Positions 1-64,000 of a stretch of DNA of 64,000 nt are shown piece after piece. A program made the translations under genes and the position numbers. The stretch's first letter is position 1. Each line of letters begins with the position of its first letter. Where the stretch lies: positions 4,640,001 through 4,704,000 of the forward strand of contig OZ244170.1 in the NCBI GenBank assembly GCA_965216565.1, in the 5' to 3' direction. The notes under the pieces were generated by a model. The model did not search any database. It was given only the letters and a program-made list of their open reading frames with translations, and was not told where the DNA came from. The stretch comes from Bythopirellula sp. GTDB taxonomy: Bacteria; Planctomycetota; Planctomycetia; Pirellulales; Lacipirellulaceae.

Positions 1-1130
1 GTCCAAGCCAACGCTTCATTGCGCCAATAGAACAACCTGCACGTGCCCCATACTCAGTCGCCCCAAGATGGCGAAGAGAGTAAAAGCCTCCCATACTTTC
101 ACAGTCGTCTCCTAGCTTGACTCGCAATTTCGTCCACCACAGACAAACCGAATCACAATTGCCATGGACAAGAGGCATGCCCTGTTCCGTGAGGAATAAC
201 TACTTGCTTTCACTCCGATTTGATTCACGAAGATAATCTTGAATAGCCCGCCAGACCATCGGGCGAGTTTCGCCATATCGCTCAATACCAGTCTTGCCCC
301 GTCTCAGGTCGTAGCTATTCTTATCGAATTGCTTGATACGTACTTGGGCGAGTTCACGTTGGCCAAAACCACTGCCGATTGCCATCCAGACTATTTACAG
401 TACGTTGCGAATCGCAATGCTGAAGGACAATTTTAAGCTGAGTCAGTGTCGGGGAGCTTTCGCCGTTTGGCAGGCTTTCCATGGCTCACATCGCGTGACA
501 TCCAGTTCCATGAAAGCAAATGGCTTCCATGTTCCGGACGTCCTGCCCGGTCGATAATTGCTTTCACGAGACGAAGACGCTTGTTGACTTGTGAAGAAGA
601 ATAGTCTACTGTCACCAGCAATCGATTGAAGGCCTCAACATCTTGCATGGTAAAGTCTGCCAGCATCATCCTTGCAACAGCACCTTGTCCGTAGCGATAA
701 TTCAAGAACTGAAGAAACTCCTGTGCGAACTGCTTTCTGGTTTCAAAGGTCTTGCGAGTAATGGTCCCTTTTCGGCGAACTCCGTCATTGGCCCCAACCC
801 TTGTTTCTTCGTAGTTCAGAAAACCGGTTATGATATGTACAAGATTTCCTTCGATTCCTTCTGCCGTTACGTCGCTTGCTTCGGTTTTGCAAGTCGAGCT
901 TTCTTCGAGATGACTTCGTCTTGCTGGACGGCGTTTCGCCATGCAAGTGAACTGCTATCCATTCGTGGTAGTCTGCATCAGCCGCTTCACGGCTAGTCAT
1001 CCCAAAACCGATGACGGCGTGGTGTGCCTGTATTTGGGGCACGATTGACACATGCCAGCCGATGTTGCGGGTCTCCGTGTATCTCAGTTGCAGCACTTGG
1101 TTCTTGCGGCATTTTGCGGGTATGAGTAAA
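1..1130 (-). pseudogene. Frameshifted tyrosine recombinase/integrase, paralog of 3792-5054; C-terminus runs off the window edge
   Basis: ORF fragments 993-1241, 785-1096, 433-942 and 200-385 each match consecutive parts of the intact integrase (RNIGWHVS, GTPRRHRF, KAIIDRAGRPEHG, GFGQREL, RRGKTG.ERYGET). Past an in-frame TAG at 200-202 the frame continues GGFYSLRHLGATEYGAR...KRWLG. Start position approximate. Confidence 0.85.
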
Positions 1131-1184
1131 ATTTGTTGTCAGGTAGTTTTTGGAATGACTTGCGGTGGAATTGCTGGCTAGCAA

Positions 1185-1240
1185 TGTAGTGTCCTGCGGG
1201 AATTGTGGTGCAGAATTCTCAAGAACTGTAGTGCAAGACA
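1185..1240. promoter_or_regulatory. TGTRGTG(CA) direct repeats upstream of integrase 1, putative arm-type binding sites
   Basis: tgtagtg at 1185, tgtggtgcag at 1204, tgtagtgcaagaca at 1227; same motif upstream of integrase 2. Confidence 0.5.
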
Positions 1241-1255
1241 TCAGAAAAACCCTTT

Positions 1256-1294
1256 GTCCACGTAGCTCAACTGGATAGAGTGTCGGCCTCCGAA
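1256..1294 (+). pseudogene. 5' half of tRNA-Arg(CCG), truncated at the end of the anticodon loop (att-type remnant)
   Basis: gtccacg-ta-gctc-aactggata-gagt-g-tcggc-ctCCGaa gives acceptor 5' strand, D-arm and anticodon loop; no 3' stem or TTCG T-arm follows. Confidence 0.8.
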
Positions 1295-1358
1295 AGTGCT
1301 GTTCCGCTGATGCAGTCAGTGAAACTTCTCAACGCAATCTAACTACAAGGAATATCGA

Positions 1359-2288
1359 ATGCCTAAGTTTCTCTCACAATCGATTGTTACTAATTGTCTT
1401 GTCTTTGCCGCCTCATACGCCGTGTGTGCCGAAGAAACTTATACACAGCATAAAAATGTTGTCTATGGCGAAGTCCATGGAATTGGCCTCGTGATGGACA
1501 TTTTCACGCCTATAGGCAACAAAAACGGGTTGGGAGTTATCGACATAGCCAGCGGAGCTATGCACTCCGATCGAGGAAAGATTAACGACCACAAGAAGGG
1601 GGGATTCTTCGACGTTATGTGCGGACAGGGCTATACAGTCTACGCCCTACGTCCCGGATCGGCTACCAAATTCAGTGCTTCCGATATGCTCGACAATATC
1701 GGGAAAGGAATCGCTTGGATCATCAATCACTCGAAGGAGTACAATATCGACCCTGACCGATTGGGACTGATGGGAGCCTCGGCGGGTGGTTACTTGGCTT
1801 GCATGACGGCAGTCACCGCAAAAGAAGACAGCCCTGCCACTCACATCAAAGCGGTTGGAGTTTTTTTCCCGGCTACCGACCTGATGAGAATCGGGCCGAT
1901 CAAGATCGACGTCCGATCTGACGGCATGTTTGCAAAGACAGTTCGGCAGCTACTATTTCCAGAAGGTTTAGGTGATTTGGATGACGAAGCTATCGAAAGT
2001 AGGATCACACAATACTCACCCACCCAACTCGTCACGTCGAAATCACCACCATTTCTATTCATTCACGGTGATGCCGACATTATGGTGCCACTACAACAGT
2101 CGAAGGTTATGGTAGAGGCACTAAAGAATGCTGACGTTCACGCAGAATTGATCGTCAAAAAAGAGGGCGGGCACCCCTGGCCATCTATCTCCGAAGAAGT
2201 CCAGGTAATGGCAGATTGGTTCGACAAGACCTTGTCAACAGTGGCAGTTCAGGTCGATTCAGATTCTGCCTTGAAGAGTGGGAAATGA
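1359..2288 (+). CDS. Secreted alpha/beta hydrolase (esterase/lipase-like)
   Basis: Signal-like N-terminus, GASAGG nucleophile elbow, IHGDADIMVP, GGH. Confidence 0.85.
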   Translation: MPKFLSQSIVTNCLVFAASYAVCAEETYTQHKNVVYGEVHGIGLVMDIFTPIGNKNGLGVIDIASGAMHSDRGKINDHKKGGFFDVMCGQGYTVYALRPGSATKFSASDMLDNIGKGIAWIINHSKEYNIDPDRLGLMGASAGGYLACMTAVTAKEDSPATHIKAVGVFFPATDLMRIGPIKIDVRSDGMFAKTVRQLLFPEGLGDLDDEAIESRITQYSPTQLVTSKSPPFLFIHGDADIMVPLQQSKVMVEALKNADVHAELIVKKEGGHPWPSISEEVQVMADWFDKTLSTVAVQVDSDSALKSGK

Positions 2289-2390
2289 GAAGCAGAGGTA
2301 TTACATTATTAACTAGAGATGGGGATTTACTACCTAACCGACCAAAGCAATGACAAGCAACGTGATAGTCCCCCTTCAATTGGCAAGGCA

Positions 2391-3158
2391 ATGTCAACTC
2401 AAGATCGCAAACAACGTCAGATTAAGAACCGAGAACGACTGATTCTCGATATTGCAAAGCGTCATCTTTTGGAGCATGGATACACTGCACTTAGCATGGA
2501 CCACATCGCTGAGGAAATGGAGTACTCTAAGGGCACGATTTACACCCATTTCAAGAGCAAAGAAGATATTCTGATGTCGCTTGCTGGAGAACTGGTTCGT
2601 AAACGACACCAACTGTTCCTTCGAGCGACAGGTTACAGTGAAAATTCACGCGAACGCATCTTTGCAGTAGGGATCGCATCCGTCCTGTTCGCACAGCTTC
2701 ACCCATGTTATTTTCGCATAGAAAGTCTACTTCGGGACGCATCACTGATTCGAAAAGTCACTCCCCAGCACCAAGCAGCCTACGAATGTGAAGAATTGCT
2801 ATGTGTCAAACTTACAGAGACAATCATTCGTAATGCCATCTCAACTGGAGATCTCACTTTACGCAAGAGTCACTCTGTACGTAGCATTGCATTTGGATTC
2901 TGGTCATTGACCGTCGGTGGCCTCAGTCATATCGTTACAGATGGACCTCAATTATTTGATGAAGTAGGTGACGCTTACACAGCAGTGATTCAAAACTGCC
3001 AGACCTATCTGGACGGCTTATTATGGCATCCCTTGTCAGATGAATGGGATTCCTCAGCTTTTGCTGCCCTCGTGTGTCAGGAAGTATTCCCTGATGAATA
3101 TCGCTGCTCTAACTGGCAGATCAATACAAGGCATCTGGCGTCACGTACGTCAACTTAG
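2391..3158 (+). CDS. TetR/AcrR family regulator
   Basis: ILDIAKRHLLEHGY...IAEEMEYSKGTIYTHFKSKEDIL HTH; start placed at MSTQ. Confidence 0.9.
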   Translation: MSTQDRKQRQIKNRERLILDIAKRHLLEHGYTALSMDHIAEEMEYSKGTIYTHFKSKEDILMSLAGELVRKRHQLFLRATGYSENSRERIFAVGIASVLFAQLHPCYFRIESLLRDASLIRKVTPQHQAAYECEELLCVKLTETIIRNAISTGDLTLRKSHSVRSIAFGFWSLTVGGLSHIVTDGPQLFDEVGDAYTAVIQNCQTYLDGLLWHPLSDEWDSSAFAALVCQEVFPDEYRCSNWQINTRHLASRTST

Positions 3159-3336
3159 ATTACGTCGAACTGTTTCAGTAACTCGAATTAGCAGACTCGA
3201 CGTTTGAGAGTCGCAGTTTGACCAAATTCGACCTTAGAGCGTACACTAGCGTGTAGTAGGCTTGCATCCGGGCCTGGTGGTCGCCGTTCGGCGTCGGATG
3301 TTTAGCGTTGAAGGCACTCTTTGTTGTGGAGGGCTC

Positions 3337-3588
3337 ATGGCCGCCGCCGGGTGCCAAAAGCAACCGGTTCGCTGGCTTACGGTAGAGGACATTCGGAAAC
3401 AACAACGCATGCGTCGTCAGGTCGTAGTCAAAGCCATGCTCTCGGGAGAACTCCCCTATGAGCAGCGTGGTCGTATCCGCTACGCCCGAGTATCCGACGT
3501 TGAGGCGTGGGAGAAATCACGGCTACATAGCCGCGTTCAAACTCCTGGAACCTTCTTGGTTCATCCGGACCTCGCCGAGTTCACCTAA
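3337..3588 (+). CDS. Small basic winged-helix protein, excisionase/RDF-like
   Basis: GGAGG RBS before ATG 3337; WLTVEDI...SGELP...GRIRY.RVSDVEAW pattern; next to integrase. Confidence 0.65.
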   Translation: MAAAGCQKQPVRWLTVEDIRKQQRMRRQVVVKAMLSGELPYEQRGRIRYARVSDVEAWEKSRLHSRVQTPGTFLVHPDLAEFT

Positions 3589-3669
3589 GTCGGCCTCGCC
3601 GAGTCGGGCGGCCCAACCAGGCCGCTCGGCCCGGCATTTCATCTCTAATCGGGTGTTCAAATGCATCCG

Positions 3670-3697
3670 TTGTGATTATGCAGGACGACGATAAAAT
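3670..3697 (+). promoter_or_regulatory. Possible sigma-70 promoter for tRNA-Gly
   Basis: ttgtga-N16-taaaat ending 14 nt before the tRNA. Confidence 0.35.
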
Positions 3698-3710
3698 AGA
3701 ATCTGTCCAA

Positions 3711-3781
3711 GCGGGTGTAGCTCAATGGCAGAGCGTTTGGTTCCCAACCAAGATACGAGGGTTCGATTCCCTTCACCCGCT
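3711..3781 (+). tRNA. tRNA-Gly(CCC), CCA not encoded
   Basis: Full cloverleaf: gcgggtg/cacccgc, gctc/gagc, tttgg-ttCCCaa-ccaag, gaggg-ttcgatt-ccctt, discriminator T. Confidence 0.92.
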
Positions 3782-3791
3782 CTCTATGCAA

Positions 3792-5054
3792 TTATGTTTT
3801 GTCTTTGTCTGGAAAGTCTGCATTGCCGGAACGGAGGGCATTACCAATCCATTCTATAACTTCGCGATTCTCGGGCGATATGGGTTTCATGTAGACATCC
3901 GCCATGTCTGAACTTGCAGAATGCCCTAACCAGCGTTTCACTTCGCTAATGGAGCATCCTGGCCTTGCCCCAAATTCAGTTGCCCCAAGATGACGAAGCG
4001 TATAGAAGCCACCCATACCCTTACAGGCCTTACCCTTCCGTTTGAGAAGCTTCGACCACCATTGAGTGACCGAGTCTGCGTGCTCATGCACAATTGCCAT
4101 TCCTTTCACCGTGCGAAACAGCAATTCGCCTTTAGCTCGCTTCGTCTGCTTTATGTAATCTTGCATTACCTTCCAAACCAAGGGCGGAGTCTCGCCATAT
4201 CGCTCAACACCCGTCTTACCCCTTCTTAGGTCGTAGCCCTTCTTATCGAACTGGCCAACTCGAATGGCGGCCAGGTCGCGTTGCCCAAATCCGCAGCCAA
4301 TCGCGGTCCAAACCATCGCTGTCTCGCGTGGACCACATTCTCCTAAAACGAGCTGTAGTTGTTTGAGAGTCGGAAGCTTTCGCTTCTTGGCTGGTTTGCC
4401 GTGAAGAACGTCTCGCGAACTCCAATTCCAACCTAGCACCTGCCCACCGTGCTCAGGCCGCCCCGCACGGTCGATAATCGCCTTCATGAATTGCAATCGC
4501 TTCGTGACCTGTGACGAGGAATAACCGGCCTCAAATATCGCTCGATTGTACGCCTCCACGTCATCCAATCCGAGATGGTCCAGCATCATCCGACCAATGG
4601 CTCCTTGCCCATGTCGAATGTTGAGGAATTCGAGTATTTCTTGAGCATAGACCTTTCGCTGGTCGTACACGGCTCGGGTAATACTTCCCTGACGACGGCC
4701 CTCTCCATTGCCCCGAACACGCGACTCCTCATAGCGGAGAAGCCCTGACGTAATGTGCAATAGGCTGCCTTCTAGAATCTCAGCCGTAACCCCTTCGGCA
4801 CTTGGTTTGGCCGCTATCGAATGAAGGTCAAGCTTCTTTCGCCGCTTTAGCTTGACGCTTGGCGTTTGACCGCAAAGATGGGCCGCGACCCACTCGTGGT
4901 ACGCCTTTTCCGCTTCTTGAAGACTGACCATTCCGAAGCGGTGTTTTCGCGGCGTACCCGTCACTGGGTCACGAAAGGAGACGTGCCAACCAATGTTGCG
5001 ACTCTTGGTGTACTTGAGGGTCGGAACGCGTGGTTTACGTTGGTTGCTTGGCAT
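3792..5054 (-). CDS. Tyrosine recombinase / phage-type integrase
   Basis: RRGKTG (Lys), FYTLRHLGAT, WLGH and DVY motifs; flanked by tRNA sequences; start placed at MPSN (ORF open to 5099). Confidence 0.9.
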   Translation of the reverse strand: MPSNQRKPRVPTLKYTKSRNIGWHVSFRDPVTGTPRKHRFGMVSLQEAEKAYHEWVAAHLCGQTPSVKLKRRKKLDLHSIAAKPSAEGVTAEILEGSLLHITSGLLRYEESRVRGNGEGRRQGSITRAVYDQRKVYAQEILEFLNIRHGQGAIGRMMLDHLGLDDVEAYNRAIFEAGYSSSQVTKRLQFMKAIIDRAGRPEHGGQVLGWNWSSRDVLHGKPAKKRKLPTLKQLQLVLGECGPRETAMVWTAIGCGFGQRDLAAIRVGQFDKKGYDLRRGKTGVERYGETPPLVWKVMQDYIKQTKRAKGELLFRTVKGMAIVHEHADSVTQWWSKLLKRKGKACKGMGGFYTLRHLGATEFGARPGCSISEVKRWLGHSASSDMADVYMKPISPENREVIEWIGNALRSGNADFPDKDKT

Positions 5055-5103
5055 GGCTGGGGCCTTACAATACGTGCATTGAAGTTGCCTTAGATACACG
5101 AAT

Positions 5104-5136
5104 TGTAGTGCAAGACACCCCAGAAATGTAGTGCAG
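5104..5136. promoter_or_regulatory. TGTAGTGCA direct repeats, putative arm-type sites
   Basis: tgtagtgcaagaca at 5104 and tgtagtgcag at 5127, 23 bp apart like the 1204/1227 pair. Confidence 0.5.
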
Positions 5137-5177
5137 AGACCGCTAAACTACGGGAATTAGTGGTGTTCAGCATCGGC

Positions 5178-5221
5178 TTCCCAAGCTTTAGGCGAGGGTT
5201 CGATTCCCTTCACCCGCTCTC
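5178..5221 (+). mobile_element. att site: 3' half of a tRNA-Gly(CCC)
   Basis: ttcccaa-gcttt-aggc-gagggttcgattcccttcacccgctctc; 5193-5221 is identical to 3756-3784 (29 bp). Confidence 0.85.
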
Positions 5222-5313
5222 ACTTTCTCGCCGTAGGCCTAGCCGATTGTCGTGGAGAGTATGCGTTCGGTGTTTCACGCTTTGGGATGCAAGCTAAAAA
5301 GCGAAGCGCTATT

Positions 5314-5394
5314 TGCCCCCTCTCCCCGGTTACAGAGAAGTTGAACTCGACTGACTAAGATTACATCAACCACGCTTCGGGGGAGAGGGGGCAT
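5314..5394. repeat. REP-like inverted repeat
   Basis: gccccctctccccg ... gggggagagggggc; related copy at 49301. Confidence 0.6.
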
Positions 5395-5435
5395 ATGACG
5401 CTGCGCGTCGGAGAAACCCCCATATGAAGTGAACC

Positions 5436-5546
5436 GTTCGTAGGGTGTGCCATAGCAACGCGGCGGCACACCGAAGGGGATGATGTCAAATTCTCACTCT
5501 AGGTGGGCCTAAAGGCACCACCCTGCGGCAGTCAATTCAAAGTTGC
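5436..5546 (+). repeat. 111-bp REPIN-like dispersed repeat, copy 1
   Basis: GTAG followed by ggtgtgcc...ggcacacc palindrome; closely similar to 49467-49577. Confidence 0.8.
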
Positions 5547-5606
5547 TTCAGATTCATAGTCCTAAGCAACGTTATCGAGCCAGCGCAAAGAATATTTTCA
5601 TCCGCA

Positions 5607-6008
5607 CTAGTTGCGTCGCGGACGTTCCGTCAGCATCTCGGAATTCGACCGGAAGGTAATTCCCTGCAAGAACTTTGAGGCGATAATGCCGTTGTTGGCA
5701 AAGGCTCCATCCACCACCACTTCTACCTGCTGGGTATTCTCATCTAGCACGGCTGGGTTGACGGTCACGTTGAAGGAACGGGCTCCCACAATTTGCATGA
5801 TGCGAGTCGCTTCGGCTACGGCTTCGTCGGCCGTTGAACCGGGCACGATGGCCACGCGGACCGCTTCGTAGGCAGCATTGTCGGCAGTATGCCGAATGAC
5901 CACTTGCCAGCCAAACTCGAAGACAGTCAGGAGTACCAGAATGAAGACGGGCGCCGCGAATGCAAATTCTACGGCGGCGACTCCACGACGTTTCTTTGAG
6001 AATATCAT
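5607..6008 (-). CDS. TadE/TadG family pseudopilin
   Basis: RRGVAAVEFA prepilin motif, hydrophobic helix, AAYEAVR. Confidence 0.9.
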   Translation of the reverse strand: MIFSKKRRGVAAVEFAFAAPVFILVLLTVFEFGWQVVIRHTADNAAYEAVRVAIVPGSTADEAVAEATRIMQIVGARSFNVTVNPAVLDENTQQVEVVVDGAFANNGIIASKFLQGITFRSNSEMLTERPRRN

Positions 6009-6032
6009 TGTCTTATTTGATCCAAATGGAAT

Positions 6033-7250
6033 CTAGTTGGTGAGCATCACGGGTAGCGAACGCGCGATTTCTCGAAAGGCTTCGGCCAAGTCGTTTTCGT
6101 TGTCGGCATGACGATGGGTACCGCCAGTGATTCGAGCTACATCCTGCATCAACGATTGATTGGCACCGCGGCTAAAGGTAATGGTGTGTACCACAATTCC
6201 GTCCGTTGCCGCTTGCTGAGCGATGACGTCAGGGCTGGTGCCTCGGTTGTGGACGCCGTCGGTCATCAGCACAACAGTCGGAAATGCGAAGGGTCGTGCA
6301 CCGGGACCTTTGACAGCCTGCAAGCCAGCAGCAAGCCCCGAGCCGATGGCCGTACTTCCACCGATGCCTTGTTGCAGCATCGAGTCGATAGGACCGCGTA
6401 ACGCCGCGGCGTTGGCTGAGAGATTGCTGTGAATCGACGCCTGCGGGAAGGTGATAAAGTGACTTGTCGCTCCGCGACAGCGGGTCGAAGTTTGCGAACA
6501 GGGTTGAGGCCCGCCGGGACAACATCGACAGCGAATGTTGACGGGGCTGCTATACGAGGCCAGGCAAATCAGCTCGTCTTGCGGGGTGGCATTCAGCTCG
6601 TCGATAAAGGCGTCGACCGCACGCGAAAGAGCGGCAAACCGGGTGTCGTTGGCGAGCGGGCCACAGGGCTCTAGTGTTCCGTTGTTGGTGCTGTTTACTG
6701 GTTGGGTCATCGAACCGGAGCGGTCGATCACCACACAAATGTCGCGATCCAGGTTCGTGGCAGTGGCCGGGAGACGATAGTCTTGCACGGGTATGCCTGC
6801 TAGTCGCCCGAACAAACCGATCACAGGATCGTTCGCTGTAATATTGCCATCGACCTGCACAGAGTTGATCTGAGTGCCGCCGGGGCTGAATTGAAATCGG
6901 CTCAGTGGACCGCCTTGCTGACGCGATTCGCCAAGGGTGATGTTCGCGGCATCTAAGACTAGGCCATTGCCAGCAACATTATTCCGCGACGCGGCATCGA
7001 TCGCTGCGTTGATCGCAGAGGCTTGCGACTGATCGAGCGACAGCCGCTTGGCTCCTGCCCGAGCAGCAAAGTCTGTCGCGGTTCGTAGCTCGCTGCGGAG
7101 CAACTGAGCTTTGGCGATATACAGCCCAAAGCCAGCGATCAGCAGGATAATGGGAAGCAGTACGCAAAACAGCACCAGGATTGCTCCCTGACGATGCGTC
7201 GCAAATCTGAAATTCGAAAACAATTGATTTCGTTGTTTATTGGTGTTCAT
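6033..7250 (-). CDS. TadG-like protein with VWA domain
   Basis: RQGAILVL N-terminus, MIDAS DRSGS, LMTDG. Confidence 0.9.
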   Translation of the reverse strand: MNTNKQRNQLFSNFRFATHRQGAILVLFCVLLPIILLIAGFGLYIAKAQLLRSELRTATDFAARAGAKRLSLDQSQASAINAAIDAASRNNVAGNGLVLDAANITLGESRQQGGPLSRFQFSPGGTQINSVQVDGNITANDPVIGLFGRLAGIPVQDYRLPATATNLDRDICVVIDRSGSMTQPVNSTNNGTLEPCGPLANDTRFAALSRAVDAFIDELNATPQDELICLASYSSPVNIRCRCCPGGPQPCSQTSTRCRGATSHFITFPQASIHSNLSANAAALRGPIDSMLQQGIGGSTAIGSGLAAGLQAVKGPGARPFAFPTVVLMTDGVHNRGTSPDVIAQQAATDGIVVHTITFSRGANQSLMQDVARITGGTHRHADNENDLAEAFREIARSLPVMLTN

Positions 7251-7310
7251 TAGTTTTTGCTCAAGTTACTTTTGCTTGAATTGCGAAAGTGGATCGATGG
7301 GCTATCAGGA

Positions 7311-7730
7311 TTAACGGGACTCTGTTTCTTTCATGGCGACAGCTTGTGAATCGAGGGTGATCCCCGCGAATTGCTGAAAGATTCCGATCGTGTTGGGAGC
7401 TGCTGGTGCCGTGACCTGGACGGTGAAAAAATCTCCGATGTTGACGGCAGCCAGATTCGCAGGCGTCACGGTAATCTGCGCCCCGGTGATCCGTCGCTGG
7501 TCAAGAATTGCTTGGGCCGCAGCGGTTGCATCCGCGGCAGTTGCAGCAGGTTGAACAGCTCGGTGAGCACCTTCGTAGGCCGCAATGGTGAGCGCCTGCT
7601 TGGCGAATATCAGTGTGGCCAGTTCGATTACGCTGATGGAGATCAGCAGCAGAACGGGCAGGCAGACGGCCAGTTCCGTGATGGCAATGCCGCGTCGCCG
7701 CTGATTTTGTCGGGTTCTTTTAAATCTCAT
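7311..7730 (-). CDS. TadE/TadG family pseudopilin
   Basis: RRGIAITELAVCLP, AAYEGAH. Confidence 0.9.
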   Translation of the reverse strand: MRFKRTRQNQRRRGIAITELAVCLPVLLLISISVIELATLIFAKQALTIAAYEGAHRAVQPAATAADATAAAQAILDQRRITGAQITVTPANLAAVNIGDFFTVQVTAPAAPNTIGIFQQFAGITLDSQAVAMKETESR

Positions 7731-7796
7731 TATCGATATCTCTCAATTCGGTGGGGAGATTCAAGGGGTGAGCCAAGTTTGCTAATCGCAAGGATC

Positions 7797-8318
7797 TCAG
7801 TGGGCTGCTTGGGGTTCTTCCGTCGTTTCTGAAGCGACTTTGGAATCCGTTTCGGCTGCCGGCGATTTCGCTTTCGAGAAGATTTTTTCAGCTTCTCGAT
7901 ACTGATTCACCATGTGCACCAGCGAATTGAGATCTTCGACCAACGCGGCATGGGTATCGTCCTCGCGAACTTGAAGTGGCTCGAGTGGCTGATTCTCCTC
8001 TGCGTTCTGGAGCATGTCGCGAATTCGGTAGACGGGGCCGAAAATGCGATGAGACAGCTTGAGATAGTCGTAAACAAACACAGGCAGAAACGCCGCGAGT
8101 GTGAGCAGAATTGGCACAAACGAGCGGAATGCACTGCTTACGTTGGCGCTAAACCCTGCGAACGGGTCCATGCATACCTGCACAAGGAAGGAAACGAAGC
8201 CTGCTCCGGCAATAAAGATGAACCAGTGAGCGGTGCATCTCCAGATGATGGCCCCTTGGGCCTTCTTGTCGACGAGCAGCGATTTGCGAGCGGACTGAGT
8301 ATTCGTGTTCATGGCCAA
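7797..8318 (-). CDS. Hypothetical two-TM membrane protein
   Basis: Two hydrophobic helices, then SHRIFGPVYR (HAMP-like); GAGG RBS. Confidence 0.7.
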   Translation of the reverse strand: MAMNTNTQSARKSLLVDKKAQGAIIWRCTAHWFIFIAGAGFVSFLVQVCMDPFAGFSANVSSAFRSFVPILLTLAAFLPVFVYDYLKLSHRIFGPVYRIRDMLQNAEENQPLEPLQVREDDTHAALVEDLNSLVHMVNQYREAEKIFSKAKSPAAETDSKVASETTEEPQAAH

Positions 8319-8697
8319 TTCCTCTGAACAAACAATAGAGATAGATTTCAGACTTTACTGGAACGTAGCTTACGTGCGTGCCCCGGGCTGGTCCGAATGC
8401 TTGAGGGCGGGGAGAGAATGAGCCAATTCCCATTCGTTCACCAAGCTTTCGTGGGATTGTGACGGCTGTAGGAGATGGCAGGGTACCCCGCGTGGCGACT
8501 GCGCAAATCGGAGGAACGACTTTGGAATTAGGCGATCTGAGGCTGAGACAGCGTTTTTTGTCGAAAATTCTGGACAAAACGCATCTCACCAATTTGATTC
8601 CCGGGCGACTTAAAATAGACTTAAGGACAAGAGGGCGCTGAAGTTGCTCCGTTAGGAGAGGCTTCAGCCATTTCGTTTAACTAGAGGGGAGAACCAT

Positions 8698-9021
8698 ATG
8701 TCTCGTTTTTCTGGGCTGGCTGCCATCGTGGTAGCCGTTGCCGTATGGACTAGTTCGGTGAGTTCGGCTGAGGCTTGCGGTGGCGCGGCGTGCTGCTGTC
8801 CACCTCCGCCAATTCACACCACATTGACCGTCGCACCGCCTTGCAGTTGCTGCTCGCAGGTCGTCTCTGTGTGCGTGCCTGGCTGCTGCACCGAAGCACC
8901 TTCGGTTTGCTGGCGAACAGGTTTGTTCGGTCGCCAAATTGGCACCTACACCTGGGCTGGCTGCGGCCATACCGTCAAGGTAGTGGTCACGCGTCGCGGC
9001 GATGTCCGCGTTCGTGGCTGA
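8698..9021 (+). CDS. Small secreted Cys-rich hypothetical protein
   Basis: GAGGGG RBS, signal peptide, many Cys, downstream terminator. Confidence 0.75.
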   Translation: MSRFSGLAAIVVAVAVWTSSVSSAEACGGAACCCPPPPIHTTLTVAPPCSCCSQVVSVCVPGCCTEAPSVCWRTGLFGRQIGTYTWAGCGHTVKVVVTRRGDVRVRG

Positions 9022-9044
9022 GATAGTTGATGTCGTAAAATAAG

Positions 9045-9077
9045 AAAAAGGCGGGGTCTACGGGCCTCGCCTTTTTT
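9045..9077. terminator. Rho-independent terminator (bidirectional form)
   Basis: aaaaaggcggggtc-tacg-ggcctcgcctttttt. Confidence 0.8.
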
Positions 9078-9334
9078 GCTGCGCTCCCTTTGCATGCTGA
9101 AATAGCACGCGCTTCAAAATTAGGGAGCCGAACGCGCTAGCGTCGAGTAGCATCAGGATAACGCCTAATTTTACGCTACCCGCGGCTTGCGCCGTCGGCT
9201 CAGTCATAGCTGCTCTTGGCCTTGCAAGCGGATTTTGGTCGATGCAAGCTGATCTGGCCTTAGCCGGTGGGAACCGCCATAATCCGCCGCCCAAGATCTT
9301 TCGCTTTGCCTCACCAATCCCCCGACGATCTGCC

Positions 9335-10078
9335 ATGCGCTTCCGAGTTCAACTCGACATGTTCTCAGGTCCACTAAACCTGCTGTGGTATCTGGTGCGC
9401 AAACACGAATTGGACGTCTTGAATATTCCAATCGCGCGGGTTGCCGAGCAGTACTTGGAAATGATCACGGTGATCGAAGCGATCGACGTCAACGCAGTCG
9501 GTGATTTTCTGGAGATGGCAACCCGATTGATGGAAGCCAAGTCGAAGCTGATGCTCCCCCGACAGGAAGAAGAGGAAGAGGAACTCGAAGATCCCCGGGA
9601 CGACATTGTGCAGCGACTGCTGGAATACAAGAAGTACAAAGACGCAGCTAGTTTGCTCGAAGAGCGCGGCCACCAATGGCAGCGGAGGTTTACCCGCCGA
9701 CCGAACGACTTGCCGACCGAGCGGGTCGAGGCAGCCGAGCAGCCGATCCAAGAAGTGGAGATGTGGGACCTTGTAAGTGCGTTTGCGCGAGTCATTCGAG
9801 ACAATGCGGCCGCGCAGCCCTCGAGTATTCTCTACGACGATACGCCAATCGAAGTCTACATGGAACTGATTCGCAAGCGGCTCAGTTCGGAGCAACGCAT
9901 TGCATTCACCAGTCTCTTTGAAGCCGACATGCATCGCTCGAAGCTAGTCGGGATATTTCTGGCGATTTTGGAGCTCATTCGTCATCACCACGTGCACGTC
10001 GAACAAGAAGATCTGTTCGGCGAAATCTGGGTTCTAGATAGACAAGAGTTGAACATTGAGGGACGAGAGGCGGGTTAG
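9335..10078 (+). CDS. scpA: Segregation and condensation protein A
   Basis: FSGPLNLLWYLVRK, FLEMATRLMEAKSKLMLP, FLAILEL. Confidence 0.92.
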   Translation: MRFRVQLDMFSGPLNLLWYLVRKHELDVLNIPIARVAEQYLEMITVIEAIDVNAVGDFLEMATRLMEAKSKLMLPRQEEEEEELEDPRDDIVQRLLEYKKYKDAASLLEERGHQWQRRFTRRPNDLPTERVEAAEQPIQEVEMWDLVSAFARVIRDNAAAQPSSILYDDTPIEVYMELIRKRLSSEQRIAFTSLFEADMHRSKLVGIFLAILELIRHHHVHVEQEDLFGEIWVLDRQELNIEGREAG

Positions 10079-10305
10079 CCACCTGTCCTGTCAGGGTCCG
10101 CCGAGGAATCTGTAGCAGCGAGAATCGATCGCCTAGGGACCAGCTTGAATAGTTCACGATCCTAGCCGGATTTCTCTCGACACTGGACTCCCATCTCTTG
10201 TCTCTCCGCTAGCCAAGCCTTTCCGAAACGTGTTCTGCGATCTACGATGGGTGATTCGCAACCACGCTCCAGCCACCACTGATAGCCACACCCTTAGGAA
10301 CCAAG

Positions 10306-11145
10306 ATGGTCGAAAATGCCCCGGTCCAAACGCTTGAGCACAACGGTCTGACGATCGAGGGCTACTCGCGCGCTGCCGTCCAAACGTATTGGCGGATCCC
10401 GGAGCTGAAAATCGGCTTCGACCTGGGGGCCCAGCCTTGGTCGTTTATGGGCACCGAATCTTGGTTCGTCTCGCATGGCCATTTGGATCACATCGCCGCA
10501 CTGCCTATCTATGTTGCCCGTCGTCGGATGATGAAGATGGAACCACCGACCATCTATTTGCCAGAATGCCTGGTGGAACCTTGCCAGCGGATCATGCATT
10601 TGTTTAGCCGAATGGATCGAGGGCGGATGCCTTGCGAGTTGGTCCCTCTAGAACCTGATCAGGAGATCGAGCTTTCGCGGGAATTGGTGGTTACCACTTC
10701 CGCAACCAAGCATACAGTTCCTTCGCTCGGTTACGTTGTCTGGGAGCGTCGCAACAAACTGAAGCCTGAGTATCGCAACTTGCCGGGAGACAAGATTCGC
10801 GATCTTCGATTGAGCGGAGAAGAGGTCACTGACGAGATTCGACAGCCTCTCTTGGCTTACGCAGGCGACACCGCTCCCAAAGGTTTGGACGACTGCCCGG
10901 CCATGTACCAAGCCAAAGTGCTCATCTGTGAAATGACATTCGTCGCGCCCGAACATCGCAAAGACAAAATCCACAAATTCGGGCATATGCATCTGGATGA
11001 CTTTGTCGAGCGGAGCGACCGATTCCAGAACGAGTTGATTGTCGCTTCCCATCTCAGCACGCGTTACCACCCACGAGTGGTAGAGCGAACCGTGCATCGT
11101 GCGTTTCCAGATATGCTTGATGGACGACTCAAGCTCTGGCTCTAA
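10306..11145 (+). CDS. MBL-fold hydrolase, RNase Z-like
   Basis: SHGHLDH, AYAGDT, CEMTF, HMH, SHLSTRY. Confidence 0.8.
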   Translation: MVENAPVQTLEHNGLTIEGYSRAAVQTYWRIPELKIGFDLGAQPWSFMGTESWFVSHGHLDHIAALPIYVARRRMMKMEPPTIYLPECLVEPCQRIMHLFSRMDRGRMPCELVPLEPDQEIELSRELVVTTSATKHTVPSLGYVVWERRNKLKPEYRNLPGDKIRDLRLSGEEVTDEIRQPLLAYAGDTAPKGLDDCPAMYQAKVLICEMTFVAPEHRKDKIHKFGHMHLDDFVERSDRFQNELIVASHLSTRYHPRVVERTVHRAFPDMLDGRLKLWL

Positions 11146-11389
11146 GGGGAATACCCGCCTCTGCCTCCCATAAGGCTTCAGCGGAACTTCCAGAGTTTTT
11201 CGCGTGATTTCCAGATTACCGGCGACTAAGGTCTTCGGAACGAGGAGTTTGCTTCCTCCTGGGGAACCTTTTGCTGGCATGTTGTATCTCAAAGATCAAT
11301 CGCATAGTTTGAAATCTTGGAGGTTCTCAGTCCTAGGTCTTAGGGTCGTAACTTACCATTTGCGTCACTCACTCTCGGGAGCAGTGGTC

Positions 11390-13999
11390 ATGCCTATCAC
11401 TAGCAAGATTAGAGCCACATTCATCGCTTGCGGAACTGCGGCTCTGTGCACACTGGCTATGCTGATTTCGGCAGCTCAAGCCCAACAGGGTGATTCGGGC
11501 TTCAAGTACTTAGAGGTCAAGCTTGTGGATTCCGAGGGAAATGCACCCAGCGATGCGGGTGTAGAAGTGACGATGGACGGAATAAGTTTTCCCATGATGG
11601 CAAGTGACGAAGGCATTGTTTCCCTAAACGTGCCCTCCAGCGGTGGAAATGGACTGCAACTGAAAGTCGATTGCGAGGGATTCGCTTCGACAGTTGTCTC
11701 ATGGTCGAGAGACCAGACTATTCCCACCGAGTACACCATCAAAATGCAAAAAGCAGTTGAGATTGGTGGCATTGTTCACGACGAGCAGGGTCAGCCAGTC
11801 GAGGGTGCGACCGTCGTGGCCAGTAACCCGCTTGATCGAATGACCCGCGGAGTTTTGGCAGCGACAATCAGTGGTGAGCTTGGTTCGACCGATTCCGAAG
11901 GCCGCTGGAACTATGCCAAAGCTCCCGACAAGAAAATAAACGTCTTCCTGAAAGTTTCCCATCCCGATTATCTGGACGACAACATGCGTCATCCAGTGAC
12001 CTACGATCAGCTGCGAGCGAAAGATCATGTACTCGTCTTGAAGAAAGGCATTGAGCTACGAGGTACAGTGACCGACTCACTCGGGATGCCTGTCGAAGGG
12101 GCCAAGATCGCACTGGGGAGCAACCTGGGTTCCAAGGATCACGAACAATTTACCGATGACAAGGGCAATTATGTGTTCGGCAACCTGCTCCCTGGCAGTG
12201 TTGTGATGACTGTCTATTCTCCCGACTATGCACCCGAGTTGAAGGTATTGCCAACAGTATCTGGCATGGAACCGGTCGATATCCAACTCGATCGGGGCAA
12301 GCCGATGAGAATCCGGGTAACCGATCCCGATGGCCAGCCAATCGCGGGAGTTGGAGTTGTTGCCGATACCTGGCGTGGTCAGCGAACGCTTTATCAACTC
12401 GGCATGCCATCTCGTACCGATAGCGAAGGGCTTTGTGTTTGGAAGCATGCTCCCACGGACGAGATGCAATACGACTTTTGGCATGGCGATCACATGTCAC
12501 TGCGAAATCAGAAGCTGACCGCTGGGAGAGAGGTACACGAAATCGAGCTTCCCTGGCCTCTGGAACTAACTGGCACCGTGGTCGATGCTGATACCGATGC
12601 CCCCATTGAGAAGTTCGAGATCGTCCAGGGAATGCGATACAACGGCAGAAACAATCGAATCCATTGGGAGCGTTACAACATCAAGCAAGGTAGGCAAGGC
12701 AAGTTCAATGTGAAATATACCGAGCCACGTCCCGAACATTTAGTTCGAATTGAAGCAGTCGGGTATAGGCCTGTGGTCTCTAGAGGGATTAAGAGTGACG
12801 AGGGACTCGTCGAATTGGAGTTTAAGCTGGAAAAAGGTACCGGCCCCAGCGGCGTAGTGACCTTGCCAGATGGTTCTCCCGCAGCGGGTGTAGAAGTGGT
12901 GATGGCAAGCGGAAACAGTCCGACTTCCATTCAGAACGGTTCCGCTGTGCATAGTGAGGGCGTGAAAGTAGTCACCGACGAAGACGGACAATACCAGCTA
13001 CCGTATCCAGACGGTGAATATCTTGTCGTCTTCTTACACGAACAAGGGTGGAGGCAACTTAGCGGCGAGCAACTTGACCAATCAACAGACGTCCAATTGC
13101 AAGAATGGGCTCGAGTTCAAGGAGTGGCGAAAGCGGGGGCAGAGCCAGTGGCCAACGAGCAAGTCTCCTTGAATTTCGCAGCGACCAGATACGATCCCGA
13201 TCGACCGCAGGTCTATTGGAATTACTACGCGAATACCGATGCTCATGGAAACTTCGCGATTGAGAAAGTGAAGAGCGGATCGGCCACGGTTGCCCGAATG
13301 GTATCTATCGGAGGCAACGCAAATGGCGTTGGACGTATTTCGACCAATTCACATACGACGCCGGTCGATCTCAAGTCTGGCGAAACGGCCCAGGTGCAAA
13401 TTGGAGGTACGGGTCGGCGAGTGAAAGGCAAATTCACCGTCGACAAAGAACTTGAGTCGGTTGTCTCTTGGTCGATGGCGCAAGTGCAGTTCTACGAGCA
13501 GCCTCCACAGATGAATTCTGCGGGAGGGTTCTTCTATCAATGGGGCAAAGCAGTTGCTGAAGGCAGTGGTTGGGCACCGTCCACGACTATTGCCGCGCAG
13601 CAGCAACCAGATTTTCGGCGCAGCTATGCGACCGGAGTCAATGAACAGGGCGAGTTCGAGCTATTTGACGTCCACCCGGGAACTTATAACTTTGGCGTGA
13701 CGATCTACGAGAAGCCAGTTGGCAACAACTTCAATTGGAACTCCATCGGTAGATTTAACAAAAGGGTGGTAATCCCCAAGAGTCAAACCGAGGAGGACAA
13801 GGGAACTCCCGGCGACAACGAAAATGACGAACCCATAGAGTTGGGGGAATACAATGTGGAAATCGTCGTCAACAACCCTTCAAACAACGCAGCTTTTATT
13901 CAAGTCGCACCTCCGCAAACAAACGCTGTATTTGAGATAGAGGTGAAGGAGGAACCAGTAGAACTCGAAACCGCGACCGATGAGGCAATAGCCGAATAG
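11390..13999 (+). CDS. Secreted protein with repeated carboxypeptidase-regulatory-like domains
   Basis: Signal peptide; repeated G.V.D..G.PV.GA.V and TD..G.Y motifs; start placed at MPIT. Confidence 0.8.
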   Translation: MPITSKIRATFIACGTAALCTLAMLISAAQAQQGDSGFKYLEVKLVDSEGNAPSDAGVEVTMDGISFPMMASDEGIVSLNVPSSGGNGLQLKVDCEGFASTVVSWSRDQTIPTEYTIKMQKAVEIGGIVHDEQGQPVEGATVVASNPLDRMTRGVLAATISGELGSTDSEGRWNYAKAPDKKINVFLKVSHPDYLDDNMRHPVTYDQLRAKDHVLVLKKGIELRGTVTDSLGMPVEGAKIALGSNLGSKDHEQFTDDKGNYVFGNLLPGSVVMTVYSPDYAPELKVLPTVSGMEPVDIQLDRGKPMRIRVTDPDGQPIAGVGVVADTWRGQRTLYQLGMPSRTDSEGLCVWKHAPTDEMQYDFWHGDHMSLRNQKLTAGREVHEIELPWPLELTGTVVDADTDAPIEKFEIVQGMRYNGRNNRIHWERYNIKQGRQGKFNVKYTEPRPEHLVRIEAVGYRPVVSRGIKSDEGLVELEFKLEKGTGPSGVVTLPDGSPAAGVEVVMASGNSPTSIQNGSAVHSEGVKVVTDEDGQYQLPYPDGEYLVVFLHEQGWRQLSGEQLDQSTDVQLQEWARVQGVAKAGAEPVANEQVSLNFAATRYDPDRPQVYWNYYANTDAHGNFAIEKVKSGSATVARMVSIGGNANGVGRISTNSHTTPVDLKSGETAQVQIGGTGRRVKGKFTVDKELESVVSWSMAQVQFYEQPPQMNSAGGFFYQWGKAVAEGSGWAPSTTIAAQQQPDFRRSYATGVNEQGEFELFDVHPGTYNFGVTIYEKPVGNNFNWNSIGRFNKRVVIPKSQTEEDKGTPGDNENDEPIELGEYNVEIVVNNPSNNAAFIQVAPPQTNAVFEIEVKEEPVELETATDEAIAE

Positions 14000-14012
14000 A
14001 GGAGTAATTCCT

Positions 14013-16088
14013 CTAATGTACTCGCTGCCCTGGCACGGCACCTTCGTCTGGCGAGAGTAGGAACACTTCCTCGCCACCGGGCCCGCTCGCGACGACCATG
14101 CCTTCGCTCATGCCAAATTTCATCTTGCGTGGCGCAAGATTAGCAACGCACACCACGAGTCGTCCGACGAGTTTCTCAGGCTCGTAGGCGGCTTTGATAC
14201 CCGCAAATACCTGCTTGTACTCGCCGCCGCCCAGGCTGAGTTTCAGCTTCAGCAGTTTGCGCGCGTCCGGTACCTGTTCAGCCTCGACCACTCGGGCGAC
14301 TCGCAGGTCTACCTTGGTGAACTCGTCGTAAGTACACTCCTCAGCCATGGGTTCCGCAGCGAGTGCGTCGCCTGAGTCTTTCCAGGAGTCGCTCGGGGCG
14401 AATTCCCGCGATGCTGAAGTATCGCTCGCCGGTGCCTGGTCTGTGGGCTGTTCTGCTTTGCTTTCATCAATCATCGCGTTCAGGTCCTTTTCTTCAACTC
14501 GTTGGAGCATGTGTTTAAATTTGGCAACCGGCTTGCCCGTCAGCGGGGTTCTCGCCTGGTCCCAACTGGTAATCGGATCTCCCAGCAAATCGCCGGTTTG
14601 CTGGGCAAGGCGCGGTAGTACAGGGGCTAAATAAATCGCCAATTGCCGGAATAAATTGAGAGCAATTGTGCAGACGTCCTGCAATCGCTGGGCCTGATCG
14701 GCATCTTTGCGCAACTCCCAGGGTTTGTTCTCCTCGACGAACGGATTGGCTCGATCGGCAAGAGCCATGATCAGTCGCATGGCTTTGTTAAAGTCGCAGG
14801 CTTCGTAAGCCGCGGCTATCTCATCCCCCTGTTCGGCGGCGTGCTCAAAGAGCCCGCCATCATCGGGGTAGCTTTCGGAAAGGCCGGTCTTGGCCAGGAA
14901 CTTTGCCGAACGACTGGCCAAATTGATCACCTTACCGACCAGATCCGTATTTACCTTGGCCGCAAACTCTTCGAGCGAGAGATCGAGATCGTCCACACGC
15001 GGCGAAAGTTTAGTGGCGTAGAAATATCGCAAGTAGCTTGGATCGAGATGATTCAAGTACGTCCGCGCCATGACGAAGGTACCCTTGCTCTTCGACATTT
15101 TTTCGCCATCAACGGTCAGAAACCCGTGAATGTGAACCTTCGTCGGTAGATTGTAGCCAGCAGTCTTGAGCATGCCTGGCCAGAACAAGGTATGGAAATA
15201 GGTAATGTCTTTGCCGATGAAGTGATGAATTTCTGTATCAGAAGATTTCCACCAGGAATCGAAGTCCGCGCCGGTTCGATCGCACCATTGCCGTGTCGAA
15301 GCCATGTAGCCAATGGGGGCATCGAACCAGACGTACCAGAAGTTGCCTGGGCTATCGGGAATCTCAAACCCAAAGTAGGGCGCAGGGCGGGAGATATCCC
15401 AATCACGGAGTGGATCGCCTAGAAAATGGCCCTTCAGATAGTTGGCAATCTCCGGCTGCAGAGAATCTCCAGACTGGGTCCACTCTTCGAGAAACCCGTG
15501 CAGCTGCTCCAGTTCGATGAATAAATGCTTCGCGGAACGCACCTCCGGTGTGGAACCGCTCAGAGTACTCTTGGGATCGATCAAATCGGCCGGACTGTAT
15601 TGATGCCCGCATACACTGCAGTTGTCGCCCGGCTGCTCGGTCGCATTGCACTTGGGACAGGTGCCCCGAACGAAGCGATCGGCTAGAAATGTTCCAGCCT
15701 CGACATCAAACAGTTGCTCGACATCATCTTCCTTAACGAGGCCCGCCTTACGAATCGATTGCCAAATCTCTGTGCACAGCGTGCGATTCTCCTCGCTATG
15801 CGTACTACCGTAGTTGTCGAATTCGATGCCAAACTTCGCGAAGTCCTCCTCGTGAGCCGTTTGCATTTCTGCAATCAGATCTTCTTCGCTCCGACCCTCT
15901 TGTTGGGCGCGAAGCATAATGGCTGTGCCGTGGGTGTCGTCGGCACACATGTAGCGGCAATCGTGCCCGCGCAGCTTTTGAAACCGTACCCAGAAGTCGG
16001 TCATCAGGTATTCGACCAGATGACCAATGTGGATGTGTCCATTGGCATACGGCAAGGCAGAGGTTACTAGGATGCGGCGTGGAGTCAT
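14013..16088 (-). CDS. metG: Methionine--tRNA ligase with C-terminal tRNA-binding domain
   Basis: [13 protein letters not shown], Zn knuckle, KMSKS, C-terminal OB fold. Confidence 0.98.
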
Positions 16089-16236
16089 GGATTGCGTTGC
16101 GTCGTGAAAAACGTTTGGGGCGAGAATCTATTTCAGGCGAGAAAATAATTCATGCTATCACTGCTGCTATTACGGTATGTGAGTAACTCAGATTCGTCAT
16201 TGTAGCGGCGCTCTGGCTAGCTCGGGAACCCACGTT

Positions 16237-16251
16237 TGGCATAGCAAATGC
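16237..16251 (+). promoter_or_regulatory. Possible sigma-54 -24/-12 promoter
   Basis: TGGCATAGCAAATGC, GG-N10-GC. Confidence 0.4.
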
Positions 16252-16478
16252 ACTAGATAAACCATCGTTTTGATCATCCCGCATGAGGATGCTCGTCACA
16301 GCATTTGCAAGGTAATTCAGCATGTTCAACTTGGTGTCTGGCGTTCGCCCGGCGAGTTGATCTTGTAAGTTTTACTAAAGTTAGGGAAAGTGCCGCCTCG
16401 CTCCTCTGCCAGATCCCAGAAAAGGGTGGATGGCCAGAGGTAAGTAGGCAGCGAATTGATATCCCGCAGTAGACCGTT

Positions 16479-16530
16479 GCCAAGCAGTGCCAAAGGCCAA
16501 GCAGTGTCAAAGGCCAAGCAGTGTCAAAGG
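16479..16530 (+). repeat. 3 x 17-bp tandem repeat
   Basis: gccaagcagtgYcaaag at 16479, 16496 and 16513. Confidence 0.9.
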
Positions 16531-16662
16531 ATTGATGCTGTCGTTCGGTGTGTTTCACACGTTGGACGTTCCTCCGAACTTGTTCGGAACAAAATAACGA
16601 ATACACCAGCTAAGCATCGCTTAGCCCTATTACCTACGACCAGGTATCCATGGAGGGAACCG

Positions 16663-18261
16663 ATGGTCATGTCGAGAAAAGCGTATCTTCTCATTCTGCT
16701 CAGTGTATTGGCTTCGTCGCCCTGCGCCGCCAAAACTGTGTTGCTCGATTTCAGCTCAGCTTCGTGCCTGCCTTGCCGTCGGATGCGTCCCACCGTTGAT
16801 CGAATCAAACGCGCCGGCTACGAAGTGCAGGAAATCAGCATCGATCGCCAACCGCAAGTTGCTGCGCGCTATGGTGTGACCCGCGTGCCGACTTTCATTG
16901 TTGTCTCGGATCAAAAAGTTAAATCGCGACTCACGGGAACCACAAGTTTCGAGCAACTGAAGGAAATGCTCGACCGTGCCAATGCTCGAGTGATCCCCGC
17001 CCAGGCTCACGGAAATGCACCAGTAGTGCCTTTGAGCCCATCCGCAAGCGCGCTGTCACCCAATCAAGATCTAACTCAGCCTCAACCGGGGCGTGTGCTC
17101 GCTATTCAGGACCCGAACCCCCATCCTCAACAGCAGCTACAAGCCACAGGGAACCCGTTTCCTCAACCTGCCCCAAGACAAACGGTGGCTCAGCCAGGTT
17201 CGGGGGCGACACCTTCGGGAGTCGACGAGCGACGGTTAATTGAAGCGACGGTTAAGATCTCGGTGAAAGATCCGGACGGGACCTCCGCCGGTACAGGCAC
17301 TCTCGTAGATGCACGTGAGGGCGAAGCGCTAGTTCTCACCTGTGGTCACCTGTTCCGCACTTCTGAGGGCAAAGGACAAATCACCGTCACCCTCTATCAA
17401 ATGGGGCAAGCAGGTGCAGAAGTCAGGACCACGCTAACTGGGAGCCTAATTCACTATGATCTCCAACGCGACCTAGCACTAGTCAGCGTTCGCCCCGATG
17501 TTTCGATAAGCCCGATTGCCATAGGATCCCCGCAAGTTCAGTTCACTGCCGGCGAATCGGTAGTTTCAATTGGTTGCAACACGGGGCACAACCCTACAGC
17601 AGTCAGTTCGCAAATTACAACAGTTGATCGCTACCAAGGGTATTCAAACGTCGAAGTTGCCGGTGCTCCTATTGAAGGACGTAGTGGTGGCGGATTATTC
17701 AATGCTCAGGGGCATCTCATTGGCGTCTGCTATGCCGCCGACCCTCAGGGGAACGAAGGGCTGTATGCTTCGTTGCCATCAATTCACGAAAAGCTCAATG
17801 AGCTCAAGCTCTCGATGGTGTATCAGCGCCAAGCTCCGGTAGTCCCGACGGCACCTGCCCAAATGGCTTCCCCGGCTCCAACTGCGTCGCTCGCTTCTCA
17901 CGCAGAACCTCCACAGGATCCATTCCAAGTTCGCGGGCAAAACGTAGTTTCCCAGCCCCAATCTGCCATTCCTCAAGCGGCGGTTTCCGCTGCCCCTCAG
18001 CCTGTCCAGCCTGAGGCTACGCTTGCCAGTTCGAATTTGAGCCCCGCCGAGCAGGCAACACTCGAAGAAATCGCTTCACGGGGCGCAAGTTCCGAAGTGA
18101 TCTGCATCATCAGACCTCATTCACCGAACGGTAAAAGCGAGGTCATAACTCTACGGAGTGCGTCTCCTGAGTTTGTGCAGGCACTGGTCCAACAGAGACA
18201 ATCCACTACCGCGAGTTCTGCCGAGACGGCTACCGCGTCCGTAGGCGGTACGTACCGCTAG
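16663..18261 (+). CDS. Secreted thioredoxin-domain plus trypsin-like serine protease fusion
   Basis: GGAGG RBS, signal peptide, CLPC and YGVTRVPTF, LTCGH / DLAL / GRSGGGL triad. Confidence 0.85.
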   Translation: MVMSRKAYLLILLSVLASSPCAAKTVLLDFSSASCLPCRRMRPTVDRIKRAGYEVQEISIDRQPQVAARYGVTRVPTFIVVSDQKVKSRLTGTTSFEQLKEMLDRANARVIPAQAHGNAPVVPLSPSASALSPNQDLTQPQPGRVLAIQDPNPHPQQQLQATGNPFPQPAPRQTVAQPGSGATPSGVDERRLIEATVKISVKDPDGTSAGTGTLVDAREGEALVLTCGHLFRTSEGKGQITVTLYQMGQAGAEVRTTLTGSLIHYDLQRDLALVSVRPDVSISPIAIGSPQVQFTAGESVVSIGCNTGHNPTAVSSQITTVDRYQGYSNVEVAGAPIEGRSGGGLFNAQGHLIGVCYAADPQGNEGLYASLPSIHEKLNELKLSMVYQRQAPVVPTAPAQMASPAPTASLASHAEPPQDPFQVRGQNVVSQPQSAIPQAAVSAAPQPVQPEATLASSNLSPAEQATLEEIASRGASSEVICIIRPHSPNGKSEVITLRSASPEFVQALVQQRQSTTASSAETATASVGGTYR

Positions 18262-18391
18262 GTGTTACAACTGGCGCAAGCCGCATATCTGGGGTGAGCC
18301 ACCGAAAATAGGACCGGAGGCTCTGTGTAACGTAAGCTTGAGGGAACCTTAGTTTGGTACACCCCTTGCGCACATTCTCTGGAGCATCCCC

Positions 18392-19159
18392 GTGACTCTG
18401 CTGGTTGTATTCCTTTCCGTCACCAATATTGCAATTGGCTATGGATTGGCAATCTACTTAGGCCAAGCCGCCCTACCGTGGCAAACAGTCTCGATTCCTG
18501 CTGGCAAGAAGGCGGCTTTACCTAAGCCTGCCACAGTGAAAGCGCCTGCTCCGCAAGTCGAAACACAACCTTTGCCCCCCTCTCCGCAGGAATCTGAGAA
18601 GCCAGAAGCGGAAGCTGCTGAACCAGTTGCCCAACAGAGTGAAGAGACCGTAGCACCGGAATCAGTCGAACCAGCCGCTCAGCAGGAATCTCAAAGTTCT
18701 GCAGCAACAAGCGACCCCGAGCCCCCTGCTTCGGAGCCTGCCCCAGCAGCAGAGCCGCCATCCGTTGAAGAACCACCAGCAGAGGACGTAGCACAGCAGC
18801 CGGCAGAACCAGCAGGCGATATGAGCGAAACTGTCGAGATGAACGTTGCCGATCGCTTAGACGAAAGAGCTCAGGACGAAGACGAAGCACCAGAAGCAGA
18901 AGCTCTGGTTCCTACCCAAGGCACTGAGACCGAAAGCAGCGAACTCGAGCCTAACCAAGAGCCCGAGACGGAGTCGTCCAGCGAACCTGAAACTGGCGAA
19001 GTTGCCGATATCGCCGAAGAACCCGAAGCCACCGAAGAGCCTCAAGCTGCTGAAGAAGCTGCCGAGGAAGAGTTCGACGAGGCCGCCCTGCTCCGTGGCA
19101 TCGGAGATTTCCAAAAACAACTCATGCAGCAGCAAGAGTTATCGAAAATCAAGAACTAG
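18392..19159 (+). CDS. Membrane-anchored acidic Pro/Glu/Ala-rich hypothetical protein
   Basis: GGAG RBS, N-terminal TM helix, low-complexity body. Confidence 0.7.
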   Translation: MTLLVVFLSVTNIAIGYGLAIYLGQAALPWQTVSIPAGKKAALPKPATVKAPAPQVETQPLPPSPQESEKPEAEAAEPVAQQSEETVAPESVEPAAQQESQSSAATSDPEPPASEPAPAAEPPSVEEPPAEDVAQQPAEPAGDMSETVEMNVADRLDERAQDEDEAPEAEALVPTQGTETESSELEPNQEPETESSSEPETGEVADIAEEPEATEEPQAAEEAAEEEFDEAALLRGIGDFQKQLMQQQELSKIKN

Positions 19160-19175
19160 CTCGGTTTGCACCCAC

Positions 19176-19640
19176 TTAATCGGCTAGTTCAAAGATTGCT
19201 TCGATCTCCACGGCTACCCCTGCCGGTAGCGAGACAGCGCCAATGGCACTCCGCGCGGCAATGCCCGCCTCTTCGCCGAAGACATCTCGCATCAGTTCAC
19301 TAAAACCGTTAATGACCGCTGGCTGCGCGATAAAGTCGGGCGTGCAATTGACAAGTCCAACGGTCTTTACCAGCCGCTTCACTCGATCGAGCGAACCACA
19401 GTGCGCTTGCAAAGTCGCTAGAACAGCCAAGCCGGTTTGACGAGCGGCCTGGTTGCCGGCATCAGTATCGAGGTCATCGCCCAAACGTCCTTTAATCATG
19501 CTGCCATCGGGAAGCAGAGGTAGATGCCCCGAGAGATGAAGCAAATTGCCCACCGTGACAATCGGTCGATAAAGACCAATTGCCTTGGGGGCCGGTGGTA
19601 GTTCCAAGTTCAGGATCTTAATCTGGGCATCGGCTGACAT
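19176..19640 (-). CDS. RidA/YjgF family protein
   Basis: VINGFSEL, ARSAIGAVSLP, VEIEAI. Confidence 0.9.
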   Translation of the reverse strand: MSADAQIKILNLELPPAPKAIGLYRPIVTVGNLLHLSGHLPLLPDGSMIKGRLGDDLDTDAGNQAARQTGLAVLATLQAHCGSLDRVKRLVKTVGLVNCTPDFIAQPAVINGFSELMRDVFGEEAGIAARSAIGAVSLPAGVAVEIEAIFELAD

Positions 19641-19770
19641 AGATATTCCTCAATATGCAATATGGTAGTCCCATGAGTTTGCGACTGGATGGTAGTGCCA
19701 GGTTTCTCGCTGAATAGATTGAACAGGCGAGGCAATTTTCGGGAACATTCTCTACATTCGGGAATATTCT

Positions 19771-20163
19771 CTACGATTTCTTATCTTCGTACACCTGTCC
19801 GGGATCAAAAACCTGTGTGTCGACGACCTCAAATTGGTTCGTTCCGCTGAGCTTTCGAAAAAAACAACTCTCATAACCTTGATGGCAGGCCGCCCCCCCT
19901 GCTTGCTCCACCTTGAGCAAGATCGTATCCCCGTCGCAATCCACAAAGATCTCTTTGACGGTCTGCACGTGCCCGCTACTCTCGCCTTTTTTCCATAACT
20001 TGCCCCGACTACGGCTGAAATAGGTGGCTTCGCCGGTGCTCAGCGTTTGTTCCCAAGCGGCGAGATTCATATAGGCCAACATGAGTACCTTACCGGTGGC
20101 GTGATCCTGGGCCACGACGGGCAGTAGCTGTTGGGGGTCGGAAAAGTCGGGTAAGGCGGACAA
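19771..20163 (-). CDS. hisI: Phosphoribosyl-AMP cyclohydrolase
   Basis: [33 protein letters not shown]. Confidence 0.97.
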
Positions 20164-20449
20164 GGTCGTCGGTTCTCTCTGGGCGGGAGCAGTTGCACTT
20201 GATTACTACGCATTAAGGATAACCGCGTCGGGGTTGGCTGGCTACTAATGTAGTTTGGTTGAAGGTCGAGTTCAGCCGTTGGCACTCTCAAGCCGCAGAA
20301 CCGTTAGTAACAACAGTTCCGCTTTAAGCCGCGAACTTACCCGCGGACTCCAGTTGCCCGGACGAGCATCCCGATGAAACGGATAGGCGAAGAGCAACGG
20401 TTGGCGAGCTTTTCGCGGAGCCCCGTTTCTCTGTTCCCGAGGTGTCATC

Positions 20450-21040
20450 GTGATCAATCAGCCGATAACCATTGTCCTGCCGATGCACAATTCCGAGCAA
20501 TACCTGCAGCGCTCGGTCAGGGAAGTGCTCGACCTAGCACATTCTTTCGTGGGAGATTTCTCTGTCGTCATCGTCGATAATGGTTCAACCGACGAAACGT
20601 ATGAAACAGCCTGCGAGCTCGGACGAGTTTATCCGCAAGTAACGGTCCTCAGAGAACCATTCCAACAGGGCTTACGACGCGTGCTTGAGGTGGTAAGCAA
20701 CAATTGCAAATGCCAGACAGTTATTTGCCACGATGGCGTAACAGCGATCAACGTGGATCAATTGCGTTCTCTTCTCCACTCGGCTGCAAGTGCGCAACAA
20801 ACTTCTGTGCAAGATACGCGTATTGAATCTGGAAATGGTGCCTCATGCGGTTCGCGAAGGCTGGGATCGATGCGGTCCTTGCAAGAGAGCATGGAACGCG
20901 TGCACGGGTCGCTGACAGGTTTCAATTGGATGAAACTTGAAGAGCCCTTGGTCCCGCGAAGATGTTTCGAATCCACGCCAACTACCGTGATGTCTGCCAA
21001 GCCAAATCTTCCGATGAGTCACTTGTCTAGCTCAAAGTAA
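20450..21040 (+). CDS. Short GT2-like protein (N-terminal nucleotide-binding half only)
   Basis: IVLPMHN, IVDNGSTDET; no DxD, divergent C-terminus. Confidence 0.65.
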   Translation: MINQPITIVLPMHNSEQYLQRSVREVLDLAHSFVGDFSVVIVDNGSTDETYETACELGRVYPQVTVLREPFQQGLRRVLEVVSNNCKCQTVICHDGVTAINVDQLRSLLHSAASAQQTSVQDTRIESGNGASCGSRRLGSMRSLQESMERVHGSLTGFNWMKLEEPLVPRRCFESTPTTVMSAKPNLPMSHLSSSK

Positions 21041-21714
21041 ATGTAGTAAGCGAATGAAAAAATGTTACAGCGTGCATAGGCTGGCATTGCGTTGGGTAAA
21101 GGGCTTGAATTGTTGTGAGGCATAGTCTCGACTGTTGACGGACAGGTCCGTGAAAGCACTTTCAGCGATAAGATTGCGGAAAACACTTATCTATAATTTC
21201 TTAAAGAATCTTTTGTGTACAAACTCACTGCTAGTTAGCGGTGCTCAACTATTTGTTCGCTTCTTATGTTCCAACAATTCGAGGAACTAATTGCATTTCA
21301 AACGCGTCAAGGCGCTTGCCAATGTAGAAATGCATGACTATTATTCGTGCGGAAGTCGGGAACACAGATTTGGAAACTTGTAAAGGCTTTTGAATCGGAA
21401 CCCAACAAGATTTCGCAACGATGAGACAACTGAGGAGTGACTGAGAGAAATTCTGGCCTCTGCCGGGGGATAAACCCTTCTAGGCTGATTGGTTTGGTAG
21501 CTGGTCGACACATCGTAACCTTCACGCACGCATGCGACTCGTTACGTACTTTTCTTTAAACGTATAGCTACTATTTGAACTGTTACGGAACCACAGTTCA
21601 TCGGTGCCTTTAGTTTGGCTGCTTAGCACCGGACCAAGTACCCTTTTCTATTTTTCTCTTCAATTATCATCGTGGGCAGGCACAGAGGCCTACCTCGGCG
21701 GAGGAGTTTTAAGG

Positions 21715-22257
21715 ATGAGTACCGTTAATTACGATCACGGTTTTGATACTCCTGGAGTCAATGTTTCTCATGCCATTTCCGGCAGTCGAAGGCAAACTCC
21801 CAAGTCTTATCACCGAATATCTGATGTTCGTCAGCAACAAGGAGTCTCCCTACGCTCAGTGTCGCGACGTATGGATCTGACTGTTCAAGAAGTACGTCGA
21901 CAGGAGGAACCTGGAACCGACTTACGGCTTTCGGAGTTGCTCCGTTGGCAAGAGGTTTTAGAGGTGCCTCTTGCTGATTTACTAGTCGATTCCGATGGTC
22001 CCCTGTCCGACCCTGTTTTCCGCAGAGCAGCGATGCTGCGAGTGATGAAAACAGCCAAGGCGATCCAGGAATCGGCGCACGATCGCTCAGTCATTCGTTT
22101 AGCTACGATGTTGATCGATCAGTTGGTTAGTTTGATGCCAGAGCTTGGCGAGGTTTCCGCCTGGCATTCTGTTGGCCAAAGACGCACGCAGGAAGAAATG
22201 GGTCGCATCGTTGAACGAACGGTGTCGCAGGATTTCTTCAACGATTCATCGCATTAG
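21715..22257 (+). CDS. XRE-type helix-turn-helix protein
   Basis: GGAGG RBS; VRQQQGVSLRSVSRRM...LEVPLADLL. Confidence 0.8.
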   Translation: MSTVNYDHGFDTPGVNVSHAISGSRRQTPKSYHRISDVRQQQGVSLRSVSRRMDLTVQEVRRQEEPGTDLRLSELLRWQEVLEVPLADLLVDSDGPLSDPVFRRAAMLRVMKTAKAIQESAHDRSVIRLATMLIDQLVSLMPELGEVSAWHSVGQRRTQEEMGRIVERTVSQDFFNDSSH

Positions 22258-22281
22258 TCCTTGAGCCTATATATCACATCT

Positions 22282-22316
22282 GCAAAGCCCATGAGCAATC
22301 TGCTTGTGGGCTTTGT
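22282..22316. terminator. Hairpin between convergent genes
   Basis: gcaaagcccatgagca-atc-tgcttgtgggctttgt. Confidence 0.6.
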
Positions 22317-22357
22317 GCATTCTTGTGGTTAGGATCGTCTGCTTGATCTCAGGAAAA

Positions 22358-23146
22358 CTAGCTCTGAATTTTCTTGAGGACCTGCTCATGCAGTTCTGCT
22401 GTTGAGGCAACCATGTAGTTGCCCTGGCTGAGATCGTACGCTGCGCCCGACGCTGCGCTGATTGCACCGCCAGCTTCTTGCACGAGCAAAACTCCGGCCG
22501 CCGAATCCCAGGGAAAAATATGGAAGGCCCAATGCGCATCCAACCGGCCGCACGCGACGTACGCCAAGTTTAACGCCGCTGATCCTGTACGTCTGACCGC
22601 ACGGCAAATAGGGGCGACTTTGAGAAATGCTTGAATGTCTGGCATGTCGGGCGTCATCCGAGGAGGAAAACTTACCGCAACTAACCCATCTTCCAATTGG
22701 TTTGTTTTGCTAGCTCGAAAGGGTTTGCCATTAAGTGTGGCACCCTGGGCTGCACCGGCAAGAAACAGTTCCTCTCTGGTGGGATCAAATACGCCTCCGG
22801 CGACCACTTGCCCTGCTTTTGCGACCGCTACGGAAACGCCATAACAGGGAAATCCATGCACATAGTTAGTCGTTCCGTCTAACGGATCCACCACCCAGCA
22901 GTAGGGCTTTTCTAGCTGCGCGGGGTCCGGCGATTCCTCGCCCAGGAAGCCGTGCTCAGGAAACTCTTGTTGAATCACAGACCGAACAGCCTCTTGCGAG
23001 GCGATGTCGGCGTCTGTGACCAGATCTTGGGCAGATTTTTCCTGGGTGGAGAACTTACCTCGCCATGCAACCAACTGTTTCCCGCCCTCCAGGCAGGCAG
23101 ATTTGCAGGTGGCCAGGAGGTGTTCGATTTTGCACATGTTTATCAT
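22358..23146 (-). CDS. suhB: Inositol monophosphatase family protein
   Basis: WVVDPLDGTTNYVHG, GSAALNLAYVACG, PWDSAAG. Confidence 0.9.
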   Translation of the reverse strand: MINMCKIEHLLATCKSACLEGGKQLVAWRGKFSTQEKSAQDLVTDADIASQEAVRSVIQQEFPEHGFLGEESPDPAQLEKPYCWVVDPLDGTTNYVHGFPCYGVSVAVAKAGQVVAGGVFDPTREELFLAGAAQGATLNGKPFRASKTNQLEDGLVAVSFPPRMTPDMPDIQAFLKVAPICRAVRRTGSAALNLAYVACGRLDAHWAFHIFPWDSAAGVLLVQEAGGAISAASGAAYDLSQGNYMVASTAELHEQVLKKIQS

Positions 23147-23436
23147 CCTTGCCTGATAGCCCCTAAACTCTCGCCCACCGTCCTAAAGCCATGCCAATTA
23201 AGCAATAACGTCGATTAGGTAAGATGCTGTCAGATTTCCTTGGATATTTTTGTTTTTGTGGGGGTCCGAAAAGCTGGACACGGCTCGTGAAATGAGTATC
23301 ATCATTAGTGAAGGGACAGACGATTGACCCAGGGAGTCTACTTGCATTTCCAACCACTTTCTAGCGTTCGTGGAAGGTAACTGCCTAATTCTCTTTATCC
23401 CCCCACAGTAGACACTTTGGCCTCTTCTCTGTTCCG

Positions 23437-23477
23437 GCCCCGTCGCTGCACCCTTGGGTGTACGGCGGGGTTTTTTT
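23437..23477 (+). terminator. Strong Rho-independent terminator with no coding gene feeding it
   Basis: ccccgtcg-c-tgcaccc-tt-gggtgta-cggcgggg followed by T7. Confidence 0.75.
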
Positions 23478-23546
23478 ATTGGATAACAGTTTTCTTACTT
23501 TACTGTTTCCTCTTAGTCTTTCTGACGCCATTCAATTACAAACCTC

Positions 23547-24287
23547 ATGACAAGACTTGAAAGTAGCGCGCGACTCGGAGAATGGAAGAAGTCGGAAACT
23601 TATTCCGAACTGACTCTACCAACTTTGAAAGGCGCCGTGCAGTTCGACGCGCTAAGCGCGGGTGTCGATCAACTCGTTATTGGCGAAGGCAAGGTTCAAG
23701 GGCAGACGCTTGGTGTTTCGACGGGCTCAGACGCCAAGGTAATTGAGACCCTAGTACGGGGTGGCGATCTGGTGGTAACGTGCGCTGCCACGACCCCTCA
23801 ACCGTTTCAGTGGCAAGCCTACTGGCGAGCTTCGTCTCCCGCGGAGGACTGTGCTCAAGTCGATCTAATGGTTTCCCTGCAGACTCCGACTTTGGAGAGC
23901 TACCCCAGCTTCCAGACTCAGTCTTCGTTCAAAGCCACAGAAGCGTACGGGTTGTCGCTCCATGACCGTGAGCCTCAGCTTCTCGGCTCACTACCCGACG
24001 AACCCGTTTGCAGGGAGCATTCGCACTGTGTAATCTTGCGAGACCCAAATTCCAAGTGGAGCTATTTAGAGATGTCCTTGCCCGAGGATCAGGCAATTAC
24101 GAATCTTACTTCTACAAACGATGGCTTACGTTCCATTGAGAGAAAGTTGGGCGGCGGATTCTTAGAGAGGGGCGTCATCCGTCGGATGTGTTTACGCAGC
24201 ATGTTCCTGCCTAGAGAAAACGACTTGGCGAGCGCAGCAGCAAATTTCCAAGAGTTCTGTGCAGAAGAACCGCCGCTAACTACGTAG
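23547..24287 (+). CDS. Hypothetical protein
   Basis: 246-aa ORF filling the gap; no motif recognised. Confidence 0.65.
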   Translation: MTRLESSARLGEWKKSETYSELTLPTLKGAVQFDALSAGVDQLVIGEGKVQGQTLGVSTGSDAKVIETLVRGGDLVVTCAATTPQPFQWQAYWRASSPAEDCAQVDLMVSLQTPTLESYPSFQTQSSFKATEAYGLSLHDREPQLLGSLPDEPVCREHSHCVILRDPNSKWSYLEMSLPEDQAITNLTSTNDGLRSIERKLGGGFLERGVIRRMCLRSMFLPRENDLASAAANFQEFCAEEPPLTT

Positions 24288-24321
24288 GCGTAAGCATGAA
24301 CCTATGTAGGCTGCTTCGCGG

Positions 24322-24933
24322 CTAGGGAGCCTTGCGTAGTTTTGGCTTGCTGGTTTCCCGGTCGGAGTCTTTGCCGAGCGTTCCAATGATACCGGGCTGA
24401 ATATCGCGGTCTAAAACCGAGATCATCTCTGCCAAGCCGGCTTGCACCAGATCCGATCCGCTGACGTATTTCCCAGGATTGATCCATTGATCCATCAATT
24501 CGTGGGAAACGCCAAAGAGGTCGGCGAGCATGACGTCCATGTCTTTTTCGAGTTGCCCGAAATGGCGAGCCCACTCGGCGGCTTCGGCGAGGCCGACATT
24601 CTCTTCACTCTGCCATCGCATCGGATGGAAAAGCAGCACACTATATTTGGTGACATAGCGGCGTTCGCAGGCCGCGAAGGGCCAAAGAGCGGCCGACGAG
24701 CATTCGCCGGTTACGATACCGGTGGCACGTAACCCACGTAGGCGGATCAGTGTCATCAGCGACATCGCACAGTACGGGCTTCCGCCTGGCGAATCGAAGT
24801 AGAACGTGCATTCTCCCCCAGGGGGAATATCGAGAACGCGATCGGTGAGTTCCGACTCGTGTTCAGTAAGGTCCCCGACGATAGCGATTTCGGGCACTCG
24901 TTCCGTTTCTTCTTCGTGTGCGTCCTGGGTCAT
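24322..24933 (-). CDS. ClpP-family protease
   Basis: DSPGGS, ECSSAA (Ser), LFHP (His). Confidence 0.8.
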   Translation of the reverse strand: MTQDAHEEETERVPEIAIVGDLTEHESELTDRVLDIPPGGECTFYFDSPGGSPYCAMSLMTLIRLRGLRATGIVTGECSSAALWPFAACERRYVTKYSVLLFHPMRWQSEENVGLAEAAEWARHFGQLEKDMDVMLADLFGVSHELMDQWINPGKYVSGSDLVQAGLAEMISVLDRDIQPGIIGTLGKDSDRETSKPKLRKAP

Positions 24934-25294
24934 CTCTTAAGATCTCATGTGGTGTCGCAATGTTACCAACCGATTAATTGCCATCTTCGGCATTTCACTC
25001 GACAAATTACCTCTGCCGAAGCCCCCATTCATTGTAAGATCAATCTGCCTAAACTGCCAGATTGCGGCACTTTGGAACGTGGACCAATTTCTGTCCAGTA
25101 ACACCCGCCTAGAACCACAAACTCTAGCAGTTTGCTGAGATAAGTAGGTCTGACGGAGTGATTAAGCCGTCGAACTCACGGTTCCGATGATAGCGGTTTT
25201 GGCAGTTGGAGGGCAGGGGAACAAGGGCTTCGGCATTATTCGGCCATGGAAACAGCAATGATTACATCTCGATGGAGACGTCCGCAGTAGAACG

Positions 25295-27178
25295 ATGGGA
25301 TATCGAAACCTTACAGAATGCGTCCAAGATTTGGAATCGCGCAACCAGCTGATACGCATCGAGCAACCCGTGTCAGCCAATCTCGAAGTCGCAGCCATTC
25401 ATCGACGCGTGGTAGCAGCCGAAGGCCCTGCGCTGTTGTTCACCAACGTCGAAGGCTGCCAATTTCCGATGGTCAGTAACTTGTTTGGCACGATGGACCG
25501 CATGCGGCTGATGTTCCGCGATGGTTTGGAAGCGGTGAGCAGGCTAATAGAGTTGCGCGAACAACCAGCCGCGGCACTACGCAAGCCGTGGCAGTATCTG
25601 GGGGCCGCTCGCAGCGCCTTGCATCTATTGCCTGCGTTCCGAACGAACGGACCAATCTTGACGGGCCAAACCACAATCAGCAATTTGCCGCAACAGATAA
25701 GCTGGCCCCACGATGGCGGCGGCTTTGTAACTTTGCCGCAGGTTTACACCGAAGACGTCCGGCAGCCAGGCTGGAAAAAGTCGAATCTGGGGATGTATCG
25801 CATCCAGCTTTCAGGAGGCGAATACGAGCCCGACAAAGAGATCGGCTTGCATTACCAAATCCATCGTTCGATTGGCGTTCATCATGCTGCCGCGATTGCT
25901 GCGGGAAAACCGTTCCGGGTAAATGTGTTTGTTGGCGGACCCCCGGCGATGTCATTGGCCGCAGTGATGCCTCTTCCCGAAGGAATGAGCGAGCTCACAT
26001 TTGCGGGCGTCTTGGGTGGGCGCCGGGTGCGGATGATCAAACAATCGGGCGGATTACCAATCCATGCGGATACTGATTTCTGCATCACCGGTACCGTAGA
26101 GCCAGATCGGCTATTGCCGGAAGGACCGTTTGGCGATCACTTGGGGTATTACAGTTTGCAGCATCCGTTCCCCGTATTGAAAGTCGAAAAAGTATTTCAT
26201 CGCAAGGATGCCATTTGGCCCTTCACAGTGGTCGGTCGACCACCTCAAGAAGATACAATGTTGGGCGCGATGATCCACGAGATCACAGGCCCCCTGATTC
26301 CTGAAGTGTTGCCAGGGGTCGAGGGGGTGCATGCTGTCGACGCCACGGGTGTTCATCCGCTACTGCTTGCCATTGGCAACGAACGCTACATGCCGTTTAT
26401 CGATGCCGGCCGACCGCAGGAACTGCTTACCCAAGCCAATGCAATCTTGGGTCAGGGGCAACTCTCGCTAGCGAAATTTCTATTCATCGTAGCTCGCCAA
26501 GACGATCCCCAACTCGATCTGCACAATATCGGTGCATTCTTGACACATCTCCTGCAACGGGCCGACTGGTCGCGCGATCTGCATTTTCATACCCAAACCA
26601 CAATCGATACGCTCGACTATACTGGCGGAGGACTCAATGCCGGGTCGAAGCTAGTCATCGCCGCGGTGGGTGCTCCACGGTTCGAGCTTGAAAACAGCGT
26701 TCCCGGCGAGTTGCATCTCCCCGCTGGATTTCGAAATCCACGCATTCCGCTTCCGGGCGTGCTTGCGATCGAAGGTCCGTCGTGCCCCAAGCCCTCGTTC
26801 GATTTTGATGTCTCACAGAGCTCACGTGGGCAGTCCCAGGAAAACATTGCTTCGGAGATGCAGGGCTTCTGTAAAGAAGCGTCCCACAACGAGGCGCTAA
26901 AACGTTTCCGTTGGGTAGTGATCGTCGACGACAGCCAATTTGTCAGCGAATCACTAAGTAACTTTCTTTGGGTGACATTTACGAGAACGAATCCTGCTAG
27001 CGATATCCACGGCATCGGTTCTTCAACCACAACGAAGCACTGGGGCTGTACCGGACCCTTGGTGATCGACGCCCGCATCAAGCCGCACCATGCGCCTGTG
27101 TTGGAAGAAGATCCGGAGATTGCCGCCAAGGTGAACGTTCTTGGTGCATCAGGCGGCCCTCTACACGGAATCATTTAG
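25295..27178 (+). CDS. UbiD-family (de)carboxylase
   Basis: NLGMYR, EGPFGDHLGYY, VVGRPPQED. Confidence 0.92.
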   Translation: MGYRNLTECVQDLESRNQLIRIEQPVSANLEVAAIHRRVVAAEGPALLFTNVEGCQFPMVSNLFGTMDRMRLMFRDGLEAVSRLIELREQPAAALRKPWQYLGAARSALHLLPAFRTNGPILTGQTTISNLPQQISWPHDGGGFVTLPQVYTEDVRQPGWKKSNLGMYRIQLSGGEYEPDKEIGLHYQIHRSIGVHHAAAIAAGKPFRVNVFVGGPPAMSLAAVMPLPEGMSELTFAGVLGGRRVRMIKQSGGLPIHADTDFCITGTVEPDRLLPEGPFGDHLGYYSLQHPFPVLKVEKVFHRKDAIWPFTVVGRPPQEDTMLGAMIHEITGPLIPEVLPGVEGVHAVDATGVHPLLLAIGNERYMPFIDAGRPQELLTQANAILGQGQLSLAKFLFIVARQDDPQLDLHNIGAFLTHLLQRADWSRDLHFHTQTTIDTLDYTGGGLNAGSKLVIAAVGAPRFELENSVPGELHLPAGFRNPRIPLPGVLAIEGPSCPKPSFDFDVSQSSRGQSQENIASEMQGFCKEASHNEALKRFRWVVIVDDSQFVSESLSNFLWVTFTRTNPASDIHGIGSSTTTKHWGCTGPLVIDARIKPHHAPVLEEDPEIAAKVNVLGASGGPLHGII

Positions 27179-27285
27179 CCCGACGAAAACCCCTGTTTGG
27201 TCTGCGGGCGATTCCAGGTATCCTGTAGCACTCACCAATTACCTTCACGACCCAAATACCCGATCGGCAGCTGGGAAAGAGATAT

Positions 27286-28671
27286 ATGGCGAAGCTAACT
27301 TTTTATGGTGCGGCAAGAACAGTTACCGGCTCGAAGTATCTGCTGGAAGCTGGCGATGCCCGCGTGCTCATCGACTGTGGGATGTTTCAGGGCGTCAAGA
27401 AGCTGAGGGAGAAGAACTGGGAGCCCACGCCGTTCGACGCCAAGAACCTCGATGCAGTAGTGCTCACCCACGCCCACCTCGACCATACAGGTTTTCTACC
27501 ACGGGTGGTGAAGGAAGGTTTCAATCGCAAAGTCTATTGCAGTGAGGCCACCGGCGAACTTGCTGAGATCATCCTGTTCGATTCGGCGAAAATTCAAGAG
27601 TACGACGCTTACTACGCCAACAAGAAGGGCTTCAGCAAGCACAAGCCAGCTCTGCCTCTGTACGATGGACGAGATGTGGAGCAGACCATCAAGCTATTCC
27701 AAACCACAAAGCGAGGAAAATGGTTTTCTCCCGCTGAGCCAATCTGGATGCGTTTCCACGACGCGGGCCATTTGCTGGGTTCTAACCTGATTGAAGTGGA
27801 AATTCGCGACCAGGACCCGCCAATTCGTATTGTGTTTTCTGGAGACGTGGGGCGCTACGACGGACCGCTCTATCACGACCCAGCACCTCCACCGAATTGC
27901 GACTACCTAATTTGCGAAAGCACCTACGGTAATCGAGAGCATTCCGACGTGGATCTGATAAAGTCTCTGGCGGAAGTGGTCCAACGTTCTGTGTCCCGCG
28001 GTGGTGTGATGCTGATTGCATCCTTTGCGATTGGACGTGCTCAGCAACTCATCTATCTATTGCAGTTGCTCAAGAAGCAGGACAAGATTCCCGACCTGCC
28101 GATCTACCTCGATAGCCCCATGTCTTGTAATGCGACCAAGATCTACAAGGAGCATCGCGAGGATCATGATTTGAGCGAGGGCGAGCTGGATGACGACCGA
28201 CCGGTACTCGCAGGGCCGAGTGTACACTTAGTACGCAAGACGGATGAATCCAAAGCCCTCAATCATTTGAAAGGCCCTGCCATCATTATTTCCAGCAGTG
28301 GCATGATGACCGGTGGTAGAATTGTTCATCATCTCAAGCAGAGGCTGCCAGGCAAGGAAAACACAGTTGTGCTTGGCGGTTACATGGCTGTGGGAACAAG
28401 AGGTCGTCGCTTGCAGGAAGGGAACGATACGATCCGCATGCACGGCATGGAGATCCCCGTCATCGCAGCAATCGAAAGTATTCCGGGACTGAGTGGTCAC
28501 GCCGATCGCAGCGGTCTATTGCGCTGGTCTGGCGACTTGGACGCCCCTAAGAAGACGTTCCTGACTCATGGCGAGGTAGATAGCGCTGAAGCTCTTGCTG
28601 AAGAGCTGACTTCTGCTCGAGGATGGGAAACGGTCATTCCTGCTATTGGCGATTCGCACGAGCTAGTTTAG
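27286..28671 (+). CDS. MBL-fold beta-CASP ribonuclease
   Basis: THAHLDH, AGHLLGS, SGDVG, ESTYG, SGHAD, THGE. Confidence 0.92.
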   Translation: MAKLTFYGAARTVTGSKYLLEAGDARVLIDCGMFQGVKKLREKNWEPTPFDAKNLDAVVLTHAHLDHTGFLPRVVKEGFNRKVYCSEATGELAEIILFDSAKIQEYDAYYANKKGFSKHKPALPLYDGRDVEQTIKLFQTTKRGKWFSPAEPIWMRFHDAGHLLGSNLIEVEIRDQDPPIRIVFSGDVGRYDGPLYHDPAPPPNCDYLICESTYGNREHSDVDLIKSLAEVVQRSVSRGGVMLIASFAIGRAQQLIYLLQLLKKQDKIPDLPIYLDSPMSCNATKIYKEHREDHDLSEGELDDDRPVLAGPSVHLVRKTDESKALNHLKGPAIIISSSGMMTGGRIVHHLKQRLPGKENTVVLGGYMAVGTRGRRLQEGNDTIRMHGMEIPVIAAIESIPGLSGHADRSGLLRWSGDLDAPKKTFLTHGEVDSAEALAEELTSARGWETVIPAIGDSHELV

Positions 28672-28742
28672 CAATATCCATTCGCCCACGAAACGAGAAC
28701 TAAACGACAATCTGAATTTCAAAAAATCAATTTGCAAGAACT

Positions 28743-29621
28743 ATGACAAAACCAATAAATAAAGAACTAATTATGGATCTCCCCCCGGACGTGGAAAAAA
28801 ACCGAAAAGCGATCCTCGAATCGGGTAGCTACCTGTTGGCCGAACTCGATATCGAATTTATCGGCCGTGGAGAGCAGCGCCCCGTTCGAATGCAACTCGA
28901 GCTCCAAAAAGTGGAAGCTTTGTTACGGGAGAACAATATCAACAGCACTGTGGTGGTGTTCGGCGGTACGCAGGTCGTGCCCGAAGCTGTCGCTGAAGCA
29001 CGGTTAGCCCAAGCCAATCGGCACTTAGAACAGGACCCCAAAAATCCTCGTTTCGAGCGAAATGTGGAGCGTGCCGCAAGTGTGTTAGCCAAGTCGCACT
29101 TCTACGAGGAGGCGCGTGAATTTGGGGCTCTAGTTTCCAAGACCTGCCAGACGGATGGCCAGTGTGATTTTGTAGTTGCCACCGGAGGCGGTCCTGGAAT
29201 TATGGAAGCTGCCAATCGTGGAGCCTACGAAGCAGGGGCAAAGAGTATCGGCTTCAACATTGAACTCCCGCACGAGCAGGAGCCAAATCCCTACATCACC
29301 CCCGAACTTTGCTTCCAGTTCAGCTATTTTGCATTAAGGAAGTTTCATTTCATTCTGCGTGCAGCAGCGCTGGTCGTATTTCCTGGCGGATTCGGGACCT
29401 TAGACGAACTGTTTAATACGCTTACACTTCGCCAAACGGGACGCATGCAAGATCTGCCGATCATCCTTTACGGACGTGAATATTGGGAAGGCATAATCAA
29501 CTTCAAGCAGATTGCCGACGAGGGTGTGATTGCGGACGAGCATCTCGATTTGATCTACTTTGCTGAATCGCCGACCGAGGCGTGGGGGATTATCTCAGAG
29601 TTTCACCATCAGGCTAAGTAA
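28743..29621 (+). CDS. LOG family nucleotide phosphoribohydrolase
   Basis: TGGGPGIMEAANRGA, PGGFGTLDEL. Confidence 0.92.
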   Translation: MTKPINKELIMDLPPDVEKNRKAILESGSYLLAELDIEFIGRGEQRPVRMQLELQKVEALLRENNINSTVVVFGGTQVVPEAVAEARLAQANRHLEQDPKNPRFERNVERAASVLAKSHFYEEAREFGALVSKTCQTDGQCDFVVATGGGPGIMEAANRGAYEAGAKSIGFNIELPHEQEPNPYITPELCFQFSYFALRKFHFILRAAALVVFPGGFGTLDELFNTLTLRQTGRMQDLPIILYGREYWEGIINFKQIADEGVIADEHLDLIYFAESPTEAWGIISEFHHQAK

Positions 29622-29963
29622 CCAACCGCATGCGCGGGCTGGCTTCACCCTGCCAGAGGTAAGCAATCCTCGAAATGTCGCCCTGGCAAAAAGTTTTTCG
29701 CCTCCTCCAGGCAGTCCTAAGGGGCTGCCTCAGGCGAGCTTTGGCGAACTGTATTGGACAGATTAGCCCTTGCTAGGAAGGGTTTAAGCATTCGCCTATT
29801 GTTGAGACTTGGCGCCGTTCGCGGAGCGACATGGGCACACAGTAGATTCCCTCGCTTGCGTACCGCTAGCTAACACCCATAATTTGGGCAGCCCGTAATA
29901 AATTGGTATGGGCCGCGTGCAATAGGCACCTTCTTACACCTTCCCTCCCTCGGTTATTCAATT

Positions 29964-31151
29964 ATGTCTTGCTTTCTGCGATTTGTACCTTTCCGTTCGT
30001 TAACACTGGCAGTCCTGGCGCTCGCCTGGATCTTGAGTCCAGCTTCCTCTGCAATTGCCCAAGAAGCGGCGGTTGAGTCCGATGTCGCCGAGGAGACCCA
30101 GTCGGCAGCCGAGGCTTTCCCCATTCCAGATGATCTGAAGACCGCCGATGAATACTTTGAGTTCATCGAGCAAGTCTCCGCAGACAGCGAAGTGGATGAC
30201 GATAGCCCGGAGGCTCGCAAAAAGCTGGAAAATAAAATGGCCGAAACCGTGCTCGACGTTGTGGACCGAGTGCTAAAACTAGAGCTCACCGAGGACGAAG
30301 CTGCCCAAGCTTTTTACTTCCGACTGCAAGCGGCTCGAGTACTGGAACAGAATAGAGCACCCGGCGGCAGTGATAAGATGCAACAAGCCATCGAAGCAGC
30401 CCGCAAATATCCAGATTCCAATGTGCAAGCCGTCGGAATCAAGTTTTTTATCGAAGGCAACTTTCAGCGTTGGCCAACACTTAAGAAGTCTGAAAAAGAA
30501 GCGATGTTGGAGGAAGTCAAAGAGTTCTTAGTCGATGGCGATCCCGATCCCTACCGCGTCAACACACTGCTCACCATCTTAAGCGTCTTGCAGCAAGTCC
30601 AAGACGAAGCTCTAGCCAAACCCCTGCTTGCCGCACTCGTGCCTCGTTTCGAGGAAAGCGACAACGAGCGTATTCGTCAAATGGCTGAAAAGCTCGGTGG
30701 AACACTGCGACGGTTGAAGCTTCCCGGCAGTGAAATGGAACTGTCTGGCAAATTGCTCAATGGCGAAGAACTCGACTGGGAATCGTACCGTGGCAAAGTT
30801 GTATTGGTGGACTTTTGGGCCACTTGGTGCGGTCCGTGTCGGCAGGAAGTCCCTAATGTACTGCGTCTGTACCAGCAGTACCACGACCAAGGTTTCGAGG
30901 TTGTGGGGGTAAGTCTCGATTCTGAAAAAGAGCAGGCCGAAAGTTACATCGAGCAGTACGACCTGCCTTGGCCTAATATCTTCAGCCCCAATGAAGACGA
31001 GCGTGCTTGGGACGCACCCATGGCTGTCCATTATGGCGTTATGGGCATTCCGCTTGCCATTCTGATCGATACCGACGGAAAAGTTGTCAGCCTTGAAGCT
31101 CGGGGTGAGAATCTCGCTAAGCTGCTGAAAGAGATGCTCGGCAAGCCTTAG
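29964..31151 (+). CDS. TlpA-family thiol-disulfide oxidoreductase
   Basis: Signal peptide, DFWATWCGPC, YGVMGIP. Confidence 0.9.
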   Translation: MSCFLRFVPFRSLTLAVLALAWILSPASSAIAQEAAVESDVAEETQSAAEAFPIPDDLKTADEYFEFIEQVSADSEVDDDSPEARKKLENKMAETVLDVVDRVLKLELTEDEAAQAFYFRLQAARVLEQNRAPGGSDKMQQAIEAARKYPDSNVQAVGIKFFIEGNFQRWPTLKKSEKEAMLEEVKEFLVDGDPDPYRVNTLLTILSVLQQVQDEALAKPLLAALVPRFEESDNERIRQMAEKLGGTLRRLKLPGSEMELSGKLLNGEELDWESYRGKVVLVDFWATWCGPCRQEVPNVLRLYQQYHDQGFEVVGVSLDSEKEQAESYIEQYDLPWPNIFSPNEDERAWDAPMAVHYGVMGIPLAILIDTDGKVVSLEARGENLAKLLKEMLGKP

Positions 31152-31197
31152 CTTTGTCTTGACAGAGATAAGCGGGTGCCGTCACACTGCATCCGCT

Positions 31198-32697
31198 ATG
31201 GCCGACAACGCATCGCCTTCTCCATCCTCTAGTCCCGTCGAACCGGTTGAGCTTGCCGGTACGCTTGCCGAACCGTGGTCGGCGGGCAAGTTGCTGCGGA
31301 TGCTGACGCTCTTTGGCCCGGCCGCGATTGTGGCTTCGGTAGCGATCGGGGCGGGAGAAACTATTGTCGTCGTGCGGGCTGGCTCCTGGTGCGCCTACGA
31401 CTTGCTGTGGGTTGTGCTGCTTAGCGCGATCGTCAAAGGCGTATTCGTCACCTATTTGATGGGCCGATACACGGCGATCTGTGGCGAACCTCTCTGCCAA
31501 CGGCTCTGCCTGGTTCCTGGTCCCCGCGGTTGGTTGCTGCTGACTCTGATTATCTTGGAACTTGCGGCGGCGGGGCCGCTGTGGTCGGCGGTTGCTCGTC
31601 CCTGCGGGGATTTACTCACCCACCTCATACAGACTTCTGGCATCGTCACGCCGGGGCCTGGTACGGATAAATGGGTCACGACACTATTCATCGGTCTGGC
31701 TTTGTTTGTGAGCCTATTCCTGGACTACGACAAGCTGGAGAAACAGCAAGTTGTCATCTGCGGAGTGCTGATTCTCGGCACGATAATAGGGACGCTGATG
31801 GTCAAACCCGACTTGTGGTCGATCGTTGTAGGTAGTCTAAGTTTCGGAAAAGTCCCAGAATTTCCAGCGTGGACACCGCCCCAGTATCGCAGCGATCAAA
31901 CATTGGCACTGGCCACGCTGTTTGGCTATGTCGGTGGGAGCGTGCTCACTTATGTAGTGTACGCCGATTGGATTTCGCTGCATCGCTGGGGAATGACTGG
32001 CCACAAGCGAATTGATGAAATTCGACAACGGGCAGCCGCAGGCAATCCGGCCGACTATCTCCCGCAGGATGCCAATGCTGTTGCCAAGATTCGCAAGTCG
32101 ATCGCCCCATTGAAGTGGGACGTAGGGTTAGGGGCAGTTGTGCTGTGGTGCGTCAGCGTTTCCTTTCTGGTGGCCGGTGCTGTGGTGCTTTACCCAATGC
32201 TTGCTAGTGGCGAAATGGGCGCGGCATTTCAAAACTGGAGCCTACTTACCGATCAAGCACACGTCTGGCGGAACGTCCATGAGTCGCTGATTTGGGTCTA
32301 CTACGTTAGCGTATTAATTGCCCTCTGGGGCACGTTGCAGGCGTATCCGGAAATCTACTCACGAGTGGTGCTCGACTACTGTCAGACGATGTTTCCCGGC
32401 CGACACTGGTCCCGGCGGTGGGTGCAACTGATAATTTCCAGCTATGTCTTCATCGCTGCCATGATGGTGATTTGGAGTGATGTAAATTTCGATACGACTA
32501 CCCAAATTGTGGCATTTCTGGCAACTAATCTCGGCGTGGCCTTGGCGTTGTGTGCGGCGCTTTATCTGAATCTTCGCCTGCCCGCAGCCTACCGCACGCG
32601 TTGGTGGATGTTTGCCGGCGGGCTGGCCTCTGCCATACTCTTGCTGGTCGTCTCCGCCATAAGTGGTCTGGGTGTTTGGGATAAGATTGAGTGGTAG
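31198..32697 (+). CDS. Nramp-like / APC-fold membrane transporter
   Basis: About 11 hydrophobic segments, GPAAIVASVAIGAGE. Confidence 0.75.
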   Translation: MADNASPSPSSSPVEPVELAGTLAEPWSAGKLLRMLTLFGPAAIVASVAIGAGETIVVVRAGSWCAYDLLWVVLLSAIVKGVFVTYLMGRYTAICGEPLCQRLCLVPGPRGWLLLTLIILELAAAGPLWSAVARPCGDLLTHLIQTSGIVTPGPGTDKWVTTLFIGLALFVSLFLDYDKLEKQQVVICGVLILGTIIGTLMVKPDLWSIVVGSLSFGKVPEFPAWTPPQYRSDQTLALATLFGYVGGSVLTYVVYADWISLHRWGMTGHKRIDEIRQRAAAGNPADYLPQDANAVAKIRKSIAPLKWDVGLGAVVLWCVSVSFLVAGAVVLYPMLASGEMGAAFQNWSLLTDQAHVWRNVHESLIWVYYVSVLIALWGTLQAYPEIYSRVVLDYCQTMFPGRHWSRRWVQLIISSYVFIAAMMVIWSDVNFDTTTQIVAFLATNLGVALALCAALYLNLRLPAAYRTRWWMFAGGLASAILLLVVSAISGLGVWDKIEW

Positions 32698-32827
32698 CCT
32701 AGACGCTGAACCGCAAGTGACAAGCCCGGGCCAAACCCTGGGACATCCTCTACAACTGGGCTCCCAAGTTGCTAGAATGGCCACGTCACTTTATTCCAGG
32801 TAGATTCGCACGGTCAGGTATTTCTCT

Positions 32828-33991
32828 ATGTCGCAGCAAGAACTAGGAGTTGGGCTCATTGGCTACAAATTCATGGGCCGCGCCCATAGCCACGCCTGGC
32901 AAACAGCTCCTCGATTTTTCGATCTCGATGCCAAGCCAAGAATGCAGGTTGTGTGCGGTCGAGATGCCGATGCGGTAGCTGAGTTCGCCAAGCGCTGGGG
33001 TTGGATCGAGTCTTCAGCGGATTGGAAAAGTGTAGTCCAGAGCGACGCGGTTGATGTGGTGGATATTTGCACGCCTGGGGCCAGCCATGCCGAAATAGCC
33101 ATTGCCGCGGCGAAGGCGGGCAAGCACGTCTTCTGTGAAAAGCCCTTGGCCAACTCGCTCCAGGACGCTCAGGAAATGCTGGTTGCTGTACGTTCTGCAG
33201 GCGTCAAGCATATGGTCAACTTCAGCTACCGTCGTTGCCCCGCCATCGCCCTTGCCAAGCAGATGATCGATGCGGGCGAAATCGGCGAGATCCGTCACTG
33301 GCGTGCCACTTATTTGCAAGATTGGTTGGTGGATCCCGAATTCCCGATGAACTGGCGAATGCGCAAGGAATCGGCGGGCTCTGGGGCTCATGGCGATCTG
33401 GGAGCCCATTCGATTGATATGGCTCGCTACTTGGTGGGCGAATTGAGCGAAGTCGTCGGCACCAAAAAGACTTTCATTACAGAGCGTCCAGCCGAGGGCA
33501 CATCCAGCGGACTGACAGCCACCGCCGGCGAAGGCACCGAGGCCGTCACGGTCGACGATACGTCACTCTTTTTAACCAAGTTTGCCAGCGGAGCGCTCGG
33601 CAGCTTCGAAGCTACCCGGCTCGCACCGGGCCGCAAGAATTTCAACCGTTTTGAGATCAATGGCAGCAAAGGAACACTGGCTTGGTGTTTTGAACGCCTT
33701 AACGAGTTGGAGTTCTTCTCCATCACCGATCCAACACACGCCAGCGGTTTCCGCACAATCATTGCCACCGAGGGCGAGCACGCTTACGCAGGCAGCTGGT
33801 GGCCCCCAGGACACATGTTGGGGTACGACCACACCTTCACGAACGCGGCAGGAGATCTGGTGCAAGACATCGCGCTCGATCGACCTTGCCAGCCAGATTT
33901 TCGCGATGGTGCCCAGTGCGTCGCGGTGCTCGATGCCGTCGACCAAAGCATGGATTCGGGAAGTTGGACGGATGTGCCGGTGATCGAGTAG
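32828..33991 (+). CDS. Gfo/Idh/MocA oxidoreductase
   Basis: GYKFMG, HVFCEKP, DLGAHSID. Confidence 0.93.
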   Translation: MSQQELGVGLIGYKFMGRAHSHAWQTAPRFFDLDAKPRMQVVCGRDADAVAEFAKRWGWIESSADWKSVVQSDAVDVVDICTPGASHAEIAIAAAKAGKHVFCEKPLANSLQDAQEMLVAVRSAGVKHMVNFSYRRCPAIALAKQMIDAGEIGEIRHWRATYLQDWLVDPEFPMNWRMRKESAGSGAHGDLGAHSIDMARYLVGELSEVVGTKKTFITERPAEGTSSGLTATAGEGTEAVTVDDTSLFLTKFASGALGSFEATRLAPGRKNFNRFEINGSKGTLAWCFERLNELEFFSITDPTHASGFRTIIATEGEHAYAGSWWPPGHMLGYDHTFTNAAGDLVQDIALDRPCQPDFRDGAQCVAVLDAVDQSMDSGSWTDVPVIE

Positions 33992-34002
33992 TGGGTTTTA
34001 GA

Positions 34003-34090
34003 GTCCACTCTCCTTGGGGTGAGGCCTGAAGGGACGAGGATTATCTGGGAATCACCCTCCCCTAGCCCCTCCCTCTTAGGGGAGGGGGAT
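34003..34090. repeat. REP-like palindromes
   Basis: ccctcccctagcccctccctcttaggggagggg; same C-rich/G-rich family as 40741 and 58510. Confidence 0.5.
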
Positions 34091-34180
34091 TCGTTAATGC
34101 TCAGTCGGATTTAGTTAATTATCAGTAGAACGTAGATACTGTGTGAAGAAATTAGACATTCTCAGAGACCTGTAAAACTC

Positions 34181-35332
34181 ATGAAAAAAATCAACGCGGG
34201 AATTATTGGCACGGGATTTATCGGCCCTGCTCACGTCGAAGCACTCAGGCGGTTGGGCAATATCGAAGTGTTGGCCGTTGCCGAGCAGAATCAAGAACTT
34301 GCTGACAGCAAGGCCCAGCAGCTTTCGATTCCCAAGGCCTATGGTGACTATCACGATTTGCTGGCTGACGAGGCGATCGACGTCGTGCATAACTGCACGC
34401 CAAATCATCTGCATTTTGAAGTAAATCGCGATATTCTTGCCGCGGGCAAGCACGTGATCTCTGAGAAGCCGTTGGCCATGACCAGCGACGAATCGCACGA
34501 GCTAGTGCGGCTGGCTAAAGAGTCGGGCGTGGTACACGCGATCGACTTCAACTATCGCTATATGCCGCTGGTCCAACAAGCGCGGATCATGTGTCAGGAG
34601 CGGGACGACTTGGGGCGGGTGCTGGCCGTCCATGGCTCGTACTTGCAAGATTGGTTGCATCAAGAAACCGACTGGAATTGGCGGCTGGTGCCGGAACTTA
34701 GTGGCCGTTCGCGGGCGGTGGCTGATATCGGCTCGCACTGGTGCGATCTGATTCAGTTCATCACAGGATTGAAAATCGTGCACGTGATGGCCGATCTGGT
34801 AACCATCCACCCAGTTCGCAAACGACCGAAGGTGGAAGTCGAAACCTACGCTGGCAAAGTGCTCAAGCCGGAAGATCTGGAAGATGTACACGTTGGCACG
34901 GAAGACTACGCGTCGATTCTGCTGGAAATGGACAACGGTTCGCACGGCGTGCTGACGGTCAACCAGTGTGCTGCCGGTCGTAAGAATCGGCTTTACTTTG
35001 AAATCGACGGCAGCAACTCGTCTCTCAGCTGGGATCAGGAGCGGCCTAACGAACTTTGGGTTGGCCGTCGCGATGCTCCCAATCAAACGATCATGAAAGA
35101 TCCAAGTCTGCTGTACGAGGGGGCGCGCGAATATGCCCACTATCCGGGCGGTCACAACGAAGCTTATCCCGACGGCCCCAAGAATTTGTTCCGCAATGTG
35201 TATGGCTTCATTGCGGGGGACCGCGAGGGCGGCGACTTCGCCACGTTCGTTGACGGCCACAACGAGATCGCCATTTGCGACGCGGTGCTGAAAAGCAGCG
35301 AGGAAAAGCAGTGGGTTCAAGTCGATTATTGA
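34181..35332 (+). CDS. Gfo/Idh/MocA oxidoreductase
   Basis: GTGFIG, HVISEKP, DIGSHWCD. Confidence 0.93.
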   Translation: MKKINAGIIGTGFIGPAHVEALRRLGNIEVLAVAEQNQELADSKAQQLSIPKAYGDYHDLLADEAIDVVHNCTPNHLHFEVNRDILAAGKHVISEKPLAMTSDESHELVRLAKESGVVHAIDFNYRYMPLVQQARIMCQERDDLGRVLAVHGSYLQDWLHQETDWNWRLVPELSGRSRAVADIGSHWCDLIQFITGLKIVHVMADLVTIHPVRKRPKVEVETYAGKVLKPEDLEDVHVGTEDYASILLEMDNGSHGVLTVNQCAAGRKNRLYFEIDGSNSSLSWDQERPNELWVGRRDAPNQTIMKDPSLLYEGAREYAHYPGGHNEAYPDGPKNLFRNVYGFIAGDREGGDFATFVDGHNEIAICDAVLKSSEEKQWVQVDY

Positions 35333-35623
35333 GCGTCGATCTCCACCGCTCCTAGTTTGGTGCGACGACCAAGAATCGAGACTAAGATTCCACGTGGCCA
35401 AGTGTTAGAGTGAGGCAAATGGCAATTGGGCCACGTTGTGCGTCCCAGGGGCTTATTTTTTTTCGATGAAGCACCGCTTTTCACGGGAAACACGCACCCC
35501 CCGCCCAAAACCGATGCCATATGTAGTGTTGTGGTGGCAGGCGTCACACAAAACTAGAAACCTCCGTATCGCTTATTTTGTGTAAGCGGTTTTCTCAAAC
35601 CACGATCGCTTGGTGGTCTGCCA

Positions 35624-36587
35624 TTAAGTGTTGTTGGTTTCGCTTAGTAGTTCGCGGATAGTTCAAACATGATCGGCCAATCCGTGTGCCATCGCGGGCG
35701 TTTTCTTTTTCAGCGACTTGTGGGGCTTGCAGTAGTTGTAGGCCACAAAGAACAGGGCCAGCGCTGCCCGATGGTTTTCCCATTTCTTGCTGATTGCGTA
35801 GGTGACACGGGCCATACGCTTTGTATAGTTGCGGATCGTGGCGTTCAGCCTCTCGCAATGCGAAGTGCAGATTTCCGATTCGTGGATATGTCCGCTGATT
35901 CGCTTCTTTCGCATTCATATTATACCGGGAACTGAGAAATGGAACCGGTCTTCGTCTACTGTCCTGTTTCCGAACGACTCGATTACTTGTCCATAGTCCG
36001 TTCGGCGGAATAGATGCCTACCAACGGCAGGTTCGTAAGCGTGGAATCCGTCGGTTGATAGTTTGAATCGTCCAGCCACAGCGTAACCGAGCTTCCGACA
36101 GAATTGGTCTGTATGCTCTTGGGTCCACTTGCCGAAGTGAAAGCAGACTAGAAGCTTGCTGGCAGGGTCCATTGCCGTGTAGCAATAGGCATCGCCTACA
36201 GGCTTGTCTTGATAGCCCAGGCGGATTGCTGTCTTTTTCTTGCAATGGACATAGCCCCAAATTTCGTCGGCCTGGATTGAATTGACTTCTAGGTTGCGAT
36301 GATTCTCTTGTAAAAACTTCTCGCAACGCTCGCCAACCAGAACCATTAGGTCGATGATCGTATGGGCTTTGACTTTGGTAAGGCGGGACACGGTTGAGAT
36401 ACTTAGCCCCTCTAGCAGCATTTCGATAATCTGCTCGGCTTTTTCTAGTCCGATACGCATTCCGTCGAATAGGCTGGTCGATTCCGTAAAGCATTTGCCG
36501 CAATATTTGCATCGAAAGCGAGGTGTCCCGGCCTTGGTTGTGCCGTGCTTCTTGTAATTTTCGTGCTGACAAATAGCTAGTATACAT
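35624..36587 (-). pseudogene. IS1-family DDE transposase with two in-frame TGA stops
   Basis: One frame gives CQH...RFRCKYCGKCF zinc ribbon, HTH, ADEIWGYV, STDGFHAY, ERLNATIR, SKKWENH, DHV*TIREL; TGA at 35915-35917 and 35663-35665; the ATG at 36587 is out of frame. Confidence 0.85.
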
Positions 36588-36714
36588 GCGAAAGCTTCGC
36601 CTGGTTGGGGCCTCCGCTAGAATGTCAATTGCAAGGTCGCAATCTGGCTAAAGCCCGGTTGTGATTCGCCCCGTCGATGTTTCACGCATTGGCGGGGTTT
36701 TCTCTTGTGTACTT

Positions 36715-36774
36715 ATTGTACGGCATAAAACTACCCTACACAAGGGTTGCGTAGAAACTTTACTTCCGTACACT
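36715..36774. promoter_or_regulatory. Back-to-back sigma-70 promoters inside the IS
   Basis: Minus strand ttgtgt-N17-tacaat (36743-36715); plus strand ttgcgt-N16-tacact (36747-36774). Confidence 0.5.
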
Positions 36775-36780
36775 AATGGG

Positions 36781-36954
36781 ATGGAAAACAAGCGAATGGG
36801 CAGGCCGCCCAAACCGGCCTCAGAACGGCAGACAGCACGCTTGGAGATTCGCATGACGGAAGCCGATCTCGAACTGATCGAAGGTGCGGCTAAGGGGAAT
36901 ACGTCGTCATGGGCTCGTGGTGTACTTGTAAGGGCTGCTAAGCGTACTAAGTGA
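36781..36954 (+). CDS. Small ribbon-helix-helix-like DNA-binding protein
   Basis: MGRPPKP...RLEIRMTEADLELIEGAA...SSWARGVL; 57 aa. Confidence 0.7.
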   Translation: MENKRMGRPPKPASERQTARLEIRMTEADLELIEGAAKGNTSSWARGVLVRAAKRTK

Positions 36955-37109
36955 GCGGAAAGCGGGAGAGGTGAACTCAGTCCGTTAGGGACGGCTCCCT
37001 CCGGCAGCGTATAAGACTGCTGCGCCATCCAAGACGCGGGCCGCTTTCCTGTTGATATGTAGTTCGACTTGAAACGTACAATCTTGGATAACTTCAGAGA
37101 AGATTTACC

Positions 37110-38003
37110 ATGGCGCGATCCAAGAACAAAGGGAAGAAGAAAAAGTCGCGTAAACGCAAACCAACCAAGAAGAAACAGAAGCCCAGCGAAAAGAATCCTG
37201 TAGCCGAACGGACGCCCCTCGCAGATTCCCCCAATGCCAATCAGGCAACTCAAGAGTCCAATCCAAGTGATAAGCGGGCCTACCCACAATACTACTTTGT
37301 ACCAGGGGTAACTAGATTTACTTGGCCTCGCTTTAGTTGGCGAGCATGGCGCAAGTTTTTCGCCGTTGTCGAATTGTTCTTCGCTGGCGCTGTGGCCTAC
37401 TATGCGATGATTCAAGCGGGAGTCATGGAGGATACTCTTGACCAGAACTCTAGGTTTCTGGATGAAGCTACTAAGACCAGAAAAGCCACTGAGAGCCAAG
37501 CCAACGTTGAAATCGCTCGTTCCTTGGGTCGAATTGCAGTCACTGAATGCAGCATTGAGAGGCTTGTGGACGGGCAACCAGTTAAAATTACATTCACGAT
37601 AAGCAATACGGGAGAACGTGAGGTCTTTGTGGGAAAGATCAATGCGGCCGCCGTGTATTTTAGCGGCAATAGGCCGCAGGTCACCAGTGAATTGAATAAG
37701 ATTCGTAGAAACAAAAAAACCACCTACGAGCGACACTATGGGCTTCTTGTCTCCGGTAAAAGCATCACTGTTCCAATTGCGCAAGCCAAGAAAATCCATC
37801 AGGGAACGATTGATCGAATCACTGACAAAGAGACTAGCCTCTATCTCCTTGGATGCGTCACATTCCGCGACACTAACGGAAGGCATCATACTGACGAAGA
37901 ATTCGTTATTTTCCGCTATGATCCGGATTCTGGCATGATGGTTGCCGAGGAACTCCCCGCACATATTGATAGTGATAATTCAAAGAGCCGGAGCAAGAAG
38001 TAG
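37110..38003 (+). CDS. IS passenger: hypothetical single-TM protein
   Basis: Lys-rich N-terminus, TM helix, beta-rich C-terminal domain; ends just inside the right TIR. Confidence 0.65.
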   Translation: MARSKNKGKKKKSRKRKPTKKKQKPSEKNPVAERTPLADSPNANQATQESNPSDKRAYPQYYFVPGVTRFTWPRFSWRAWRKFFAVVELFFAGAVAYYAMIQAGVMEDTLDQNSRFLDEATKTRKATESQANVEIARSLGRIAVTECSIERLVDGQPVKITFTISNTGEREVFVGKINAAAVYFSGNRPQVTSELNKIRRNKKTTYERHYGLLVSGKSITVPIAQAKKIHQGTIDRITDKETSLYLLGCVTFRDTNGRHHTDEEFVIFRYDPDSGMMVAEELPAHIDSDNSKSRSKK

Positions 38004-38448
38004 CTTAATCACAGCTCACCCCCTTTCTGGGATGAGCAACACATAACGGCAGACCACGATCGCTTGTGTGACCCTTGATTCGAAATTGGCCCAAAATCAA
38101 CTGTTGACTTCGCAGTGTTGAACATTTGGAAAGCGAAGTCGAAAAGACTGCCGCGACGGAATTGAGCCCGCGTAAGTTTTCTTCCTCAGCGGCGCAGGGA
38201 TTGTACTCTCTCTTCTCACACGCCATCGGCGGATCGTCATCCAACGGCGGCTTACCCCGTGGGGCTTGCACCCAGGATTTGGAGTTTCGACGTTCGACGA
38301 AGCTGGCTACTTGGCCCTACCTGCATTCCAAGGGAGGGGAGTTCTACCGCTGGTGGAAGCTGGCTGGATCCAAGCCGCAATAGAGATGAGCGAGATTGCA
38401 CAGATTCGACTCAGCCAGAAAATGAATCGGCGTTTCACGCTTGGGCTT

Positions 38449-38646
38449 TTCCCCGAAGGGGATATATTCCGTAGCCCAGGGTTGCGGCGCAGGCGCTACC
38501 CTGGGTAAGTGAAGGCTAGTAAATATACCCCAAAAGGGTTTTATAAAGTGTGTAACCCTTTCAGGGTAGGAATGATGCCGATTAAGACCCAGGGTAGATC
38601 GCTTTGCGATCAACCCTGGGCTACGGTATGTAACGCCTTCGGCGTA
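38449..38646. repeat. REPIN-like long imperfect inverted repeat
   Basis: GTAGcccagggttg (38471) and its reverse complement caaccctgggCTAC (38611-38624), with internal hairpins. Confidence 0.75.
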
Positions 38647-38701
38647 TCGCGGTGACTTATCTGCCTCGAATTCATCGGCTGGTTCAATTAATGGACGGGC
38701 C
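38606..38701 (+). repeat. Block A (96 bp), copy 1
   Basis: Two mismatches to 39922-40017. Confidence 0.9.
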
Positions 38702-38856
38702 GGGTGCCATGCCCACGCTTGTTGGTTTTCTGAGTCGTGACGACACGCCAACACACATAGCCAGGCTGCCTGCTCCGAGGTGTTGCGTGGGCATGTTGGA
38801 GAATCAGCAAGTGCGCTAAGACCTTCAGTTGCTTCGGCGTGGCCATGGCACCCGGC
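38699..38856 (+). repeat. Block B (158 bp, terminal IR gccgggtgccatg), copy 1
   Basis: Two mismatches to 39766-39923. Confidence 0.9.
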
Positions 38857-38916
38857 TTATTGTCCGGGGGTATTAATAGGCGTTGCCAGGGGCTGTCTGG
38901 TGATTTGGGACAGAAG

Positions 38917-39519
38917 TTAGATCCGCTTTCGCAATCGGCAGCTCATGCCCAATATTCCGAGGGTGACGAGGATAAAGGTATTGGGCTCGGGACTGGCATG
39001 CACCGAGATCGTGTCGACGGAGCTTCTGTACGAAAGCGAACAGCTAGGGCATATTGAGGCATGGATTTGCGCGAGCTCATCGAAATCATTTGCGTCATAA
39101 GATGTTGGAACATCCGGCGTGTCGTATATGTTGGCAGTCGACCTCAGGGATAAGAACCCAGTTTCACCGGGGGCGAAAAAGAAATCAAACTCTACACCGT
39201 CTGCATAGATGCCAGACCAAACATTAAATACGTGAACTTCATACGAACGGCCCTCGATCGTTACATCGAAAAAGCTCCCATCATAATTTGCAGCTGCTGG
39301 CGTAGAAGATACGACAGATGCGGTGGGATCGACAGTGAACGACCCACTATAGGTGTCGCCGACAGACTTGCCAGGAAAAAGTGCACCCAAAGCGTTGTCC
39401 TGAACTACGCCACTGAAGTTGAATGTCAGCGGCGCAGCATTGACGGAAGCTGCAATGGCGATCACCGACAGAATGCTAAGGCATGCGTGAAAGCTCAGTT
39501 GTATGACTGTTGAAATCAT
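38917..39519 (-). CDS. PEP-CTERM sorting domain protein
   Basis: Signal peptide; C-terminal SPEPNT, TM helix, RLRKR; GAAGGA RBS. Confidence 0.85.
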   Translation of the reverse strand: MISTVIQLSFHACLSILSVIAIAASVNAAPLTFNFSGVVQDNALGALFPGKSVGDTYSGSFTVDPTASVVSSTPAAANYDGSFFDVTIEGRSYEVHVFNVWSGIYADGVEFDFFFAPGETGFLSLRSTANIYDTPDVPTSYDANDFDELAQIHASICPSCSLSYRSSVDTISVHASPEPNTFILVTLGILGMSCRLRKRI

Positions 39520-39765
39520 GTAGCTTTCCTTCTGGTTATGGATTGTCCAATCACAGGAAGATACTCAATACTCAGACCTCAGAAGTTGCTTGAATTAGCT
39601 AAATAGATCGTCGGAAACAATGGCAATATCCACTAGAGATGGATTCATCCATGACTACTTGCGTAAATCGGCTCAATGATGATCCAGATAGTTAAGTCAG
39701 GGAACACCACTAGCTGCCAGTGCTGGCAATTTTATGGCCAAGTCTAGCGTCTTGACTCAACGTCA

Positions 39766-40017
39766 GCCGGGTGCCATGCCCACGCTTGTTGGTTTTCTGA
39801 GTCGTGACGACACGCCAACACACATAGCCACGCTGCCTGCTCCGAGGTGTTGCGTGGGCATGTTGGAGAATCAGCAAGTGCGCCAAGACCTTCAGTTGCT
39901 TCGGCGTGGCCATGGCACCCGGCGATCAACCCTGGGCTACGGTATGTAACGCCTTCGGCGTATCGCGGTGACTTATCTGCCTCGAATTCATCGGCTGGTT
40001 CGATTAAGGGACGGGCC
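39766..40017 (+). repeat. Block B copy 2 followed by block A copy 2
   Basis: B 39766-39923, A 39922-40017. Confidence 0.9.
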
Positions 40018-40253
40018 AGGTCGGGGATTGGTGGGTGCGGCACCTGCTCTGCGGACTCGCGCGGCCATTTGGTGCGTGAAATACAGCGTTTCCCCCTTCT
40101 AATACTAGTCTTTGAGCCCTTGCCTAAGCAGCAGGGAGGCGGTAAATTGGTTGATTCTCCACTGCCCGAGGCAGAGGCCAGATAGAGCTTGGTTGGCACC
40201 ACTTGGCTGCGAGCCACGATGATGTGAAGGATTGGAAGAAGGTTCAGAAACTT

Positions 40254-40691
40254 ATGAAAACTTACATGGCCAAAACAGGTAAGGTCGACCAGCAATGGTT
40301 GCTGGTGGACGCCACCGACAAAATTGTTGGACGCCTGGCCAGCGAAATCGCCACGATCTTGATGGGCAAGCATCGTCCGACTTACACGCCGCATGTCGAT
40401 ACGGGTGACTTTGTGGTGGTGGTAAACGTCGAGAAGATCCGCTTCACCGGCAAGAAGTGGGAGAATAAGAAGTACGCCTGGTATACGGGTTATCCCCGTC
40501 AGCGAACGGTCACGGCTGAAGTGCGTCGGGAACGCAAGCCAGAACTGATCCTAACCGAAGCAGTTCGCCGCATGCTGCCTAAGAGTAAGTTGGGCCGTGC
40601 GATGCTATCTAAGCTGAAGGTTTACGCTGGTCCCGAGCACCCCCACACCGCACAAGAGCCCGAGCCAACCGAGTTGGCCATCAAGGCTTAG
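40254..40691 (+). CDS. rplM: 50S ribosomal protein L13
   Basis: GRLASEIA, GKHRPTYTPHVDTGD, HPHTAQ. Confidence 0.98.
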   Translation: MKTYMAKTGKVDQQWLLVDATDKIVGRLASEIATILMGKHRPTYTPHVDTGDFVVVVNVEKIRFTGKKWENKKYAWYTGYPRQRTVTAEVRRERKPELILTEAVRRMLPKSKLGRAMLSKLKVYAGPEHPHTAQEPEPTELAIKA

Positions 40692-40714
40692 AGCCGAAGA
40701 GTCCTTAACCACGA

Positions 40715-40809
40715 AATCAAGGAAAAATAACTTTCTCTAAGTCCCTCGCCCCTATGGGGAGAGGCAAGGTGAGGGGAGCAATAAATGCCGAAGTTATTTT
40801 TCCTCGATT
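40715..40809 (-). repeat. MITE-like ~95-bp element between rplM and rpsI
   Basis: IR 18/19 (aatcRaggaaaaataactt); interior matches the reverse complement of 58474-58577. Confidence 0.75.
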
Positions 40810-40866
40810 CCTGACCGTTACCTTATGAATCGCTAAATCCAAATCGCTAAATAGGAAACAGCATAC

Positions 40867-41268
40867 ATGTCCACCAGCACCGCCGAAGAAGTCCTGGGCA
40901 CTGGTCGTCGCAAAACCTCCGTGGCTCGAGTCCGCATCCGCCAAGGATCGGGCAAGATCACTATCAATAAACGCGATCTGGAAGACTTCTTCCGAGTCGA
41001 ACAAGATCGCAATGCGGTCGTCGCTCCATTGGATCACTGCGAAGTACGTGATTCGGTCGACGTGAATATCCGCGTGCACGGCGGCGGAACAACGGGGCAA
41101 GCTGGTGCCTGCATGCAGGGAATCGCTCGGGCATTGATGAAGCACGACAGCGATTTGTCTGAGAAGTTGCGTGAGAAGAGCTTCCTGACTCGCGACGCCC
41201 GCATGAAAGAGCGTAAGAAACCGGGTCTGCACGGTGCTCGTCGTGGAACCCAGTTCTCCAAGCGTTAG
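40867..41268 (+). CDS. rpsI: 30S ribosomal protein S9
   Basis: GTGRRKTSVARV, GGGTTGQAGA, QFSKR. Confidence 0.98.
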   Translation: MSTSTAEEVLGTGRRKTSVARVRIRQGSGKITINKRDLEDFFRVEQDRNAVVAPLDHCEVRDSVDVNIRVHGGGTTGQAGACMQGIARALMKHDSDLSEKLREKSFLTRDARMKERKKPGLHGARRGTQFSKR

Positions 41269-41366
41269 TATTTTACGGTCTCAGCCCGCGATGGAGTGTT
41301 TCGCCCCGTCTGTGCTGGCCGTGAAGTACTGAAATCTAGAACATTGCGTAGAATCTGGCACAGGAT

Positions 41367-42161
41367 ATGGCGCAGACCATTCTCGAAGAGATCGTCGCCA
41401 CCAAGCGCCAAGAAGTAGCCGCTGCTAAGAGTCGCACTCCTCAGCAAGACTTGCAGTCCGCCCTGGCGGGTGCACCGCCGGTGCGAAATTTCTTTGCAGC
41501 ACTCGACGCTGAGGATTCTATTCAGCTGATTGCTGAAGTGAAGAAGGCCAGTCCTTCGGCAGGGATCATCCGAGCTGATTTTGATCCCGTCTCCATTGCC
41601 AAGATCTACGAGTCGCATGGGGCCGCCTGCATCAGTTGCTTAACTGATGAGTCGTACTTTCAAGGCAGCTTGGAGTACCTCAAGCAAATCCGTCAGCAAG
41701 TATCGATCCCAGTACTTCGCAAAGACTTTATCATTGATAGCTATCAGTTGCTCGAAGCGCGAGTCGCTGGTGCCGATGCCGTCCTGCTAATTGCCGAGTG
41801 TCTGGACGATTGCAATCTGCGAGCGCTGCACAACGAAGCCATCGAACTAGGCATGACGCCACTAGTCGAATTCTACGAGCCGGCAAACCTGGAGCGCGTG
41901 TTAGCAGCGGGCGCGAGGCTTATTGGCGTGAACAACCGCAACCTGCACACGTTCGAGGTCGATCTCGATCATACCTTGCGTATGAAAGAGATCATTCCCG
42001 ACGAGTGCCTGCTGGTGGGCGAGAGCGGAATCAAAACCCATGCGGACGTCACTCGACTGCAGCAAGCAGGGGTCGACGCCATCCTGGTGGGCGAAACGCT
42101 CATGCGTCAGTCCGATATCGGACAGGCAGTCGACACACTGCTGGGACGCAGTGCGACTTAG
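41367..42161 (+). CDS. trpC: Indole-3-glycerol phosphate synthase
   Basis: IAEVKKASPS, LRKDF, GVNNRNL, ESGI. Confidence 0.97.
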   Translation: MAQTILEEIVATKRQEVAAAKSRTPQQDLQSALAGAPPVRNFFAALDAEDSIQLIAEVKKASPSAGIIRADFDPVSIAKIYESHGAACISCLTDESYFQGSLEYLKQIRQQVSIPVLRKDFIIDSYQLLEARVAGADAVLLIAECLDDCNLRALHNEAIELGMTPLVEFYEPANLERVLAAGARLIGVNNRNLHTFEVDLDHTLRMKEIIPDECLLVGESGIKTHADVTRLQQAGVDAILVGETLMRQSDIGQAVDTLLGRSAT

Positions 42162-42925
42162 CTGTCCTGCGAATTCCGGAGTCTTCGTCTTGTTACTAGC
42201 AAGGAGCCGGCCGACAGCATTGCCAAGCCAACTGTGGATGGCTCAGGTATGAGCATCGTTCCCGAGATGGTCATAGCACCCGAGGCGAGTACTGCTTCCA
42301 ACGGATTGCCGGCGGTCATTGGCAACGTAGCCGTGTACGATACGACGATCGGCTGATTGGGATCGAACGCAAGCCCACCGGGTAGATTCTGGCTATCCAG
42401 CGACGAGGCAGTTCCAGTGATCAGGAAGACATTATCTGTAATGGCCACGTTGAGCTGCTCGAAGTTCAGCTTCAAGAAGCGGCCAGCATCATCGAACCAA
42501 TGAAATCCGAAGTCGTCGGTATTGGCACCTACCGAAGCGAAGTTCAGGCCCTTGGTCAACTGACCGACGCCATCCAAGGAAAAATCGCCCCACATGTCGT
42601 TCATAAATGGCGAGCCTGTGATGGGAGTCATATCGAGTTCGAAGACGGCACCCTGCAGAGGATCTGCTTCGTTTGCATCCATATTGCCACCCGGTTTGCC
42701 AGTCATATCGTAAATGGCACCGCCGGCCTGGTTGTTGTAGATCATGTCCATATCGGACAGGATGATGTTGATGGTTCCTGCGGAAGCATGCGAACTGAGC
42801 ATGGCCCCCAGAACGAAGGCTAGGAGAGTGAGCATCACTCGACCTGCGCCATAGGGGCGTGACATCCAATGAGGCACGTTCGACGTGCAATCTCGTGGGC
42901 TACAAACTTGTGTGTGGCTAAACAT
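42158..42925 (-). CDS. PEP-CTERM sorting domain protein
   Basis: Signal peptide; C-terminal IPEPST, TM helix, RRRLR. Confidence 0.88.
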   Translation of the reverse strand: MFSHTQVCSPRDCTSNVPHWMSRPYGAGRVMLTLLAFVLGAMLSSHASAGTINIILSDMDMIYNNQAGGAIYDMTGKPGGNMDANEADPLQGAVFELDMTPITGSPFMNDMWGDFSLDGVGQLTKGLNFASVGANTDDFGFHWFDDAGRFLKLNFEQLNVAITDNVFLITGTASSLDSQNLPGGLAFDPNQPIVVSYTATLPMTAGNPLEAVLASGAMTISGTMLIPEPSTVGLAMLSAGSLLVTRRRLRNSQDS

Positions 42926-43111
42926 GGTTGGTTTCGCTCTCGGTATGAATAGTTACTAGTAAAAAGCCCTCGGATTAAGCGACTCATGCCCCTAGGGGCT
43001 TTCGTCTTCCTTGCTTGTCTTTCGGCAGTACTTCGAAATTTCGTCTGAGTGCCTGCCATTCTTGGAAAGCTAACTCAAGCGGTTTCACGGTCTCTTATTG
43101 TTTGCAGCGTG

Positions 43112-43327
43112 TTACCAACTCATTCGCTTATTGGCTCGTTGGTGCATGCCGCCTATTTTTTTGGATTTACTTTTGGTCGATTTGACTTTTCTTTTCGTAT
43201 TGGCTCGCGAGCGAGTTGCACTTGGTCGCGGAGCTCGATTTTGCCGACGCGGCGCTATCGAGTAAGCCATGGAATAATCAGTGTCTCCATCAAGCAATTC
43301 AGGTTCTTTTTCTTTTCTGTTGCGCAT
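43112..43327 (-). CDS. Small basic protein B (71 aa)
   Basis: AGGA RBS; DYS motif; ends GGMHQRANKRMSW; paralog of 44330-44509. Confidence 0.7.
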   Translation of the reverse strand: MRNRKEKEPELLDGDTDYSMAYSIAPRRQNRAPRPSATRSRANTKRKVKSTKSKSKKIGGMHQRANKRMSW

Positions 43328-43979
43328 CGGTAGAAATCCTGCTATGGGTTAAGGGGGTTATCCGGTCGCCGCCTCTGGCCATTGATTCACCGCTTTGGGG
43401 AGGTGATTCTTGAGTAGGTGGTGGCATACTTGCCATCAACATTTGGATCGAGTTGGAAGTGGATTGATGTTCCAGTCCTGAGCTAGCGGTACGCGCTACT
43501 GCCTTGCGCGCCTCTTCAAACACCCAGTTGATCTTGCGAGGGTTGGTCACCTGGGGCAGGTAGGACCACGCGCCTAGACCTCGAGCCCAGATTTCTTCGC
43601 TCGAGTCTTCGCTGTTCCCACAAAGGATGAGAAGCGAATCGGAGATATCGCAGACCTTTGCCGATGCTTCGCGCATCTTCTGATAGTTGACTTGATTTGG
43701 CTCCGGCAAATCGACAATCGTTAGTGGCACCTTCATGCGGAAGAGGTGCTTAATGAACTTGCCTGCGTTGTTGCAAACGATTGCATCCCACGCCTCGTTC
43801 TCAGCGGCAGACTGCAAACCCTCGGCTCGGGAGTCGTTCCAGGAATAGATCAGGCAGCGCAGTAGGCCTGGTGGAGCTAACATCCGCATCGGTGCACCAG
43901 GTTTCCCGACAGGTTCTGTCGGCTGAGGCACCGCTTGCGCGTGTTCTGTAACAGTGGAATTCGGAGAGGCTGACGCCAC
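43299..43979 (-). CDS. Stand-alone atypical receiver-like protein
   Basis: GGAG RBS with GTG start; TIVDLP, LLILCG, ARGLGAWSYLP follow the REC pattern; acidic pocket and Lys missing. Confidence 0.6.
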   Translation of the reverse strand: MASASPNSTVTEHAQAVPQPTEPVGKPGAPMRMLAPPGLLRCLIYSWNDSRAEGLQSAAENEAWDAIVCNNAGKFIKHLFRMKVPLTIVDLPEPNQVNYQKMREASAKVCDISDSLLILCGNSEDSSEEIWARGLGAWSYLPQVTNPRKINWVFEEARKAVARTASSGLEHQSTSNSIQMLMASMPPPTQESPPQSGESMARGGDRITPLTHSRISTDAQQKRKRT

Positions 43980-44329
43980 AGTGTTAGCTCCAAGTAGGTG
44001 TGTTATCGATGGTGTGGTCGATCTTCAGACATGTGTTTTCCCCACGGCCTGTTGATACTTATGTAAAACGTGCCCAAGCAGGAACGGGGTTAGGCGCAAC
44101 ATGCGCTCAACCTCACCCAGGCGCAGTACTAGGAGTTCAGCACTCCGAGCGCATGCGACGGGCAATTGTCCTACAGCTTGCTCTAAATTGTTCCCTCGGC
44201 GCACTCATGCTTCGCGCCGGTCCGTTGTTCAGTTCAGCAATTGTGCAAAGCACAATCAGCAGCGCAGCTAAAGATTGGTCGGACCTCAGCAGCAACGTAT
44301 GGCTGCAGACGATCCTGGCAATCGCGGCG

Positions 44330-44509
44330 CTACCAAGTCATCTTGCGTCGGCGACGCTTGTGGATTCCATTCACAGATTGCGGACCCTTGCCACGCTTCC
44401 GGCCGTGCGTAGGACGCCGCGACTTCGAAGCTTTGATAGGAGTGGATCGGCGGAATGTGTCGTTGCTGTAGTCAGCTTCCATAGCTTCATAAGATTGGGA
44501 ATGACTCAT
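44330..44509 (-). CDS. Small basic protein A (59 aa, not in ORF track)
   Basis: AAGGAG RBS; hand translation MSHSQSYEAMEADYSNDTFRRSTPIKASKSRRPTHGRKRGKGPQSVNGIHKRRRRKMTW. Confidence 0.75.
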   Translation of the reverse strand: MSHSQSYEAMEADYSNDTFRRSTPIKASKSRRPTHGRKRGKGPQSVNGIHKRRRRKMTW

Positions 44510-44662
44510 TGACTAGGTCTCCTTAGACGAATCACAGTTGCTCTAGCACGTGGGCGCGGGGCCAACATCACGCAGCTAGTTGTTCATGCCGTCAGCAATA
44601 AGCTGACGGGGAGTGAAGCGTTGCCGGTCGTTTTCCAGTTCGCTTCGACAGCAACTGTTAAC

Positions 44663-44677
44663 GCGATTCGCGTGCCA
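44663..44677 (-). promoter_or_regulatory. Sigma-54 -24/-12 promoter
   Basis: Minus strand TGGCACGCGAATCGC, GG-N10-GC. Confidence 0.7.
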
Positions 44678-44762
44678 GTTCCGGAAAGTGTTGCTAAGAA
44701 ACGCTCAAGTCCTTACGGCTAAGACGTTTGCAGCCAGCGCTTGGAGAAACGCAAAGAATGAG

Positions 44763-44871
44763 TTGCATCACCAAACTAGTGATGCAATTTGCCGTGAAAT
44801 TCACTTCGCATTAGTCGGCTAGATCAGAATGGCAGATTCACTACCTTGGTGATCCATCACCATTTGGGTGA
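44763..44871. promoter_or_regulatory. Three TCAC-N7-GTGA palindromes, putative enhancer sites
   Basis: 44768-44782 (extended ttgcatcac-N7-gtgatgcaa), 44838-44852, 44857-44871. Confidence 0.65.
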
Positions 44872-45079
44872 GGGCTGGGAAACCGCTCTCAAAAGCCCTT
44901 ATTTGGCCGATTTCGGGAAGGTCGCTAGCATCGTCGTCGGACAGGGAGCAATGGCGGAGACGTCTAGTGGCAAGGTGCTGAGAGGGCCAGGAACGGCTAC
45001 CGATTGAACCCGTTCAGGCAGCACGAAAGAGGGGCCCTACTATGCCAAGATAGCACCGCGTTGCATTACCCAGAGTGGG

Positions 45080-46051
45080 TTATTCTTGGTCGTTTTCGAT
45101 TTGAGCTAGCAGCCTAGTCATCGTGTTGGGGTGAACTCCCAGCAGTTCGGCCGCTTTGCCCTTGTGACCATCAGTTGTTTTCAGCGCTTGCTGCACCGCA
45201 GCCTGACGCAGACGGCCGAGGTCGGTGAAGGGCAGCCGCGATTCTCTGCCATCGTTAATATCTAGCCCTGGAAGCATAGGTTCGCATTCCAAGACGTAAC
45301 TCTGCTCGATGACGTATCCAAGTTGTCGTAGGTTGCCAGGCCAATGATATTCGCAGAACTTGCGCAGTATTTCGGCGTCGGGTTGCCAGACTTCTTGCTC
45401 ATACTGGGCTGCATACTTGCGTGAGAAAAAGTCTATAAAACTAGGGATATCCTCAGCTCGCTCGCGAAGCGGAGGCATGTGCAATTCAACCAAATTGAGT
45501 CGGTAAAACAGGTCCTCGCGGAAGCGCCCTTCTTCCACATCGCGAATTAAATTGCGATTGGTTGCGGCACAAACTTGCACATCGATCTTCACCGGATGGG
45601 CAGCGCCTACGGGTGTGACTTCGCCTTCCTGCAGAACTCGCAGCAGTTTTGGTTGCAATTCCAAAGGCATATCGCCGACTTCGTCGAGGAATACTAGGCC
45701 CTCGTGAGCCGATCGGAAGACACCTAAACTCTTGCCTGCCGCACCTGTAAACGCTCCGCGTTCGTGGCCGAATAGCTGGCTCTCAGCGAGTGTGGCGGTG
45801 AGTGCCGCGCAATTGACCGGGACAAATGGCTTAGAATGCCTAGGTCCCAAACGATGAAGAAGCCGCGCCCATACTTCCTTGCCCGTACCGGTTTCGCCGG
45901 TAATTAGCACGGTACATTCCACTTGAGCAGCACGCTCAGCGTGGTGCGCGATCTTGTTAATTGACGGATCGCGTCCTATGAGTAGGCTCGCTGGATCCTC
46001 AGGCGGCAGGGAAGCCACCGAGTCTAGCGAAACCGCTATAGTAGATGCCAT
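45080..46051 (-). CDS. Sigma-54-dependent activator without N-terminal regulatory domain
   Basis: GETGTGKE, GAFTGA, FLDEVG, WPGNLRQL, Fis-type HTH; about 20 aa precede the AAA+ domain. Confidence 0.95.
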   Translation of the reverse strand: MASTIAVSLDSVASLPPEDPASLLIGRDPSINKIAHHAERAAQVECTVLITGETGTGKEVWARLLHRLGPRHSKPFVPVNCAALTATLAESQLFGHERGAFTGAAGKSLGVFRSAHEGLVFLDEVGDMPLELQPKLLRVLQEGEVTPVGAAHPVKIDVQVCAATNRNLIRDVEEGRFREDLFYRLNLVELHMPPLRERAEDIPSFIDFFSRKYAAQYEQEVWQPDAEILRKFCEYHWPGNLRQLGYVIEQSYVLECEPMLPGLDINDGRESRLPFTDLGRLRQAAVQQALKTTDGHKGKAAELLGVHPNTMTRLLAQIENDQE

Positions 46052-46378
46052 ATCTCAACTCCGAGGAGCAAGGCCTGGTTCCATACCTCGCTCCACTAAT
46101 TCAATGCCCCTAGTTTCGAGATTCGCGTTCCGATGCTCCTCTGAAACTATCCAACTCAAATCACTGGCGGCCCAGCCTATAGTTGTGAAAAAAATTTCCA
46201 GGACGACGTAAATACCTGACCCACAGTTCTTTGCAGGCCACGCAGTCCAACCCTTATTGTAAACCCAAGCCGGAATTCACTCAAACAATCTGTATTGGAT
46301 AAAACGTCCATTCTAGCTAAAGCGCAACGATTATAACGATTTTTGAAGGAGCATTGTAAGTCCAGTGATTTCAGAGAC

Positions 46379-47209
46379 TTACGGGTCTCCAGAGGGGGGA
46401 GATAGCTGCTTTCCGACTGGGGATTGGGGGTGGGAGACTGGCGCAGTGTGAATATCCGGAGTTTTTGGCCTCCAAGGGACCAATTTCCTACCTGGAATCG
46501 ACGACCGCTCCGTGGCAAAAAATAGGACGTGCTGCCAGGGCAACTCATCGAATTGACGGACCAGTTTGAACTTGTTCGCGGCCAACTCTTTCAACACCTG
46601 GGGCTGGCTCATCTTGTGCAGCGGGCGAATCGGGACGTTGGGATCTTCCTCGCGAAACTCTACTAAGACCAGCAGCCCGTCGCGTTTCAGGCTGCGATGC
46701 ATCGCCTTCAATACGGGTTCGGGCTCGAAGAGTTCATGGTAGACATCGACCATCAGCACCAGATCGACCGAATTCGGTCTAAGCCCTGGATCGGCTTCAG
46801 TCGCTAGGACAGGCTCAATGTTGGTAATACCACGGGACTGGGCACGTTCTGTTAACAGGTCGAGCATTTCTTGCTGAATATCAACTGCCAATACACGGCC
46901 ACGCGGTCCAACTCGGTGTGCCAATTCAATCGAGTAGTAGCCGTTGCCGCATCCAAAATCGCATACCGTCTGCCCCTTCTTTAGCTTGAGGGCACCCAGC
47001 AGTAACTTGGGCTGCTCTTCTTTCTCGCGCGATTTGCGAATGAGCCAGTCAGCGCCGCTGGCCGACATGGTGGGAGCGATTTGTCGGCCCATGTACCAAC
47101 CGGGACGCGACTCGCGTTTGCTGGATTCAAGTTCTGCGGCCCTCGAGTTAGGCGTGAAGCAGATTGCTACAAGTAGCACTACAGAAATGCGTCTGACAAC
47201 AGTCGACAT
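46379..47209 (-). CDS. Class I SAM-dependent methyltransferase with signal-like N-terminus
   Basis: DFGCGNGYY, AVDIQ, MVDVYHE. Confidence 0.88.
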   Translation of the reverse strand: MSTVVRRISVVLLVAICFTPNSRAAELESSKRESRPGWYMGRQIAPTMSASGADWLIRKSREKEEQPKLLLGALKLKKGQTVCDFGCGNGYYSIELAHRVGPRGRVLAVDIQQEMLDLLTERAQSRGITNIEPVLATEADPGLRPNSVDLVLMVDVYHELFEPEPVLKAMHRSLKRDGLLVLVEFREEDPNVPIRPLHKMSQPQVLKELAANKFKLVRQFDELPWQHVLFFATERSSIPGRKLVPWRPKTPDIHTAPVSHPQSPVGKQLSPPSGDP

Positions 47210-47376
47210 AGGGAAACCGCATCGGTAGAGGCTGGAGGACCATCGCAATGATAGTCTAGCGCTCGCCCACTTGCCATGTGCAGTGGTTCGTGGGCTCTGG
47301 TAGGTGCGGCACCTACCCTACAATTTCGCTATTGGCCGAATTTACCTGGCTAGTTTTGCGAATTACTGTTTGAGAA

Positions 47377-49059
47377 TTACTTCTCGCCAGATACCGCCTC
47401 GGCGATATTTTGCGTGTGATCGAGCACCCGTGCGTAAGCGTTCAGCGAGGCCAAATAGGCGACGTTTACCAGCGGGGGGACGCCGCCGTTTGATAGGTCG
47501 TCGAGATGTTTGCGACGCAAATGCTTGATATGAGTGCGAATACGTTTGGCGCTCGGCGCGGTTTCGACCAAGATATTTTCGTTGCCCACCTTGAGGGCGT
47601 TGTTAATCGATTTCAAATGCTCGAGCAATTCGTGATTTAGCTCACCGAATCCGGCGCGTTGTTCGGAGGAGAAACGGTGGCCATCGCGTCGTAGCTTGCG
47701 GTCGAATTCGTCGAGGTTAGCAATGTAATCGCTCACCGACTCGAATTCATCGGCCATCCGCAACTGGCGCCGCGCTTCGTCGGCCAATGCGTGGGGAACA
47801 TTCCCAGAGAGCAAGTTGGTGATGAACACCGCCACTTCGTCCTGGATGGAGTCGAGCACCTGTTCGCGGCGTTTAAGGCGATTGGCAAGTTGCTTGTCTG
47901 GGTCGTCTTGGTTGCGTAGTTCAACCAGCCATTGCAGCATTTTCTCGCACCCATTGCCCATCCGTTCTAGCTCGGCCTGCGATTGCTCAATAGCCATCGC
48001 TGGGGTGTCGAGCATGCGCATATCGAGATCGGTAAGGTGCGGTTTCTCCTTGAATTCTTTGACTGGAACCAGCCTCTCGAGCAGGCCCACAAGTTTGGGC
48101 ACCAGGGGCAAGAACAGCACGGTATTTGCGATGTTAAAAATACTGTGCGTCGCCGCGATGGCGGGGGTGGTATTTGGGTAGGTCGACTTTTCGCCGTCCA
48201 TCACCAGTTCGTTCACGTCCAGGTTCAGCAGCCACTGCACTAACTCGATGTACTTGAAAAAAAGGAGCGTAATCCAAAGAACGCCCAGCATATTGAACAA
48301 GACGTGAAAATAGGCGGCACGACGGGCGTTTGTCGTGGCTCCAAGCGAGGCCAATAACGCGGTAATTGTCGTGCCGACGTTTTCGCCGAGTATCAGAGCC
48401 GCTGCGGTATCGTAAGAGATCACTCCGTTGAAGGCGAGCGAAATGGTGATTCCTAGTGTGGCAGAAGACGACTGCACCAGCGTCGTGAGCAGGCAGCCCA
48501 CGAGAGCGCACTTGAGAACGCCAAAATAGCTGTCGGCCTTGAACGTTTGGAACCAATCTTCGAAGTCAGGATTCTCTTTGATAATCGCGCAGGCATCTTT
48601 CATGAGCTCCAGGCCGAAGAAAACCATGCCGATGCCCATGATCGCCATCGCCCAATAACGCCAGCGATCGCCGCGGGAAAAGAGGTAAACGAACGCAGCT
48701 ACCCCGAGTAGTGGTAGTCCGTATTTGCCAATTTTCAGCACTAAGATCCAGCCGGTAATCGTCGTGCCAATATTGGCGCCCATAATGACACCAACCGCCT
48801 GCATCAGGCTCATCACGCCGCTGTTGACGAAGCCGACAACCATGACTGTGGTGATGGAACTTGATTGCACGACACAGGTAACAATCACGCCGACGATAAT
48901 GGCGAATAGCCGGTTGCCAGTGACTGTGCTGATGAGCCGTCGCAAGCTGCTGCCGGCCACGGTTTGCAAGCCATCGGACATGTATTTCATACCGAGCAAA
49001 AAGATGCCCAGACCACCAGCCAACTCGCAGGCCAACTGTATCAACGAAGCAAGATTCAA
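47377..49059 (-). CDS. Na/Pi cotransporter with PhoU-like C-terminus
   Basis: Two QSSS motifs, GANIGTT, GENVGTT; start approximate (TTG). Confidence 0.92.
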   Translation of the reverse strand: MNLASLIQLACELAGGLGIFLLGMKYMSDGLQTVAGSSLRRLISTVTGNRLFAIIVGVIVTCVVQSSSITTVMVVGFVNSGVMSLMQAVGVIMGANIGTTITGWILVLKIGKYGLPLLGVAAFVYLFSRGDRWRYWAMAIMGIGMVFFGLELMKDACAIIKENPDFEDWFQTFKADSYFGVLKCALVGCLLTTLVQSSSATLGITISLAFNGVISYDTAAALILGENVGTTITALLASLGATTNARRAAYFHVLFNMLGVLWITLLFFKYIELVQWLLNLDVNELVMDGEKSTYPNTTPAIAATHSIFNIANTVLFLPLVPKLVGLLERLVPVKEFKEKPHLTDLDMRMLDTPAMAIEQSQAELERMGNGCEKMLQWLVELRNQDDPDKQLANRLKRREQVLDSIQDEVAVFITNLLSGNVPHALADEARRQLRMADEFESVSDYIANLDEFDRKLRRDGHRFSSEQRAGFGELNHELLEHLKSINNALKVGNENILVETAPSAKRIRTHIKHLRRKHLDDLSNGGVPPLVNVAYLASLNAYARVLDHTQNIAEAVSGEK

Positions 49060-49300
49060 CGTGCCGTTCCTACCTGTAATGCAGAGTAAAAAACCATATT
49101 CAGACGCCAATATGGCTAAGAGTATAGGGTGCGTCCCTATGATTGCAACCGGCAGTTTGCGAGGCCGAAAGTGGGGTATCTGAAACGGGGGAATTGGGTC
49201 GTTTTTCGCACGCAGAAGCACAACACTTCACTGGGGCCTAGGGCAGAATGAGTGGCCGTTTCACCCTAATTTTGCTCTGCAGAAAAAGCGAAGAGATCTT

Positions 49301-49577
49301 GGCCCCCTCTCCCCGGATAGTTGGGCAACTGTAGGTTTATTGCACGGGTAATTCACCGATCGACAGGGGAGAGGGTTGGGGTGAGGGAATCTCGACTAGA
49401 ATCGCATTTCTTCTTCCACACCAAGAAATCGTGCGATCGCAAGCGCGACTGATTCTACATCACTAAGTTCGTAGGGTGTGCCATAGCGAAGCAGCGGCAC
49501 ACCGAAGGGATCGATGTCAAATTCTCACTCTAAGTGGGCCTGACGGCACCACTCTGCGGCAGTCAATTCAAAGTTGC
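49301..49577 (+). repeat. REP-like palindrome plus 111-bp REPIN-like repeat, copy 2
   Basis: 49467-49577 matches 5436-5546; preceded by gccccctctccccgg as at 5315. Confidence 0.8.
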
Positions 49578-49620
49578 CTCTGCTTGATCCGCTGAGGTAA
49601 CTTGCAGCTTTGCTTAGAAT

Positions 49621-50535
49621 CTAGGCTGCTTGATTGGCGATCGCGGTTTCTTCCAGTGCGCAGACCGACAGCTTCATGCTGGTTGCGGCTTCCGAGAATT
49701 GTTTGCCATCCAATAGGATGGTGCGAGCCGCTTCGATGGCGAGCGTATTGCCGCCCGCGGTGGCAATTGATTCTAGAGTTTGCGGGCCGACGGTCGGCAC
49801 GTCGAAACGCATGTCTTGGTTGGGTTTGGCGACTTTCACCACCGTGAAACCGCCTCCCTTGCAGAGTTCGCCGGCGCGACGGATGCACGCATCGGTGCCT
49901 TCAATTGCCTCGACGGCGATCACCGCCTGGTTCTTTACACAAACAGTTTGGCCGACGTCCAACCCGCCCATTTGCCGGGCCAAATTCCAGCCGAAGGTGA
50001 CGTCTCGATGCTCTTTGTCGCTGAGCCGTCTTCCCGCAATATGGCCGGCGGGCACTAGTAATTCGGGAGCAAAGTTTGTGGCTGGCTCGAAGGTGATGCC
50101 ATCGCGGGCAAAAATGTCGACCACCGTTTGCAGCAGTGTATCGTCTTTGCGATCTTTCGTACCAGCTAGAAAATGGGGCGAGAAGGCACGCAGCGTTTTC
50201 CAGTCGGGACGATGTTTGAGCCACCAGCGTGGTTGAAACAACAGGACCTTATGCACTTTGCCCGCCATTGTAGCTTGGGAAACTCCCCACTGACGAAACA
50301 GTCGGACCGCCTTGCCAATGCCCCCGATACCGATCCAATCGAACTCGTCGCATAAATCGGCCAGTCGCGGTTCTGCGTGGTCGCGGATGCCGATTCCAAC
50401 CACGCGCCGGCCTTGTTTGCGCAATGCACAAGCGACGGCGAAGGGGAAGCTGCCCCAACCGGCTAAAAGCCCAATGGGCGGTTCCGGAGAGGAAGGCTGA
50501 TCGCTGGACGACTGTTTGCGGAATCTTTGGAACAT
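49621..50535 (-). CDS. lpxI: UDP-2,3-diacylglucosamine pyrophosphatase
   Basis: LDVGQTV, EAIEGTD, KPNQDMRFDVPTVG; follows lpxD. Confidence 0.92.
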   Translation of the reverse strand: MFQRFRKQSSSDQPSSPEPPIGLLAGWGSFPFAVACALRKQGRRVVGIGIRDHAEPRLADLCDEFDWIGIGGIGKAVRLFRQWGVSQATMAGKVHKVLLFQPRWWLKHRPDWKTLRAFSPHFLAGTKDRKDDTLLQTVVDIFARDGITFEPATNFAPELLVPAGHIAGRRLSDKEHRDVTFGWNLARQMGGLDVGQTVCVKNQAVIAVEAIEGTDACIRRAGELCKGGGFTVVKVAKPNQDMRFDVPTVGPQTLESIATAGGNTLAIEAARTILLDGKQFSEAATSMKLSVCALEETAIANQAA

Positions 50536-50553
50536 GTTGTTGCTTTGGTGGCT

Positions 50554-51609
50554 TTAAGCAGCTTGTTCGTTTTCGCCAGGTTTCTCTGCATCCTTCACCA
50601 GCTTGGCGACTTGCCTCTGGAGAGCGCGGAACTCGCGACGCATATCGGGGAGCTTGGAAATCGCAGCCATCTGAAGTTTTTGTTGCCGTAGTGGAGCGGC
50701 CGGCGAACCTAATACCATCTCGCCTTCTGGAACATCGTTGGGAACACCCGCTTTGGAGCAAAGCACAGCTCCGGTGCCAATGTGGACGTTGTCGCGAACA
50801 CCCACCTGCCCTGCCATCACCACATAATCCCCGGTGGTAGTGCTGCCGGCGATGCCGACCTGCGAGCAAATGAGGTTGTGCTTGCCAAGTCGGCAGTTGT
50901 GTGCGATTTGCACCAAGTTGTCGACCTTCGTGCCCGCACCAATAATCGTCGGTCCGTAAGTTCCTCGATCGATGGTTACGCAGGAGCCGATTTCGACATT
51001 CTCGTGGATTTCTACGTATCCCAATTGGGCCGAGAGTTGATGAGCACCCTCGACTTGGTTGTATCCAAAACCGTAGGCACCAATCACGGTACCCGAATGA
51101 ATGATCGAATTTGCGCCGACTTGTGTGTCTTCGTAGAGTACGACATTGGCAAACAGCGTGACGTTTTCGGCAATGACGCAGCCGGGCATGATTTTCGCGC
51201 CGGGATAAATCACCGTACCGCTGCCAATCGAAACATCATCCCCGATGTAAGCTTGCGGATGGATGTCGACGTCTGCCGCGATCTTGGCCGACTCGCTGAT
51301 TGTGGCCAGGGGGCTCAACCCCGGTCGAACGATCTCGCGACGAGGACGGAAATGTTGGACGATAGTTGAAAAGGCTTTGTGAACGTCCGCGACCACAATG
51401 GTGGGAATATCTTTCCATTCCACTTCTTCGGGAACAACAGCCGCTACAGCCGCTGACTCGGTAAGTTGCGACGCGCGTTCGATGCTGTCGGCTAGTGTGA
51501 TCTCTCCTGCGCGGGCCATTGCCAGCGTGGCGGCCCCTTTGATTTCTATTGATTCGCCGCGCAGCTGGCCACCCACCAATTCGGCAAGTTGGCTCAAGGA
51601 AGTCGCCAT
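50554..51609 (-). CDS. lpxD: UDP-3-O-acyl-glucosamine N-acyltransferase
   Basis: Hexapeptide repeats, GFGY, TIDRG, DNLVQIAHN. Confidence 0.95.
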   Translation of the reverse strand: MATSLSQLAELVGGQLRGESIEIKGAATLAMARAGEITLADSIERASQLTESAAVAAVVPEEVEWKDIPTIVVADVHKAFSTIVQHFRPRREIVRPGLSPLATISESAKIAADVDIHPQAYIGDDVSIGSGTVIYPGAKIMPGCVIAENVTLFANVVLYEDTQVGANSIIHSGTVIGAYGFGYNQVEGAHQLSAQLGYVEIHENVEIGSCVTIDRGTYGPTIIGAGTKVDNLVQIAHNCRLGKHNLICSQVGIAGSTTTGDYVVMAGQVGVRDNVHIGTGAVLCSKAGVPNDVPEGEMVLGSPAAPLRQQKLQMAAISKLPDMRREFRALQRQVAKLVKDAEKPGENEQAA

Positions 51610-51787
51610 CCCAGAATCCTTTCTATGTCCAGCACTATCGTGCTTTAACAATCCATTGCCAGCAGGGCTCGACGGAGAGGTCGCAAAATTGAGCCGAACT
51701 GGGCCCCGGATAGTACCTTGCCGGGGACATTTGCAACAAGAGCATTACTAGCAGAATCGTGCCGCTAGCAGTGTGCGGAAAACCATC

Positions 51788-52234
51788 TTAGCTTTGCTTC
51801 GAGCAGGAGGGATCTGCCCCAGCACTCGCTTGTCCCCGAACCAGATAGATCGCTTGTTCAAAGTGTTTTTGCAATTTGAGAAATGCTTGCAGATCACCGC
51901 CACGGTCGGGGTGCAAGTCTTTCACCCGTTCGCGATAAGCCGCCATCACCTCTTCCTCACTGCAAGGCATTCGCAGATCGAGAGCCGCCAGACAGCCGGG
52001 CTGTTCGCGCACCGCCCAATACGGCATGGTCTGAACTGAATGCGAGACGTAGACCATCGCCCGCCGCAACGATCGCAGATAGCGACGAAAATCGAGCACC
52101 ATCACCAGATAGCCCAACAGCGGCAACCCGATGATCACCCCCAGATAGAGCAGCGTCAGCGTACCATCCACCCCATCCGGCCACGGCGGAGCCTCGAGCG
52201 TTTCGGCAAACAGAAGTTGATAGCGTTGGTGCAT
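51788..52234 (-). CDS. Membrane-anchored J-domain protein
   Basis: TM helix, then AAYRERVKDLHPDRGGD. Confidence 0.8.
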   Translation of the reverse strand: MHQRYQLLFAETLEAPPWPDGVDGTLTLLYLGVIIGLPLLGYLVMVLDFRRYLRSLRRAMVYVSHSVQTMPYWAVREQPGCLAALDLRMPCSEEEVMAAYRERVKDLHPDRGGDLQAFLKLQKHFEQAIYLVRGQASAGADPSCSKQS

Positions 52235-52325
52235 GGGACGTTTCGCAATTGAAGAAAGCCTTAGCAATCACTGTGTACCATTATTCGAACGCTGTCCAGT
52301 CGCCAATGCTATTTGTGAACTATCG

Positions 52326-55300
52326 CTAAACCAGCGAAAATAGCTCGTCGAAGACAGAATCTTCGATTTGCGAGTGGGGACGATCTTGCTGCATCTGTTC
52401 CGTTGGATGCACCTGAGACACGGGATTGTGAACGTCTGCTCGAATTGATGCGTTGCTGATTGGACTCTGATTCGGAGGTATTTCCTCTACTCCTCCCCAT
52501 TCGGAAAACAAAGCTAGTCGAGGTTCTGCCGGGCTGCGGTCGTTTGCGGGGGCGGAAAGTAGATCAACAGCAAGAGCCAAATCAGGCAGGTAAGGCGTGA
52601 ATAGTGAAAGGCTGGCTGCGGTGATTGACGGACTTGGAGGATGTTCAGACGGTGATAGAGAATTCGAGATCTGCCAGGCGAGAAAATCGATTCCTGTGGT
52701 TAGGCCATCTTCATCGGCATCCGCTTCTTGGTTGGTGTTGTAGGATGCTTCCCAGCGATTCAGGTCGTCGGTGTCTGCAATTGCATTCCTATCGAAGTCT
52801 CCGGGCAGCCGTTGGAATTCAACTGCACCGATGTCGATGCGGTTTCTCGAAACTCGCTGGAATGGAAATCCACGTTGGTCGTGGGTGGGCGGAGGCTTAA
52901 AGTCTGGGTCGCCCGAATTGATTGCCGGACTGCCGGGTAGCAGGGCATGAGTTTTGGTCGGCCCGCCATTGTACTTTAGGGGACCGAGTAGAGGATCGAC
53001 TCCCACCAGATTGTTAGACCCCACATCGGGTGAGCCACCGTCGATAAATTGCCGTGCTTTGCCGAATAGGTTGTATTGGCCTAGGAACCTACCCCCCAGG
53101 TCTTCATAGACTCCGCTGCCGTCGGAATTACCAAACACAATGGAGTTGTTTATTGTGGCTCCCCCACCGACGCCACCCCCCCAACCAATCCTTGGCCCGC
53201 TTAGTGACGCTAAATTATGGGTGATCGTAGAATTTTCTATTCGTAGATTGGTGCTACCGCCATAGATAGCGCCACCGCTGCCACCAGTCCGATTTCCGCT
53301 GAAAGTACTTTGCTGAACTAAGACTTCTGCCGACCTTTCTGATGCAATTGCCCCACCGTCCCCGGCTCGATTCCCCTCGAACGTGCTGTTGTAGATGGCC
53401 GATTGAAATCCCTTGTCATCCTGAACAAAGATCGCTCCGCCTTGTCCACGTTTCATGGAATTGTTGACGAAATAGCTATCTTCAACGGTCAGATCTCCGT
53501 AGCTGACATAGATACCGCCTCCGTGCGAGAACGAGCGGTTGTCTTTAACAACGCTATTTCGAATAACAAGCTCACTACCGGCACCACTAATGATACGTCC
53601 CGTACCAAGGCCCGCACCATAGCCGGACCGATTGTTTTCAATGACCGAATTTGCCACGACTGTTTTCCCTCGGCGAACCAGTAGCCCACCACCGAGAAAC
53701 CGGGACCTGTTATCCACAAGATTGACATCAAGGAGCGTAAGGGTTTCTGTACTAATGATTCCACCTCCGTCACCAAGCGTATCTGCTCCCGTAATAGTAA
53801 GGCCTTCGATGTAAAACATTTCCTTGGTAAATGAATAGTCGTCGCCAAGTCTCATTACGCGGACACCTGCTCCGTCGTCGATCTCCGGAGTTGGGTCTAG
53901 CCCAGACGCATCAATGGTGAGAAGATCCGATCCCGGGCCAATCACGTTCGCGCTATCCGTAAGCCTAAGTGCAGACTTTCCGAAGTAGACAGGGGCGATT
54001 TCGCCAAGGATGGTTAGGACTATCGTTGCGGGTCCGTCCGAGAAGAGAATAGGATCGAAACGGATCGTGTCTTTCCCTAGATTGGCATTAGTCAATTTAA
54101 TCGCCTCGCGAAGCGAGAGATCGCCACGACGATAGTCGCCATCGGATTCGTCAACGAGCGTGTCGACCAGAAGATTCAAATCGCTAAGTTGCTGCACCTC
54201 GTAGGCACCAATGTCTATTCTGTTACTAAAAATACGATCAAACCCAGCGCCGCGCTGATCGAACTCCGGCACCCCGCCGACACCCACCTCGGCATTGAGA
54301 TCGCCTGCGTTGATGGCGGGACTGCCGGGCAAGAGGGCATGCGTTTTGGTCGGGCCACCGTTGTCTTCTAAGGGACCGAGCAACGGATCGATCGCGCCGT
54401 GGTCTGGTCCGCCGATAAGATTGCCGTTGGCATCGGGGGAACCGTCGGGGGCCTCGGCGATATTAAGGTCTCCCCGATCTCCTATGATTGAGCTATTTAG
54501 GGTCAGTAGAGACAAGGTCGATAGAAAGTCGGGGTGACCCTGGCTGTCTGAATTCTCAGCTACGATCGAGTGGCTTAATGTTAGGCGGTTGCTCGGTGAG
54601 TAAAATCCTCCGCCGAGCGTTGCCTCGTTGTCAGTGATGGTGCTATGCCGGATCTTTTGAGTACCAATCGCCCAAACGCCACCACCAACCTTTGCAGAGT
54701 TGTCTGAAATGGTGCTCTGCTTGAGCGTCAGGTTCGCACGCCCATAGACTCCCCCTCCCAGGCCACGCGAATGGTTTCCCGAAATTGTGCTATTTACGAT
54801 GGCCGTGTTTCCCGTTGTCCATATTCCGCCCCCATCGCCGACCGAAGAATTCCGAGTGAGTGAGGAATCTTCAATGATCGTAGTGCCACTTGCATAAATG
54901 CCTCCCCCTTCAGAGACGCGCGTAATGTTGTTGAAGATTTGGCTGTTGAAGATATTGAGTGTTCCCGTGGCAGAGACTCCCCCGCCGCGATAGCCGACAG
55001 AGTTGTCGTAGATCGCAACGCTATCGAGCGTAAGTGATTCGCTAACCGAGCGAATAGCACCGCCCTCGTTTTCTGAGAAGTGTCCCCCTACATCCCCGCC
55101 GGTAAGGCTCACACCGGAAATGAGCACATCCAGGACGTTACTCACATCGCGATCGTTGACATGAAATACTCTTGTTCCTGAACTGTTGTTGATGTCGGGC
55201 GACGGATCATTCCCGCTGGCGTCTATCCTGAGTAGCTCCGCACCCGGGCCAGAGATCGTGAGCGAATCGGTAATCTGCAGCTCGCCTTGAGTAAGCAGAA

Positions 55301-55532
55301 TTGTTTCCGGACCGTCATGCCCAAAGTCGAAAACAATTTCATCAGCTCCTGGCACCGTATTCGTGACAAAGATCGCCTCGCGTAGCGAAGTCACTCCGTC
55401 ATTGATGTTTACTAGATCTAGATTCGTGGTAACGGTGACCACAGCCAGCATGCGCCGTTCCTCCAACCGTTCGCAGTGCAAAGCTCGTTGCATTAAGGGG
55501 CTTTGTTTAGGAGAGGTTCGAGGTGCGCTCAT
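52326..55532 (-). CDS. Large beta-helix surface protein (CSLREA / choice-of-anchor Q type)
   Basis: ERLEERRMLA leader, two SLREAI, GGG repeats, two NGGPTKTHALLPGSPAIN...DIGA.E, dockerin-like end. Confidence 0.85.
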   Translation of the reverse strand: MSAPRTSPKQSPLMQRALHCERLEERRMLAVVTVTTNLDLVNINDGVTSLREAIFVTNTVPGADEIVFDFGHDGPETILLTQGELQITDSLTISGPGAELLRIDASGNDPSPDINNSSGTRVFHVNDRDVSNVLDVLISGVSLTGGDVGGHFSENEGGAIRSVSESLTLDSVAIYDNSVGYRGGGVSATGTLNIFNSQIFNNITRVSEGGGIYASGTTIIEDSSLTRNSSVGDGGGIWTTGNTAIVNSTISGNHSRGLGGGVYGRANLTLKQSTISDNSAKVGGGVWAIGTQKIRHSTITDNEATLGGGFYSPSNRLTLSHSIVAENSDSQGHPDFLSTLSLLTLNSSIIGDRGDLNIAEAPDGSPDANGNLIGGPDHGAIDPLLGPLEDNGGPTKTHALLPGSPAINAGDLNAEVGVGGVPEFDQRGAGFDRIFSNRIDIGAYEVQQLSDLNLLVDTLVDESDGDYRRGDLSLREAIKLTNANLGKDTIRFDPILFSDGPATIVLTILGEIAPVYFGKSALRLTDSANVIGPGSDLLTIDASGLDPTPEIDDGAGVRVMRLGDDYSFTKEMFYIEGLTITGADTLGDGGGIISTETLTLLDVNLVDNRSRFLGGGLLVRRGKTVVANSVIENNRSGYGAGLGTGRIISGAGSELVIRNSVVKDNRSFSHGGGIYVSYGDLTVEDSYFVNNSMKRGQGGAIFVQDDKGFQSAIYNSTFEGNRAGDGGAIASERSAEVLVQQSTFSGNRTGGSGGAIYGGSTNLRIENSTITHNLASLSGPRIGWGGGVGGGATINNSIVFGNSDGSGVYEDLGGRFLGQYNLFGKARQFIDGGSPDVGSNNLVGVDPLLGPLKYNGGPTKTHALLPGSPAINSGDPDFKPPPTHDQRGFPFQRVSRNRIDIGAVEFQRLPGDFDRNAIADTDDLNRWEASYNTNQEADADEDGLTTGIDFLAWQISNSLSPSEHPPSPSITAASLSLFTPYLPDLALAVDLLSAPANDRSPAEPRLALFSEWGGVEEIPPNQSPISNASIRADVHNPVSQVHPTEQMQQDRPHSQIEDSVFDELFSLV

Positions 55533-55679
55533 CGGGGCCTTATAGTCGGTGAAGAGTCCCCAGCGAAAAGCTGGGTGAATAGCAGTTCCGGTTGCCTAGA
55601 TTCGACGTGACTGATCCTATATAAAAGTTGTTGGGTAAGTCAAATTTAATTCGATAGCGGAAGTCATGAGGAGCAAATA

Positions 55680-56285
55680 ATGAAAACGGTTACACGCGTC
55701 CTGATACTCTTGCTACTCATTTCGACCTCACCTGGATTCGCAGTTGAAAAAGAGGAAGCCAAGCCGACCAAGAAAAAACCAGTTAATCTAAAAGTTGGTG
55801 ACAAAGCCCCGTTGTTTTCTGGCATCGACGACAATAATAAGCCCTGGAAAACGGACAAACTGAAGGGCAAGAAAATTCTGGTTGTTTATTTCTATCCTGC
55901 TGACATGACGCCCGGTTGCACGAAGCAGGCCTGCACTTACCGCGATGAGCTTCCTAAGCTGAAACGCAAAGATGTGGTAATTGTTGGCGTGAGCGGTGAC
56001 AAGGTGGAAAATCATAAGCACTTTCGCGATGAGTACAAACTCAATTTTCCGCTCTTGGCCGATCCCAATGGTGTGATTGCCAAGGCGTTTGGGGTGAAGA
56101 CCTCAGACGGAGGTAAGTTCAAGCGCGAGCTGGACGGCAAAGAGATTCTCTTTGAACGCGGCATCACCGCTAAACGTTGGACCTTTGTCATCGACAAAGA
56201 CTGGAAGATTGCTTACGTCGATAAGAAAGTGAACCCGATCAAAGACACGGCAAACGTCTTTCAGGTCATCAAGAAATTACCTTAG
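55680..56285 (+). CDS. Peroxiredoxin (BCP-like) with signal peptide
   Basis: YFYPADMTPGCTKQAC. Confidence 0.9.
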   Translation: MKTVTRVLILLLLISTSPGFAVEKEEAKPTKKKPVNLKVGDKAPLFSGIDDNNKPWKTDKLKGKKILVVYFYPADMTPGCTKQACTYRDELPKLKRKDVVIVGVSGDKVENHKHFRDEYKLNFPLLADPNGVIAKAFGVKTSDGGKFKRELDGKEILFERGITAKRWTFVIDKDWKIAYVDKKVNPIKDTANVFQVIKKLP

Positions 56286-57204
56286 GTTCGATTGGCCGCG
56301 TCGCGGTAGAGATTTCAGGCGTCGGCGTGGCAGTAGGTTTTCTCAGAGGCTTGAAGGCACCAATCGCGCGGGCTAGCGCACGATCGATTAGTCGAGGAAG
56401 CACTACCAATTTGGCCAGTTGCATTCCCCAGGCATCGTAACCCACCAGATAGTGAGGGCGTGGCCACTGCGCGCGGAGCGCCTTGAGCACCGTGACAGCC
56501 ACCATATCTGGAGTGGTCGAAGACTTGGCACCGCGATCATTGAATTCGCCGGCTCGTTGATACATCACTTCGTAGCCGCTGCGCAGTTCCATGGGGATCT
56601 GCCGAATTCGTGAGTTTAAGATCTTGCGGGCCTTCGTGAAAATCGAAGTGCGCACCTGGCCGGGGCGGACGATCACCACCGGGATTTGCCAGGGGCGGAG
56701 TTCGACTCGTAGAGTATCGGAAAGCGCCTCCAAAGCGAACTTGCTGGCAGAGTAGGCTCCCACCATGGGCAAAGCGAGAGTGCCGTTCATGCTGGACATA
56801 TTCACAATCCTGCCAGCACCCTTGCGCAAGAGCGGCAAGCAAGATTGGATCATCCGCAGGGGAGCGAGCGTATTCACTTCGAGCAGATTGCGGACTTCGT
56901 CGATGCTGGAGAGTTCGACCGCTGCGGGGAGCCCTGCGCCGGCGTTGTTCACCAAGGCGTATAGTCCATCCGGGCACGATTCGTTGAGTTCGTCGACAAC
57001 TCGAGCCACACTTTGCTCGTCGGTGACATCGAGAAGCACTGTTTGCAATTGCGATAGCCCCAATTCGCGGAGGCTAGTCGCATCGTCCTCCTGGCGAACT
57101 GTTGCCAGGACGCGGTAGCCATTCTCTGCCAATTTAACGGCGATCGCCCGGCCGATGCCCGAAGAGCAGCCAGTGACCAGTACGGTACGTAGGTTCTCTG
57201 TCAT
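56269..57204 (-). CDS. SDR family oxidoreductase
   Basis: TGCSSGIG, NNAG, YSASK. Confidence 0.93.
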   Translation of the reverse strand: MTENLRTVLVTGCSSGIGRAIAVKLAENGYRVLATVRQEDDATSLRELGLSQLQTVLLDVTDEQSVARVVDELNESCPDGLYALVNNAGAGLPAAVELSSIDEVRNLLEVNTLAPLRMIQSCLPLLRKGAGRIVNMSSMNGTLALPMVGAYSASKFALEALSDTLRVELRPWQIPVVIVRPGQVRTSIFTKARKILNSRIRQIPMELRSGYEVMYQRAGEFNDRGAKSSTTPDMVAVTVLKALRAQWPRPHYLVGYDAWGMQLAKLVVLPRLIDRALARAIGAFKPLRKPTATPTPEISTATRPIEPKVIS

Positions 57205-57429
57205 CTGTCCCGCCTTCCCTGCCAGGGCAGGTTGTTGTAACCAGGTGCGAGCTGGTGCTCGTCCCCCACTACTGGCAAATCATACCAGATAGACCGGTGT
57301 TCTGGCGACCTGCTGCGCTGCAGACTGCTTTTTGAGCAATCCGAAGTGGCCCGCTGCGGTATGGATTCGCCGGAAAAATAGGGTAGCCGTCACTTTTCAT
57401 CGTGCTTGTTGAAAGCTAATCTGACTTGC

Positions 57430-58476
57430 ATGAATACCATGTACAAAAAGTTGCTCTGCGTCGGTCTGCTTTCTGCCATCACTTTCTCCGGCACGTGGCT
57501 GGACAGGAAATCGCTTGCCAAAGAAGCGGCAACCCTAGCGACGGCGGATGCCGATTTCGACCAGTCCCAGATCGCGCCGCTTCTGGATAAACCACTGTAC
57601 GAATTCTCTGAGCAGGAAGTAGATCTTTACTTAAAATACCTCCAAGCTACAGAACCAGACCTGCGCAAACGCATCCTGCACTTGGCCCGCAAAAACATTG
57701 GCCAGCCCTACGAGCTTTATCTGCTGGGAGAAATGCCGTTTGAACACTACGATCCGCAGCCAATTTATTGCCTGGGAAAAAGTGATTGCCTGGTCTATAG
57801 CGAGCATACCTACGCGATGGCCTTGTCCGACGATTGGCCTGGCTTCATGAAACTGCTGCAGCGAATCCGCTATCGCGACGGGCAAATTGGAGTTGCGACC
57901 CGCAATCACTATACCGAGCCGGATTGGAATCCTTCGAATCGCTGGTTGGTGCAGGACGTCACCGAGGAACTTGCCGGCGAGAATGTGTTGTATTACGAGC
58001 AGAGAATCGATCGCCAAGGGTTTTTGAAAAAGCGTTACGAGTTGGAGACGGAGATTCCCGTCGAGACGCACCGCGATTCTTTCGTGCCGATTGAGCATCT
58101 CGATCAAGTAAAACCCCATCTCAAGTCGGGCGATTTTGTGAATATCGTGCGTGGCCGACCTGCCAAAGAATCGGGTTCGGGGCAAGAGTTTCGCGGCAGT
58201 GCGTGGGTGGGGCATGTGGGCTTGATTGCTCTTGGGCCCGACGGCAAGGTGAATCTAATTCATTCGGCCCGGCCCAAAGTGCGCGAGCAACCGTTGGACG
58301 AATATGTCACGCAGTCGCTCGCAGGAATCGACAAGCCGGAGAAAGCCGGCAAGCCGAGGCTTTTGGGATTTAAGTTCCTGCGGCTGCAAGACGACCCGCT
58401 GGCAAATTTGCGAAAGATCGACGGCCCCCAGGCACCGGTGGTGAAGCTGCCGGGTGGAAAATCACAGCTACCCTAG
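57430..58476 (+). CDS. DUF1460-type NlpC/P60 amidase-like protein
   Basis: GQPY...LGE, SDC, RNHY, GHVG, IHS. Confidence 0.75.
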   Translation: MNTMYKKLLCVGLLSAITFSGTWLDRKSLAKEAATLATADADFDQSQIAPLLDKPLYEFSEQEVDLYLKYLQATEPDLRKRILHLARKNIGQPYELYLLGEMPFEHYDPQPIYCLGKSDCLVYSEHTYAMALSDDWPGFMKLLQRIRYRDGQIGVATRNHYTEPDWNPSNRWLVQDVTEELAGENVLYYEQRIDRQGFLKKRYELETEIPVETHRDSFVPIEHLDQVKPHLKSGDFVNIVRGRPAKESGSGQEFRGSAWVGHVGLIALGPDGKVNLIHSARPKVREQPLDEYVTQSLAGIDKPEKAGKPRLLGFKFLRLQDDPLANLRKIDGPQAPVVKLPGGKSQLP

Positions 58477-58577
58477 CAATTGAGGAAGAATAACTTCCGT
58501 ATTTCATACTCCCCTCACCGTGCCCTCTCCCCAAAGGGGCGAGGAGCTGAGGAGAAGTTATTCTTCCTCAATTGCTA
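58474..58577 (+). repeat. MITE-like 104-bp element with perfect 24-bp IR
   Basis: tagcaattgaggaagaataacttc ... gaagttattcttcctcaattgcta around a REP-like core. Confidence 0.85.
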
Positions 58578-58590
58578 ACTGCGAGTCCAC

Positions 58591-59724
58591 TCACTTCTGA
58601 TCCGAGCGCAAATCCTTTGGCACCTTGGCCAGCGCTTCATCACCCAGGACGTAAGAGCGGCCGATCAACTCGATATCGTGATTGATCAAGTCGGGGAATA
58701 GACTGCCGATGAGTAGTTCTACCGCGAAGATTTCTTGCACGGCATCCTCGAATCGGCAGAACGCGACGGTCTCTCCTGTCTCAATATTCAGTACCCACAC
58801 GCCGCAGGTACGTTCTTCGAGCCTTTCCACCAGTGGAATTCCGCTGAATACGGCTGACTCGCGGACTTGCGATAAGCCTACGAAGGCGAGCGGACCGAGG
58901 AAACTCATTCCCCGCGTAAATCCGGGTAGCTGGGCGACTTCGTGGTACTTACCCGACTGCAAATCTATCGTGCCGACGCCGCCGTTGCCAGACTCTAGCA
59001 CCCACAGTTGGTCGCGGTACCAACGGGGCGAATGTGGCATGGAAAGTCCGCGCGTGATGATTTCGTTGGATTGCACATCGATCAGAATTCCGCCATCACG
59101 TTTGTTTTCGCGCCAACCGCCCGGGGTGTTTGTTTCGCCCAGGGCCGTCACGTATTTGATCTGGCCATCGCGGACGGCGAGACCATTCAGATGGCAAAGA
59201 TCGCCTGGCATTAACTCAGTGATGAAACTCGGCTGCCAGCGTGGTTCGAAGCTGTTGATCTCACTGCGGGTTGCCAGACAACTAAACGCTGTGTTCACAA
59301 ACCAAAGCTCCTCGCCAATCCAAGTCATCTCGTGAATCTGCATGTCACCGGTGGTATGACTTCGCCGTGGCATGAAGCAGGCGTCGTGGTGGACGTCCAT
59401 TTCTTTGTATTCATCCGATTCATCCAGCTTCGTGCACACCGCCGGAATGTTGTGGAACTCCCAAACATCGATGTGACAGCCCACGGCCAGTTTGCCATTC
59501 TGCTCGGCGAGGCCCATCGGCTTTAGAAAGTTGCGGAAATGGGTGTTCAGCACGCCCTTATCATTCCGCAGTACGACGAGTTTCCCCGCCTGATACGTCG
59601 TGACCAACAGCGAACAACGACCCTGCTCCAGAATCTGCGGCAAGTTCGAAGTGTGCACGCTCCGCAAGGGAGGATCCACGGGAGGAGCTTCAGCCGTTTC
59701 GTTGTCGGGAGGAGTGTCGGACAT
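58591..59724 (-). CDS. TIGR03032/DUF4915-like beta-propeller protein
   Basis: TTYQAGK, IHEM, CHLNGLA, LSMPHSPRW, PGFTRG. Confidence 0.8.
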   Translation of the reverse strand: MSDTPPDNETAEAPPVDPPLRSVHTSNLPQILEQGRCSLLVTTYQAGKLVVLRNDKGVLNTHFRNFLKPMGLAEQNGKLAVGCHIDVWEFHNIPAVCTKLDESDEYKEMDVHHDACFMPRRSHTTGDMQIHEMTWIGEELWFVNTAFSCLATRSEINSFEPRWQPSFITELMPGDLCHLNGLAVRDGQIKYVTALGETNTPGGWRENKRDGGILIDVQSNEIITRGLSMPHSPRWYRDQLWVLESGNGGVGTIDLQSGKYHEVAQLPGFTRGMSFLGPLAFVGLSQVRESAVFSGIPLVERLEERTCGVWVLNIETGETVAFCRFEDAVQEIFAVELLIGSLFPDLINHDIELIGRSYVLGDEALAKVPKDLRSDQK

Positions 59725-59725
59725 G

Positions 59726-59873
59726 GAAGTTTGAAGTTTGAGTGTTGAAGTTTGAAGTCGCAGGTTCGGGCTGCAAACGGGGCACTACGGTCAAAACAAG
59801 TTTACATTCTTCGGACCGAGCAAACGCTGAAAATCAATAAACTTCTACATTCAACCTTCATAATTCAATCTTC
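59726..59873. repeat. Two inverted arrays of degenerate heptamers
   Basis: About 5 gaagttt-like units at 59726-59760 and about 5 nnnnttc units at 59839-59873. Confidence 0.65.
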
Positions 59874-60658
59874 TAAGCCGCCCCTTCGCGTCTGGGCCCA
59901 CGAGCCACGCGGCGGTTGCCGGGATCCTCGAGTTCGGTGTCCATGCCTTCGCCGAAGTAGTATTTTCGCGCTTCCGGATTGCGGAGCACGGTGTCGCGCG
60001 GGCCGTGGCACAGAACTTGTCCGCTGCGAATGACGTAACTGCGGTCGGTGATTTGCAACGTTTCGCGGACTTGATGGTCGGTGATCAGGATCGATATTCC
60101 CCGTTCGCGGAGATCGCGGATGATGCCTTGGATGCTGGCGATGGTCACGGGGTCGATGCCGGTGAACGGTTCGTCGAGCAAAATGATTTCCGGGTCGGAA
60201 ACCAAACAGCGGGCAATTTCTAGTCGACGGCGTTCACCGCCAGAGAGCGACATCGCTTTGCTACGGCGCAGCCGGGTGATACTGAATTGCTCCATCAGTT
60301 CTTCGCAGCGGCGACGGCGCGTCTTGCGATTCATGCCGAGCATTTCCATCACGCCGAGCAAATTGTTCTGTACAGAAAGCTTGCGAAAGACGCTCGATTC
60401 CTGGGCCAAATAGCCCATGCCCCCTTCACGGGCTCGTCGATACATGGGCCAATTGGTCACGTCGTTGTCGCCCAGATAAACCGTGCCGGCATCGGGTTCG
60501 ATCATGCCGCAGGTCATGCTGAAGGTGGTGGTTTTGCCAGCACCATTGGGGCCGAGAAGCCCGACGATTTCGCCACGCTCGACGGTGAAGTCGACACCAT
60601 CGACCACGCGCCGCCGCCCATAGCTTTTTACCAATCCGGCAACTTGTAATAGGGTCAT
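59873..60658 (-). CDS. lptB: LPS export ABC transporter ATPase
   Basis: GPNGAGKTT, YLAQESSVFRKL, LSGGERRRLEIAR, DEPF, ITDH. Confidence 0.95.
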   Translation of the reverse strand: MTLLQVAGLVKSYGRRRVVDGVDFTVERGEIVGLLGPNGAGKTTTFSMTCGMIEPDAGTVYLGDNDVTNWPMYRRAREGGMGYLAQESSVFRKLSVQNNLLGVMEMLGMNRKTRRRRCEELMEQFSITRLRRSKAMSLSGGERRRLEIARCLVSDPEIILLDEPFTGIDPVTIASIQGIIRDLRERGISILITDHQVRETLQITDRSYVIRSGQVLCHGPRDTVLRNPEARKYYFGEGMDTELEDPGNRRVARGPRREGAA

Positions 60659-60780
60659 TTTTACGTCCTCCGTGACGAGTTAGGCTGGAGACTTTGAGGC
60701 TTCGAGGGCTTGAGGATAAGGTTTCAGGTTGGACTTGTGTTCGCTCGAAGAACAAGCCCTCCAGCCTCGATGCCTCCAGC

Positions 60781-62775
60781 CTATCTCACTATCCTCATGT
60801 CTCCAAAATTGGGAAAGCCGGGGAGCCATTTTAGGCCGGGGATGCTTCCCCAGGAATGCGGCCAAAAAACGCACACGGCTTTGCCGGTAAGTAGTCGACG
60901 ATCTAAATACGAACCGCCGGGGTAGGTGCCGTTGCGGGGCTGTTTCCAAAGCCGGCAGTCCAAGCTTTGTGGGCTGTTGTCTCCCATCACAAAAAATTGA
61001 TCTTTATCTATGTCGAAGTTCCTTTTCTGACGCGTCAAGAATCGGGGCCACGCTTCTGGGTTCGTGAACAGTTCTCGATGACTTCTTAGCGAGGGTATGC
61101 GCTCGTCATTCTGAGTTCTGGTCGGATTGAACCAAGGTTCGTAGTCGGCAACTACATTGGACCCATCGTTTTGGTTAACTGCAATGTAATAAATATCTCG
61201 CAAAACACGGAGGTGAGAGATTTCTAGCGACGCTCCGTCAGAACCAATTCCTACAGGCCGAAGGTCACCAGGTTCGCTGTCTGTGCTGCGGGGAATAATC
61301 CGCTTTCGTTCTCCGAATATGCGAGCGACATCGTAAGTGGTATCGTCGAATTCCACCAAGTCGCCATCGATCCACAACAATAGCTGATCGTCGACGTTGG
61401 CAAAACGGACTTCATAGTTGCCCGTGCCAGTCATGGAAGTTTCAGCCTGGGGGCTGTAGTCGGCGAGTCCTTCGATGCTGAGGGTCGCTTGGCCGGTGGC
61501 AAGATCAATCGTGCAGCCGAAGTGCTTGCCGCCTTCAACTAGATCAAGCAGAAGCTCGCCGCCATTGTCTTTTACTTCCAAATCACATTCCACAGCCAGG
61601 TCACCGACCCAGTTGGCCCCTAGCTGCCGAGCAGCCAGTTGCTCTGGATATCGCCAGCCTAGGTTGAGAACCCCGTGACGGATGCTGCTGGACTCGTGAA
61701 TCCCGCCGCCTCGATTTAGGGCCGTGTTGTAGGAGTTGAAGTCCAGGACTAGCTGAGGCTTGGCGTCTTCACTCAACTGCGGTTGATCAGTATCGGGGCG
61801 ATCGCCTTCTGCCAGGATTCTGCGGGCCACTGTCCAATCGGCATCTGTAGGGACATAGTGACGGTAGTAGAGCCACTGAGTCCCCTCCCCTTTCGGAGCG
61901 TTAATGGAGAATGATTGATCCACCGTCTCCTTCCGGGGCTCGGCCGTCACCTGCCAACCGTCTTCCTCCTCTGCCGACCACCGCAACGGCCAGCCCGCGC
62001 GGTAGAGAGCACTCGATTCGAATTCGGAATTGTGCACAGGTTGCAGCATCGCGGCCACAGTTCCTGCCGGCTTACGCTGGATCTTGAATGCTTCGTTCGA
62101 TCCCAGCGGACGCGTGAAAATGTCACCTTGGAAAATCTGTAATTCTTCTTCGGGAAGTCCCACGAGGCGTTTGATATAGTTCATCTCGCCATTGCCGGGG
62201 AACTTAAAGACCACCACGTCCCAGCGCTCCGGCTCGTTGAACCCATAGCTGTATTTATTGACCAGAATTCGATCGCCCGGGTAGCTGTCGTGTTCGTCCT
62301 TGCTCAGCAATGGTTGATCGTCGGGGCCAACTGGGAGGTTGCTTTGCAGCGGCATGATTTGACGACACATCGGGCAGACGCCGCCCACCACATCTAAGGA
62401 GCGAAGATCATTCTCGGCATTTCTCTTCTGGCCGATACTTGTCCGGCGACTTCTCAACTCTCTGAGGAATCGGTTGGCTCGTTCATCCTCCTCTTCGCTG
62501 GCAGAAACGCGAAAGCGGTATCCGCACTCGCTGCAATCGACGTCCTTGTGACGTCCCTGGAGTGACGGGGACATCGAACCAGTGGGAATCACGAAGGCCT
62601 CTGCCTCGAACGTGCGGAAAAGGAACGCCAGAACAAAGGCGATGACAATCGACTCGATCGTTTCGCGTAGCGCATGCGCGGTGCCGTTCGGGGCTTCGTA
62701 TTCGGGGGCCTTGGCAGATGTGCCTGGACGCTGCCTCGATTTATTTGATTTCGATTTGTTACTCTGTTTTGCCAT
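60781..62775 (-). CDS. lepB: Signal peptidase I with large insertions
   Basis: IPTGSMSP, GDRILVNK, YIKRLVG, GDNSPQSLDCR. Confidence 0.9.
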   Translation of the reverse strand: MAKQSNKSKSNKSRQRPGTSAKAPEYEAPNGTAHALRETIESIVIAFVLAFLFRTFEAEAFVIPTGSMSPSLQGRHKDVDCSECGYRFRVSASEEEDERANRFLRELRSRRTSIGQKRNAENDLRSLDVVGGVCPMCRQIMPLQSNLPVGPDDQPLLSKDEHDSYPGDRILVNKYSYGFNEPERWDVVVFKFPGNGEMNYIKRLVGLPEEELQIFQGDIFTRPLGSNEAFKIQRKPAGTVAAMLQPVHNSEFESSALYRAGWPLRWSAEEEDGWQVTAEPRKETVDQSFSINAPKGEGTQWLYYRHYVPTDADWTVARRILAEGDRPDTDQPQLSEDAKPQLVLDFNSYNTALNRGGGIHESSSIRHGVLNLGWRYPEQLAARQLGANWVGDLAVECDLEVKDNGGELLLDLVEGGKHFGCTIDLATGQATLSIEGLADYSPQAETSMTGTGNYEVRFANVDDQLLLWIDGDLVEFDDTTYDVARIFGERKRIIPRSTDSEPGDLRPVGIGSDGASLEISHLRVLRDIYYIAVNQNDGSNVVADYEPWFNPTRTQNDERIPSLRSHRELFTNPEAWPRFLTRQKRNFDIDKDQFFVMGDNSPQSLDCRLWKQPRNGTYPGGSYLDRRLLTGKAVCVFWPHSWGSIPGLKWLPGFPNFGDMRIVR

Positions 62776-62977
62776 CAGTGTATTTCGCTTGGAAAGCAGT
62801 TTATTGCCAAATTTGCTCTAGATGTCCGTCCCGGTAGCGATCGTACAGATCAACGGAAAGGTACTTCGCCAGAGACCCGGCAATATAGTGAAAATTCGGG
62901 ATCGAGGGAAACTTGATTTTGACCGTCGGCCGTCAGCTATCAGCCTGTCTGATTCTGAGTTCTAAGAGTCGAAAGCC

Positions 62978-64000
62978 TTAATTAGCTAGCGGATAACCCA
63001 GGAAAAGCTCTTCGGCCACCGGCCCCCAGCTTCGGCTGTCGACCGAGATCGGGCTATTATCGCCGAGTAAATAGTATTGGCCGGGCTGCAATTGGGCAAC
63101 GATGTTCTCATGCACGCGGGCGAGTCCCACCGCCTGCGGGCCGTAATAAAGATCGCGATATAGGTTCAATTCGCTGACGGTAATCTGCAGGTCGACGGCT
63201 CCCAAAGCTACCGGCTGAGAGGTCCGCTGAGGAGTCACTTGAGGAATCCAGGGGACTTGCAGGAACGATATGCCATCCATGGCGAGGAGAATCTGCCCAT
63301 CGAAGTTGGATAGTTCAACGAGGACACCAACGCCGGCGAGTCGGCCTGCGATACGACTTGGAATCTGCTGCTCGACGACAACCACTCCATCTAGTTCCAA
63401 TGAGAGTCGCGAGAAACCCAGCGACCAAGCTATGCGACAACTTTGTTGCCCGGCTTCGATTTCCAACTGCAACGTTCCTTCGCCGCTGGCTTTGACTCTT
63501 GCGGAGAGCATGATATCGCGGACGAGATTTAGCTGACGGGTCAGGCCGGCATTGTAGGGGTACTCATCCGTGATGGGTTTGTCGGCTGGATGAGAGTAAC
63601 GGAGCCAGTGTGACTGGATGTGACCCCTGGTGTCGGCATCCCATCGCGAGCCTTCTTTGCGCCACTGCGTTTCAAGATCGGCTTGCCAGCGCTGGTGCTC
63701 TGCGGTTTCTTGGTGGATTCGTAGTCGCAACGCTCTTTGAAGAGGAAGAGTTTTTTTCACCGGCTGACCATCAACCCAGACATCGCCCCACTGGAGACGC
63801 AACGATTCGCCGGGCAGTCCCCAGACTCGCTTGACGCAAAGTTGAGTCGGGTCCGTAGGGTTGCGAAGCACAACCATCTCACCGCGACGTGGTTGGCGAA
63901 GATTTCCCGAGAACCGATTCACCACCAGGTTGTCACCAGCGTGAAGCGGCGATTCGGCAAGTGAAATTGATTGCTTGCCACAATGCGGGCACGGCAACTG
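62978..64000 (-). CDS. lepB: Second signal peptidase I; 5' end outside window
   Basis: CPHC, GDNLVV, VKRVWGLPG, GDNSPISVDSR. Confidence 0.85.
   Translation of the reverse strand, partial: QLPCPHCGKQSISLAESPLHAGDNLVVNRFSGNLRQPRRGEMVVLRNPTDPTQLCVKRVWGLPGESLRLQWGDVWVDGQPVKKTLPLQRALRLRIHQETAEHQRWQADLETQWRKEGSRWDADTRGHIQSHWLRYSHPADKPITDEYPYNAGLTRQLNLVRDIMLSARVKASGEGTLQLEIEAGQQSCRIAWSLGFSRLSLELDGVVVVEQQIPSRIAGRLAGVGVLVELSNFDGQILLAMDGISFLQVPWIPQVTPQRTSQPVALGAVDLQITVSELNLYRDLYYGPQAVGLARVHENIVAQLQPGQYYLLGDNSPISVDSRSWGPVAEELFLGYPLAN

Follow-up and report, generated by a model that had tools for sequence, protein, structure and literature searches.

How is a sigma-54 activator controlled when it has no sensor domain of its own? 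The question is raised by a locus of Bythopirellula sp. (assembly GCA_965216565.1) that lies in the window, that is, the whole 64,000-nucleotide stretch analyzed (contig OZ244170.1, positions 4,640,001 to 4,704,000). PspA and HrpV are the trans regulators of PspF and HrpR/HrpS, and the receivers of NtrC1 and NtrC4 damp their activators in cis, as PspA does in trans. For sensor-less activators (bEBPs) as a group, Table 1 of PMC7175178 gives protein binding in trans as the means of control.

An earlier note on this DNA had read the locus as a self-contained feedback circuit, a combination it did not recognize as described. Our literature search likewise gave no prior account of an activator/microprotein/pseudo-receiver circuit. 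What we propose from sequence, with a likelihood just short of even, is a conserved sigma-54 operon in which the activator probably drives microprotein A, the receiver, and microprotein B, and in which the receiver is predicted to regulate the activator in trans.

The activator and the enhancer sites

On the minus strand the locus runs from the activator through three TCAC-N7-GTGA sites and a -24/-12 promoter to microprotein A, the pseudo-receiver, microprotein B, and a PEP-CTERM gene, and each of these parts is present where the earlier note had placed it. One sample, which may be the source, gave contigs in two runs that show no difference from the assembly. The features are:

45080..46051, minus strand: sensor-less sigma-54 activator (bEBP), 323 aa, a single-copy orthologue; made up of AAA+ and HTH only, with GAFTGA and an NtrC-like recognition helix
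44857..44871, no strand: enhancer site 1, TCAC-N7-GTGA, 194 bp upstream of the -24 element
44838..44852, no strand: enhancer site 2, TCAC-N7-GTGA, 175 bp upstream of the -24 element
44768..44782, no strand: enhancer site 3, TCAC-N7-GTGA, 105 bp upstream of the -24 element
44703..44715, minus strand: possible IHF site, weak, with 2 mismatches to the consensus
44663..44677, minus strand: sigma-54 -24/-12 promoter, TGGCAC-N5-TCGC, predicted +1 at 44651
44330..44509, minus strand: microprotein A, 59 aa; acidic N-terminal third, basic rest, invariant KxPxSxNGxHxRRxxKxxW-stop; predicted disordered
43980..44329, minus strand: spacer, 350 nt; unconserved, folding not unusual
43299..43979, minus strand: stand-alone pseudo-receiver ORF, 226 aa; conserved domain 43946-43464, last ~55 aa strain-specific
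43112..43327, minus strand: microprotein B, 71 aa; paralogous to A, with the C-terminal motif in common (HHalign 95.7%)
42158..42925, minus strand: variable passenger gene for an exported protein of PEP-CTERM type, with an uncertain start codon

The activator is indeed a bEBP with an intact GAFTGA and no sensor: its AAA+ domain begins at residue 24 and is followed by the HTH and nothing else. Walker motifs and GAFTGA in the AAA+ domain, an HTH, and no N-terminal regulatory domain mark it by its architecture as a group 4 (sensor-less) bEBP, and its 43 orthologues measure 321-361 aa. The recognition helix is invariant across 33 orthologues and unlike those of the 15 other bEBPs of the genome; the closest natural solved HTH is that of NtrC, a weak match (E 0.07).

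The three palindromes lie at 44871, 44852, and 44782, and the promoter stands at 44677-44663, from which the +1 is predicted. The 5.2-Mb genome holds 102 TCAC-N7-GTGA sites, and the sole cluster of three is the one upstream of microprotein A. Family counts here and below come from 80 loci of the host's family, with denominators that vary by feature. The enhancer site precedes microprotein A in 77/79 loci and the promoter is found in 64/79 (coding control, 0/79), and 81 of 84 sites stand at 105, 175, or 194 bp or one helical turn more (six distance classes). An IHF-like site, judged by the consensus, occurs in 19 of 56 relatives, where chance would give 4.2. In its longer form, TCACCA-N3-TGGTGA, the enhancer differs from the NtrC box, TGCACCAnnnTGGTGCA (PMC8743547), in the flanks only.

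A third paralogue, microprotein D, stands alone elsewhere in the genome, with no receiver, behind an enhancer of the same type. It is very probable that the activator, through its NtrC-like helix, would read TCACCA-N3-TGGTGA and open both the promoter of its own operon and that of microprotein D. The pairing of activator and enhancer is drawn from the invariant helix, its difference from the 15 other bEBPs, the NtrC-box-like site, and one family (f4) that lacks both partners: four of its genomes were tested and gave no detectable orthologue of the activator, and the enhancer site is absent at its promoter. At the operon itself, binding to the three sites would turn on the pseudo-receiver and both microproteins, A and B.

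Matrices trained on the microprotein A promoter recovered only the source locus in a genome scan (88.5 versus 27.6 for the next hit). They were over-fitted and did not pick up the promoter of microprotein D, for which reason a "regulon of one" was dropped; a second genome scan missed it too, and the regulon may therefore be larger still. The exact enhancer and promoter pattern matched 27 times in 201 genomes, ~17 of them at known loci and some of the rest in activator-less families; it is no guide to further targets.

Three known systems offer a comparison. PspF-PspA and HrpR/HrpS-HrpV (PMC7175178, Table 1) share with this locus an activator of AAA+ and HTH only and a partner encoded in the likely target operon, which here is a candidate. 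However, the activator falls below the PspF cut-off (239.7 vs 443.55 bits), the operon holds no PspA, PF04012 was not found in the 94% complete genome (a control matched in 9/14), and the part of partner would fall here to a pseudo-receiver and to basic microproteins predicted to be disordered. PrsK-PrsR (PMC1569441) is alike in having a sigma-54 promoter and dyad enhancer ahead of PEP-CTERM genes, and an exosortase is present in the genome. Unlike PrsR, the activator has no receiver and no kinase accompanies it (TIGR02915, 268 vs a cut-off of 502.6); no such enhancer was found ahead of other PEP-CTERM genes in the genome, and the one at this locus is a gene that many lineages can dispense with. 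NtrC, NtrC1, NtrC4, and NtrX share the NtrC-like helix, the NtrC-box-like site, and a receiver fold with a long fifth helix, but here the receiver has a gene of its own, placed downstream of the target promoter, and lacks the phosphorylation residues. The activator is also below the ntrC cut-off (291.8 vs 558.6 bits), has no N-terminal receiver, and has no nitrogen genes among its targets.

A receiver apart from the activator

The claim of an atypical receiver was borne out. Its predicted fold is (beta/alpha)5 (pLDDT 87), in which the fifth helix is long and the alpha4-beta5 face conserved. By VIA-align NtrX (Z 18.1, rmsd 2.3, 130 aligned) and NtrC4 (Z 17.4) matched best; other receivers tied with them, so that those of bEBPs are not singled out. 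Phosphorylatable receivers carry an acidic metal pair, a beta4 Thr/Ser, and a beta5 Lys. This signature is not kept, and what the protein retains is the fold and the phospho-acceptor Asp.

That Asp position, which aligns to that of KdpE and is kept in 62 of 64 receivers, would suit a single-domain response regulator still phosphorylated by a distant kinase, in other words an ordinary two-component output of unusual sequence. We consider this quite improbable: the beta1 pair varies among Ser, Ala, and Asp, beta4 is Cys in 57/64, the beta5 Lys is replaced by Pro-Gly, Pfam Response_reg matches only 3 of 47 members and weakly, the operon in the window shows no kinase gene, and the conserved Asp may be structural.

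The preferred reading is that the pseudo-receiver would serve in trans as the regulatory domain that the activator lacks. With its fold, long fifth helix, and alpha4-beta5 face, and without phosphorylation chemistry, it may damp the activator and give a self-limiting pulse; our analysis puts this a little under an even chance. No receiver-activator fusion appeared among 8000 longer candidates (a weak search) or in the best 150 of 925 matches, all 118-262 aa, which makes "split gene" an analogy and not an account of origin. The reported overlap of receiver and microprotein B is real in the source locus (29 nt), but only 1 of 69 relatives overlaps, as the overlap stems from the strain-specific tail of ~55 aa.

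Synteny bears out the linkage: promoter, enhancer geometry, A, receiver, and B are kept together in the host's family, where the unit is near-universal and the receiver follows microprotein A in 78/78 loci, with variant orders in ~17 families of the order. Among 201 genomes of the order, 76 hold both activator and receiver, 104 neither, 8 the activator only, and 13 the receiver only, counts that come from kin and are not independent evidence. The activator gene is broken or cut in 4 of the 13, and four of the 8 activator-only genomes are 90-99% complete and also lack a microprotein. In a survey of the class the same 9 of 161 genomes hold both, and neither was found outside Pirellulales. Seven genomes of f4 keep the receiver, behind a sigma-54 promoter whose site is another one, and 3 of the 6 loci read there also keep a microprotein; the receiver thus has a use apart from the activator.

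Microproteins, spacer and PEP-CTERM gene

The twin basic microproteins stand as described (A, 44509-44330; B, 43327-43112). They are predicted to be disordered, with a net charge of about +10, an arginine-rich half, and an invariant C-terminal motif in which every invariant codon shows synonymous variation. The family numbers at least 754 sequence clusters, a microprotein occurs together with the receiver in 75/76 genomes, and A is found in the cultured strains Bythopirellula polymerisocia Pla144, Lacipirellula limnantheis I41, and Adhaeretor mobilis HG15A2. Microprotein A has no Pfam or NCBIfam family, its one PDB match is irrelevant, and Atlas returned hypothetical Planctomycetota clusters only.

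Could these be leader or arrest peptides, on whose conserved C-terminus the ribosome stalls to control the next gene? The last 19 codons hold most of the conservation, Trp directly precedes the stop in 61/61 rows, copies precede varied genes (receiver, PEP-CTERM, activator, acetyltransferase) across spacers of 100-500 nt, and in one genus the peptide is fused in-frame to the gene downstream. Such cis action is nevertheless improbable. A co-oriented downstream gene is not always there (the last copy faces a convergent neighbor in 18 of 91 loci, read by eye), family f15 has tandem copies with nothing downstream to control, B often ends in Arg instead of Trp, and the spacer has no conserved structure or sequence.

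That spacer had been called structured, which did not hold up: its folding lies within that of shuffles (z -0.32; 38/100 fold as well), it could not be aligned to 59 other spacers, and it has no Rfam match. We rejected it as a structured non-coding RNA, with neither sequence nor structure conserved. Two alternative small ORFs within it (44204-44025 and 44295-44137) gave no family and no paralogue.

A different reading dispenses with feedback: the activator would be constitutively active and set by its own abundance, and the receiver and microproteins would be effectors elsewhere, the latter using their arginine-rich half to bind ribosomes or nucleic acid (RNA or DNA) in a dormancy or life-stage program. 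The charge, the three paralogues under one enhancer type, the f4 genomes with receiver and peptide but no activator, and the 8 with the activator alone all point that way. So does family f30, where a microprotein gene and enhancer directly precede the activator gene, which suggests control of the activator by transcription. We judge this unlikely, since a specific pocket accounts better than charge for the invariant N-G-x-H...W motif, the fusion noted above places the peptide ahead of a secreted protein's signal peptide in 7/7 genomes of that genus, and no ribosomal or nucleoid protein matched.

Our own, tentative reading takes the microproteins to be disordered products that diffuse and that may dock, by the C-terminal motif, on a protein partner, most likely the adjoining receiver. 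They, and not the PEP-CTERM gene, would be the constant output, with that gene an exchangeable surface-protein payload. ORF 42925-42158 shows a PEP motif, a hydrophobic stretch, and an Arg cluster, although the motif scores just under the curated cut-offs (PF07589, 16.2 vs 20.7; TIGR02595, 15.6 vs 16). Two or three genes separate it from the sigma-54 promoter.

Neither end of the locus is obligate: the activator adjoins the operon in only 46 of 71 family loci, and the PEP-CTERM gene, present in 65/72, is more than one orthologue. "Self-contained" was thus too strong, with the activator detached in ~1/3 of family loci, a second likely target, a non-orthologous passenger, a spacer that is not a conserved RNA, and a family that keeps receiver and microprotein without the activator.

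A possible Pirellulales switch

The genome holds a second module of the same plan, with an activator of a different clade and a differently degenerate receiver. Both clades are supported (100/100 and 100/96); a common origin of the modules was considered and is not supported, the sisterhood of the clades standing at 91/78. It is conceivable, if unlikely, that Pirellulales use, at least twice per genome, an undescribed switch in which a phosphorylation-independent receiver has been removed from the activator and placed under its control, and in which the disordered, arginine-rich microproteins, a multi-copy family with a single short C-terminal motif, are the signal: they would bind the receiver and release the activator (partner switching). 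This would be a kinase-free toggle for a surface-remodelling change of life stage.

To our knowledge, gene regulation in planctomycetes is largely unstudied. The locus offers a complete sigma-54 circuit, with activator, exact sites, promoter, and targets, which a single family has near-universally and which occurs in cultured strains as well, and it brings forward two protein families without annotation, the stand-alone pseudo-receiver and the microproteins. If the receiver does control the activator in trans, it would set a new mode beside the few trans regulators that sensor-less activators are known to have.

Anatomy and conservation of the locus

On re-reading the sequence, the parts named in the earlier note all lie on the minus strand and in the order claimed. 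The sensor-less sigma-54 activator is 323 aa long; its sigma-54 interaction domain begins at residue 24, its HTH spans 285-313, and among the named NCBIfam activators listed there is none whose cut-off it reaches. The genome, which carries rpoN and an exosortase, contains 102 TCAC-N7-GTGA sites; the locus holds the sole triple, and there is one further pair, at 569146/569324.

The spacer between microprotein A and the receiver had been described as structured, yet it folds no better than its shuffles (z -0.32), has no Rfam match, and has no blastn match among 59 other spacers. The 60 spacers have a mean folding z of -1.3, with 16 below -2, and their sequence is common to close kin only. The claimed overlap between the receiver and microprotein B is present in Bythopirellula sp., but it arises from a strain-specific tail (the receiver's invariant Glu is followed by 98 residues vs a median of 47 in relatives), and only 1/69 relatives overlaps.

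The closest named relatives are Lacipirellulaceae, where the receiver is found in 115/120 genomes and microprotein A in 114/120 (E below 1e-5, leaving out four extra matches near E 0.3). Across 80 family loci centred on A, with loci of sufficient length as denominators, we found the receiver in 78/78, microprotein B in 76/78, an enhancer site in 77/79 (coding control 0/79), a strict sigma-54 promoter pattern in 64/79, a PEP-CTERM gene in 65/72, and the activator within about 3 kb in 46/71. In the regions with a detected promoter (41/60), 81 of 84 site distances fall at 103-107, 174-179, and 193-196 bp, or roughly 11 bp beyond these, as would be expected of looping onto one constant helix face. 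An IHF-like site is enriched, though weak (19/56 vs 4.2 expected).

Three further features of the window were recorded, the last two upstream of rplM-rpsI-trpC:

38917-39519, minus strand: another PEP-CTERM-type gene (200 aa), between two copies of a repeated element (about 38650-38900 and 39700-40000) with near-identical ORF translations
35915-36460, minus strand: remnant of a transposase-like ORF
37110-38003, plus strand: unassigned 297-aa membrane protein

The receiver and the microproteins

The receiver is predicted to adopt a (beta/alpha)5 receiver fold whose fifth helix runs for 25 residues (pLDDT 87); its top structural matches, NtrX, NtrC4, DgcR, and HupR (Z 17-18), are tied with ordinary receivers. 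It is stand-alone in every match inspected. With residue numbering beginning at 43946, Asp79 is retained in 62/64. Other phosphorylation residues, namely the acidic pair, the Thr/Ser (Cys109), and the Lys (Pro131-Gly132), are not retained. E118, W120, R122, G125, W127, and Y129 of alpha4-beta5 are nearly invariant, a pattern suggestive of a protein-binding face.

Among the final 19 residues of microprotein A, ten do not vary across 61 rows (60 genomes), and a Trp always precedes the stop, while synonymous change is free, which indicates that it is the peptide that is under selection. A common C-terminal motif links A to B (HHalign 95.7%). The microproteins carry a net charge near +10, the first third being acidic, and A is predicted to be disordered (pTM 0.13). 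The family matches at least 754 clusters, every name among those shown being "hypothetical." A diffusible product is favored, since the last copy lies opposite a convergent gene in 18/91 loci (by eye). In all seven g37 genomes (a genus) and in an eighth from the same family, the peptide is fused in frame to a PEP-CTERM sulfatase-modifying-factor-like protein (FGE-sulfatase-like domain), joining its signal peptide via a linker that is conserved, with no internal Met in three cases.

L105, L126, L127, L143-L146, L169: microprotein-signal peptide fusion, in-frame reading

The activator's probable site and related loci in the genome

The recognition helix, GHK..A..LG.H.NT.TR, is identical throughout 33 activator orthologues and occurs in none of the genome's 15 other activators. 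Among natural solved structures, the HTH comes closest, weakly, to the C-terminal domain of NtrC (E 0.07), and the enhancer consensus, TCACCA-N3-TGGTGA, has a core in common with the NtrC box as presented in PMC8743547. Given the helix, the NtrC likeness, the common core, and the joint absence of activator and site in family f4 of the order, it is likely that the activator pairs with these sites. Two other loci of the source genome are related:

G000:568633-568848 (L276:2131-2349), minus strand: microprotein D, 72 aa, with the same kind of C-terminus
G000:3279961-3283666 (L275:1459-5017), minus strand: second module, comprising activator, sigma-54 promoter, receiver, microprotein C, and two PEP-CTERM genes

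Ahead of microprotein D stands a sigma-54 promoter; its enhancer sites lie 189 and 367 bp upstream, and the gene that comes after D encodes a GNAT acetyltransferase (PF13480). Within the genus, 6 other genomes retain promoter, site, and peptide alike, and three genomes of two other genera have a similar peptide with a site; this promoter is likely a second target of the activator.

The second-module activator is also sensor-less, with a GAFTDS loop in Bythopirellula sp. and GAFTGA in relatives, and Asn replaces Asp at the receiver's phospho-site. An activator of this type lies upstream of the receiver in at least 12 of the 24 loci shown, and a basic peptide like C lies downstream in about 6/30. 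Taken singly, both activator clades have good support; a sister relationship between them lacks it. The module adjoins a divergent gene resembling a polysaccharide chain-length determinant (by eye) and sits beside apparent exopolysaccharide genes.

Separately, L278:2200-2990, L279-L283, and L292 hold a divergent sigma-54 promoter pair around a conserved dyad, TGCCA-N3-TGGCA. One promoter faces a groEL paralogue; about 300 nt past the other is a ribosome-binding site, then an ATG with an immediate stop, retained in 7/7 genus genomes. The region has no Rfam match and is possibly a small RNA or start-stop minigene.

Range across the order and comparison with known systems

A single draw of 201 genomes of the order gave 89 with the receiver, 84 with the activator orthologue, and 76 with a microprotein; activator and receiver occur together in 76 and neither in 104, and 75/76 microprotein-bearing genomes have the receiver. 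All three are absent from four large families (13-15 genomes each). Among 161 class genomes the same 9 carry both activator and receiver, with the pair in 0/122 outside Pirellulales, and a phylum draw of 250 genomes gave a single weak match, in a long frame.

Outside Lacipirellulaceae the commonest order is enhancer-promoter-receiver-microprotein-(PEP-CTERM), and the PEP-CTERM genes vary between loci. Family f30 places the microprotein ahead of the activator, f15 has three microprotein copies around the receiver, and f25 puts the PEP-CTERM gene first. Two activator copies per genome were seen in f30 (L110, L115, L119, L178); one copy is immediately preceded, and another followed, by enhancer sites and a microprotein gene, a layout that suggests activator autoregulation. 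In L116, L121, and L134 the activator gene is in pieces (frameshift or assembly error).

The 13 receiver-only genomes comprise four with a broken or cut activator gene, two fragmented assemblies, and seven of family f4. There (L163-L167, L182), the receiver operon lies under a sigma-54 promoter bearing another dyad that shares the CCA-N3-TGG core (read by eye), and the activator orthologue was not found in four tested genomes (best E 1e-91 vs 1e-146 or better for orthologues); a regulon handover is likely. Eight genomes have the activator without the receiver, and the microprotein is likewise absent from the four of these checked.

The unit appears to work in like manner to the group 4 systems PspF and HrpR/S, as set out in Table 1 of PMC7175178, but when tested for membership of PspF-PspA, PrsK-PrsR (PMC1569441), and NtrC it fell outside each. 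No description of the circuit was found in a search of full-text, largely non-subscription literature. Sigma-54 promoters are enriched at chaperone genes in Planctomycetia (PMC12316311), and the parts of that article consulted do not mention the unit.

The activator likely switches on both promoters, at this locus and at microprotein D. The receiver may give in trans the restraint that receivers exert in cis, and the microproteins would be the constant output, working through a short linear motif. We place the feedback reading, in which the receiver would restrain the activator, at somewhat below even odds, because the f4 and activator-only genomes show that the parts are separable. The anatomy and conservation of the unit are matters of direct observation, and the unit is real, including two unannotated protein families, the receiver and the microprotein.
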